In this document: positions 1 through 64,000 of the stretch, in pieces
Position numbering within the stretch: the stretch's first letter is position 1
Layout: each line of letters starts with the position of its first letter
NCBI GenBank assembly: GCA_000708835.1
Contig: DF237436.1
Span: forward strand, 4,935 to 68,934
From: Klebsormidium nitens
Taxonomy: Eukaryota > Plantae > Klebsormidiophyceae
Length of the DNA stretch: 64,000 bases
Reading direction: 5' to 3'
Translations under genes and position numbers: made by a program
Notes under the pieces: generated by a model
What the model saw: only the letters and a program-made list of their open reading frames with translations
Database searches by the model: none
What the model was told of the DNA's origin: nothing

Positions 1-40
1 TGAAACCCTCGCACAAGTTCGTCTTCGCTTCTTCTTTTGC

Positions 41-136
41 GCTGTCTCACTCTTCGGAACCAACCAGGTACTCGCACGAGTTCGTTCACAGTTGTTTTTA
101 CGTTGTCTCGCTCTTCGCAGCCAACCAGGTACTGCA
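41..136. repeat. Imperfect direct duplication of about 35 bp (period about 61) containing CCAACCAGGTACT
   Basis: gctgtctcactcttcggaaccaaccaggtactcgca versus gttgtctcgctcttcgcagccaaccaggtactgca. Confidence 0.75.
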
Positions 137-345
137 AGCTCGATTCTTTGACGCACGAGTCTCATGGTCGACTCGCTGCTTTTACTCTGAACTCGGTTGC
201 AGAAACAGCCGTGTCTGAAAGCTTTAACAACCACATATTACGTAACTTGGTCTGCTGGTCAGGGGGAAAAGGAGCGGAACGACGGACGCTCTCAGTTTCC
301 GCTTTCATTTTCTCAGCGTCATGCTCACTTTCTGGTTGTGCGCAG

Positions 346-3300
346 ACGGTGACAATCCCGGGCAGTGGAAGCTTCACGATCGTGACCATCTACATTGACA
401 ACACCCAGACGTACCGTTACATCGCGCACTCTGCTCAGGCACCTGCTGACGTCAGCAACGTGGCGGGTCCGCTGCCCAGGTAGGCCCGTGCCGCAGCGTA
501 GACACAAAAAGGCACTCATGACGGCTGTTGCTCATGTGCGCTTCAAGATGCTGACTTGCTTGCAGCTTCGGTGGACTGAAAATGGAGGGCAAACGAGAGA
601 TATGGAGCCCTCCTTTGAGCGACCTAAAAGTGAAATTTGAACCTCTTTGGTTCTGCCTGACGGCAAGACAGTGCATTCCTTTCTGCAACAGGAATCTCTG
701 TTTAATGCTGACATTCATACATTGTTCCCTGACCTCGAAGCATTGGCTCCAACCTCTCGTGTACGAACTCGAGTCTACCTCTGCTCCCGAAATTCAAGTG
801 CAATTGGTTTCTTTCCCTCGAGTCTTGTTACGAGCTTCAAGCTCTTCCCTTCAGGGTAAAGATGCAGAACTACACCCAGATTGGCCGCAGCGCCTTGCCC
901 TCTCCCCCTTCCGGAATCTTGACGTCCGCAGGCCAGGTCAATGTCAACGGCAACCAGCTCATCTGGGTTTCTAACAACACCGCCATGCTGACGTACAAGC
1001 TCGACGCCAGCACAGGTAAGCCGAATGGACACTGGACCCCGATACTTGACCCAATTTAGGAACCGAATGACTCGCTAACTCGCTCCCAGCTCCCAGCAAG
1101 AAACACATCTAGGGCAGCTTTGCTTAACAACAGCTCTCAAACCAATCGTTGGTTCAGTCTGTAACACGGACGTGGGCTTAGACCCCCAGACTTGCGCATA
1201 AATGGCTCTAATTCGGCGAGTGCTGCTTCCTGCAGATCCTCATTTGGGGGGCTGCTCCTTATCTTCAACTACTTACGGTTTTCAAGGCGATCTATCCTTA
1301 ACGCATCACGTCGTTTCTTTTCGCAGGCAGCCTGACCTTCAACAGCGTCACCCTGTTCACGGCGAACTCGACCACTGACGTCCAATGGGGCGTCGTGACG
1401 GCCATCCCCTTCCCCGGCGCGTCCGACGGGTCTTTGGCAGTAGTCAAGGTGAGCTTCCAAGCGTGCTCGCTGATCATACCTTCCAAGCGTGCTCGCTGAT
1501 CATACCTTGCATAAGATGACTGATGCGTCTGATCAGAAGGGAGGTCTGCAAGAGAGATCTTACAAATCGATGCTGCATTCAGCATCCGCAAATGGCTCGT
1601 AGGGTCTTGTATAGCAACGCAGATGAATCGCACTATCCCGATCATCATCGTGGAAGTATAGGCTAAGCCGCAGACGCAAAATTGTCTCGTGACGCGTTTC
1701 TTCGGTGTAGAACGGAGAAGAGTAGTACCCTCTCGAAGAGCCCAAGCTTCGTGTACGAATGTAATTAAAACACTTCTTCAAGCCAGTTCAAGCTAGCCTA
1801 ACTGCGACGGCTTTTTGACCTCCGCGTTCTACACCACAATCCGAGCACACAGATCTGGACACTGGCTGATTGGTTTTGGTCCTTCTCCGCATCGAAGCAG
1901 CGCCTTTCTTGGATGCAACGCTCTGCAGGTCTCTAGCTCCCAAATTTTCACCTTCGCTTCCATCGTACAGATGCTTCCGTAGACCTACCCTCCGAATCAC
2001 TCCGCCAAGCATCCGTTTCTTTTCCCCCCCCCAGGTCACTGCGGGCGCGCTCGACAACAACATCCGGCTGCTGACTCCCTGCACCGTGTGGGCTCAGCTG
2101 TACAAGGTCAACCCCCTCGCCGCCAGCAACACTTCAGTGGCTGCCGCCTCCGCAGTAGGGTCCACCCAGTGCATCTCCAACTGGCCGGGACCCAGCCAGG
2201 GTTCTGGCGCCAAGCTGGCCGCGACGATCGTGCCGGCATATAACGGCTCTCGCTGCAACGGCGGTATTGAGGTGAGCTTTGGTGGGAGTACGACGGACCG
2301 GAAGTGGTCTGCTTGAGGGGTAGCGGTGTGCGGAAGCAGCTTAGTTAGTCTGGGTCAGAGTCCGCTTTGCAGTTACCCTTCAAGTGTAGGATCTCCAAAT
2401 GCTGCTCTGGTGTCCCGCCACCGTGGTCTTGTTCACTGCTGTTTGACTTCTCTATTTGGACGGGCGTACAAACCGCCTTGATAATAGAAAGTTCTGTACG
2501 TCCATTTAGAGTTGATTGTTGCCAGTCTGGACTTGAGGAGGAGTCAGCCCCTGAACGAAAAGGAAGCGACTACTAACGAACAGCCTCCCAATAGATGCTT
2601 AAAATGTTGTTGCATTTCACTAGATTTAGGAGCGCAGTGAAGTGAGATCAACCATTCTCGCGACCAATGTTGCTGGAGTAGGATCCCTTTCAACCCCTCC
2701 TCTAAAGGTCCGTCATGCTGGGGCAGGTATTCGCGGCATACAGCGGCTACTTCTCGTTCAACATGATCAGCATCGACCCCAAGGTCTACGCGACGCACTT
2801 CTGCATGGACCCCGCGGGTGAGGCGCTTCAATAGGCTCTGCTTACTTGCTCCGTAAGCGTTGGCATCGAGCGGGGTGCATGGCAGCGAGCCGCCTGTTAT
2901 TCTCTGCTGTCAATTCTCTGGGCGTCTTCCTAAAAGCTGAGATGTGGAAGCCAATGAGGCCAACGGGCCGATGATGGAGATAACAACTTGCGTCTGCTGG
3001 GGAAGGAAGTCAGTTGGCGAATGTGTGGGGAAATTGAGAAGGTGTGGCAGAGATTATAAAAAGGTCGTCGAGTTCGACGAACGGCTTGGTTTCGACGCAG
3101 GTGGAGACTCTCCCGCACCTCTGGTGCCTGCTTTGACTACGTATCCTCCCGTCTTCGCGATCGGCGACTTCCCAAGTAAGTCAAGTACATGAAGGTCGCT
3201 TTCTGGATTGTAATAGTCAAAGAGAATTCATTTGAGCAGAAAGCATAATGTTTGGTGTACGAATCAACTCCGGAAGCTTCTTTACGGCAGGACGCCTCTC

Positions 3301-5585
3301 TCCATCGTTGCTAATCTTCGACATGCCGAATCGATAACGAAGATCAAATGATCCGCCTTGCAATCACGAGAGTTTGTTTTTGAAGAACCCTCCGCAGAAA
3401 GTCGTGCAAGGGATAACTCAGCGATGGCGACCCCAGCTTTGCGCTGAGGTGAGTACGTCGGCTTTCGGTTGACTCTTTTTCTGCCTGAGGAGTAGAAGCC
3501 TTTTCATATTGCAGGGTCACCGGATCTTATCACAAGCTTTTGCTGTGCAGGCGTGGCTGCTCTTGCTTACAATGGCCGCGCTGTCCTGGCTCTAGTCAAC
3601 ACCAACTCGTTTTGCTACAACAGCTACCAGCGCGATGACTCCCCGCTGGGGTAAGCTTAGCTTCTGTCCTACTTTCTGCGCACGCTTCTGAGCCTCCCGG
3701 TGTAGATTGAACCTGATTCGAACGGTTTGATCGCAATCTGGTGCCCACCATCAGCAGGTAGAGGTGCTGCATACATGAGTGACGTTTTCGCAGGTTCAAT
3801 CGAGGTTGCAACGCGGAAAGCAGAGGGCTAAATGGTAGTGATTCTGAGACCCTTCAAAAGGGATGCATGGGCTGTGATGAGAAGGAGGTTTGAAGAAGGT
3901 GCTTGAATGCTCGCATGAGATAACGCGCTGTGGTCAACATTTTGCAGGCTGCCCCAGATCTGCGATGCCTACAAGCTTGGCTTTGGACAGCCGTCGGTAA
4001 GTCCTTTCTTTTTTGCTGACGTTTGGATGCTCTTCGAAAACGTTGTCTATCTCTTGCGCCCAAATCATTGCTGGGCGCGGTGGTCAAGGCGGTGTTCATA
4101 ACAATTGACTCATGTTGCAGAATGCAGAGGAGTAACACTATATCACTTGCACGTGCGATCAACCGCGAATGCAGTACAGACGTCGCTGCTGTCAAAAGAT
4201 GCAAAGATCGGTTAGCATTTGCTGCATGTAACATTCCTCGGAAAGGTTTGCAGCATAGAGTCTGCTTTCTTCCCTTCGAAGCCAACACTAAACGACTAAA
4301 TGTCCCATAAATCTCATCGAAATCTCATAAGGAAATCAAGGACAGAGCAGGCGCCATGGGGGGCTCCCATCTTTTCAACATACCGACTCGCTTGTTACAA
4401 ACCTCTGTCGACCAACCTTGAGACGCACGGATGCTGCCGACAAATCTGACTCGAAAGATGGAGGTCTCTGTCAATTGTGTCATCAGCTCTTTGTTATTCT
4501 CAGTTGGGCGTCCTGGCGTACACGTACGGCTATGCGGACGTCCTGGTTCCGAAGCTCCAGGCCAACACGCCCAACGGCACGCTCATCACCAGTGCCTGCG
4601 ACGACATGCTCTTGCACGGCACCTACGACCAGGTAAGTCGGAACACTCTTAGATCAGCTGGAAGCCCTTGATGAGTTCTGCGTGCCCAAATTGTTGATTG
4701 TTGAGTTCTGCGTGATTGTTGAATCCTTTAAGGGCAGGGCCGCGTGATGTACTTGCAGCTTTCTCGGTGGATCGAGCCTTTCCAGCCTTCTGGAAAGTCT
4801 AGTGAACTAGGAATTTGGTGTAGCTCATCTTTGCTCTTTCCAGTGACTTTCAAGGGGGGCTGGATTGTGAGTTCGAACTTGTACAGCAAACATCAACGTT
4901 GTCCGGGTGCTTTCGTGCAGGGGTATCAGCCCACCATTGCATTGGCCTACCCCGGGGGCCCCGCCCCCGTTGCCGTTGAAGTGCACGTTGGCATCGAGTC
5001 CCTTGGTAAGTCACTCCGCGAGGGAAGCCCATAGCAAGCCTTTCTCGCGTCCGAGCAATCTATCGGCCGTGTAGTGCAGCTCTTTGAAGTGCACAGGCTG
5101 TCCCCAAGGGCACTGATATTTTCAGAACCACCCGCACAATTCAAGATCTTGGCATGTTCGCGTGTCTCTCCGCGCTTCCGTCACAAGCCTTAAGCCTTCA
5201 ATTTGCACGCCCTGAGAGTCCAAGTAAACCGCTCCGGCTGCCAGCGTCTGCTCCCCTTCCACTGGAAAAGTGCTCAGAGCGTGTTTTACGACATAAGGAC
5301 CTTGTAGACTTCTTGTTCAAGCGATACGTTCGATCTGGGGGCCCAAAATGCTACTCGAAAGCAAGTGGCCGACTGTAATTCGTGACAATTGTGGTACTAC
5401 GAAAAGATCTGGCAAAGGGAGTCGCAAAGGCGTCCCACTCAAAGCCACTGATCAGCTGACTGGGTGCTTCTCGTGCCGTTTTCCCAGCCCACGGCGACTG
5501 CGGGTCCCCGGTACCCTCTTCGGGTCTGGTACTCGACTCCTGGGTGCTCCCTCAGCTGCCCACTGCCGCGCCCGCTTCCTCTTGA
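346..5585 (+). CDS. Hypothetical secreted/extracellular beta-rich protein, multi-exon, 5' end probably upstream of the window
   Basis: Two phase-consistent exon chains with GT-AG boundaries: 346-479, 891-1015, 1327-1448, 2035-2271, and 3101-3175, 3551-3650, 3948-3996, 4504-4632, 4921-5005, 5488-5585 (TGA). The link between 2271 and 3101 is unresolved (a 19-nt exon at 2708-2726 would fit). The product is Ser/Thr/Gly/Asn-rich with several N-x-S/T sequons. No family recognised. Confidence 0.6.
1454..1505. repeat. Perfect 26-bp tandem duplication just inside an intron
   Basis: cttccaagcgtgctcgctgatcatac x2, starting 6 nt into the intron that follows the exon ending at 1448. Confidence 0.9.
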
Positions 5586-6366
5586 CCGCAAGAAATCATG
5601 TTTATCACGAGTTGTCGACAGCTTTTAGGCGAGGCCTGAAATCCTGCAGGCACCTCGGTTGGGATTTTCCTTATTTATTGCGAAAACTACTGTAGCAGTG
5701 TTTGAGCGATGGCTGTTTTGAATTGTCCACTTTGAGTCGAGAAATCGGTTAGAATTCATGAACCATTGTGCAATTACATAACGGCAATATAGCTAGCGGC
5801 CTCGTTTGAGGTAGTAGAGGTGACCCGGCGATCACGCATGAAAAACGCGAATTAACATGTGGGCAGGATGTACGTGTGCCATTCCCTATTGCAGTGACCG
5901 AAGGCCGTTGGCTGGAGCCACTGACCAAATTGACGGTTTGAACAACGTACTGTGAGTTGACCTCCCGCTCATAAATGTCACCAGATTCAGATGATGTGTG
6001 AAGTTGTTCATATAAGAGCGTGCGGAATAGCTCAATGAAATCGAGCTGAAACTTGGATACTTTATCAGGGAGGTGACGTGCATGCAGACACGCATCAATG
6101 TACGCATGGCCACTATTTACAGCATTCCGGCCTACTTCAAGTGGTCAAATCTCCTGGTTGAAGGACTTGATACCGTCTACGTCAAACGTCCGCTCTGCAC
6201 CTCTATATCAGCTCTGAAGCCTGCAATTTCACTCGGCAATCCTTTAAGTTCATAATAGCGGCTTATAGAAAAGCTACGTGCTCGGACCAAGAGGATTCTA
6301 CTCGCACGACAGGGTTTCAAAGGCGCGCGATCGGCCCCAATGTGCGCCTTGATCTCGTAGGGAAGC

Positions 6367-9300
6367 TCATCTCGCCTCGCCCATGTTCAACGCGACATGA
6401 GCAGTCCGACGTTTTCCCGATGTTCTTCTTATCTCGTCGATCAACCGGTTCCAGTTAGAGCCCGGTACGCCCACAAAGTAATCACATTCCACTGAGATAA
6501 CCAGATTGACGAACGACTGGTCGGTAATGTCCCGGCCCCTCCCGATGCCCCGCATCTCGGAAACTCGGGGGAGCCCCCGGGTGTATAGGAAATCCCACGA
6601 AGGGTAAAGACGCGTCTCGTTGACCACTGTCTCCATCTCCGTGCTCAACCAGATGGTCCTGCAAACAAGCACGTATAGACTTCAATCAGCTAAAAAACTT
6701 GGTGGTAAAGAAGCCAGTGAGACATCGAGTGACACAAGGGGGCGCCACGTCAGGTGATCAGCCCAATCTTGCTTTGAGCGAGTATTGAAGTGCACGAGCA
6801 AAGCGCGCGATTACTGCAGGGCGTCAAACGGACAAAAGGTTGCCGGATCGGGTAGAAGGTTGACCGCGACGGAGAAGAGATTGGCGCATAACAGGTTTCT
6901 ACAACGAACAGAGATCTATGCCTTGCAGCTCTGCAGAACGTCTTCCGCAACTAAGAAAGGCGGGCGTCAACCAGATGCTTGGCGCTTGATCACGCTTGAA
7001 AATTTTCGTTGCAGGATTGAACGGACGGGATATGGATCCAACAGCACTTTCCTTACCAGAAGTTGATCATGCAACTTTTACGCTTGTCTTTCTTTTCAGT
7101 CTGATCAACGTTGATCGGCTTGGGCGGCAGGCGGCAGCATTCCGTTAGCAAAGATGCAGCTGTTCTCTCGTTTTGGGGGGTAATCTGAAAAGGATACTAA
7201 GGAAGGTAATCAGAAATTCTTTCTGAATGTTTCATCGCGATGAAAAAGAGAGACGTGAAGCTCACCTGACGGAAGGGTTGTGCCGCCGTATCCGCTCCGC
7301 CATCGCCATAAAGGCGCCGAAGTCGTACAGTTCCATTTCGGCCGCCTTATCCCCCTGCCGCACGTGCAATGAGATACAAGGCCCCGGCAAGAAGGGCCCC
7401 CGCTCATCCGGGCTCCAAAACGTGGTCTCCAATTCGCCTTTCATGAGGCCGCCGTAACTAGAGTCGGTGAGGATTCTGCTCTGGCGCATTTTGGCGGCAA
7501 GCAGGTCACGGGCCACCTGATCAGGGGGAAGCGCGGTAACGGGTTATAGGAGGAGGAAAGGTGAGAGTTGGGCGCGGGTTTCGGTCTCTTGCTAGACACC
7601 TTTACAAGTCATCCTTGGAAAGGAGATCGAGCCTGCTACCATTGCAAGCATTGAATTCTGTTCTTGTGCATCGCTTCCGATCCTTGGAGCAGGTTCGCTT
7701 GCGCGATCACTGGTTGCTTGAGGATGTGGAAGAGTGCGGCACTTACAGAACGTCCACCGAAAACAGCATGCTTTTTGAAAATATAATGAATAGAAGGACA
7801 CAACTACAAAGGAGACAGAGTTTCAAGCATAGAACTGAGCTTCCTGGACGAGCTTTTTCTCAGCGATACCCTTCGACTCAAGTCTGATTTAGCATGGTGC
7901 GGAATCAATGGAGCTTTAGTCCACAGAGCCCGGTCTGGTTCGGGCTGGACGTTATTTGACTCTCAGAACGACGGAAACATGAAACAAACTTCCCAAAGCA
8001 CAATTACTCGTCCCCAACAGGCGAGAGAGACTCTGATAGCAGAAGCAGGCGGCCAAGCAAATGTAGTTCGAACTGTTCAAGAAAGCTTCCGGACAAGCTG
8101 TCCATGGTCCTGACTTGTATGCAACGGAGTCGCACACCCAACTGGAAGCGCTCGCTCAAATGCGCAGCCAACCTCAGACAACATCATACGAGCAGCAAAA
8201 ACAGAATAGTAAATGCTCACCTGCTTCCCGTACACGCGGTGCCGCTCCCGGTTGGCCAAATGGGATCTTGTCATACGAGCATCAATGCAGGAAAGCTTAT
8301 GCCCACCTGCTTTCCGTATACGCGGTGCCGCTCCCGGTTGGTGAGACGGCACAGATAGCTGCTGGGCCATCGCAGCAGGTACTTGGTGGCCTGCGCGCGC
8401 CACCAGGAAGTGCGCGCGCGCCTCTCGTCCGCGTGGAACAGCTTGCCCTGGTTCTCCAGGGTCAACACCGACTCCTTCAGCCACGGCTGGCCCCAGTTGC
8501 TGGGGGCCTGGAAGCACAGCGCACGGGAAGTTCTGGCTGCTGATTATCAGACTGTAGCTTCGGATCTAGAACATAACCTGACTTTAACTGTGTTACAAGA
8601 CTGGTTACCGCCAAAGCCTGGTTCTTGGACAAATAACCACTCTCCAAGCATCCCCTAACCAGTTCATAACTATCCATGGTTAAGGGTCACAAATTCTGAA
8701 GGAGCAGGTGGTACTCTGGATGTTGAACAGCGATTTTGGAAGAACACGAACCGTAAATGGGCAGCGGAATGCAAAGAGAACATTCCGCAGGATACAGTGG
8801 GTCCATAAGTGAAGCCTTTGCGAAGTCAGTGAAAGTCTGTGGATGCAAAAGGTGTCTGCAGTAGCTCCCTACTCGAATTTTCAGGGGGGTTCGTGACAGG
8901 TGCCGCTATGCATTCGCCTGAAACAAGACGAACCAACACTTTAAATGTCGCTCAAGCAGGACTGACTTTTCACTTAAAAGCTCGTTCTACGCTTTCCATC
9001 CCGTCTATCATCTCGTCGACAAATTTCGCTGCTTACGGGATTGCTCGGTCAGAAGCCACTATCCCACGAACAAAACGTCTGCGCCCACCAAATATTTGGG
9101 TCAGTTACGGTTATGGTTTGGTTGACAGCAACCTAAACGCATTTTGTGCGCTCACCTGCTCGGTGTACAGCCAGTAGTGCGCGTGGTGAAACATTTCCCT
9201 GACGAAGTAAACGCGCGCGTCAGAGGCGAGCCCTGTGACTACTTGCTCGCTGCTCGCGTTGTGCGCGCCGCGGGCCACGGACACTTTGCGCGCAAACAGG

Positions 9301-12300
9301 TCCAAGCCGACCGTCCTGCAGCGAAGAGAAAAGAGCATTCAGCAACCAAACACAGGAGGTTCGGCTCTTAACCAAGGATGGGTCTGGGCTGGTTCTGGGC
9401 TGCTTAGAAAGTGGGTTTATCTCCCCGTCAAGCGGACTTGGATGTAAGCAGCCTTGGAACAAGGTCAAAACCCGGTTACTTGACCGATAACTTTGGAGTC
9501 AATTCTAGTAGTTAGCGTGGTTAGCGGCCAGAACTTCCTGTGTGCAAATGGTCGGTCTTCTTCCCTCTTGAACAGTTTGCAAAGCTTTCCGTTTGGTTCC
9601 ATCTTTTGAAGACGCCGACGAAGCTTGCCTTCTTGAGAGCAGATGCGAACTGCAGAACTCTCATTGGAAACTGCCAACGCTGCCTTAGATTCTAGGAGGC
9701 TCTCATCTGTAAAAGCGAAAGGAACGATTGCCCTGCTAGCGACCCTGCCCGAGAAAAACCTATACTTGAAGCAGGAAAATGACCCGCTGTGCCTCAGACG
9801 AGATCGTGGATTCCCCACCTGCCTAAGCGCACTCTAAACCACCCCCCTTGTACTAGTAAGCCGTTCGAGCACGAAGCTGTGCGTAAACGCGGACGTTTTA
9901 GTATATTCAAGCCAGAAGCTGCTATCAGCATTAACCAAACCGAGCGGTCTCGATGAAGGAAGCCTTGTAGAACAATTCAGGCTAGAACAAGGGGGGGTGC
10001 CTCATAGTGTCGCTTACCTGCACTCCTCGCTAACGAAGTCAAAAAAGAAGCACGCGAGCGAGTCTTTTTTCCCCTCCGCCTCGCACCCTTCGTGGCTCGC
10101 CGGTTGGTACGTGTGAGGCAGCACCAGCACGCGGTTGTGGATCAGGGCGGCCGCCAGAATAATGGTCCACCCGTGCAACTGAGAACCCAGCCCGTGCACT
10201 TCGACAGTCCACCAGTCAGCCACCAGGAAGCGCAGGTTGGGGTCGTGGCAATCCTGCGGGTTCGGCAGGATTTAACCGAAGGTTAGTTGCCGGTTAGGAT
10301 CTTAAACTAAGCTGGGGTTGATCAAAGAGTTGAGGGACCCTAGGAAGGACGTTTGCAGGAGCCTAAGCGGTTACGAGAGGGCTCGCCAAGAGATGTCTGA
10401 GGCGTGAGGAGTTCGTCGAGTGCCCACCTCCAGCTTCGATGCCCAACGCTTGCTTTATCTGACCTAATTCCAGCTTTGACGGGTCGTCTGCCTTTGACGT
10501 ATGACTGGAAGCGAGAATATGAACGGCCAATAGTATAGAGGTTACTTCCTCAGAGAAAACTTGTCCTTGACAAGTTACTTCCAGAAATGCTCTGCCGTCA
10601 ATCTTTGATCAATATGCTGTTAGCCGTCTGCTTAACCTTCTGCTGGTTTCCTATCCTGCCCCCGTCAAGCTACCGTTGAACCAACCGACGCAGCCAAGAA
10701 GAACAGAACTCCCATCGGCGTGCAACTCATTGTTGCGGCGTGAAAAATGTGCCCAGTTAAAGCTTTCCTTACAGCTGGATGCTGATGCGCCCAGATGTCC
10801 GCCTGCGCACGCCGTGTTGCTGGGATGTTGTCGATGTCTGCCCCGTACACCCACGGGGGCTGGGAGGTATTCACACCCCCGTCGCCCTGGCCAAATATGT
10901 GCCCGCTGTGCCACAGTGGTAATGCCCCGTCTTCACCCCGGGTCTCCCAGGCTGTACGGTCCGCCGTCACTTTAGCGCAGTCCTGTAGCGGAACATACGC
11001 CTTTCTAGATCTGAGACTTAAGCTAAGAGAGATTGAGACTAAGAAAGACTCAGACTGCATTCTACATTCAGATTACCAGGAGCCTCAGCTTCCCAAACCC
11101 AGCAAAAAACAGCCCCTCATTGTTCTCAGTACGCCAAAGTTACGGCTTATGAAGGGCTTCCTCACGGGATCTCCAATTGACAAGGCGCTGCTAATCAGTC
11201 AAAATGCGGAATTGCTCAATCAGAAGAACGTTTAAATGTCCGGCTTGGGTTCGGCTTACGAACCCCCTATGCAGTATCGGTTCAACGAGGCGCTTTAAAA
11301 GTATGCGCTCTTACAAGCTACAAGTACGAGCTCAAACGAGCACGGTTCGATTCGAAGGAATTCTACTGCGAAAGGAGTTCCGTAACTGGAGAAATCAAAT
11401 CACAAGGGTTCTGCAGACGGCACTGCCGAAGCTCTCTCCTAGTAAGTGGACTCTGAAAAAAACGGAGCAATTGGGCGTTGTCTAAAAGAGCACCAGCTAG
11501 AGCGGCAATCACATCGACCTACGAAACGGAAAGCTTCTCAATCATCGTGACACTACATGTGCCGCGAAAGTCGAAGGGAACGTCAAATTTCTCTTTTCGG
11601 TCCCAAGCTACTCTTTTCCTAATCCACCTTGCTATCCCGCCAACAGCCTTTACCTGTAAGTGAGGGGGCGGGAGCATTCCTGGAGACTGTACTGGAGCGC
11701 CCTTGAAGTGCAGGTCCTCCACAGCATACGCGCTCGACCATCCCTCCCATAGCTTATCCACTTCCTCCTCACTAGGGACATTTTCGTCCGTTTCTGCGCT
11801 TAGCTTGCGGTCAGGAACCGACTCCTGCGCCTTGGCGAGTCTGGCTTCGACCTGTCATGGAAGATGCCGTTCGGTTTGCTCTGGTCGACTCCACTAAGGC
11901 AAGTATTGGAAGCAAACAGCATTTTAGTGGCTGCTCGCAGATATTGTCTAACAACACTGCCCGCGAACATTCTTGGGTGTGGTTCTGCTGTGGGGACTTC
12001 TTCTTCTCAATGAAAGGCACAAGCTGATAGAAGCCCCTAACGTTTGAGGTACCAGTTTAGCAACGACAAAGAAAGCTCCTTTCCTCGAAAGTCAAAGGCT
12101 AGACAGCCAAATGAAACCAGATAGCCGACCTCATCTGCTTAGGAGCTGTCGATCTGTTGATCTTGCACTAAACCGCCAGTTTCCTCTCAGTTTCGAATCA
12201 TAGTAGAGTGCTACCAGGAAACCACTGTCTGCTGCGCCAGTCTGGCAGGGGCAACAGCTTTTCGAGTGGGCTCCCCAGCCTCTCCTTCTCCTCCGCAGAC

Positions 12301-13732
12301 AGGTTGTACATCCAATCAACAGAAGCGCGGCAAGCCTCGTGGTTCGAAGATGGACAAGTTTGAGGAAAGTTGCATGGATTTCTTAAACAGACAGGGACTG
12401 TGCGCTTACGCCTGCAAGCGCTTCCTTCCAGCCCGCTGCGGACCCTTCAACCTGCGCCACTATGCGTGCTGTGAGGTCTCCAAACGCCCCCGCCTTTAGC
12501 TCCGTTGTTGCTTCCATTCTTGACAGTTTCTCTGTCAAAGTCGCCAGGGTCGTGTTCACACTGCCCTCCCGCACCACTGAGACGACCTGCAGAACGGGGG
12601 TGGGAAAAAGGACTCGATTGCTGGCAATGTGGAGGGCTCATCATCTGAGGTTCTGCTCTTGTGCAGTGGTAAGCCCAGAATTGTGTGAACAGTATCAATT
12701 GTACAAGACTAAAAGCCTTTTTTCACAAAGCTATATCAATTTTTGAGGTCTCCTACCCACTGTCCAAAGAGCTCTAGGTGCAGGGTCATACTTTTGGCAC
12801 CACTCAAGTGGGTCCCTTCACTATATTGATGCAAGACAGCTTGTGATTTCTAGGTCGAGAGCAGAGAGCATCTTGACGGTATAGCATCTTAAGAAGAAAT
12901 CTTTTTCCAGAGAATCTTAAGAACAGCATCTTTAGAACCCTGACCATCTTTTATCGTCTTTAGAAGAGATTATCTGTGGAGCGTCAAGCATTGATGCTAC
13001 TCTTTACATTCTAGCCCAATTCTGCTTACAATCGGGTCCTTAAGAGACAACCAAATAATGAAAAAATAATGTGTGTCTGTTTAGCAAGGCCAGCAAAGTT
13101 TCTGGAATTTAGCACTTTCGTCCAAGCTGCAATTCAGTCTTCTAAAGGTGGTAGTAAATTACCAGATGGTAGAAGGGAGTACGCACAGATATCTTGTGTG
13201 TTCCAAATGGCTTGTAGTGGAATCGCTACAGCTTTGACATTTAATCCTGAAAGTTGTGGTCTGTGTGCCAAGCTTTGTCTCAGACTTGCCTACGGTTGCT
13301 TTCCAGGGGGGACATAAAAGTTGGCTAAGGATCTGTGGCAGTCTGACAACGTTTTCTTGATAGGCCGAATGTCCTCCCTTCCATTTCAGAAAAGCAGTGA
13401 CCCGTCGAAGCAGTTCTTCATTCACATAACAGACATCTGCATTCTGGGGTCTTCAGTGCCTTTCAAAGACTAAGAAGGACCAACAGGTCGTTTAAAGCAG
13501 AGAAGAATCTCACCGTCGGACCGGCACAGAACGGCAGCAGCAGGCCAAAGCTGTGGTACAGCTGCTGAAAAGAGCTGTCAAACGCACTCGACGACATGTT
13601 GAGAGATCCGAGGGATTGCAGGATGGAGCTCAGTCCAAAGCCCATCACAAATAAAAGGACCGCTGTCATGGGCCCAAAGCGCATGCCCCCACCCCCGAGG
13701 GGGGGCGCATCCCCTCGCTTGAGGAGCTTCAT
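6367..13732 (-). CDS. GT23/FUT8-like (alpha-1,6-fucosyltransferase/NodZ-like) type II membrane glycosyltransferase, about 647 aa
   Basis: Nine phase-consistent exons: 13732-13514, 12586-12410, 11851-11654, 10982-10773, 10253-10018, 9315-9156, 8507-8307, 7516-7266, 6658-6367. N-terminal TM segment. IWAHQHPADC...GLGSQLH resembles FUT8 LQNPKDC...GYGCQLH. ISLHVRQGDK matches the GDP-Fuc-binding HVRRTDK motif. C-terminal CDYFVGVPGSNWNRLIDE resembles ADFLVCTFSSQVCRVAYE. Confidence 0.85.
8219..8341 (-). repeat. 37-bp duplication of an exon 3' end plus splice donor (NRERHRVYGKQ|gt)
   Basis: Copies at 8219-8255 and 8305-8341, 86 nt apart, with 2 mismatches. Confidence 0.85.
12869..12966. repeat. Degenerate intronic minisatellite, about 7 copies of (C/A)ATCTT at roughly 15-nt spacing
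   Basis: catcttga, catcttaaga, aatctttt, aatcttaaga, catctttaga, catctttta, cgtctttaga. Confidence 0.5.
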
Positions 13733-14911
13733 GCTCGTGCGAGGAGCGCTCCAGGGGAGTGAGGAACTGAGTTTACCAACTGCAGTAGAAAATATGCTGC
13801 TCTTTCAATTGGGGATGCGCGCAACAACATTCACTGTGGTCTACCTGCACAAAACAGGTCAAGAAAGACTCAATATTCCAAAACATAATAAATGCAAGAA
13901 CGAGCCTCTTGCCGGCTGCATGCTTGATGAGCATTTTGCTGATGGGCTTCCAATGTCACCCGCTTTCCTCACCTTGGTTTTTCTGCAGCGCGCCTTGTTC
14001 TGATAGATGCGCAGAGCGGGATTGATCAGGCAACTGTTTCCTTGTCACACTTACAAGGTGTATGGTCCTGAGTAGTTATGGGGTTCTGGGAGATCACTGC
14101 TTAGTCCATGACCATGAAGCTTCAATTCGTGCTGAAGAAACATGGTTCATTGCGTTGCAATGGTGAGAAATGTCAGCTCGCAAGCAGATATGTACTAGGA
14201 CACTTGAGCTGCGAGCTGGCAGCTACAGCTTGCAAATAGGTAGGCGCCATGAAGAAAACTGCAGCGAAGTTGAGATGCACACGTGCTGTGGGCTCTACAT
14301 CCGGTAGTGCCTAGTCGCTGTGCTCTGTTGCAACTTCCGCATGTCGGGGCCTTTTCCATGGGCGGAGTACTGGAAGTAAACAAATATTAGTACCTACCAA
14401 TCATTGCTTTGGCATGCTGCAAAGCTGCGTACCCATACTCGGTACTCGGCAACTTGCAGGTCACATGAAACTATCGCCGAGATAGAAGCTGTTACCGGTG
14501 TGCGGTAACGGCACCGTGCACAGTCCCACTGGACGGGTGGTCGTGAGCTGAACCTTGCTGAATGCGAAGAACGGCACCCCACCGGCTGAAAACCGGCTTG
14601 CGACGCCGGGAGTCAAGCCTTGTGGAGCAAGCGTGGTGCCCGGGGCTTAAAGCAAAATCACATATTGTCGATCAATGGATCTTTGAACCCCTATAATTGG
14701 TTTGAACCGGGTGGTCAAAGGGCATTCTGTCGAACAAAGACAAACTAGTGATCGATCCGGTTATTTAATCCGCTCCAGAGTCCGCACCCAAACCAACCCA
14801 AATCTATTATTTCTTCCTGGGTAATCGCACCTGCTCCCGGGCATGACCTTATCATCTGCCCGATATCTCTAAGATTCCTAGGGCGTCGAAACCGGTGGCC
14901 GGCTTGTCCAA

Positions 14912-15164
14912 GTACCGAGCCGGGGGTTGTACCTGTACCTGCGAAAGCGTCGTCAGAGTTTGCGCGAGTACCTAGATAGCTCAAGCGGCGCTCCATAATG
15001 TACCTCTTTGTCGGCCGGTCTGGATACCTTAGTACCTATTGTATTTGAGACCGAGAAATTACCGTACTGTAGGTAGGTACCCAGTGCGGCGTGCCGGTCG
15101 ATCGTACACAATTTAATCAAGGTGTGTCCTTCAATAGGTACGGTACGTACATCCATTTCTGTAC
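14912..15164. promoter_or_regulatory. Dense cluster of 13 GTAC tetramers (SBP-box/copper-response-element core) in a divergent intergenic region
   Basis: GTAC at 14912, 14929, 14935, 14968, 15000, 15032, 15064, 15077, 15104, 15138, 15143, 15147, 15161. About 1 is expected by chance in 253 bp. The regulatory function is inferred. Confidence 0.5.
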
Positions 15165-15856
15165 CTGACGTGCACGTGGACTAGTGCACTGTCCAGTGAC
15201 TCAAGTGTCCACTGCAAAACGGGCTTTCTGATGAAAATTTGATGATGTTTCCTGCAGCTCATGTGAGTTGCATGAGTTGCTGAAGAAAGGTAAAAGTGCA
15301 CGCATACCTCAGGTCGAAAAAGACGTTATTGATTCTTGAATGATTGATACGAGCAACAGGAATGCAGCGCTGCAGACATTCAGGTTCATCCGCGGACTCC
15401 TCTGCAAGCTGTGTTAAAGCTGGTAGTCCTACCTGAGTCTTGCGCACCTCTTGATCACCGGTGCGCGTGCATATGCATCTCGTGCAGGCGTTCCTACTTA
15501 TATAACCTAGTGTATGTCATGAGGTTACACTGTGATTGGCAGAGCCTGAGAAACTAGAGCCAGGAGCTCGATCAGGGGCTTGCGTAAGGCCTTCAGATTC
15601 TCGCCAATATTACGCTGCATCAAACCAAGCTGTGACTGGGGTGGACAGCTTGTCTACAAGATATGCATTAAAGTGATCTCCAAAAGTCAGCGGGCTTGTA
15701 TGCAAGCTTACAATTGCTACAGCTCTAGTACGTATATAGTTAAAGCTGTGGCCAGTGGTGCGGGGGGGAAAAGAGCAAGAGAGAATCGCTTGGAACTGGA
15801 CGCATGATGCGCCGATGGGCGTATCTTCAGCATGAACAACGGCAATAATACGAGCC

Positions 15857-15863
15857 TATATAA
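15857..15863 (+). promoter_or_regulatory. Putative TATA box of the NXPE-like gene
   Basis: TATATAA about 50 nt upstream of the ATG at 15911. Confidence 0.55.
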
Positions 15864-15910
15864 GGAGGCAGTGAAGTGCGCAGAGAGACAAAACCTTGCC
15901 AAAACTCAAG

Positions 15911-18900
15911 ATGCCCTTCTCTCACCTGGCCAAGCATGCCACACTAGGCCAAGTCTTTTCCTTCACGTTTCTGTTCGGCCTCGTGCTTGGGTGCCTGTTA
16001 TCGGCTGTGATTCGTGATGCCGGAATTGAGAGTGGTTTCAGCTTATGTGATACCACAAAGGAAGTGCTACATTCTCGCCTCCTACTACAACGCACGTTGG
16101 AACAACCGACCAAAAAAAGTACAGCTGGCAGCATTGCACAAGTGACAGATGGCAGCAGCAAGGAAGCTGAGAGCCTTGCCCAGCTCCATCAACAGGTGGA
16201 GCTCCTTGAGAAGACCCGAGATCTGGAAGCGAAGGTATTAAGTCTCAAGCAACAGCTGGCAGAAGCTCTGAAAACAAACGAGAGTCTGACAGCAGTAAGC
16301 GGAAGCGAGGCACACACTGGCGTGTTGCCAGGTGTCAGCAGCTTACGAGAAACAGGAGGTGGCACAGCTGGGCTGGCGGCGAATCCATTACTGAAGGATG
16401 CAAAACTACATGGAGGCACTCGAACAGGGGAGCAAGGTGGCGAGATGCCATTGGCTGGGTCCCAGTGTGGTGCGGCGCAGTTCCGACACCTGGCAGAAGG
16501 AATAATGGTAGACGGGCCTTGCGAATGTGTGGTTGGCGTGCTGTGCAGTCTGACCGTCCTTTCAGAAAACGAGACCTACTGGGATACGCTGAATAAGGAG
16601 GCGCAGGAGATTGTACTGTACTTTCTGGGGCCGTCCAGAGCAGTCGCAGAGCTGCAGGCCAATCATTTCAGCCCCGCCAGAGCGTCGTGGACGGCTAGCT
16701 TCCGGCTGTGGGATGCCGGGGATTACCAGGCTATTATTCTGGGGGGCTGCAACGCAGCGAGCGGTTTGGAAAAGCTAGCCGATTTTAGCGTCACCATTGT
16801 TCCTAGGCAGGGGGGTGGTCAACTGACCCCCTGTAGTTACGGACAGGGTTTCCAGTGGGTCAAGCAGGGGGAGGACAAGTGGGAGTGGACTAATCACCCG
16901 TGCGCCCCACCGGTGGTTCCTGCGGCGGACTACGCATACCTGATGCGGAGGAAGGGTTTCCGGCGGGTGCTGTTCGTAGGGGACTGCCATCAGCGCGTAC
17001 TCTATCAGCACCTCAAGAATTTGCTGGGTGCCCCAATTGGGGACGACGACCTCAACAAGCCCAAGCACGACATGAAGGAGGTGATCAACGCGGGCGACCC
17101 GGAGAGGGAACTGCATCTGCACTTCTACTGGGTAGATGGGTGAGTAAACCCGATGTACACTCAAGCAAATCTATAATTGTGCAAGCTACAAAAGTGCTGG
17201 CAATTGTTAATCTCTTCCGTATATCCTCATTAGACTAAACCAGGGTTGTTTCATGCCCTGTCTCTCGAGATCTGTGGGACGGCCAGAAGCATAGCGCAGG
17301 CCCCACCTCAACTTCTCCCACCCCGACTTGTGTTGCGTCTATATTGCACCACCTTAACGCCTTCGCCGCAATTTCTTTTCTCTGCTTTCATTTTCATAAC
17401 TTCCCCGTTGTAATATCCTAGCTCTGCTTTGCTCTTCTCACTCAAACTTGCTTGCAATGGACTGCAATTGTGTGGCTGCACGTTTCCAGTCTCGTCAAGA
17501 TCGAAATGCATCGAGATTGGCTGCAAGAGCTGTTTGGGGAACGAAAAGCCCGGACCCGCTTTTGTTGTAAAGATGTCGGCACCGTTCGCTGAAGCAGGCC
17601 CCTTCAGGACGCTTTGGAGTCATTTTATGAAAGCAACTAGACCGATCTAGCCCAGTAGAGATTCTCGTGATCAGATGTAAGGTCAGAGCTGGATTTTTCG
17701 AGGGCAGGCCTTGTTCGCGCAGGTCTTGTGATGAACTTTGAGTGTCGTGTCTCGTCTAGTTGGTGAATGTAGACACTGTGGCTCGTCTGCTCTGGGAGAG
17801 TTTATGCTGTAAACGCGCTTCCTTCAGCAGAGGCCAACCTGCAATCCAGGTCATCAAGAATGTTTGATCCTGCAGTTGGCCGTGTTTTCCGCATCAAGCA
17901 AGCTGGTCCGAGGATGTGAGCACAGATTGAACGCATTGAACATCGCTAGCAAACGGTCAAGACTGCAATCAATGGCTCCGAGACGTCCATCAATCGTCGG
18001 CTCGAACCCAGCCGATACAACAGCTGGCTTTTACCACAAAAGTGCTCCTTTTCCTTTAGTCAAAGAAAATAGTGAGAACGGACTCCCTGGATCAGATGTG
18101 TTGTCATCTTCGATTATCACCTTCAAAAGCCATTCACAATTAGTTTGTCCGTTAAACATTGACGGACGTCGCAAGGACACTGGTTCCAACTGGTTCCTCT
18201 GATCTGACAATGCAGCCCTCGTTCATGTTTCCTTCTTTGCTGAGGAATCCCCGGACCGCATCCACGTCGTTCGTGCAGGATTTATGCCAACGGCGAGTTT
18301 GGCTGCACCGACCGAGGCATGTACTCCGGGCGAAACGAGACCAACTCGTACCCGCAGATCCAGCCCGGTAGGTTGTGCTTTCATTACACCACAGGCAGGG
18401 CCTGTGGCAACCGCCTGTGGTACTGTCGTACACTGTCTTTAATGTTATACGTTTCTACAATCTGTGATGAGCATTTTGACATTCTCCCTCTGCTGGGCAA
18501 GTGCTCTCAGGACTCGGACTGCTAACCAAGGATCTGGAGACCCATCTAAACAAAAGAAAACGGAGATTACCCATCGGACGTAGGAAGGGTGCATTCTGAA
18601 TGTAGCTACGATCAGCATGTCGGTTGAGCGAACCTGGCTCACAAGTCCTGCTATTTCTCAGCCTCCTCGTCTCTGCAGGTGCTGACGTCATCTCGCTCGA
18701 CGCCGGGCACTGGACGGCCTACTGGTGCACGGACGCGTGGCAGGCGTTCAACAAGCACCTGCCCGCGTATCTAGACTGGGGGGAAAGTTTACTCAGCCCG
18801 CAGAGCCGCCTCGTGTGGCGCACCGCGCCGTCGTGGATGCCCGAGTGCCGCAGGAAGTACGTCACGCTGGCGTCACTCAACCGGCTTGCCCTAGAGGCGA

Positions 18901-19061
18901 TTTCGTCCCGGCCATACGCCCCGTTTAGCAGCTGGGATGTTGAGGCTCCCCGTTTCTCGGAGCTCCGAGAGGGGCACTATTCTTGGACCACGGTGGATGA
19001 TACTGGGTCGGAAGTAGTGAGGGGGGTGCGGTTGGGGAGGCTGTCGCGAAGGCGTTTATGA
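15911..19061 (+). CDS. NXPE/PC-esterase (TBL/SGNH-like) family type II membrane protein, putative glycan O-acyltransferase/esterase
   Basis: Phase-consistent exons 15911-17139, 18279-18367, 18679-19061. N-terminal TM (VFSFTFLFGLVLGCLLSAVI) and coiled stem. Neurexophilin/Ig-like segment WTASFRLWDAGDYQAIILG, then CSYG-W-W-W-PC. RRVLFVGDCHQR sits at the GDS position, followed by LVWRT and a C-terminal REGHY. Confidence 0.75.
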
Positions 19062-20257
19062 CGTGGAGTATTCACACTTTGCAATGAAGTTCTCGGAAAG
19101 TACGGTCCAGAGGAAACAAGGCACAGCTTTTGCACTGACTACGCTGCTCGCAACTGGTTTTCTCTTTTGTACCGTGTATCTTGTTACAATTAGAGCAGAA
19201 TACAGAACGCTTGCAATCCCGCCTGATCGACCGAGGCAGACCTCTTCCGAACCAACGACTCCTGGACCATATGTACAGAGCGATAGAAATGGCTTCAATT
19301 GTAGAGTCAAGAAGCCAGATTCTCATATGTAAATGATCAACTGAGACCACAATCACCAAGACTGCTTCCACTTGAGCACATCGTGTCACCACTGATTAGA
19401 GTGACACCCCAGGTCACTTTGCCTGGCGCAGAATTTCATCCTTGTCACAATATAAGCCGACTACGCAAAGCTGCGCGCGGCGGTATCTTGAACGTGCCGT
19501 TGCGGTCCGCCTGTTGAACACTCAACGGCAGTGCCCCCTACGATGTTCCAAGGTTCGCTAGCTTGCAGGCTACTGTAAGGACCAGAGACTCACGACGACT
19601 AGCCTGCCACCAATCTCAAGGTGAGATCATGATTTCATACAGAGGTACTCCTTACATGCCGCGCGCGTTGCATGTATACAGCTTGCCAAGTTGCTTTGAA
19701 CACTTGGCACAATAAGTCAGTAATATATCGCATCGTTGTCCGGATGGCTATGCTTGATGCATCACTTAATCAGCGCGGCCTGCCGGGAGCACCGGCCATG
19801 ATCCTTCGAAGGCCAATACAACTGCCCCGCGAGTCACGCACGGCCACCACGTGACTTCAGATCACCGATCGCGATGCAACTTAGCTCGGCCCCGCTGGAT
19901 GCACTTAACAATTGCCTCGAGGGTTGTTATGTGTACAAGAACGTCTATGCGATATTGCTGCGAATCGAAAATTTGCAGCAATCGGTGTGTATGCTCGATA
20001 GACACGTGAAATGGACGGCCGGCAAGTACTCATCATTTACGGGTTCGACTGGACTCGCAATAAGTGGAACATTCTGCATATTCCGGTTTGTGCGTTCATT
20101 TATAGAGACATCTAACTCGTGAAGCGTCGAGCACGGCAGGACTGGTCGTCGACGCTGCGTGTAGAAAAGTTTCGAAGGTGCCACAAATGGCGCCGAAAGG
20201 AGGAGCGTACGCTCAGAAGAATAATTCCCGGTTCCGCCTGTCCACGACTGAACCGAC

Positions 20258-23200
20258 CTAGCCCGCGTGCTGGCCGGCGTCATCCTTGCTAAGCCGGAAG
20301 AACGCCTGCTGCAGAGTCGGTTGGCTCACAGAGTAGTCCTCTATCCCCAAGCTCGCCCGCTTCGTCTCCAATTCATGCAACAACATGGCCAGCTCCGGCA
20401 AGGTCTGGATCGGCACACCAAACCGCGCTTGGCCCCCCGAGTCGCTCTCCGAAGCAAAGCTGCGCGGGCCGCCGTTTTCGCGCCCGGACGACGTCGAGGG
20501 GGAGGGGAAGAGCGTGTTGATGAAGGTGCGTATAGCGGGCAGCTTGGAGGGATGCGCGCGCACGATGAGCGAGTAGTCGCTGCCGTACTTTTTCTTGATG
20601 CTCTGGGGGGAGCCCAGGCATCGAAGCCGCCCCTTCACCAGAACGCCCACCTGGGTCCTGAGCAGCGGGCACGAGAAGCAGCAAATTGTGAGTAGAGGAT
20701 CTTGGTACACACTGTCGCTTCGAAGAAATCCGCGAGAACAAGGCTAGAAGATCGAGAAAGACGAAAGGTGAGAAGGAAAACAAAACAAATCCCCGGCTTA
20801 ACCAATGATTCTTTTGTTTTGAATAGTGTCAATATTTCCAATGTCGTAACTTGGCCATCAAAGTAGATCGACGAAGGGGTGTAAAATAGAATTGCAAGCC
20901 ATATATTCTTATGGAGAAGAGCGACGGAAGAGAGGGTCTTCATCACGTATGTCGAGTACATCCGTAGGAGAGGATACGGCATACGTCAGAGTAGCACCGA
21001 TCAGACTCAGCCCTAGCATAATCACATGCAAAGGAGCATCCATTGGGCTCAGACTCTCTACTGCAGAGCTGCTAGATCTAGTCTGCCTTTGCACTTACCC
21101 CAGTGCTTCCGCTTCTTCGACCGAGCTGGTGCAGATGAGCGTCGCCCGCCCTGCGGAGCCAGCCTTGATCTGGGACCAGACGGCCTGCCGCCCTGCCGCA
21201 TCCATGCCTGCGCGGACGCAAGAAACCTAGTTGAAGAGATCAGGGAGTAGCTTCCTAGCAGAAAAACTGAGGTCTGCATTCGCAAAGACGTCGCAGGATT
21301 GCCTTGACCCTCGAGGGCCCCCATCAGCTAAATGAAGCCCTGGCAATACTAGTATTCAAACGAACGAAAGAACAGGATATCTTCTATACCGTCGGAATCA
21401 GAACGTGTGTTTGATTCGTCCAAGGTAAACGCTGTGGCCGCGATGTTTGGCAACCAGACCCACTGTTTGATTCGCAGCACGAGCAACTAGCAAAAAGCAA
21501 GGCGAACTAGCAGCTGGTTGGATTTGAGCGGACTCCCATCCAACTTCCAAAAATGTCAGTGCTTCAGGTCTCGAAGCAAACCGGATATTTTGAGCGCAGG
21601 CTTGAGCCCACTTAGTAGCTCAGCTCGGCCAGTTCGTTTTCTCACCGAACGTGGGCTCGTCCAACAACAGCACTCGCGGGCCGCCTAGAAGCGCCATCGC
21701 CAGCTGGAGCTTCCTCAGCGTGCCAGGTGGCGCGTTGCGGGCCAGCTGCTTGGCTTCCTCGGCAGAAATCTCCGCAGACAGCAACGCCGAGTCGACTGCT
21801 AGAGAGCCCGACGCGGCGAGACCGCGCACGGTGCACAACATTTGGAGGTGCTCGCGTACAGTCATAGCTCCGGCCACCACCTGCGCAGGAGAACGAGACG
21901 CAGCTTTCGTCAATGCCTTCAGTTCATCCTTGTCCGGTGGCTTTCAATGACAAACCTATGTTACGCCGTAGATTGAGTGTTTCGGGTCCCCTTCATTCTC
22001 GAGGTTGTATCCTCCTGGCAAACAAACAAATCGAATCTGCGCAGAAATGCAGAAGCGCACTATTCAGCGGTCTGAAAATACTCTTGAGCGTCCTGTTTGC
22101 AGTCTTGGTATGTCTTCGTTCTCTACGTCTGCTGTTAGATGATCCACGTAAAACGTTCGGAACACCGTTCATGACCTGCTGTGACGAAGGACCATCGCAC
22201 CGATGCACCTTGACTTTGCCCACTCTCCTCCTCCAATGGTGGTAGATTTAAACAATCGAATAACTCAAAAGACGACGCGCACCAGCTGGGTGCATTGCAC
22301 TAGTGCTGAATGATCTCCAAAAAGCACCTGACCTTACTTTCGTGGCACCTTCATTCATCTCAGACCACACGAAGCAGTTGATGTGAGAATCGACAATCCC
22401 TCCTGGCTCAATCTTGGCTCGATCTCGGCCGTCTCGATTTGTCCACGTTATTATCCTCAGACTGTTCGACTGGGTACTGTTATGGACGACACTACACGCG
22501 GCGGTCTCTGTGCGGGTAAAAGAAAGCGGAAGACACCAAAACCCGAAGAGACAACAAAGAAAAGATCCTAGTACACGTGTCCTCACGTCTCCCTGCGGGC
22601 AGAAGCCGACCTTCCCCCCGTTCCCGAACTCGTAGCTGTAGCGCACGCTCTGGCCGCAGATGAGCGCGTCGCCGTGCGTCACCTCAGTGGTCCCCGCCAA
22701 GCAGCTCAGTAGCGTGCTCTTGCCCGCAGCCGCAGGGCCCACCAACACGATGGTCTGCACAGAAATGGCGGCGGGGTCTGAATGCAACGGTCGTTTTTGT
22801 TTGGGAGCGCGGAAAAAAAGGGATCAATAACCTCACTGACTATCAACGTGATCTTTACGGGTTTGGATTGGCCGTCTGAAGGCACCATCAGAGCGGCCTT
22901 TGTTAACGGAGGAGGATCCAATGACGTGCACTCTGGAGCTTAGGATGTCAAAGAAAAGAGGAACCGGTGCTGCCATTGACAGATCGACTGGTTCGTAGGA
23001 TGGAGACGTCATGCGAGACTGAAGGTGGGTGCTCCACGCAAGCATTTACAATGGCTGCAACAAGAGAAGTGTGGGGAGTCTTATGACAAACGCGCTCTAG
23101 AACTTAAAAAGTTGGCTCAGAGACACAACTCAGCTCGAATCACTGACCTCTCCAGCCCCCACCGACAGCCAGAAGTTCTGCAGCGCCACCACCGGGGGGG

Positions 23201-24581
23201 AGATCTCCGTGTCTTCCAAGACCGGTGGATATGTCTATGGGAAAACGACGAGGTCAGCACAGGAGAGGATCTCACCAGACCGAACCAGTCACCGCGCTTA
23301 TCCTCCTTGCTCTGCGAGAGCACTTGTCTAAACTTGACACCTTTCGTTTCGCAGAACAGTCTCGGCTGTTACGAGGGACCCGCTGGCGGAGCTTTCGTTG
23401 TGGTGCACAAACACGCATGCAGATATCAACGAGTCTACCCAGCGAAAATTGTTTCATTATGCAAGCCGTGTCCCACGCTGGAACCTTCTTTAGACTATAA
23501 CGACAGCGACTGGGAAACGACTTTTTTCCATGAAGTAATTGCACTAAACCCCATGGTTTCCAGCTCCACAATGCAGACCAGCATCTAACCTATTCCGACC
23601 CCCGTACCTTTCCCAGCCCATAGCACAGTGTGAGCGCGTCCTCCTGCTCCTGCACAGCCGTGTCGTTCTGCGCCAGCGTTTCCCACGCCGCGCCTTTCTG
23701 CACCACCTTCTGCTTCTCCGCCGCCACCTCCGGCTCTAATGGAGGCTCCGCGGCGGCGTCCGAGAGCTCGACCGGCGCTTCCTGCCGAGTCTCGGGCTCT
23801 GTAGCTTTCACCTCCAAGTGCCTGCGACGAAGACAGACCAATAGTATTATTGTTGACAAGTGAAACGGGACTGAGCTGCTCTGGTGGAGATGTTTCGCGG
23901 TGATGGGATTCACGACTCATAATTGAGGGGTGCCCAACGCCCAGGTCAGCAGAGATTGTGTTTGGGTGACAGTCAAAGTCCGTTCAAAGAGAGCCGATCC
24001 GGCTCGCCGATCCGCTCTTGAAGCCCTTCCCGAACTCTCCTTAATACGCCCGATCCACTAACTTATGAGAACGGTCGCGTTAAGAAGCAAATCGTCGTAT
24101 CTGGAGCAGAAAATCGAACTTGTTGCGATGGAAACTCCAAGCTCGAAAAACGTACCACAGTCTCAGGGCGTAAAGCGCGGCTGCTGTGGTCAGCCCAAGC
24201 AGCGTAACCGGTATCTGCGTGTCCCACTGGAAGTACGCCCCCGCCGACACGCTGGCGGGCGGGCCCTCGCCGTTTTTGCCCGTCAGCCGTGCGTTGGTGT
24301 AGTTGATGAAGTGGTAGCCCGCAAGGAGCGCATACGGGGGATTGATGAACGACATGATCGTGTGGAAGGGGACGATCGACGAGGTGCCTGCGGAACGAAA
24401 AGAGGCGTGAACTTGGGGTGACATCGAGGCTCGACTACCGTTGTAGGTGTGGCTGTATGCTTGGAGCTGGAAAGTAGGTTCTGAGGTGCTTCTGTCATTT
24501 GTGGGCTTCGGACTTGATCCGGTGTGAGTTTGGTCTGATCAACATGGAGAAATCAAACAGCAGCAGAACGGCATCAGGATG

Positions 24582-24620
<39 letters not shown>

Positions 24621-27600
24621 GCCGACTCCAAATTTGAAAAGGGGAATGTCTCTAGTACGTCAGAGCAGACTTGCGTTTTAAATCCCGCTTGCGGGCTTTG
24701 GAATCTATCAGCAAGCGACTGTGAGCTGTGTGGTCACCGTCCCCGTCCATCGAGGTATTAAAAAAGACAAACAAGAACCGGCTGAAACAGCAGAAACGGC
24801 TGAGCATTGGAAAGTGTAGATGGAAGCCCACATTCAAGAAAGACAACGCAAAAACGGCTGACGAGAAGTTGAAAAAGTTGACTAAGCGCGCGCACCGTCG
24901 GCCCAGATGGTGAGCATGAAGAAGTAGGGAATGACGGCGGCTGTGAAGAAGAGCACGGACAGGTTGGACGCCGCCGCGAGGCCATTGCGCGTGCCGAACG
25001 TCCAGACGTAGACCATCAGCAGCTGAGCCTTGGGCGCCAGCACGTTGAGCACGAACAGAACTAGCATGGCGGGTTTCAGGAACGGCGTGCGCCCGAAGCA
25101 GGAGCCCAGGACGGTGATGAGCTGGTACGTGATGGCCATGAAGAGCGCGTCGCCCAGCCACGTGCCCAACCAGAAGGGGAAGCTGCGCAAGCCCGCCACG
25201 CGCAGCAGGGGGCGCAGCCCGATCTCGCGCTCCGAGACGACCTGCGGGAGGGGGGGAGTGTCAGGCTGAGCGCGAACTTAAAGAATGAGGCCGGGTAGAG
25301 TGAGTCACTGCCGTGCATGTCTAGCTTCGGACTGCATGCCACGATGCCAGACAATGGTTGAATAGGGGGGGCGAATAGAGGCGTCCTGAGATGTTGTTTG
25401 CTGTGTACTGAAAGAATGGGCGAGTCTATAATTGGCGAGTCTCTGATTGGGCTTGAGCAGAAACACCGCAGTCGCCTTTGCGCTGACCATTGGAAGTAGC
25501 TTCTCGCACTGGCTCTTGTTGGAGATACAGACTCCTCTAAGATGTGAAGCGCGAAAGCGGGACGAACGCGTCGGCTCTGATTGGGCTCGCATTTTGAAGG
25601 CAAGGCAACGTGACCGACTAACTTACCAGAACGACCTACACGAAGAGCTTCATCGTAGACTCTGTAAACGGGACAAGGCGTCGCTTCTAGACAACGAGTC
25701 TCCGAGAATTCTCAAAGCTCAGAGCAAGGCCTGGATATCGCAGTTTCATGGACACGACGAGTTCCCGAGTATTCCCAGATCTTAGAGCAAGGCAATATAT
25801 TTCGCAGATTTATTTGAACATAAGTGTCGGCAACTACAAATCCGTTCCCTCACCTGCCCCCCTAGCTGCGGCGGGATCATGAGCGTGCTAAGGCACACGA
25901 ACGCCCCAACGAAGTAGCCAAAGACGTACTCCGCATCCAGGTACGGCAACGCTTTGGACCACACCGAGAGCGTGGTCACCGCGCCGCTGACCAGATCGTT
26001 CATCGTTTCCAGAATCGCCGCGTCGAGCATGGAAGCCAGCGTCGGCAGCTGGTGCATCTGCCACGGTTGATAGAGTACCGTGTACTGGGCGGAACAACCG
26101 GGCAGGTCCAGGGCGTCGAACGAGACGGCAACGAAGTCGGAGGGATCCCCCGAGGCGGCCGAGGAGAGCGCGGCCGCGAGGGCGGCGGAGTCGTACTGCT
26201 GGATGTTGGGGCCGAACTTGCGCAAGACGGTCGTGACCTGAGGAGCAGCGGTTCGAACAGTCAGATGGTCAAATGTGCCCTGCGCCGATTTTCGTTGTCA
26301 CCACACTGCTTTCTGAGGTCTGCTTCGATCAAGCAACAGCCAAGTGCACCAGTTGATTGCATACACCGTCTCACATGCGAGAAGTTCTTGGGGGGCTAAC
26401 GACGAGGGAAAAATCAAAGAAGGACTCTCGTTTAGCTTTGCAACTTCCGTAGTGAGACGCAAAAAGCCGCATGTCACAGAGTACCTCAGATTCTCTCCGG
26501 ACAGTCGCTGCACTAAACAGAAGGCTCTAGTGTGCTGGTTTTCAAACATAAAAGATGGATTGAACCCGCTTTGCGAAATGTGTGAAATTTTCGGTACGAA
26601 AAGCTTTGGTGGCACCACAAGATACATGTAGGTACACAAGTTCATTGCACATGCTACTGCCTGATAGCCATCCACGCAACCTTGAGGAGCTTCATCGTGC
26701 AAGACCGACCGCGAAATTGGTCCATACGAGGATGCAGAGACAGGTGTCCGCCTCCTGCTGACCTGAGACACGTTCTGTGCGCCATCTGGGGGTGAAAAGT
26801 AGATCGGGACGTCGTTGCCGTAAGCAGGGTTCACCAGGTGGACCGGGTCTTCCGCCGTGTCCTTGTACGCGACTTGTACCAGAATGGCCACCAGCGTGAA
26901 GATCTGGCACAGAAATCGGAGAAAGTCTGTTGGAACCACGCTCGCTGCCTTCAGGTTTTGGGTCTCTCGTCGAAGTTTCTTTGGAATGGCATTCCGATTG
27001 CAGGATGCTGGGGCAAAAGATGGCAACTTTTGCTCTCCAGCATTTGGCCAGCCGTGATGACATCCCAGGATTGGCTGGAGCGCTGCATCAAAACGCCAGA
27101 AAAGCCAGCGGGAACGTAATTACTGCGGTATTTTCTGCGTAAGCGCCTGTTCACCTTCACTCACAGGCATCCCAGCGACCATAACATGTTTGCGGTGATT
27201 AGTAGCTCACGAATGAGATCCTTCATCAGTACTGAAACAATATCGGGGTCACCACCAGCACCTTTGACCTATCTGCAGCATGCTGCATAAAGTCGCAGCC
27301 ACTCACGAGCGCCATGCCGAGCGTGTTGAACAGCAGCCCGGGACTCCGCCGGTACGTCTTAACCCGCATCTTAACCACCGCCACAAACTGCTGCCGGAAC
27401 GTGGCGCGCTTCCCTGCAGCGTCGGCGTCAAACCCGAGGTCGATCCGGTCGTCTGCACCGGAAGTTCCGTCCTCTTCGGCGGAATGGTGCAGCAGACTCT
27501 CATGCGTGGTGTCGTCATCGTCGGGCGGCGCACGGTGCGCGGCGGACTCGAGGAGGGGCGGCAGGGCGGCCGCTTCCTCCTCAGCTTCTCCTGGAGAGGT

Positions 27601-30600
27601 GGATTAAACAAGAGGGGCTAAACTGCATGTTCATAGGGCTGAAGACTTGAGCACTTCCTTTGTGCTTTGCAGGAACAGAGCTTGCTGATAGCAACATCGC
27701 GTTTGAGATCGACGAGGGGTTGTAGTTTGGAGCACGTGCACTGTTCTTCAGACGCAGAGGTCTGCCATCCCGCGGTGCTCCTTGCCCGAAGGAGAACTCA
27801 AGCAGAGTCACCCCAGACCAGCACGAGGAGTCAACTGCAATAGTAAAACGGGTATTCACCGACCTTCAACGACCAAAACCGGAACGAAGAATACAACTCT
27901 ATTGGCCGAATCGCTGTCTGTCAGCAATTGCCGTACCTGCAAATTGCATGAAGATCTCCTCGAGCGTGGTGGACTCGAGCGCGCCCCCCGCCACGCCCAC
28001 TTGTTCCGCCCGCTCCGTCAGTTCCATCATCATAGAAGCAACTTCCGAGGACCTTCCGAGGGGTAATCGGTAAGTGGCGTGGTCCCCCCTGGTTCCGGGG
28101 ACGGGGATGGCCTCGGGAAGGGACGACTGGATCAGACCCAGAACGGAGGGGGCGTCGAACCTGTCGGTCTTTGTTACGTGGAGTAGATAAGAAAGACCTG
28201 CAGAAACAGGGGGAGTATTGTACCACACTGTGGCCAATGGAAGAGAGTGCCTGCGCATTGATTGCATTGAATCGGGGGGTGTCGGGTGCAGGGTGATAGA
28301 TTCCTGATTCCAGACTAAAGAGCGAGTCAATCTAACGAATACTTGTGGTTTCTGCTGAAGAAAACCAATGAGGCTGTGTAAGATGACCCAGCCTGCAGAA
28401 GCATCGAAAAGCAAGGCCGGACATGCCGACGGAGAAGGCGCAGCGATTTTGTACGAGGGGAAGCGAACCGGAAAGCCCAGACTATTCACGGTCTTGCAAC
28501 TTCGAGCGCACCGCCACCTTGCCGACCTTTTTCTTGATCGAGAGGCTCAGGGGGTTCAACGCTGTTGACGAGGAATCCAGGAAGAGCAAGCTTTAGTTGG
28601 AGCCCGAAAGATGGGGCCTCGCAAGCTTGTGCCCCCGTTCCCACCCAGGGCACAGTGCGGGGCTCACCAAACTTGTTTTTGAGGAAGAGGCTGGAGCCGC
28701 AGCACTTGACGACGCCATGCGAGAGGATGGCCTTGCGGTCCGCCAGCACGTCCGCCTCCTCCATGCTGTCCGTAGTCACCACCACGCACTGCCCGCCCGC
28801 GCGACGCCGCAGGAGCGCCTCCCACACCTAGTCACGCACGATTATCGTCTTCATTTCGTGGAAACATCTTATTTTGCTTGCTTCTCTCTGCTAAGCCAGT
28901 TTGATGGAGAATAGACAACGTCCTCCTCTCACCAATTTCAGTGACATCAAACAACGTTCAATACCAGCACTGACCGCCCGCTCATTGCCGCAGGAGCGCC
29001 TTTCACATCTGTGATGGCGCGGACAAAACACGTCCCGAAGCTTGCCTCGAGGTGCTGTCACGAGGCTCTGTGTCTCTGCCCCCAAATTAACCATCTGTCT
29101 GCACTTTCAACATGACTCTTTTGTATGGATGTCGTATATCCAGAGTTGCGGCCAGAAGCGACCTCTTAAACTAAGTCCGTGAGACAGGTGCAATGCAAGC
29201 TAAGACATCAATAGGAGATACATTGGGAGCTGTGCGTTATGTGCGCTCGACTGGCAACCAGCAGGATGAATCTCAGGCACGCCTGATTTTGGGACGGCAT
29301 CAGCAAGTCCAGGTGTTCAAGGGCCCTTCAAAGGGCCCCGAAGGCCACTCATTCTCTTATTCCAACTCAATGAACAGAGCAGCCAAGTCAGGATACTAGC
29401 ATCAGAGATGATACTGTATCTGTCCGGCACAAAGTCAGGACAGCCGTAGGGATCGAATCGACGCCTGCACAAGGATGCAAGTCTGCATCCTATTTATGCA
29501 GTGAAACACAACAAAACTCAGTGATAATAGCAACGCGGAGACCCATGAAAACGCCCCTTGATTAAATGATTTGCAAATAAGAACTTTCGTGCATACCTGG
29601 CTTCTTGAAATCGCGTCCAAGCCCCTCGTCGGCTCATCCAGCACGACCACGTGCGGGTCTCCTACCAGCGCCAATGCGACCGTCAGCTTCCGACGCGCAC
29701 TCTCGTCCAGTGTACGGGCCAAGTCGTCGCCGTTTGCAGCCATGCCTAGTTCGGCCAAAAGCGACTGAACGGTCTGGTCCACGTTGGGCGCGGGCGCGGT
29801 CGTACCGTCGGGGCCGGGAGCAGTGTGCGAGAGAGACGAGTTTTCGCCCTTGATGGTCGCGACGTAGACGAGCTGTTCGGCGGCGGTGAGGAAGCCCGAG
29901 TGGATGTTGCTTTGCGGGCACACGCCCAGGAGCGAGCCGCTGTGAAGGGCGGGGCCTGCAGAAAAAAGCCGGTAACGTCAGCATGGGGAAGAAGGGACAC
30001 TGAACAACTTGAACAAGAAGGTGTTGTGGGGGATGTTAGCATGGCAATTGCTGTTTGCCTGTGGCGTGTCAGAATAAAGGGCGAAGAGGAAGCATAGCAT
30101 ATCTGCAAATGCCGAGCAACTCGTATTTGTGTACTGCCGTTTCTCTCCATCGCTTCTTTGTGCCCCAGAAATGGTCCCTCTGGCAAGACAAAGCGGTTTG
30201 CAGATTGCAGCGGAACATAGTGCTGGAGAGTTTCTCAAACTTTGGTAACATGCTCAGACTCAACCATTGCTCGTCGACAAATTGGTCTGGGACAGAAGGC
30301 GGCAGACAGGAGGCACGACAAACGGGGCACGAGAAGCCAAGCAGATGTGCACACGGACAGCACGACCACCTTGAATGTCTATGATCCAGAAGGAGGAGCA
30401 AGCGCCAAAGCAATCTAATAAGCACCGGCACGCAGGGCACGTCAATCTCACCCGCTTGCGATACCCTGTGGCTGTACACATACGCCTCCCCCGACGTGGG
30501 TCGCACCAGCCCCATCAGCATGCCCGCCACTGAGCTCTTTCCGCTTCCGGTGTGACCCAGGAACGCAAAGAGCTGCCCCTCGTACAGGCTCATCGTCAGG

Positions 30601-33600
30601 CCCTTGACCGCGACCGTCGGTTTGCTCGTTCGCTTTGCGCTGTCCCGTTGCCGATGGTATCCCCCGCCCCGCCCCCGCCCGAACGGCCACCATGACGTCA
30701 GCAGAGCGACCGAGCGGCCGATGAGGCCGTGCCGGCGAGGTGGGTATACTTTCCGGAGATTGGAGAAGACGATCGCAACCTTGCCGGCGAGAGAGGGTTC
30801 GACGGGCTCTTCGTCGGGGTTGTCCTCTCGGATCGCGATTTGGAGGTCGGACCCTGGGGAGAACGCAAGGGGCGCTTCTCAGAATCTTGCGATGAGCCTT
30901 CAGGTTCAGGGCGAGCTCTTTCTCTTGGTCGTGGTAAAACAGTTGACCTATACACTCAGTGTTTTGGGAGGAGGGGCGGTTTCGCTTGCCAAGGACAGTT
31001 CGGCGTGGACTAGAGTAGACTCCGCCGTCACTCCTCGAGCACAGCACATTCCGGAAGCATGCGCCGGCTGCCATGTTCATGGGGGCTCGACGTACTCATA
31101 TGAATCCCCAATCCGGGCCGGCAAACATGACCAGCCTAAGGACCTTGTCTTAGAGCAAGGTTTGCACAGCGCTCTCTTCCCAACTGCTGATCGTTTGTCC
31201 GAACTTCTCGGTCCGTTCAAACCCTGACATAAGAACAGAGTTTTAGGCGTCTCACGGGTTGCATCGTCCTCCCCGTCGTCCCCGTCTAGTTGCTCCAGCT
31301 CCACGACCCCCCCTTCCGTGTTGCGCCGGCTGCCCAGCCTCTGGTAGCCCTCCGGGGGGGGAGACCAGTAGGCTCGATCCAGCACGAAGCTCCAGGGCCG
31401 CTTGGCTCCCCGCCCCGGGTGTGGCCACACATTGTCCAGGTACCTGGTTGTGGGTCAACGTAAATCCTTTCATAGGACGGAGGCAGTTGGGGTCTGTCTG
31501 ATGACGCGTTCTCGCTTTCTTGATGTTTCCCAAAATCTCGTTGCTGAAAATCGTCGGAAATGCTTTGATGGGTGGGAATTGCTCGTTTTCTTTCGTTTGT
31601 ACTACATTCCCAAATCTAGGGAACAAGGAACCATGCATCTGAGAACTCTCGACCCCATGTGCTGCAGGCTAGCAATAACATGTCGACGTTCATCCCTGAA
31701 CCATTTCGAAGAGCGAGATTCCGGAAAAACGGGCGGATCTTTCGTGCAACTCGACTGCCATCAGCCCTCCACGACAAAAGGCGCCGTGACTAGCAAAGAA
31801 CAAGCTGTACGCATCTTGGGAGCATGCAGAGGGAAACAAGCAGTCTCCAGCCTGCCGCTCACCAGGCCAGAAGCAAGTACAGAATCGTGTCCGTCACGAT
31901 GAGGCAGAGCGCCCCGCCCACGCTGAGTGGGTGCATCGGATCGCCCGGGTCGTTCCCCACCGTTCGCGAGAAGAGGAATCCCCCGTGAATGCCGTCCCCG
32001 CTGCCCTCCGCGATCACAGTGGTGTCAATGGCCAGCACGAAAGCGACCGGGGAGAAAAGGGCCAGGATGCCGCAGACGCCGGACGGCAGGTTGAAGAGGT
32101 CAATCGGGAAGATAGCCAGGCTGCCGAGCACCATGAGCAAAAAGCCGGCCGCGGAGGCGGAGCGAGCCTGGGGGGAGCGCAAGAGCGACAAACTTGGTTT
32201 CTGTTACCCTTACATGTTGATTGTGCTTCACAGACTGCTTTGTCTCGACTTTCGTGACAAATGAACACTTCGGAGCGGTTGCTTCGAAAAGCGACAGAGA
32301 TGGAGAAAGTCAGTCGTTTTGACATGCGCTTACAAGAAGGCAGGAACAAATGTCCGTCGAGACGGCAAGCAAACAGATCGTGACCAAGCGACTTTTCCCC
32401 CAACGCCGCATTCAAAATGAGAACTTTCTAAGACAGCCGCGCAGCTCACCTTGGTAAAGACCGCGCTGAGGGCGAGGCCGAGGGCGACCAAGGAGAGCAG
32501 GAAGAGATACACCAGCAGGAACATGAGCGCTACGCTGGAGGCCTCGAATAGGGCGGTCGCCCATGCAATGGCCACCTTGCAGGCGGTAGAAACAGGCGGT
32601 TGGATATACGGACCGAAAATGGTCGAGAAAGCCGTCCTAAACAGAGAGATCCAAAGGTCGAGACAGCCTGAACCGCAGGCTGCCCGGGCGGAGAAGGGGG
32701 TCAAGCAGATGTAGTGCCACGTCTTACTACTCACGTCGATGCAGCAATTGGTAGTCGAGACTGAAATCAGAGGAAGATGAGAATACTTGACGAACTGCAG
32801 AAGCAAAGGAAGCACTCGAAACAAATGGCAGAGATGGCAAGCCTTCTGCAATGTCAGGGTGGCAGCTTCTCGCTCACCACAACCGCTGTGGTGATGGCAG
32901 CTGTGACTGCGAACGTGAGCAGCCAGGCTAGCCAGTAGACGGACTCGATGAGGCCCATTTGCAGCAGGCAATCCTGGGCAGACAACATGCACGGAACCGA
33001 TGAGATCCACCTTGGTGAGGTAACATGGCTGTGGAGGCTGGATGACTCCCTGTGAGAATTGATGCTGAAGTCAAGACTGCTTGGTGAGTTCGCTTCTCGA
33101 GTCGACGGCCTGCCAGGTCAGAACGCTAACCCTGACACAGTCAACAATTGTCGTAGTCAATCCCTTCAAACGTAATGCACGTTGCCTCCGAGAGAATGCT
33201 GAATGACTGCCGCTTCTAACCTAGTTCGACTTGTCTTTCCGAAGGCTGCTTATTACTTGGTCGAGCAGTGACAATCTGACTTTGGCTGCAGCTTGCAGGT
33301 TCCTCATGTCAGCCGATGGCTGCTGTGCCCCACCTTGATGAGTGCGTCCTTTTCGTGGACGATTTCGCTGGCGACACTCTGGAGGACGGGAGCAAGGGCC
33401 CACACCATGTACATGGCGGCAAACAAACGGAACCGGACCTGGAAGACCATCGAGGAGAATGGTCAGCCTCTGGCCGAGGCCGTGTACCTACCGTTGGATT
33501 CCAGCGTTCTTAGGTATCACACGGTCAAGCTGCGGCACGTGGCATGATCTGAACTCGACGAACATTATCGCCCTGGCATAAACTGAACTCGACAGCATCC

Positions 33601-36171
33601 TTCGCTAGACCCGCTGGATAGGGAGGAAGCACAATAAGAGAGCCAGAGAGCTTTTTGGGATCAAACGGCCATGACATCTGACGCATGCGAGGCGGGCAGC
33701 TAGCTGCGACATGGAGAGCTTTGCAATGTCCCGTTCACGTGCCCTACCTCCAAACCTTGATTTGCGTCAATTTCGAAGGTCGGATCGGTCCCCTGATGCA
33801 GATAGTCAGAACAGAGGCAGAGTGCGGAAACTCACAGATGCGAACCCCTTGTCATAGGGCGGCAGCGGCCTTTGTTGTGCGTGCATGTGTCCCAAGCCCG
33901 CTCCCGCTGCCCCACACGACTCGGGCAGCTCGGCGGCCGCAAGAGCGTGGGCCACAGCCCCTTCCAGAGCTAGCAGACCTGTCACACGGAAGGCCTGATG
34001 AACTTTCAGGGGCTCTGGAAACCTTCGAAGCTTTCAGGGATACATCTTTCGTCCAGATTATCAACTCAATAGAGAGCTCCGTCTAGACGGAGCTGGAGGG
34101 TCAATTCAGCGATCGAAGAGAATGAACGTTCCAAGCAGCTTCGAGTCGCTAGTTGTCTATTGATCCTTCACATAAAGTTTACGAAGGCTTTACCAGGAAC
34201 GGGGAATTTCAGAAGAGGCTTCTCTGAAGGCCGGCAATCTCTTGAACCCGTCTATCCTGACACTTTTGAATGGTGATGCAATTTAATATGAGCGAATCCA
34301 AGGCCAACGAAGCATCAGACATGCTGCGACAAAGCATCACAGAGATTGGTGGGGTCTCACCTGACGTCAGATACTTTTGTGTGGGGCACGCGGTGGGGAA
34401 CTGATAGCTGCCTGCATCTGGTGCACGGCATGAGGACTTGTCTACCGGTGAGTCGTTGTCATTTGAAGAAGGAAGGTAGGAGCCGTTGATCCTGATTGTG
34501 TACTCAATGTCTGATGGCAGTGCGGTAGCCTGCTCAGGTATGTTGAAGACCAGGCCGGCATAGACCGTCTGCATAGGAAGCCCAAAAACATAAGGGCAAT
34601 GGGTATTGTGGTTGGTGGCTGCATTGGATACCTGCCTGGAAGTCTAAACTTTGGAAACCCCAACAGGTTGACTTCCCCCTTAATCTGGGCTGAGTCAGGC
34701 TTATGATCTGTCACCCAAGTCTGTCTTGCGTCTATTGCAATTTGCGGGCCGCTCTTATGATTGAGAGTCTGATCTACAGCCAAAGGTCTCATAGTACAAG
34801 GATCGAAACAAAGTCTTTGCAGTGCTTAGATTGAAAAGCGCCCTTACCCCAGCATTCTGGTTATATGCTGTGACGAGCTCGGCTTCCGTCGCATACCCTC
34901 TAACGGTCAGCGTCGGAAGGCCGGGATAGGTGGCTTCCAGAAAGTTTGCGGCACCCTGGACGACGGTCTGAATCGCCGCCCCCGGAGGAACAAAGCCGAG
35001 CTGCATCATGCAACACAATTTTCTCGCTCTTCAGTTGCTACCACGATGAGTATGTAACAAGTCTAATGATGCATAAGACCCTGGCCGCTAGGCGACACTC
35101 TTGCGCTGGGAATGTTAGAAGAGTACACCATACAGACTTCCATCATTTAACAGCAGATGACCATTAAAGTGTCGGTCAACTGTCAACCAGGACCTTTGAA
35201 GACTTTGAAGTTTTTGGTTCAACTTCTGTTGGAATGGAGACCTGGCATGAGTCAGAATTGGCTACTGCCACCTACCACTGTCTCTTCATAGGAGCGGTCA
35301 GCCAGCTCCCAGCATGCACTGCCACTCCCGTCCAGATTGTTGCACACAGCGTCAGTGATTGGCTGGCTGGGGAGCGCGGGCAAATTTAGCACTGGCTGCA
35401 CCACCTTCATGAACACCAGCAGCAGCAATATGTACATCTGCGCAGAAAGTAAGCTTATTTCATCATAGCCAGGCAGCTCCCAATCCATCTATTCCAACCC
35501 AGACTTGGACTCGATGTTGGCCCGGGGACACTCCCCAGAGATCAGCATCAACCCAAGAACTTGTCGAAATGATCAGTGCCAGCAAGGTGGATGAACTTCC
35601 GAGGATAAGGGGCATTGATGAGAATGACTAGATGGGGGAAAGCGTTCCCCTCTGCCATTCAGAAAAGTATAGCTTAACAGTAGGCAAATGGTGAAGGCAG
35701 TGGATTGTAGTTCCATCTTAACAATGGCACCCCCAGCTCGTCACCATGACAGCTGGCCGATGTCACATGCCACAAACTCTGCATTTGCCAGAACCACATT
35801 GGCTCCTGGGGAAGGACATTAAAGGAAGAAGTAGACATGACTCATGCCTGAAGTGTTCTTGCAGAATTGCCAAACACTCAGGACCAGGGATGCAGATGAT
35901 GCAACAAAAGCGGGCTGGTGGAAGAAAGTAGTCAGTGAGCACAGGTTAGGAGACGCTTCAAGTGGTGAAGTCTCATGCAGAATGAACCTCAATTGGGGCA
36001 AACAAAAGCAACCAAATGAGGCAGTGCCCTGGCTACTTTATCGGTGTTGCACGGATTAGTACCACTCACGGGCAGAAAGATTTCCTGCAACGTCCTCCCC
36101 CCATCACGCGTCTTGATCCTCCAATTGCGGAGCAGCGTGGCCTGCATTTGGACATGCCATGGAGCAGCCAT
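20258..36171 (-). CDS. ABCA: Full-size ABC transporter subfamily A (TMD-NBD-TMD-NBD), both NBDs degenerate
   Basis: About 24 exons. Starts MAAPWHVQMQATLLRNWRIKTRDGGRTLQEIFLP (typical ABCA N-terminus), then IVHEKDALIK and YLDNVWP. NBD1: GHTGSGKS, LGVCPQ, VVVLDEPT. NBD2: GPAAAGKST, VGFCPQ, LLLDEPT, LRCLGSPQSIKKKYG. C-terminal YSVSQPTLQQAF. Stop TAG at 20260-20258. Confidence 0.93.
24584..24619. repeat. (CT)18 microsatellite in an ABCA intron
   Basis: Direct read. Confidence 0.95.
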
Positions 36172-36406
36172 TGTGGTCGCAGGTTGCGGCTCCACGTATC
36201 CTTTCACCTCAAAAGAAAAGTGGTCATTGGCATTGGCATGAGCGCATCAAGAGGCAAGAACGTGAGTGCTGCTCGACTTCTTGAATCAGAATTGCATTGC
36301 ATGAGCACTGCATGATGATGACAGAACTTCAGGAAGAACTCGAAGCACGGCCTCTAAAGAGTCTAGTACCGTGGCAGCTGTCAGCTAGCGCGCCGCGCGC
36401 GCGTCT

Positions 36407-36413
36407 CTTTATA
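36407..36413 (-). promoter_or_regulatory. Putative TATA box of ABCA, flanked by CG-rich tracts
   Basis: TATAAAG on the minus strand about 240 nt upstream of the ATG at 36171, with GCGCGC-rich blocks on both sides. Confidence 0.55.
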
Positions 36414-38787
36414 TGGTGCAGTGGGCGCCGCGCGCCGCGCCATCGGCCGCGCCGGCTTGGGCGCACCGCGGCCGGAGTCCACCGTGCACGCGGCCGCCAC
36501 TGTCCACAGGCTCCTAGCTCTTGCGACACTGAGTGACGAACTTGGGCATACAGCACGACTGAAAAGTGATGCTTTCCAGTGGTTTGCATGTTTCGGCTGG
36601 CTTCTTGCGTTGCTAGACTGAGTCACGGTGCAAATGTGAATGCGAACTAGACGTATGTGTCAACAATTTTCCGTTCTTCTGTTTGTCGGGAAGGCAGTCG
36701 TGCAGAAATATGATGCAGATAATGACCGGGGCTTGGAGATTCACAGTTGGAGACACCGAACTTGGAAATGTGGCCCGAGCTAGTATGCCACTGCACAATG
36801 TCCAATGAATGTTGGGTTACACGGATGTCCACATCGTAACATTCTCGCGGTTGCTTTGTTAAAAACGGTTGCTCTGCCGGGGGTCTTTCATGCCTTACAT
36901 CACGCACATCATTGTCATGTTCACGCAAAGCGGCCCTTTGGGCAAAGGACTCAAGGCATCCCCAATTCATTGTCGGAATGATCCCTAAATCTGCTCCGGC
37001 CTACGAACTGACCGCTACAATTGTTGAAGGAAGCATGTAGGTATCAAGTTAGGTCCTTCGGTTGGCTTGTTGATGAATCCCTGGTTTGAGTGTGGTTTGA
37101 GTCTGGTCAGTAGTACATCGCCATAGCAATTTCCAACGTGGCCACGAGTTCCAGCAGCTGCGAAACGATTGCGTTTGAAGGACACTGCATGGTCCCTGTC
37201 ACAACCCTGCAGGAGAGGGGATTACTTCAGAAGAGCTTACATTCACCAACGGACAAGTCACAAAAGGCAGTTGCTGATCCTCTGCAAGACATGCCCATGC
37301 TCGATCCAACACTGACATCCGAGAAGGACCTCTATCGCTCTTTATTTAGACAGCCCAGCCATTTCTAACAAAGGCAAGTGTAGGCCCCCTTCTGTTGCGC
37401 CCCGGAATCAGCAATTGACAGAATTCGCAACTACGCAAGCTCGCTATGTAAGTTGTACTACACTATGTTCCATAGCAGGAAGCGTGCAGCTTGAGGTGTG
37501 CGCCTGTCCACAAAGGCTTGGTTGAGGCTTGCCAAAGTCGCACCTCGAAAGAAGCGGCACAAACCCCCTTCCATTATCTCAGACACATCTTGACGGGTTC
37601 CCCACCCTTCGGAGGCCTGTTGAATACTGTTGAATTGTCTTCGTGCTAAAGCGCCATGCAGCTCCGTTGCAGGCGAGGCAGATGGGCCGGGGTCTGACTG
37701 CCGATGTTTATCAGCTGCAAGCCGGCAGTGGAACCATGATATGGCGATCTGGACGCATCCACAACTCCGAAACTAACCGGTTGATAGCACACTCAAGACG
37801 CTGCAGAGCGAATGGAAGGACAAAACTTGGGACGAGGTCAGTCGACTGCACGCTTCACTCACGAAGTCAGCGAGAAACTCCTGTCATCTATGCTTCGGTA
37901 ATGTACACATCAAAGCTCGTCCCAGAAAGCCTGACAATCTGAAAGAAACCTCGTGCAGATGGATTATCGCTAGATGAACCCAGAAAGAGTAACTTTGGTA
38001 TACAGCAATATCCAGCGACTTGGTATTACGCGCTGCTGCCTGATCATATGAGATCAGGGAGAGCTTCTCAAACAAGCCAAGTCAACAGCAGTCGTCAAAC
38101 CCAATCTCCGCTGGACGTATCTTTCCATGCTCCACCCGGAAAGTGTGCTGCAGTATGAGCCACCGGCACGTTTCGTATGCTTCTGAGTTCGTGAGAAAAT
38201 ATCCGTTAAAAAAAAAGCTGTGATTAGGGAGTCAGCTTGGACAAAGAATTTGAAACTGTTTAAACACTAGACGAACGTAGTTTCAACCCATCGGGCAAAG
38301 GCTGGAAGTGGCACCTGGTGAAATCTATTTGGACCCGCCAAGCACAGGATCTGCCATAATCCTCGAAAGACGTTCTGCCAGAACGACGTACTTCCATAAT
38401 CCTCGCAGATAGCGCGAAGGCATTTGAGATCAAGGGAAAGAAGAAAGATAACGTGCAAAAGCCTGATCATTTGCAATTTATTAGTGCCAGAGAAGATTCA
38501 ATCGACCCCTTGTTTGACGCGTGGTTTGCTAGTGTATTGGCTGGGCTGAGAATGAACTCTGGTTTGATATTTCGAGCAAGAAAGAGTCACTTCGAAACCG
38601 CTTTCCGATTTTTGAAATCGACAAATCCGGCAGCATTGAAAGAGGACCAGCACGCAAGAGGTTTACCTTGATCAAAGGTTCGAGCACGTTAGCTGTTGTA
38701 CAGGAAATGCAGTCTGGATGGAGTCGTTCTGTTTGGCGTGGCTGGAAGGGCCGGCTGAATGCTCAGAGGACGACGACCCTCTGTGCT

Positions 38788-40967
38788 TCATGATTTGCCT
38801 TCCGACTTCTTGCTCTGAAGGGGTGCACAGAGAAAAGCATCAGCACTGAAAAAGCAGGACGAAATATAGATTGCAGTGCTTGCAACTCCTGTTTGGCTGT
38901 GTCAACACTTCAGGATCGCTTCGATAGCGCACCAACCAACAACTGAAGCGCATGCTATTGCCACGGTGCCACCAAGGAGCTTGCCGGTTCCGCAGCTGTA
39001 CTTGCGCAATTGCCCTACCTTTTTACTTTTGTGACGGTCGTCTGTCTCCTCTCCTTCTCGATGCTTCCGCTTCTGCTCAAGCAACAAACGACGACCACTG
39101 AGTCAGGGAACAGTAAAATGAATCCTTCCGGTGCGCCTATAAAGTGTTCTTCGAATCTTCCAATTTTCGAATCTTCAAGAATGCATATCCAAGCATTTAG
39201 AGAGCATGGAACAGGATTGTTAAGAGCGGACCATGATTTAGACATTCTTGTCAGCCCCTCTTTGTCACGAAGGAGTTGATTTGCGTTAAGTTGGGGCAAG
39301 CCCTGGATGTTAGGTAAGTGAAAGGGTCAAAAATGAAATTACTCTCGGCAGATTGAAAGGAAGCAATAGTAAACGCGCTGCACATTTCTAAAACTGATGG
39401 GGTACTCAGAAGCGTGTAGCAAAGGGGAAACCGGCAAGCCTTAGGCATCAACTTTAAGTCTTGCTCCGCAATCCATGATCCACACGCGGTGATGATGCAA
39501 AACAAATGACACCATCGTCGCCCGTGTCCGCATTGAATCGGCCACGCATCCAATGGCAAGATACCACCAACGCACAGATATGTAGTGCAAACTTTGTAGT
39601 CGACAGCAAGCCGTGCGAAGAACTAAGCCGCATACCTTCTTCTTGTCCTTCTTGCGGTCTCCCTCCTCTCCTTCCCGATCCCTGTGCTTGCTGCTGTGCT
39701 TCTTCTTCTTCTTTTTGTCTTCTTCTTTTTTCCCGTTGCTTCTGTCCACTTCCTTGACAAGTGGTGGGGTGTAGGTTGGGGAGCCAAGATCTTCCTGTGA
39801 ACACAGAAAAGTCTTCGTTCATTTCTTAGCCAGCCCCGTCCTGTAAGTTTTGACACTCGAAGCTTGTGGAGATTGTACGGGGGACATTTGAGCAATACAC
39901 CGGCACCCGGCATCATAGACTTGATCCACCACACTGCCAATCAATCCACCACCCACAGATGCGCCAGAAAAGAAGATCGCATTCAAAAGAAGGGAACACC
40001 CCTATCCTTCTGTTAGTTCTATTGCAGCATAGCTACGGGATCAAATTCAACACTCATATTCCTGCCTAAACAGCAGAGAATTTCACACGCGGTGTTATAA
40101 TAGAAGGGGCTAACGGTCATTTATGTTGTAGGCAATGATGACCCCTCCCTTTCTGCTCGTCCAGTGCACGTGGAAATACGAAACTAGCCACTTGCTGGCA
40201 GGACCTCAGCAGCCCTGACTGACCTGCGCCAGCTCGACTGGCTCTTCACTTCGGAAGGTGAATGCACTCCGCAGCGCATCCAGACCCAGAGGCACAATTG
40301 GGACATTCTCAGTAGCAACGCCTGGCCAAGTCCCTTCCAGCAGCTGGCAGAGCTCCATTCCTTGGCCTCTGCGCAGAGCAGTATCGCCAACCGGCCTCTT
40401 CAAGTAGCTGGACTCGGCTATGAAGCCCGGGGGTGCTGGGGCCTGGAGGGTGTCGGCGCCAAACTGGAGGCCGCTGTCGAAGGTGACTTCAGGTGGAACT
40501 GCAATGTAGGGGAGGGAGGCATTGTGAACCTCATGAAACACTGACAATGCGGTGGAGTGGTGGTGCAATGCAAACTAAGGTTTGATCAGGAATGGGAGAA
40601 ACCCCATGTCACATTACAGGTCTGGATCACTTGACCAGCATGAGCAACCTTCTTATGGACAAAGCCAGGATGTGCAGCCTTCCTAAACAGCCAGTATCTG
40701 AACCAACTAGCCCAAACCAGATTGATTGTCTGAAAATTCGCTTAACATTTTGAGCAGAGCTCAGTCCCGCACGAGACATGCATGCTTCCAACATTTTCAG
40801 AAGTTCCTTGCAGGCTGCAACAATAATGGGTTTGATGCTCCAAGAAGTCTCCACACTTGGTGGTGGCACAGGGTCTTTGGATATGCCAGCAACGCAATGC
40901 ACTTGCCTTCAGTTGCTCGAAGGAGTTGGAAAGCGGGAGTCTGGACCGAGGAATTGCCGGGCTCCAT
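38788..40967 (-). CDS. MED19: Mediator of RNA polymerase II transcription subunit 19
   Basis: Phase-consistent exons 40967-40907 (GC donor), 40498-40224, 39752-39636, 39072-39019, 38814-38788. SYLKRPVGDTALRRGQGMELCQL matches plant MED19 HYLHNVVGDTEIRKGEGMEL.QL. LDALRSAFTFRSEEPVEL is followed by the characteristic Lys/His-rich tail. Confidence 0.8.
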
Positions 40968-41722
40968 TCTTTGCTTTCGAAATTTGCTCGGACAATGCAG
41001 GTCGAAGACCACTGCTGCCAACGATGTCAGAATAACATTTCTCGGCAGAGTATAAAACTGTTCGTCTATCAGAAGATGCTGGATAGACGAGCCTGATGCA
41101 ATAGGACAGGTTTGCAGAAAGCCAAGTGAACTCAGTATGAGCAGAAGCCGAACATGGCAAATTATTCAGCTTGTTGGAGGCGCTTGACGCCCGCCATGTT
41201 CTCTGATCGAAGGCAAAGAACATGTGAGCCATGATGCCCACGTTTGGAACGAATGAGAGACGGGTGTGCTGGAAATGGCGTCCAACCTTGGCCATCATCA
41301 CGCCCTCCTTGCTTGTCCGGTAAGCGTCCTCTTTCTGAGGACAAGCACGGGGCACTGATAGGAACTCCTGACCGTCCGATCACGTCATCGGTCCTTGCAG
41401 ACGAACGAGATGACAGGTTACTCGTTTCCACGTGATGAGGTCAGCATGTCACGTCGTACAAAGGGTTCTAAATATAACCCTACGTTCCGAAGACCGCGGG
41501 GATGGTTACTACTAATATTTATGGTTTAAAGACTCGTATTGCCGGTTATCCGACTTGATAGTGGTCAATCTTAACCTTCTCGAACTTCTCTGCTGCTGAA
41601 ATGTGACCGTATGCGGGATGACTTTCCGAGGAACCTCGGAGGAGACATCTCTCCGCCCGCGAGCTTGCTTCCTCCTCTTCTGCCCTCTTGTTTGACACGG
41701 GCGAAAACGCAGGGCCGCCACC
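40968..41722. promoter_or_regulatory. Bidirectional promoter/5' UTR region between MED19 and RPL14
   Basis: Head-to-head ATGs 755 bp apart. Paired ACGTGA/TCACGT motifs near 41430-41454. Pyrimidine-rich (TOP-like) leader before the RPL14 ATG. Confidence 0.5.
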
Positions 41723-44343
41723 ATGGTGAGTTTTTCGCCCACGGCTGAGAGACATGCCCTTGGTGCAGGGGCTGTCCTACTCTTCACGGTGATATACGAC
41801 CGGAGGGCTAAGCTGTTGGCTACCGTAGTTCGACCGCCTCTCTTGTTGTAAAAAGGTCGAGCACATTTTCATTTGAGTTCGACGGTTGGAGTCTTCTCAT
41901 CAGCTTGATCCTGGACTGTATTGCTCGTAAAGAGAACAAATGGTCCGTGGCATTCTTCTGTGTAGGTTTTCAGGCGGTTTGTGGAGATTGGCCGGGTGGC
42001 TCTCATCAACTATGGTGAGAACTACGGCAAGCTGGTCGTCATCACCGACGTGGTCGATCACAACAGGGTGAGGCAATATTCTGGTGATGCATGCCTTTTG
42101 GGGTGCAAGTTGTGACCGGTATGAGCAGGCTGGAATGAGTGAAGAAGAGGAAGAGGCAGCAATTTCCCAGGAAAGGCGGCATGGTAAAGGATGTGCTTTG
42201 GCTGGCAGGCATCTGTTGAGAATGGTTATTGGAATATTCTGCTACATGAAGATACGTGGTAATGGTTACCTGAGCAGTGGAGGGAATGTGGTGTGCATCC
42301 TACAGAGGGCAGCTCTATGATGGCGCCTTTGGTCCAGCACGCGGCTCTTGAAAAGTTGATGAGGTGACGCAAGAAGAGCAACTGGCAAAAAGGACATGCC
42401 CTGGCCATTAGACAGTCCTGCAAATCAAATCACGGGCTCAATTACGGGCAAGTAGATCTTAGTGAACATTCTCTTTTCTTGGGACTGCCACATGTTGAGC
42501 TGAGGAAGGCTTCCAACCAAGGTTGCTGCTGAGCCTTATGAAAGTGCATCGGAGCTTGTGGAAAGCAAAGGGGATTCTTGGCATCTGGAGAAGCAGTAAT
42601 AGTTTTAAAAGGAGATTTGGGACTCGTGCGCTCTCGTGAAAGTTGCAGTCTAGTCAACGGGCTTGATTGAGCATGCCACGCCAGCACGAACAACAAATTG
42701 GCACCTCTGAGACACAAAGCTTGGGAGACCTGGGGGGCACAGCTAGTTCCTGCACACATCCGAGCAGCAAGACCCTTATTGGCGATCGACAAGGCCGCGG
42801 TGTCAGCCTGTTTTGTCAGATTGCTTGTATCTTCTACGGAGTGTCCTGCCGTGGGATGTCACTTAAGGCGTCCACTCTAAAAACAGTGCGAGGAAACTTG
42901 AAGGAGTCTTTCCCGTGTAATACCACCTATTTCTGAAGCGAGCATTCTGACGGGCTTCTTCTCTATATGCAGGCCCTTGTTGACTCTCCTGACATGGTGC
43001 GCACTGTGATCAACTTCAAGAGGCTTACGCTGACCGACATCACAATTGAGATCCGGAGACTTGCAAGGAAGAAGGAGCTCAAGGAGGCCATTGAGGCGGG
43101 CGGTAAGTTGTCTGCTTCGACAAGTCTGCTTCGTGTTTATTTACTATGTGAAATTGGTTCATGTGATTTACTGGCTGACAGGCTTCTATCAGGTCAGTGT
43201 ACTTGTTGCTTTGGACCGTAGTGAAGGTGCTGGCTTTCAGCAGGAGTGACCTACACAGCTTTGTTTAGTTGGGCCTTGGTGCACTATGGAATCGGGGGGG
43301 GTGGTGCAGGTTGGCTTTGTTGTTGTGTTCTAGGACGCTGTCTTTCAAGAAAAGCAGCTGGGCAAAGTGCCCAGTGTTTGCTCGACACATCGGGCACAGG
43401 GCAAGGGATGCTGCTGGCCTGTCGGCTCAGCCATGGGAAATTGTTTCCTTTAGGAGCTCGAGCAGTTCGGCAAGTTGTCCAGGCACTTGGCAAGCATAAA
43501 GGATGGTTCTAAGTTTAGCAGACGAGCGCAACTGCAAGGGGGCCAGGTTGGTAGTCTAGCAGGCGAGTGCGTCTGCTCAAGACAAGGATCTCACGCGGGC
43601 CCTTATGCTGGCTGCAGAGGTGCACAAGAAGTGGGCGGCCAGCTCATGGGGCAGGAAGCTGGCGGTGCAGGACAAGCGGGCGAAGCTGGGCGACTTTGAC
43701 AGGTTCAAGGTCATGGTGGCCAGAGTCAAGGTGAGCCGCTGAAAGAGGGGGAATTGCCAAACCTGGGCTTTGAGACCTCTTTCGCTGTCACTGTGGGGTT
43801 GTCTTGTTTCCGTAAAGTGTGAGTCGCCGCGTGTTGGGAATGCTTCCGCAAATGCAGAGCAGCTTGGTCTCGGGTGTGCCCGCAGAGAGTTATTGGGGTA
43901 CTGCCTCATGGGTGTGCTTTTGCGAAGGGAAAAAATGGGAGTATATTCTTAATGTGGGGTTTCACTAGAGTTCATTGGACGGCATTGGACGGCAGAATGA
44001 ATCTTATCGAGCCCGCTATGACCCCTGCTCTTTATATAACCCAAGAAACGTGAGTCTGGTATTGATCCGGTGGAAACCCGCGTTGGAAGTCAACTGGTCG
44101 GGCTTGGGCTCAATTCGCAGACCTGGGCTGGAAGTGTCACTATCAAACATTCGTCGCATGTGGGAGAATCTTGCTGCAGCTTGGGCACAAACGCATCCGT
44201 CAGCCCGTTTGGCATCAAGTGCAATCTTTACGCTTTCCATTCATGGGGGAGACTGGCATCGCTGACTGTGGTTTTGTCGCTCCCCTTTGCAGAGGAGTGC
44301 CGTCCTCAAGCGGGAGCTGGCCAAGCTGAGGAAAACAAAGTAA
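41723..44343 (+). CDS. RPL14: 60S ribosomal protein L14 (eL14), 132 aa
   Basis: Exons 41723-41725 (ATG only), 41966-42067, 42973-43102, 43618-43730, 44293-44343, giving [43 protein letters not shown]...[25 protein letters not shown]. Confidence 0.98.
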
Positions 44344-46077
44344 CCTGGACACTGGCATCTGTCAACGAAATGCCAATTACGGTTATTGCTTTCATTTTCC
44401 GCGCTTTTCCAGTCCAGCCCTCCCCATTGGCTGGCTGAGTTGCTGCTCTCTTTCTTTCATCATTGTTCCTTGCTTGCGAAGTGACTTTTCGGGCCTCAGT
44501 AAAGCTATGTTCTGACCCATTTGTGACCACCCAACATCGAGGTGTGCCGGGCCTAAGTGAGTTTGTTGCTAAGCGTCCGCCCGACTGTACATGCGTATGA
44601 AACTATGAAACTAGCGAGTGTGCATGGATGCCGCCGAGCTCGCCACTTAACTTACTGCGCACTTACAGAGTGGCGGCCACTGCCAGGCCAGTTGTTCATT
44701 CATGTCTAAGGGTTCATCACATTTGGCTGCGGCATTGAGTACGAAATGAGACCACCACACATTCAGGGGCCTGCGTTCATTATATGCCGTCATAACCAGC
44801 TTCACAGCAGATCGGATCAACAAAAGTGGTCATGGGAAATCATGCAATTTGGACTGCACATATTATATAACACATGCTTGAACTTCAATATCGAAGTATA
44901 TACATGTCGCGCCCGTCTCATCCTTGACTCAGTCCGGAATCAATCTGGCATGCACGAAACAATCACATATTATTGGTCGTTATATGTGACGAGACACAGC
45001 TTGCAAACTTACGTACAGCGGTGTTATACAATCTGACTCTAATGCAAGCGATGCTGCGTCACAGAGATCACCTAAACGCTCAATAACGGAAGGATTGAGA
45101 ATCGAGATGTCAAACATTCCTAGCTCCGTATACAGATACAATTCTGCTCTAGGTTTCGAGAGGTGCCAGCACATGGGCTCTTGAATCAACGCCCAAGGAT
45201 CCGTGCATATGTTAAGCCAAAAGTCAAAATATAACACTAAATTGATTAAATCTACACTGCAAGCACAAGAAACTGTTCACTTAAGCTTGCTTTTAACCTC
45301 CTGCACCTATCGCCTCTCACCTTGGACTTAGGGATTCAAAGCGTAAGAATGTCTGCACCTGAAAGATTGACTAACAGCTTGCCGCTCAATTCAAAAACGG
45401 TCCAGCCCCCAAGAATTGACTCCAACCTCATCTGACCATCTAATCACTCGCTAATTAAGGTTACGGCAAACCTGGTCAATACCTTGTCTTTGAAATTCCG
45501 ACTGCTGCTGAGGAACCTCAACTCAAGAATCTGCTGGAGGGATGCACCTGTCTAAGGCTGAGTCGAAGGAAGTCTTTGCTTTGCAATCGCGAAGCTTTGC
45601 GAACCCGTAAGTTTGTACCATAAAATCCTCAATAGTAGATTGTCCTACTACCTCTACTTTGTAAGTCTTACACGAGAGAAGTCCCGCCAAAAAGTGAACA
45701 ATACCCTTTGCTACGGCCGCAGAGCTGCCTTTGACTTCTTCTTTGCTGCTTTAATCTGGCCCAGTTGTTAATAGCCCCTGCTGCGAGTACCTCTCTCAAT
45801 ACCGACAATGTCTGTTTCTCGAAATATCAACTCCGACAAGTACTGCCATCCGGTGATCCGCACGACCCAACCCTACGACCACACGTCCCCATGTCCCGGC
45901 CCTTCTCCCCGCCTTTCGCCCTTGACGGACGTACCGGCCCTTTCGACGTCCGATCCCGCTCCTCTAACAACCAGCGCTCTTCTTGAATCGGGACGCGCCC
46001 TGCATCCCCTCTCTGAACTCTCGCACATCTAGCCTGGCTCTTTCTACCCGCCCTAGTTCTTCTCTCACACCCGTCAC

Positions 46078-48471
46078 TCACGCCTCGTAAATCTTGAGCA
46101 CGCGCTCGATGGGCCGCCGGCAGACGGGGCAGCCCTGGCCGCCCTGCTGCACCAAGCGTCCGCACGCAAGGCACGTGGCGTGGTGGCCGCACGGCACAAA
46201 GACGCACTCCTTGGGCGCGTTGCAGCACACGATGCAGATCTCGTCCTCGGGCAGGCCCTCGATGCTGGCGGGGGGGGCGTCCGTGGAGGGGGCTTCTGTG
46301 GGCAAGACAAGAGGAGAACGTGAGCGGGGGGGCGAAGTTCGGCTCTGTAAAACGTGGACGACTGGCCAGCGATTGCGGATTCTGGCAGACCAAGAAGCAG
46401 CAGGATTCTACGAGACAACAAGTTGGTGATTCCATGTACTCGACCTTTGAGTGGTCGATGTGTACCCCTGTATATATGCATTGTCGGTGGCAGTTCAACG
46501 GCGAAGTAGGGCAGAGATATAATTGAAAATTTTGCACTTGACAGGTTCTGTGTCAGGGTTGGCAACAGCAGATTTCCGAATCAGACACGGTCTGAACGGC
46601 TTGGCAGCACCGTGTATGTGGTACCAGAAATTTACCACTAAAAGTGAGTTGAACTTTTTCCAGACAGTGCGACAGGTTCTGAGTATCTAGAGGGGAATCC
46701 ACCATCTTCCAGAAATATGATGGGAACTAAGCATACAGCAGCCCAATCCGCAGTTCCGAAAATGCGTAGAAAGGGGAGCACACTGTTCAGGCTGCTACTT
46801 GGAATCTTAAGGCAGTTGCGCTTGCAGCATACCATTACATTGAAAGGTTCAGAAGGGCAGGCTTACCTGGCTCTTTGCCCTTGGCCGTACGCTCCCTGGC
46901 CGCATCCGCTGCCCCACTCGAGTAAGAATAAGTGCCTTCGGCAGTTGGAGGGCTTTCTTCCCATTCGCTCCAATGATTCACAGACGCCGGAGGGTTTTCG
47001 TTCCTCTTGGTCCGTTGTGCTGCAGGCCCCGTAGCGCTGCTCGTGCCTGCTCCACTGCCGTCCTGACCATACAATGTTGCAAACATCTCGACAAAGCGTG
47101 CGTTCTTGGGGATCGACTTGCTGAAGAACACGCCCGCTCCCGTGGTTTTGAACGTGGACCCGTTGAACCCCGGCTCGAACCACTTCTTGGCCCCAGCCTC
47201 TGCGGACCCCCCCCCAGACTTCGTTTTTGGAGCGCTGGTAGGTCTGCCGATAAGGGGAGGCTGCTCAAGATCGTTTCTCCTGGCCGTTAGCCGAGGCGCC
47301 CTCTTCTTACAATAGCAGCAGTAGCAGGTAACAATCGTGCCTATGATCACTGCGATCCCTCCCCACGTGCAGCCTATGATGATAGCTACTCTTTTCTGGA
47401 TGGAAGAGCCAAGATTGGATTGCTTGTATGGGGGAGGCGGGGGCGACCGAATGGCCGGGGGCGAAAATGCGTAGATTGAGCCACGCCCTGTGCAACAAGT
47501 GCAGCTGTAACTTCCGGCTGAGATAAGGAGTATCTTCCCTCCAACTGCAGTGCACTTGTCTACCGCGTCAGTTGTATTTCTTGCAGATGGGCAGCTCCGT
47601 TTGATGGCGTTGACGCAGGGGCTCGTGGGCAGGGGGCCAGGCGGGGGAGGAGGGGGAGGAGGACTGCAGTACAAATAAAGCAAGTGTCATTTTGTGGCCT
47701 GGTAATACTTGTCGCCATGGGGTTGACTCAAATGACTTTTGTTCAGCAAGTGCACACTGTAGGAGGACTTTCTAGCATGGCAAGCAGTCTTCCCTCACAG
47801 CAAGCGCATTCACTTTGTCGAGGTTCCTAGAAGAATGTCACTGCCGGAAATTAACAAGCGAATCTGCTACCTTTACTTGAAACATATGCCTTTTGTCTGG
47901 CTACTCGGACCTGGACGGAGAAGCAAAGTCTCCCAACCCAATGTAGTTAGGGTCCAGTCAAAAAGCTGAACTGAGGCAGGTGGAACGTGCTGGGTGTGCA
48001 ATGCTGGCCAGCCCCTACAAGTAAACTCTCCTGACACTCACAGCATGACCAATTGGCAACCAGTGCGACAAAATTAGCAACAACAACTTTATCACGCCTG
48101 GGTTGCTCCATATGGATATACAAAATGACTCACAGCTTTGGAGCTTCGATGCACGGGCACAGGAAGATGCCAAAGTAGCCGCCGTCAGCGCACTTGTCGC
48201 CGTTCTTGCAGGTGCAGATATGGCCGCTGGCGCAGGAGTAGTCGCTGTAGCACCCCGTCTCGTAGGCCCATCGGGGGTCACATGTGGGGTCGCTGTTGGG
48301 TAAAACCGCTCCAAATTGGAACGGACCAGGGGCAGGGGCAGGCCCTGCCTGGAGAACCTTCCGGCCCGGTTGAGAATGGGGCCCTGAGTCCGCGTCTGGC
48401 TCCAGTGCTGAGCTTCCGCCAAGTGTCAGCAGAAGAGTGGCTATGACAAGGCAGCCAAGCAAGAAAGACAT
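46078..48471 (-). CDS. Type I membrane protein: signal peptide, two Cys-rich ectodomain modules with Pro-rich linkers, TM, C-terminal RING finger (putative E3 ligase), 450 aa
   Basis: Phase-consistent exons 48471-48134, 47663-46867, 46295-46078. Signal peptide MSFLLGCLVIATLLLTLGGSSA. TM VAIIIGCTWGGIAVIIGTIV followed by CYCCYCKKR. RING CIVCCNAPKECVFVPCGHHATCLACGRLVQQGGQGCPVCRRPIERVLKIY. Confidence 0.85.
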
Positions 48472-48913
48472 GGTGGGATTTCGAAGGAGCGAGGGGCCAA
48501 GAATGTGAGCGGGCAAGAAGCTACTTGAGGGAGAGTTTTGGCTGCAAGATGTCTCGCTTCACGCGAAAACTTGAGTAATTGATGGCGGGAAAGATACAGT
48601 GGGTTCCAATTGCTCTGAAGCGCTCCTTAGCAGCGACACGGGGCTTGGGTTTTAGAGAATTGGCTGCTCGTGATAGAATGACTGCGAACAAGACAATGCA
48701 GGCCCCTTGGATAGAAATGCTTCTTAGAAAGGCCTCTGGATCACTCCAATTGCGTTGTAAACCTGTATCACTACGCCGAATCAGCTCAATGGCAAAAAGT
48801 AGGGTGTGAAATGTGGATGCAACTTGTGATTTGCAGCATAAGGAGGCGTGACCGGCTCAAGTCTCCCCTCAACAGGATACTGAGCGCCGCCCTTCTGCGT
48901 CCCTCAACCCAGC

Positions 48914-48936
48914 TAGTAGTAGTAGTAGTAGTAGTA
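48914..48936. repeat. (TAG)7 microsatellite in the divergent intergenic region
   Basis: Direct read. Confidence 0.9.
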
Positions 48937-49520
48937 CTCTGCCAGTGGTCAGTAAATTGGCAGCACTTGGCTGTCCTCGCTGGTCAAACTGGTGCTCTCT
49001 CAGTCTGCTTTGCACCTACGGTAGTACGGTCTGGACCTAGGATACCTACCTAGACTCCTAGTCCATCAAATGCATGGGCGGATTGCAACATGTTCACATC
49101 CTGAACATCATCAATATTGCAGGCATGCATGCCAGTAAAAGCACGGGTGATCCCCCGCCCTCGGACACGTGACGTTGCCCAGCCCAGAAAACTCGGATCG
49201 TCTTGACACAAACTTTCAACAGGATTGCCGGTTCCCCTGACGGTTCACGCCTGCCGCGGGGAAGCGTCTGCTCCGGCGCGCGGCTTTCAACGGCATCTCC
49301 CGTCTGGTGTCACCAATCTTCGCAAAAGTGCGTACGGTACCTACCAGCTTTTGCTGCTCCATCATCAATGAGTCGAAGTCTGTCTGACTTCGCCTATTAG
49401 GCTACACTCCCAACGTCCAAGTTCATTTCCAGACTTAGCCTTGTTTGTAGCGTTTGAATCAGAAGGCGTCGAGCTGGCAATACCTATCTAGAGGGCTGAA
49501 GCCTGAAGGGAGTAGAGGGC

Positions 49521-52383
49521 ATGGCAGCAACAGCTGTTTGCTTCCGCCCGCATCAGCTTCAACATTCAGCAACCAAGAGCTTTGCTTCAGAGCGTGATCT
49601 GCTGGCAAATCAACGCACATATTGCTCACAGAGGCAGGGAAAAGCTGCATTCCACTGCGTGATCCATCAATCTATGCCCGCAAGGGCAAAAGCTCATCTC
49701 ATAGCCAAAAGTGCTTGTCGCTTTGACTCGTGTTCCCTCCGCTCTTTGAACAAACGAACAGCTGTTGATAATCCCCAATTAGCAGCTTCTAAATCTAGGA
49801 CCAAGTGTCTGGAGCTGACACGGCGTCGTTGCAGCACATCAATGGCAAGCACAGGGTCGGGGAACGAAGCAGAAGAGGCTGCCAAGTCAAGCAGTCAGCA
49901 GGACATGACCGTGTTGTTCGTCGAGATGGGAGTTGGCTATGACCAGCACGGGTGAGAGTTTGCGTCAGCAGCTTCCCAATGGAAGCAGCATTGTCATAGT
50001 TTTAGGCAACCTGGCTGCGATTGCAGCCAATCGCTGCAGGATAGGATGATGTAGGACGCAGCTTCGGGGTGGTGGTGGCATTGCCATGCACTTTCGCTGC
50101 TGATGCCGCAGACAATGGCGCTGGTGGTATTCAAGTCATTGGTGTCATAAGTGCGACTAGGAAGGTGGCCAAACCACCGCATGGCAAGCCTTCAAAGAGT
50201 GCTCTGTACCACCCATTGAGCTTTTTAACGGCATGATTGAGTCATGATTCATTTGTGCTCTCAATTCCAGGTTGTCTGGGAATTCTACAATTTGGTGCCT
50301 GCTTGATGGCAAGTTACAAGAATTACCTCAAGGTTTGCCATCTTTCGCAGTGCTAATGAGCGACATGTTTGCTACAGTTGCTAACACTCGCATTCGCAGC
50401 TTGACAAACTAAGTGGGCCCCTGATCAATAAGAGCAGGTTTGTGGCAGCACGAGTTTCCGTGCCTTTAGCGAACAGAGGTGTCCGATCTTCAAATGATGT
50501 CACGGCTCTGCTCTGCAGGCAGGATATTACCAGCGCAGCAGTCAAAGCATGCAAGAATGCCATTACGTCAAACTCCATACCTGCATTCCGAACAGGTGGG
50601 ACATGCTGCTACCCTTTGAAAGTTGGCAGACAACATGGATTTCTCAGCAGCAGTTCCATGTCAGATTGCTGACAACTTTCAGTTTGTGGGAGCTTAGACA
50701 ATCACCAACTTGTGTTCGGAGCACCGTTCCTGGACCCCTACTACTTACTGTCTTGTGACGAGCCTGACTGCTGCGCTCTTCCTACACATATCCATTCTAG
50801 AATGATGACAGCCCGCTTCTACTGAGGAAAGCCACAGATCTTGACCACCCTCCGCTGTCTTGAGACCACTTCAAGGACAGTCTGCGGTGCCCTTGGAGAC
50901 TCTGCCCACCAGTTCCTAAGTCTGAGAGGCTACTTGTATGGTACATATCGATAGCAATGCTTGATGTTTCCCAACTGGCTTCAGGCTGCTGTCTTGTTCA
51001 CATAGAAGCAAGAGTAGAGCACAAACCTGACCACAAAGACGTCCAGTTGAACGTTCGGTTACAATCGGCTCGCCGATTGTGCCTTGTGTATATCTCTCAA
51101 CGAACCACCTTTTCATGAAGCGACGTTTAAAAATGCAGTGCAAATGAAGCATCAGTCCGTTTTTGTGTTGTCTCTTGGGGTGGCCACTTCTCTCGTCCCT
51201 CAATCGTTTGGAGCCCGTTCGAACGATTTATGGAGAATCGGAGCGGGAAGCAAGGAATATGAAGAGCCTGCCTGACTCGAAGAGCCATTGTACATTTCTG
51301 ACATTCCTCGGCGCCTTTTCTTTTGGTATAGGTGCGATTCCTGGGGTGAGCTGGGGCGAGATGAAGTTGAAAGTCGTCCTGGGCGTACCTCGGGAGGCCG
51401 CTCACGAGCTGGACATTCCAAAAGTGAAGGCCATCTTTCCATAGTAAGGAGGGATCCTATTCTTGAAATGCAAAGTGCTTCAAATAAGTCCGGCGCTGTG
51501 CTGCTTTACTTCGTGCGTGCATTCAAGCAACCTTGAAACTGTTCGCTTGAACTCGCGGATTGCCGGTACTTTCAAGGTCCGAAGACGATTTTCGATTTGT
51601 CCAGCTCATCGACCACGATTTAAAACGCCGTCCGTTCATAACATCGGGCGATAGGGTATCTTTGATGCTGTCTTGATTACCACAACTTCCTGCCCGCTGT
51701 TTTCTAGGAGAGTCTTGTGGAGAACGTCGCACGAAGGGCAATAGGTTGCTTTTGTATGTTTTTGGGACGCAAGGGACGCAAATGAATCGTTCGCTATACA
51801 AAATGGCTTCCAGAAACAGGCGTTTTGTATGGGCATTATTGCCTATACAAATTAGAGAATGCATATGCAAAACGCTTGATTTCATGTTTTGCATATGCAT
51901 TATTATGCCTATGCATTTTGCCGATGGTTTTGCATAGGCACTTTTCTGTCGTTCGCATTCAAAGGTTTTCCAAAATTGGGCGGGATTGAGTCAATCTGCT
52001 CAACAAGCACTGGGTCTGGACGGCCTAAGCCTAGCTGCGATAAAATATGGAGGCCTTTACCGAGCACGTTTCGCACGACGTCCTCAGTAAATCGTGCTTG
52101 CATTTCCCGACGCTCGCGGATTCAGACCCGATTTTCCGAGAATGGAAAATCGCTTCAGCATGCTAGACCGTAGTGCAATGGCCAACCCGCAACAGACTTT
52201 TTCCTGTTTGCTTTCCTGTTGCCCTCTTGTGACTTTGCCAGCTTTCGTTGCAGTGGCGACATAATTGACGTGGAGGTGAAGGACGGCGGACTAGTGTGCT
52301 CGAGTGGGGTCGCCATCGAGGCCCTCGGGGACAAGAACGATCAGTGCTACATCGTCAATGCGGCCGTTTATGTGGGCTACTAA
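49521..52383 (+). CDS. Lin0512-family conserved protein with a long Ser/Arg/Ala-rich N-terminal extension (putative organellar transit peptide)
   Basis: Phase-consistent exons 49521-49951, 50519-50595, 51332-51443, 52254-52383: VLFVEMGVGYDQHGQDITSAAVKACKNAITSNSIPAF...GGLVCSSGVAIEALGDKNDQCYIVNAAVYVGY*. The start codon is uncertain. Confidence 0.85.
51750..51940. repeat. Array of about 8 alternating-orientation 13-mers TGC(C/A)TAT(A/G)CAAAA forming successive hairpins, in intron 3 of the Lin0512-family gene
   Basis: Units at 51750(rc, partial), 51793, 51823(rc), 51840, 51860, 51887(rc), 51906, 51928(rc). Perfect 16-bp inverted repeat at 51858-51873/51886-51901. Confidence 0.8.
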
Positions 52384-53475
52384 AGTGTCTAGCTGCGCAT
52401 GAAGAGAACTTGTGCAAGCCCTCCTAATACGCTCAAACCCAGCCACCGTTGGAAGGAGGCTGTGAAACTGCTCAAGTCACAAAATTTTGTTCCTCAACTG
52501 CCTGCGGCATGGAAAAGGGGGCTCAGATCTCCCTGATTGCGAGATTCTGAAACCGTCGTAGGATAGTCAGGGGACTGAGCCATAGCCGGACACCATTGAG
52601 AGCTTGATGTCTTTGGACGATTGGCCACAAAGGCTCAACTCCGACCGGCTGTTTGACTTCGCTCTGCGATACACGCCAAGGCAACCAGACAAGCTATTGG
52701 TAGCTGCACTCTCCGTGCAAACGATCGTGGAAAATATTCATCCTCTTGAGCCAGTGAGTACGGCAGTTCAGAACATCGTCTTTCCGTGCAGATCGACCAC
52801 CTACTTCCTTGTTTCACGTACGTCATATGTGCTTATAGAAGCACATAGAGTTATCTTGTCATTTCACTGAGCTGCTTATGTGGAGGCCAGATGTTGCAGC
52901 TATACGGCCGTGGCGCCATAGCTGAGTGCTCGAGCTAGCCACGTTGCTCTTTCCTCGAGCTGGAATTGCACAAAAGTGACATGGGTGGATGGTGGCCAGC
53001 TGTATGCGGGCGCCCATGACTCTTGGACTAGGATATCATCAGCCGCAAGCATCCAAAAATTCAAACAGTACCCTGGTTACCAGGAATCGTATGGACTTCT
53101 GCAACCATGATTTCAGAGACCCGACTGCCATCACCACTACATGCCAAATCCTACAGTCACATGCAATGCATGCTTGAATTGACTTTGATCATGACAGGCA
53201 TAACCTGCATGCCAGAATTAAGCGGCGTGTGCAGTAAGAGTGACTGAACACGCAAGAGCAGCCGTCTACACGTAATTGGCATTGTCACTAAAAATTGGCA
53301 TGAAGGCCCATATGGACACAAAGTGTCCCTCGTGTGCGCGTCACACAAGGTGTGCGAGGTGTCAGCTCCTTGAGCTCGACTGTTCTATTGCGGATGTCTA
53401 CAAGGCCGACTCACCGTCGTTTCCCCGCCTTTCAAACAGGACTCGGCGGGGCAACAAAGTGTCAAACTGGGAAGC

Positions 53476-54754
53476 CTAATAGAGCGTGCTATTCCAAGGA
53501 ACTTGATAACCTCTCGGGTACGATGTGTAGATCTTGGGATAAGCTGGCCAGACGTCCTTCACAAACGGCCCATAGAAAGTCTTTGGGAGCACTGCAAAAC
53601 GACGCAGCCGGCAAGGTGAGCAGCTAGAGCAAGGTTGGATGGGGATTAGAAACGCATCACTTTCCTGCAGCTAAAAGACACACCTCACGCAAGGACTTGC
53701 CTGCCATGACGAGAACAAGCTAGGAAGGAGTTCAGCCCTCGCTGCGCGCACAACTCAGATGAAGTCAGAAGAGCGCAAGCAGAGTAAGAAAGTCGTCTTT
53801 GAAACAGCGTTCATATTCATTTAACGCCTGCACTTACCCAAGTACCGATCGTCTCGCACTTCGAGAGCAACTTGGAGGAGGCCCAAGAAATAGAGTAAGA
53901 AGCCACTGTACAGGACGCAGAAGACGAGCAGAATGTAGCCTGCAAAGTCGTGAGAAGAGATGAGTAAAGCCCCTAGGAGGGTTGATGAATGCTGTCACGA
54001 TTGGGTGTGTTTCAGCTGTGGGCTCAGTTTCAACGAGCTGTGAATGGGCATACTCTGCTTACGAGGGCGCACCCACCTTTCAGCATTGGTTGACAGGAGA
54101 ATTTCCTAAGTCATTGTGAGCACCGGCGCTACTGCAAGCTTCCAGCTCACTTTCAAAAGCAGGAAGGAGACCACCTTCTCACCCCAGTTCCGGTAGGTGA
54201 TGCCAAAGACCCCGGGGAACCGCTTCTTGATGATGCGCATGGACGGGGATCGGCCATAGTTTCTCCGAGCCGAGGGGCTCCGAGTCTGAGGGAAAGCAAA
54301 AGCAGGACCTCAGCAAAAGAGACTTCTTTGGCAGCTCAAACCTCAAAGTCCCAAACTTAGGCTGCTGATCCTGCTTAAGAACAACCAAAATACTTGCTTT
54401 TTCGACTTTTGATGAACTAACTTCTTGACTTCAGCTTTCACACCCGCAGCACATCAGTGCTTCACCCATGTACCTAGGGGATGCTTGTACATGCCAGATG
54501 TTTGAGATCTGTGCTGCACAGGTCGGCCCCGGCATTTTGGGCCGGGCGAAACTCCGTCCTAGCTATGACACACACTGGCAACTCAAGGCTGTGCAAAGGC
54601 TGCCCAGCAACCGGTGCATAGAGTAATCAGGAATGCTCTCAGTCATGGGAAAGGATGACAGCAGCACTCTAAGAGGTGACGACCAAGGGTTGTTGACCTT
54701 TCTCACCAATTCAATGTTGGAATCGATGGCGACCCTGGCCGCAGGCGAGGCCAT
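53476..54754 (-). CDS. Small type II membrane protein (122 aa) resembling the Na+/K+-ATPase beta-subunit N-terminus/TM
   Basis: Four exons with canonical GT-AG sites and consistent phases: 54754-54707, 54285-54183, 53939-53838, 53591-53476. Product MASPAARVAIDSNIELTRSPSARRNYGRSPSMRIIKKRFPGVFGITYRNWGYILLVFCVLYSGFLLYFLGLLQVALEVRDDRYLVLPKTFYGPFVKDVWPAYPKIYTSYPRGYQVPWNSTLY*. The gene model is better supported than the family assignment. Confidence 0.65.
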
Positions 54755-54945
54755 GGCTTGCTCTGCCCACTGCCCTCCTCCGGCCCCTCAAATGCAGGTC
54801 ACTCTGCGGCAAGGCTAGTACATTCAGCAATAAGAGCCCGCTGGCACTGCTGCCCCTCCCAGCAGATGAGACAGGAACTCCCAAGAACGCTCTTGGCGGT
54901 CCTGCACACCTGAAAAGTTCTTCTTGGACCGCTGTCCTGCCTCCC

Positions 54946-54952
54946 GTTTATA
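54946..54952 (-). promoter_or_regulatory. Putative TATA box of the beta-subunit-like gene
   Basis: TATAAAC on the minus strand about 190 nt upstream of the ATG at 54754. Confidence 0.5.
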
Positions 54953-56448
54953 ACTAGGCAACTGGGTAGGATCCTGCAACCCTTCAGGCGCAAGGGCAGA
55001 CTGAGGCACTGCGGATCCAAGAGCACTCTACTACCTAATAGAATTTCGACCAGACTCTCACACCTGCATTCATACCACAGGTCCTAGTCATGTCCATTCA
55101 GACATTAGTCCATACTGTATCTATAATCTAGTGTGAATTGTTGCGTGAGGATTTTTACGGTGTGTCAATGACATCGTGACTGAGGCCCAGGGTGCGTTCT
55201 GAACCGGCCGGCGGCGGCCGATGGAAACGCTTACCAACCTCAGTGCGCGCGCGGGCTTTATTTATCGACGGTGCGAAATTTTATTAACTTGAGATCGGAC
55301 GGTATGAATTGGCTTTCAAAGTTCTCGTCTACATTGTACCAACGGTGCTGATGATGCTGATGCTACCGGTATCTAAGTGGTATTAGCCTATAGTACCCTG
55401 AGGTCACGCCACGCACGCGAGCGAGCTGAGCCTGAACTTCGTGTGTACCGACAACCTTTCTCATTGCAACTAAACTATACCTTAGGGGGAGTCCACCTCG
55501 CGAGCTTCTGAAATGTTCCTTCGGCATCTCCGTAACAGGATTTTGGAGTCAGTACTTTTATGCAAGCCGCGCATGGCGATGCGCCATGCGGCTGAATTGA
55601 AAGAAGGGCAGAAAGAGTGTATTGCTCTCGCAGTTGTTCGCCCCAAGTCGTCCTAGTCGTGTGCAAAACACGTGCGCAGGCGGTATATCTCCATCAGGTG
55701 CGATTAGATGGGATAGAAGGAATGCATGCCCGCGAATTTGTGTTTGACGAATCCGCCATGTGGAGTGGGAAGAGTATCTGAGTCTCCAGCACCGTCAGCT
55801 GCATTGCGGAAATTGTACAAATACATCAGCCCTCGGAGCTAATTCCAAAGTTGCTCATGCATGCTCCGTTCGCAAACTCGCTGCAACAGCACATGGCACT
55901 AACATCGTGAGCTCTATCAAGTAAGATTGCCCGCACGCCGGAGCCGTATATTGATGTTCCGAATTAAGCATGTCGATCTGATCTTGGATCCTTTTGCTCA
56001 ACAGGCTTTGTTTACTATCTTGAATATTTGATTGTTGTAATTTGATTGTACAATACATATTGCGTTTGAAACCAATGAGAAAGGAAGGGCTCTTTGGGGG
56101 GCCTTGCTGGTCAACTCTAGCTGACCTGATCTTACGAAAGCGGAATGTCAGATTTGGATCAAACATCCACCGGCGGTGTCCTCACACAGATATGAGTCTC
56201 TCCATCCAATATGATTAGTCAGTGCCGCTTTGGCCCCTCATCATGGTTCCAGGCTCCCGGCTGCCCGGGGCTTTGTGACTCGGATCGCTTTGACGTTAGA
56301 TGCCGTATGAGCTTAGCTCGCTGGTTTGGAGATGTTGAGATGTGGCTTCACATGCGACGCCCTGACACACAGCAACGCATGTGCATGCCAACCTTCGTCA
56401 TACACGCGTGGGGTTTGCAGCTTGTCAACTCGAAATGATTCAACCATC

Positions 56449-59400
56449 TTACTTGGCTCTCCGACGAAACAAAAACTTTATCTCCCCGTTCTGCAGCCTC
56501 TGGCCCGAGATCACAAAACGAGCACCCTGCACCAGCATCCGCTGCATGATTCTCGCGATGTTGTGTGCGTCATCCAGCCCGACGTGGTGCGTACCCCACA
56601 GCGGAAGTTGGAGGTCCCGCAGCATCGGCCGCATGCCGCTTGCCTGCATGAAGATAATTCAACGAAGTCGGTATTCAGAAGGGACTTCAAAAGCAAGCGG
56701 GAAAACTACGCGACAACGTCGGCGTTTAGTGAAGACTCCGGAAGCAAGCAGGAGAACCACGCTACGACTACGGCGCTGCGAGGTACGAAGGGTACGAAAG
56801 AGGTCGAAGCTTGAAATCAAGGACAATAATTGCTGTGACTTCGCGTCGTCAGCCGACGTACATATGCCGAGAATCCGCTTCCAAAATAGGGCTGTAGCCC
56901 GGTGCTTGATGTGTGAAAGGTTGCGGCGACGAGCTCTTTCACGGTTGAATCTGAAGACTGTAAGGACTCGTGCCGAAAAAACAACTTTGAGAAACCAGCA
57001 CGAGGGTGTGCCTCCGAATCGGGTATGGGCTCGGGGACCAAACCTGAGAACGGATGGAGACTCACGTTTCGTCTGTAGTGGTTGACGTAGATGTCTTTGA
57101 TGTTTATCCACTCATTAAAGTAAGGAGGTATGCCGATCTCCGAAGAAACGCACTGCTCCGCGATCTTGGTCTTGATGTCCCAATTACCACTGCAAGAGGA
57201 GAGAGCAGCATTGTGTCAATCGACTATACGTAAGGCGGGTAAAGTGCCATTTACGCGAAGAACGTCCGAAGATTGGAACAGGAACAAGCTCGTGGAATCG
57301 ATGGTTTGCGCTTGACCAGGCGGGATCGCAGGATCAAGTGAACACTCAGGGCCCGTCGTCAATTCAGCATATCAACCGAAAACGGTTCAAAATCAGGCCA
57401 CGAAATGCAAAAGCGTACCAAGCCCTGGATCCACCGAGGAGCTGCAGAGAGAAAACATTCTTGTCGCACAGACAGGCTTGGGGACCTGGGTCAAACTCAC
57501 CAAGTAACAAACGCTGCATTTTTGACTCACCAAGTAACAAACGCTGCATTTTGCAGCTTGCCTGACGTCGAGGCCGCTTCGTTCGCCGCCTCGGGTCCCT
57601 GGTCTTTGTCTGAAGTTGCCGTGCTGCCGTCATTCTCTGCCCCCGACGTTTGCTGTGCGCTCTCGTTCGTCGGCGGCCTCCACAGGCCGTGCCCCTCTAG
57701 CCACACCTCGAACTCGTCCAGGACTTGGGTGAACGGGATGGCGGTGTCAAACCAAACGCTGCAAGCAGGGCGCTGCACGTGAGAACAAATGCGAGCCAGG
57801 AGCTAGAGAGAGTCAAAGATCGCCCGGTCGTTTAGTTGAAACATCATGGGGATTCGTTACTGAGGAACGCCGTGGGCGTTGCAGGCAGAAGCCTACCTAA
57901 AGGCAGCCCTCACGCACGCACAGAAAATGAAAAGCCCCAGCAAATTGGAGTCTCGAGAGACTCACCGGTGAATGCCCATCAGGCCGTATTTGCCCTTCAC
58001 GTATTGTGTAATGTACTCATCGGACATTTTGACGGGGCAAACAAATCTGCAAGAAAGGCACAGAGAAAAGTAGGTTCACTAGCACTTCAAGGAGGACCGG
58101 GATCCCCTAGCCAAAGGTGACGAAGATTCAAGCACTGTAACATGGGCTTGCACACCCTGCGAGGGAGTATGCAGGCTGGCCAGACGCCTGCCTGGCCGTT
58201 TAAGTATCCAGTGCTTTGCAGCGACATTCCTTCAGAAACAACAACCCCAAATTGGCAACATGAAGAAATGATGAGTAACCAAGTATTCGCTTCGGCTTCT
58301 ACCTATGAAAGCGGTCCAGCACTTTGAGAGTCTTGGGGTCGAGCAAGACGACTGGAAACTCCAGGATCTCGACGCGCCCCTCCAGGTCCAGGATGAGGTA
58401 CTTGTCAAACGGCTGGGGCCGCACCCGCCGCCAATCGGCAGGCCGCACTGGCAGCTCTGGATACTTGTGGGCATGTTGGTCCGTGTGGTTTGCATTCCAC
58501 CCCTGGCACGAGCAACAGCAGTCGCCGCCTCAGCTAGTATCTATATGCTAGACACTTAGGGGACTCTTGATGATGAGGACTCTCAGCCCCATGACCACAA
58601 AAATAAGAAGTGAGAGGCTGGAGGTTGTACGGCGGCACACAGTTGGCTGTTTGGTGAAACACTCCCCACTGACGAGAATGGAATGTTGAGGGGCTTCTTT
58701 GCAGACGAGATAGATGACTCTAGGCCTATGACTCAGCAATAAGGAGTCTCGAAGATTCCCAAGAAGGCTTTGATTGGCAGGGGTACGGCAGAATGAGGTG
58801 TGGGGTGTTCCTGACTGTAACTGATCTGCGGGGGAGGACTCAATGTCTCACCGACACAGAGCAGGAGCTTTGAGCTCGACAGACAGTAGATTTACAAAGC
58901 AGGAAAAAGCTGCCAAAGACGGGGGCCCAGTACTCGTTCAGGTGCACCAAATGGCACTGAGTCAGTGGCTGTTTTCAAGCCGCTCTCAGAATGTGATACA
59001 ATAGGTGCACCACTTGCCTGATCGCATTTTCCCTGGGTCCAGTAGTAACAAAGGCGTTTTGTCCCCACTTTGGGTGCCACCGCCTCAACTGCTGCTTCCC
59101 TCACGGAATCCACTGGTGCAGTCTGCTTATGCCCACCGCTTGTTGATGGGGCCCCGGACGAGTCGCTCTCGTGCTCCCCCATCGTCATTCCCACTGACAC
59201 ACTGTCCCTCCCAGATGTATTAGCAGGTTCTTGGGGCGCCTGAATTGCGTCCCAGTTGCTAAGTCTGAGGGAATCTGATGTTGATTGGAATTTGCTGGCA
59301 AGGGGCGGATCATCACTAGCAACCGCTTGAGACCCAAGGCCTGCGCAGACGGTTACAAAACCTTTCGGAAAGATAGTTTCATTACTAGGATGGTTGCGGT

Positions 59401-59527
59401 AGTGGTGGCTTGGTAGAAATGCATTTTGCGGGAGGGAGTGGTTATAAAAGCTCGAGGAGAGTTTTTTCCACAAGGTGGCCCATTGGGTGTGAACGCCTGT
59501 ATTTCGAAAAGCTACAGTTTGTGCCAT
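56449..59527 (-). CDS. ERI1/ERI3-family DEDDh 3'-5' exoribonuclease with an N-terminal CCCH zinc finger
   Basis: YLILDLEGRVEILEFPVVLLD (Exo I), AAFVTCGNWDIKTK (Exo II), GTHHVGLDDAHNIARI (Exo III), WINIKDIY. CCCH CYYWTQGKCDQPLTQCHLVH. Exons include 59527-59018, one from 58968 (3' end uncertain), 58502-58303, and downstream exons to TAA at 56449. The start codon is uncertain. Confidence 0.9.
57495..57552 (-). repeat. 30-nt-period tandem duplication of an exon 3' end plus splice donor in the exonuclease gene
   Basis: actcaccaagtaacaaacgctgcatttt at 57495 and 57525 (minus strand AAAATGCAGCGTTTGTTACTTG|gtgagt twice). Confidence 0.9.
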
Positions 59528-59979
59528 GTCACTACTTTCAAAAAACTTTAGCTCCTGGTGGTGTACTCGCAACCACCGTGTTTGAACTTATCTTGATTGA
59601 GGGCAGTCGGACTTACCACCACCATACAACATTAGAGGCTTGCTACGTAGTCTGTAAGAATTCTCCCTTCAGTGCAGTGAAGGGCGTTTCAACCTGCGTG
59701 GTGTTTTGATTTCAAGTGATCTTTCGAAATGCCATTTTGCATGGTGCCCTCATGCAGAACTATGGCTCTCAACAGGCAGGGTCAACAGGTGCGCCCTGTG
59801 ATTTGTTGTCAGGGCTCAGCAACAGTTTGAAGTAATTTCCAGTTGGAAATTTACATTGTCCAGTTTTAAAACTTGAAAGCTCTGACTCCACCGAAATTTC
59901 AGAGCCGACTTCAAAGCTGAAAAGCAGTATGTGAACCTGCACAAATTGAATTGAAGTTAGTGCAGGGGTTCTCCAACTA

Positions 59980-62900
59980 ATGGCGCCCCTGATGCATGTC
60001 CTGCTCGTGACTCTCTGCTTAGCTGCTTCACCACTCGGGCTACTTTCAGCTGCGGAGGTGCCGCATATTGAGTTTGATTCTGAGGAAGGGGCCCCTTTTA
60101 TTCTCTCTCATATTTCTACTTCCACACGCTATAATGACGCGTTGGTCGCTCAAGGGGCCAGTCTTCCAGAGTTTCTTCCAAAGCCACCTCGCGAGACTTG
60201 CAAACCTGTGCAATTGAACCTTCTTGCGAGGCATGGAGCCAGAGACCCTACAAGGAAGAGAGCGAAGCAGCTTAAGAAGGTGGTGCTCAACCTGAAAGCG
60301 GCGGCCAAGAGTCTGGTACATGAGGTGCAGCATGTAGCAGTTGGGGATGGGTCAGCTGCGAGTGGGGGGGCAGCCAGGTCAGGGAATCTGCGGAGTCCCC
60401 CAAATTGGATAGGGGACTACATCGTTCCTTGGGAAGGTCACGAACCTGTTGGATACTTGGTACCAGGGGGAGAGGAGGAGATGTACGGGCTGGCCAAGCG
60501 GTGGAAACAGCGAATGCCGAACGTTCTGGACCAAACTTACCATCCTGAGAGGTATCGGATTTTTGGAACTCAGGTAGGCTTCAAACTTGTTGCCCTTTGT
60601 GCACTTCCTTGCTGACGTTGCCTTAATGACGAATCGCCGACAGTGATGAAGAAGGGATTCATTCTTATGCACTGATTGGATAGGCTTTCGTGTCTAAACT
60701 TGCATGCATGACAGCTCCATATCTTTGGCATTGTTTCCATCAACCTCATCTGAAACCGTCTTCTAAGGGCAGTAGTAAAGAGTGCAGAGCCCTTGATTGA
60801 GCTAAGACCTTATCTAGAGAACGTCGATTACAGCTCACCAGTGCGTTTGTCAGGTGTCGTCCTTAGTAAGCAACGCCCTGCTGCCTTCCTGTGGCAGGTC
60901 CCACGTGCTTCTGCTAGTGCGGTGGCATTTGGTGTCGGCTTTTTAGAGGGAAACGGAACTCTGGGCCCAGCCAGGCATCAGTCATTTGCAGTCATCTCTG
61001 ACACCAAGGATATTGATAGACGGCTGCGATTCCATAAGACGTGTCCAGCTTACAAGGTGAGCACCGTCAATTGAGTCCCTCCGTCCAGAGTTACGTTGTT
61101 GCGATCTATTCATTCAAAAATTGCACCTCATCTTGTTGATTCGCCTTTCCAGGAATGCACAGAACCATTTAAGTCCTACAAATCAAAGGACGCAGGCAGA
61201 GGGGAACCAAGAACGTTTTCGCGGATTGTTGATCAAGCGGATCTTGACATGCAGAAGTGGAACGGTCTGACTGTCAAGCTTGTTCAGCAACTACAATTGT
61301 TTGGGCTTTGACGTATCCTTAGTTTGTCTACATCGCTATATGCTCTGGCAGGCGCACAAGAAAGCCCGGAAGCCGGAAGTGTGGTCCAACCAGGAACCGG
61401 TCTACTCTGCGACGGGAGCCAATATTCTGTCCCGAACAGGCCTCAACCTTACTGCAAAGGATGTCGGGGCCCTCTGGCTACTGTGCAAGGTGGAAGCGGC
61501 AATTCGGAATACGACAAACCAGGTCTGCTCACTGTTCACCAAAGAAGAGGTGAGGGCCTGCCGACACAGTCAATCCTCGGGGCATTCTGCAATTCGAAGA
61601 GGAGGCAAACGTAATGGTCCATCAAAGCATTGTCAGGGTAGGCAGTAGACATTTCCGGTGTAGACCATGTTGTGTATACAACCTGCAACGAGAAGCTTAC
61701 ACCAGTAACGTCAGCACATGCAGTACGGTGCATTGGGGAAAAGCCGGTTCTGGAGCCTTCATTTGCTGCCAAGTGTCTAGCAACAACGAGTAGGGAATAT
61801 GACGGTGACAGTTAATGCAGGGAAATATTTGTTAAAGTAAAGCATACTCATGCTTATATTGCCAGTGCAAGCCCGTCTTTTCGTCTTCATGTCCCTACGA
61901 TTTGTCGTTCTCGTTCTTTCTTCCTTCCTTCTGCACATTTTTTATTCGTTAAGTTTTCGTCAGGCTTCCTATTTCTGTCAACTTGTCTAATCAGGTGCGA
62001 TTTTGATTGATCTCGTCCAAGTCCAAGCCCGTAAGCTAAACATGGATGCCCCTCATGTTGCGGAGGGATTGCTTACCAACGGGTCCGAGTTCAGTCTCCA
62101 TACAGGTCCGATTGACGCTTCAGTTTACAACGATGCCGCAGCTAGATATTCCATTCGCTTATGTCCCTACTCACTCGTGCACCTGTGTCTCTCTTTGTTC
62201 CGGCAACCCATCTAAGAAAGAAATACTAGCGTAACTTATTCTAAGACCTCTGATCTCCTCACAGTTCCGACATCGACTTCTCATTTCACCCCGCTTGCTT
62301 CAGAAGGGAAGACTCGAAGAATGAACAGAAAACGAGTGCAAGGAACGGCCACGACTGACTCGCTCCGCCGCGCTGCCGCAGGTGCTGCAACTAGAGTGGG
62401 CGGACGACATCGAGCTGCACATCCTGAAGGGCTACGGCGCTCCCATCAACTACCGCATGGCGCAGGCTCTGCTGCAGGATATTCTGGAGTCCATGGAGGG
62501 CGCCCTGGCGGACTGGCGGGGTGGCAGCACCAAAGTCCCTGAATTGGGCCGGCTGCGCTTTGCGCATGCAGAGACGATTATGCCGCTGCTCTGCACGCTG
62601 GGGCTGTTCCAGGAGACAGATCGAGGTGAGCCCCCGCTCTGTGACTGGATCAAAAGGTGACCCGAATGTGACATCCGAAGCCGGCCAAAATCCCTTTGGC
62701 TTTGGAATAATCTGGGGGTTCAGCGTGAGAGTTGAATATTGCGTCGGGTTCGAAGACGGCAGAAAATCAGCAGAGTACGCGTTGTTTAATCAGCAGGTAG
62801 CTGTTCAGGCTCAGGGTGAGAGATCGTCAATGTTGGATGGGGGTGCGCTCGATGTGGGCTTGAGTCGCGGCTTGTTCACCTCGAGGATGACATCCTCGGC

Positions 62901-63790
62901 GTCACGTTCTGTGTAGCTGAAGGCCTGTCATAGGGTGCATACCATCGTGTGCGTTCGACGCCGTCTTCTCCGTTTAAGGCACTTTTATTGCCTGTCGGCC
63001 AGTCTCTTTCTCTAGTTTGCGTCAAATTAGGGCAGAAGTGCGGATTTTCTAAAGTGGCCGCTTGTTCTCGATGTGGCCAACGACTCACTGCCTTTTTCAG
63101 GCATGTCTGTTTCAATTGGAATCGACACTTGGATCCTTCACATACGAAGTCGTTTCCTCTATTGTCGACTTTTGAAATTGCTTACATACGGTCTCCCTCT
63201 TTGCAGACGCTTTGCTAGCGGCTCAGGAGGAGGAACTGCCCCTCCCCCCCCCGCCTCCCTATCCGAGGGCTTGGCGGGGCAGCGTAGTCGCACCGTTTGG
63301 CGCCAACACGGCCCTCGTCCTGTACGACTGTGCAGAGAACAAAGGAGAGTTGGATGAAGGACACAAAGGGAAGAAAAAGGACGATACGGTTGGACGAACG
63401 GGGAGGAATGATGACGATGATGACGAAGAGGAGGAGGGGAAGCCACATCACTGGAGGTATTTATTAGGGAGAGCTCTAGCGCTATTCCGATGGGGGACAT
63501 TGAAGCCCGCTGGTACTCGGTTTAGGGAGGGTCTGGTTCACGAGGATGAGTTCTTGGTGCTTGCGCTGCACAACGAGAGGCCTGTGAAGATGCCTGCTTG
63601 CGAGGGCGCGCTGTTCTGCCCGTTCGGTGTGTTCAGGAAGCGGGTGTTAGGGCCTCACATGAAGGGCAGCTTTGATAAAATGTGTGCCTTAACGGGCTGG
63701 AGCTATGCTCTCGACGCCTGGCTGGTTGAGGGCTTGAGCTGGTTGGGTATCGAACACTGGCCTTTGTATCGATTCTTGGGATCTATTTGA
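59980..63790 (+). CDS. MINPP1: Multiple inositol polyphosphate phosphatase 1-like histidine acid phosphatase/phytase, about 592 aa
   Basis: Phase-consistent exons 59980-60573, 60898-61056, 61352-61549, 62382-62625, 63207-63790. Signal peptide, LLARHGARDP (RHGxRxP), LRFHKTC, LRFAHAET (the MINPP1-type HAE proton-donor motif), ALHNERPV...C...CP. Confidence 0.92.
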
Positions 63791-64000
63791 ACACTTTCGT
63801 TGTGGAGCTGAGCCGCCTTTTTTCCACACGTACGATCGCTGTTCACATGTGACGTTTGGTTGAATGCAGCAGTCATGTGGGATACCCTTCCTTTAATGCT
63901 TATCCCATGCGACGTTCTAACAGGATGCAATGTCCAGGCTCTCCAACGCTGTCTATGTACGAAAGGTTGAAGAATCTGTAAGGCCCAACTTGCAGTCCCT

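Follow-up and report, generated by a model that had tools for sequence, protein, structure and literature searches.

A weakly transcribed gene of Klebsormidium nitens encodes a predicted one-helix protein that resembles the membrane anchor of Na,K-ATPase beta subunits

Gene Structure and Genomic Surroundings

KFL_004870090 is a four-exon gene on the minus strand of contig DF237436.1 of Klebsormidium nitens (GCA_000708835.1), which extends from 54754 to 53476 and encodes a protein of 122 amino acids. All coordinates are positions in a 64,000-nt window of this contig, which is the whole stretch of DNA that was analyzed. The start codon ATG lies at 54754 and the stop codon TAG at 53478-53476. An earlier sequence-only reading had described a frame of four exons and 122 amino acids, and the translation of the present model is letter-identical to the public record GAQ89104.1 (KFL_004870090, A0A1Y1IDS1), a 122-amino-acid "hypothetical protein" of Klebsormidium nitens. 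The gene is thus already in the public annotation, yet it is unstudied; that the list of open reading frames had missed it, as the same reading stated, was borne out. The upstream TATA box that had been claimed is present as TATAAA (Table 1). The 5' untranslated region, which one contig of run X3 extends to 54904, contains a two-codon upstream open reading frame (ATG TAC TAG) at 54823-54815 (-), 61 nt before the start codon. Exon 2 encodes a basic stretch, which is predicted to be cytoplasmic, together with the motif G-I-T-Y-R-N-W, and exon 3 encodes the membrane helix (residues 51-76) followed by E-V-R-D-D-R-Y-L.

Table 1. Features of the KFL_004870090 locus in the 64,000-nt window.
Feature	Position	Strand	Evidence or remark
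TATAAA box	54947..54952	-	43 nt upstream of the outermost RNA contig end (54904, minimum 5' extent)
5' UTR, minimum extent	54755..54904	-	run X3 contig covering 54707-54904, spliced to exon 2
Exon 1 coding part, residues 1-16	54707..54754	-	joint 54285/54707 in 3 runs
Intron 1, 421 nt, phase 0, GT..AG	54286..54706	-	spliced out in X2, X3 and X4 contigs
Exon 2, residues 17-50 and first base of codon 51	54183..54285	-	whole length under spliced contigs
Intron 2, 243 nt, phase 1, GT-AG, splits codon G51 directly after W50	53940..54182	-	joint 53939/54183 in X2 and X4
Exon 3, 102 nt, phase-1 intron on each side	53838..53939	-	RNA cover only 53883-53938
Intron 3, 246 nt, phase 1, GTAAGT..CAG	53592..53837	-	predicted and used by public model GAQ89104.1; no contig cover
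Exon 4 coding part, residue 85 (split codon) to 122 with TAG stop	53476..53591	-	translation; no RNA contig cover
Beta-subunit-like segment, residues 42-78	53857..54210 (54210-54183 and 53939-53857, broken by intron 2)	-	same register in MAFFT, BLASTP, hmmsearch and hhalign
GGTGAGT donor-like site, 61 nt past the stop	53409..53415	-	sequence; no RNA contig there

The upstream neighbor, on the same strand, is a gene with a faint RNase_T match. The downstream neighbor converges on KFL_004870090 and is an intron-bearing gene at 49842-52801 (+) that encodes a 142-residue member of Lin0512_fam (PF09585), a family that is mainly bacterial. Only 675 nt separate the stop codon of KFL_004870090 from the 3' end of this neighbor's transcript (52801), and therefore no space is left for further ectodomain exons. 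The sequence-only reading had pointed to a strong donor 61 nt after the stop as a possible mark of a longer form. The donor is present, as GGTGAGT, and the longer form was rejected, because no RNA was found there and the neighboring transcript ends so close. A motif scan found no P-type ATPase motif in the 64-kb window, tblastn found no paralogue of KFL_004870090 in it, where the DNA of the locus is unique, and no Rfam family was found over 52800-56100.

Transcript Evidence

RNA evidence was taken from the contigs of four small runs (X1-X4) of one study, which were compared over 51800-56800. The sequence-only reading had asked for transcripts along the exon chain, and this was confirmed in part: the splicing of intron 1 was seen in three runs and that of intron 2 in two, whereas intron 3 and exon 4 are without a covering contig in the runs of this study, and only the first 56 bases of exon 3 lie under RNA contigs. 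These spliced contigs and its coding-type base composition show KFL_004870090 to be a real gene. The GC content is 0.71 at third codon positions (GC3), 0.44-0.49 at the first and second positions and 0.50 in the introns.

The expression level is low. The contig depth of KFL_004870090 is about 2.3, versus 50-110 for the neighbors on either side; the Lin0512_fam neighbor, at about 85-115, is roughly 40 times deeper. An unspliced contig of X1 (54276-54478) runs from exon 2 into intron 1, and it may represent precursor RNA, intron retention or an overlapping transcript; the contigs give no strand. Such a low depth, the unspliced contig, and a last exon without RNA support would suit a young or decaying open reading frame that has no function, that is, a weakly transcribed and spliced locus with a frame that happens to hold a hydrophobic stretch. 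The same RNA also argues against it, with two of three canonical introns seen spliced across three runs, and so do the in-frame GC3, the favorable context of the start codon and the one well-defined helix, whose flanking charges follow the positive-inside rule. A functionless frame is therefore considered improbable.

Protein Architecture

The protein has a single hydrophobic helix at residues 51-76, in which the best 19-residue hydropathy window is 53-71. The 15 residues that precede the helix have a net charge of +4 and the 15 that follow it a net charge of 0, and the N-terminus is therefore predicted to be cytosolic. Hydropathy and charge thus fit a single-pass protein with the N-terminus inside, which agrees, as a prediction, with the type II membrane protein that had been proposed. 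The tail after the helix has 46 residues with no further domain and carries an N-S-T sequon at residues 118-120 (53485-53493). The short luminal part with one sequon and without the beta ectodomain, as stated in the sequence-only reading, was accordingly found. The tail also carries two adjoining x-Y-P-[KR]-x-Y units, at residues 101-106 and 108-113 (53506-53544, -). These units sit in a stretch in which Tyr, Pro and Trp make up 13 of 37 residues, and they match no family. The ESM Atlas model of the protein has a pLDDT of 0.63 and a pTM of 0.29 with no fold match above TM 0.5; as far as this model goes, no fold is available for comparison.

Searches for Relatives

Family and homology searches returned no relatives. 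At E<=10, neither the single exons nor the whole protein matched a Pfam family, and the whole protein matched nothing in NCBIfam. Searches of PDB with the single exons were empty as well, and a phmmer search of the whole protein against PDB gave no beta chain at E<=10. The sole PDB matches found, to a stretch of Prp8 (E 0.46) and to MJ1247 (E 1.5), were taken as chance. A HMMER search with exon 3 against 1.84 billion representatives, which can reach close kin, returned the protein itself only, and a word search with the protein gave the same result. A metagenome scan yielded 407 pattern matches, none of which was confirmed as a relative. The protein cluster of KFL_004870090 has one member.

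KFL_004870090 is thus apparently species restricted. The single-member cluster and the failure of these searches to find relatives would also fit the functionless frame considered above; that no relatives appeared carries little weight, since only close kin were within reach of the searches. The sequence-only reading had looked to a PF00287 match and to homologues conserving G-x-T-x3-W/Y/Q-V. Neither appeared: profiles built for this purpose, described below, reached 10-11 bits only, and no homologue at all was found in searches reaching close kin.

Likeness to the Na,K-ATPase Beta Anchor

The likeness to the beta subunit was first put forward from a 35-residue segment quoted for human ATP1B1. 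The quoted segment is exact and corresponds to residues 24-58 of PDB chains such as 7e1z_B. The ungapped identity of 12 in 35 was recomputed and is correct. MAFFT, BLASTP, HMMER and hhalign all chose one register, which is anchored on the Trp. The motif that had been proposed stands in part, since the family-invariant G, T and W and the helix Tyr are matched, whereas F-x-G-x2-Q-V-x-L is specific to beta-1 and is not conserved in the family. Taken alone, the human beta-1 35-mer scores 5.6 bits against KFL_004870090 after a bias correction of 6.2 bits, a score that 3% of segment-wise shuffles reach.

Profiles were built from beta N-terminal fragments and 80 metagenome loci. The fragments had been fetched with an alignment of KFL_004870090 residues 33-122 and the 35-mer, and they match by construction, so that their retrieval is not evidence. 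Against a profile of 34 vertebrate beta N-termini, KFL_004870090 scores 10.3 bits, which corresponds to an E-value of 4.1 at PDB size. The same profile finds every beta chain in PDB at <=5e-13 and gives 11.8 bits to the unrelated TRPC3 and 9.3 bits to PetL. Adding 56 invertebrate sequences raised the score only to 11.1 bits (a metazoan profile of 94 sequences), and an invertebrate-only profile gave 8.8 bits. Among the beta-like N-termini, a divergent group in marine metatranscriptome contigs (L053, L057, L082) has a helix that contains I-Q-[IL]-M and is followed by K-P-K-L-x-T-R-L-N-I-P-G, unlike vertebrate and arthropod-type sequences.

Composition does not account for these scores. When the compositions of head, helix and tail were kept, 40-76 of 20000 segment-wise shuffles (0.2-0.4%) reached the profile score, and the hhalign score was reached by 1 of 320 shuffles. 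The hhalign comparison with beta gave a probability of 48.5% and a P-value of 1.8e-4 over 39 columns, and composition-adjusted BLASTP gave an E-value of 4e-4 as a single comparison. The likeness to the beta anchor is too specific to be put down to composition. Across a whole proteome, about 0.2-0.4 matches of this strength would be expected by chance, and a look-alike of about 11 bits somewhere in the proteome is unsurprising in itself.

Conservation within the family was read from the 94 metazoan sequences, in which 12 columns are conserved at >=90% (G-R-T-x-x-S-W-x-K-I-x-x-F-Y ... L ... T ... P ... G). KFL_004870090 keeps four of these 12 near-invariant columns (G44, T46, W50, I53) and has lost R, S, F, Y (which is replaced by Phe), L, T, P and G.

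In a feature search of the ESM Atlas, which covers 7.7 million clusters, 28 of the 30 nearest clusters were PF00287. The top neighbor had a cosine of 0.94 and shared 218 of 256 features, and by the calibration of the Atlas tool itself, a first match of this kind is about a 1% event by chance. When PF00287 was excluded, this search gave no usable match. The alignment, profile and language-model scores are not independent, because all of them rest on the same 37 residues. Together, these results indicate a genuine resemblance of this stretch to the beta-subunit anchor, specific and reproducible, yet too weak as a sequence comparison to prove kinship.

One explanation of this resemblance is common descent. 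KFL_004870090 may be a very remote PF00287 relative without an ectodomain, in which the juxtamembrane motif, the helix and an ancestral phase-1 intron after the Trp were kept. The shared Trp-anchored register, the 12 identities in 35 with their family-invariant G, T, W and I and the helix Tyr, the shuffle P-values of 0.002-0.004, the hhalign and BLASTP values and the language-model neighborhood argue for this explanation, as does the predicted N-in topology, which matches that of beta. It is weakened by the lack of a significant profile match, as unrelated PDB proteins score equally high, by the loss of eight of 12 near-invariant columns, by the small gain from the broader family profile, and by the common origin of all these scores in 37 residues. 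Descent from beta is a possible reading that falls somewhat short of an even chance.

Intron Position Shared with Vertebrate Beta Genes

Gene structure gave an observation that is independent of the sequence scores. Intron 2 of KFL_004870090 splits TGG G/GC, that is, the codon after the aligned Trp, in phase 1. The structures of beta genes were read from teleost loci and metagenome loci (L055 appears rodent-like). Beta fragments that had been obtained as read-through open reading frames all start right after the Trp. In teleost beta-1 (L001:906-1103), the acceptor falls behind the first base of the codon that follows the Trp, with a phase-1 donor 43 codons further on, and teleost beta-2 (L002:501-7874) has the same structure, with TGG G/GT. 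In addition, 11 genomic metagenome loci of beta-1, beta-2 and beta-3-like type have the same 129-nt exon between phase-1 introns; loci with this helix exon include L008, L010, L014, L016, L020, L021, L054, L070, L073 and L074. In the vertebrate beta-1, -2 and -3-like loci that were read, the helix exon is always 129 nt long and the second intron lies in the Gly codon after P-P or T-P. The vertebrate beta helix exon is a symmetrical, shuffling-type exon.

In both KFL_004870090 and beta, the helix exon thus lies between phase-1 introns, with a length of 102 nt in the former and 129 nt in the latter. The second intron does not coincide; it is in phase 1 in both, at 34 codons after the first in KFL_004870090 and at 43 codons in beta. 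The shared intron was seen only in vertebrate genes and is absent from the beta genes of two invertebrate-type genomic contigs (L071:1501-1671 on the 54-kb contig Ga0209372_1000147, and L080:1501-1665 on the 39-kb contig Ga0058701_10000301). In these two, the N-terminus, the helix and the N-P-G stretch lie in one unbroken frame. The age of the intron within the beta family is uncertain because these two contigs do not have it. The first intron and the exon symmetry speak for common descent, while the displaced second intron and the two contigs that lack the first speak against it.

For a gene with three introns over 366 coding bases, the chance that one of them falls exactly on a given site is about 1%. 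Phase-1 introns are in excess near signal and anchor sequences, and when this is allowed for, the chance is perhaps 2-3%; the coincidence was noticed after the fact. Real kinship becomes considerably more likely in view of the intron coincidence and of a language-model neighborhood that is almost purely PF00287. For a random frame, a specific likeness to beta combined with this coincidence would be an odd accident, which further disfavors a functionless open reading frame.

Comparison with Known Systems

The closest comparison is with the beta subunits of Na,K- and H,K-ATPases (PF00287; ATP1B1-3, ATP4B and Nervana-type). Both KFL_004870090, by prediction, and beta are single-pass proteins with the N-terminus inside and a short basic cytoplasmic head. 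Both carry G-x-T-x3-W just ahead of the helix, which begins with I-L-L and has a Tyr at one third of its length. The differences are considerable. The tail of KFL_004870090 has 46 residues, whereas the beta ectodomain has about 230 residues, is glycosylated and contains three disulfides. Beta subunits assemble obligately with a P2C alpha subunit, their helix packing on M7/M10 and their ectodomain on the M7-M8 loop. The invariant Arg (G-R-T), the Ser (S-W), the F-Y at the helix start and the post-helix P-x-[YW]-Q-D-R...G of beta are missing in KFL_004870090, and its score lies below every PF00287 threshold. To our knowledge, beta subunits are known only from animals and are regarded as an animal invention, whereas KFL_004870090 comes from a streptophyte alga, which gives descent from beta a low prior. 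The missing ectodomain and the very low expression also weigh against it.

Small pump regulators, namely the FXYD proteins of the Na,K-ATPase and the regulins of SERCA, phospholamban and sarcolipin, are like KFL_004870090 in being small and in having a membrane helix as the one part with an evident function. FXYD proteins have a type I (N-out) topology and an F-X-Y-D motif, and regulins are tail-anchored and almost lack a luminal part. KFL_004870090 differs from the former in its predicted N-in orientation and in having no F-x-Y-D and no Pfam match, and from the latter in that its helix is not C-terminal, as 46 residues follow it. Searches of Pfam and PDB found no sequence similarity to FXYD proteins or regulins. 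These one-helix regulators may serve as a functional analogy for a helix-only accessory protein, whether or not KFL_004870090 is a remote beta relative.

A third comparison concerns the pumps of algae. P2C pumps are present in algae, where no beta is known for them (PMC3355532, PMC7911474), a point in favor of a remote beta; a beta was looked for in green algae and not found (PMC7911474). The beta-like M7-M8 insert of algal P2C pumps has been proposed as a substitute for the classical beta in green and red algae (PMC3355532, PMC7911474). This insert belongs to the alpha chain and would, as proposed, stand in for the ectodomain, whereas KFL_004870090 is a separate gene that resembles the membrane anchor only; both remain proposals. 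The loss of P2C pumps that has been proposed for streptophytes (PMC3355532) and the still hypothetical nature of an alpha partner in K. nitens disfavor a remote beta. A literature search on P2C or Na-ATPases in Klebsormidium found nothing informative.

Interpretation and Significance

The beta-like reading that started this analysis stands in part: the anchor likeness is reproducible and specific, and it comes without a significant profile match and without homologues in searches that reach close kin. The beta-subunit reading is therefore neither proven nor dismissed. The account given the most weight, at about even confidence, is that KFL_004870090 is a real, weakly transcribed and apparently species-restricted one-helix protein that is not demonstrably a member of the Na,K-ATPase beta family. 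According to this account, helix 51-76 would act as a signal-anchor, the basic N-terminal 50 residues would stay in the cytosol, and the Tyr/Pro/Trp-rich tail with its one sequon would lie in the ER lumen or outside the cell. Given its size and build, the protein would most plausibly be a one-helix accessory of a larger membrane protein, and the 37-residue likeness to the beta anchor would be a matter of chance or convergence.

If KFL_004870090 is instead a remote beta, its helix would bind M7/M10 of an algal P2-type cation pump as a minimal stabilizer or regulator, without the jobs that depend on the ectodomain. The sequence-only reading had suggested a chaperone or regulator of an algal P-type pump, a role that is conjectural here. 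A broader proposal, put forward tentatively and with slightly less confidence than descent itself, is a "proto-beta", in which the anchor module with its phase-1 intron would be older than the animals and would survive, without an ectodomain, in a streptophyte alga, where it would serve a P2-type cation pump as a one-helix partner.

The folding and trafficking of algal Na/K-type pumps without beta is an open question (PMC3355532, PMC7911474). If KFL_004870090 is not a relative, it would serve as a calibration case, in which anchor likeness, language-model neighborhood and an intron agree while profile statistics stay at noise level. If it is a true relative, it would be the first beta-type anchor outside animals, it would offer algal pumps a candidate partner that is small and easy to test, and the anchor and the ectodomain would have separate histories. 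If the proto-beta proposal is true, the origin of beta would move back before the split of the plant and animal lineages.
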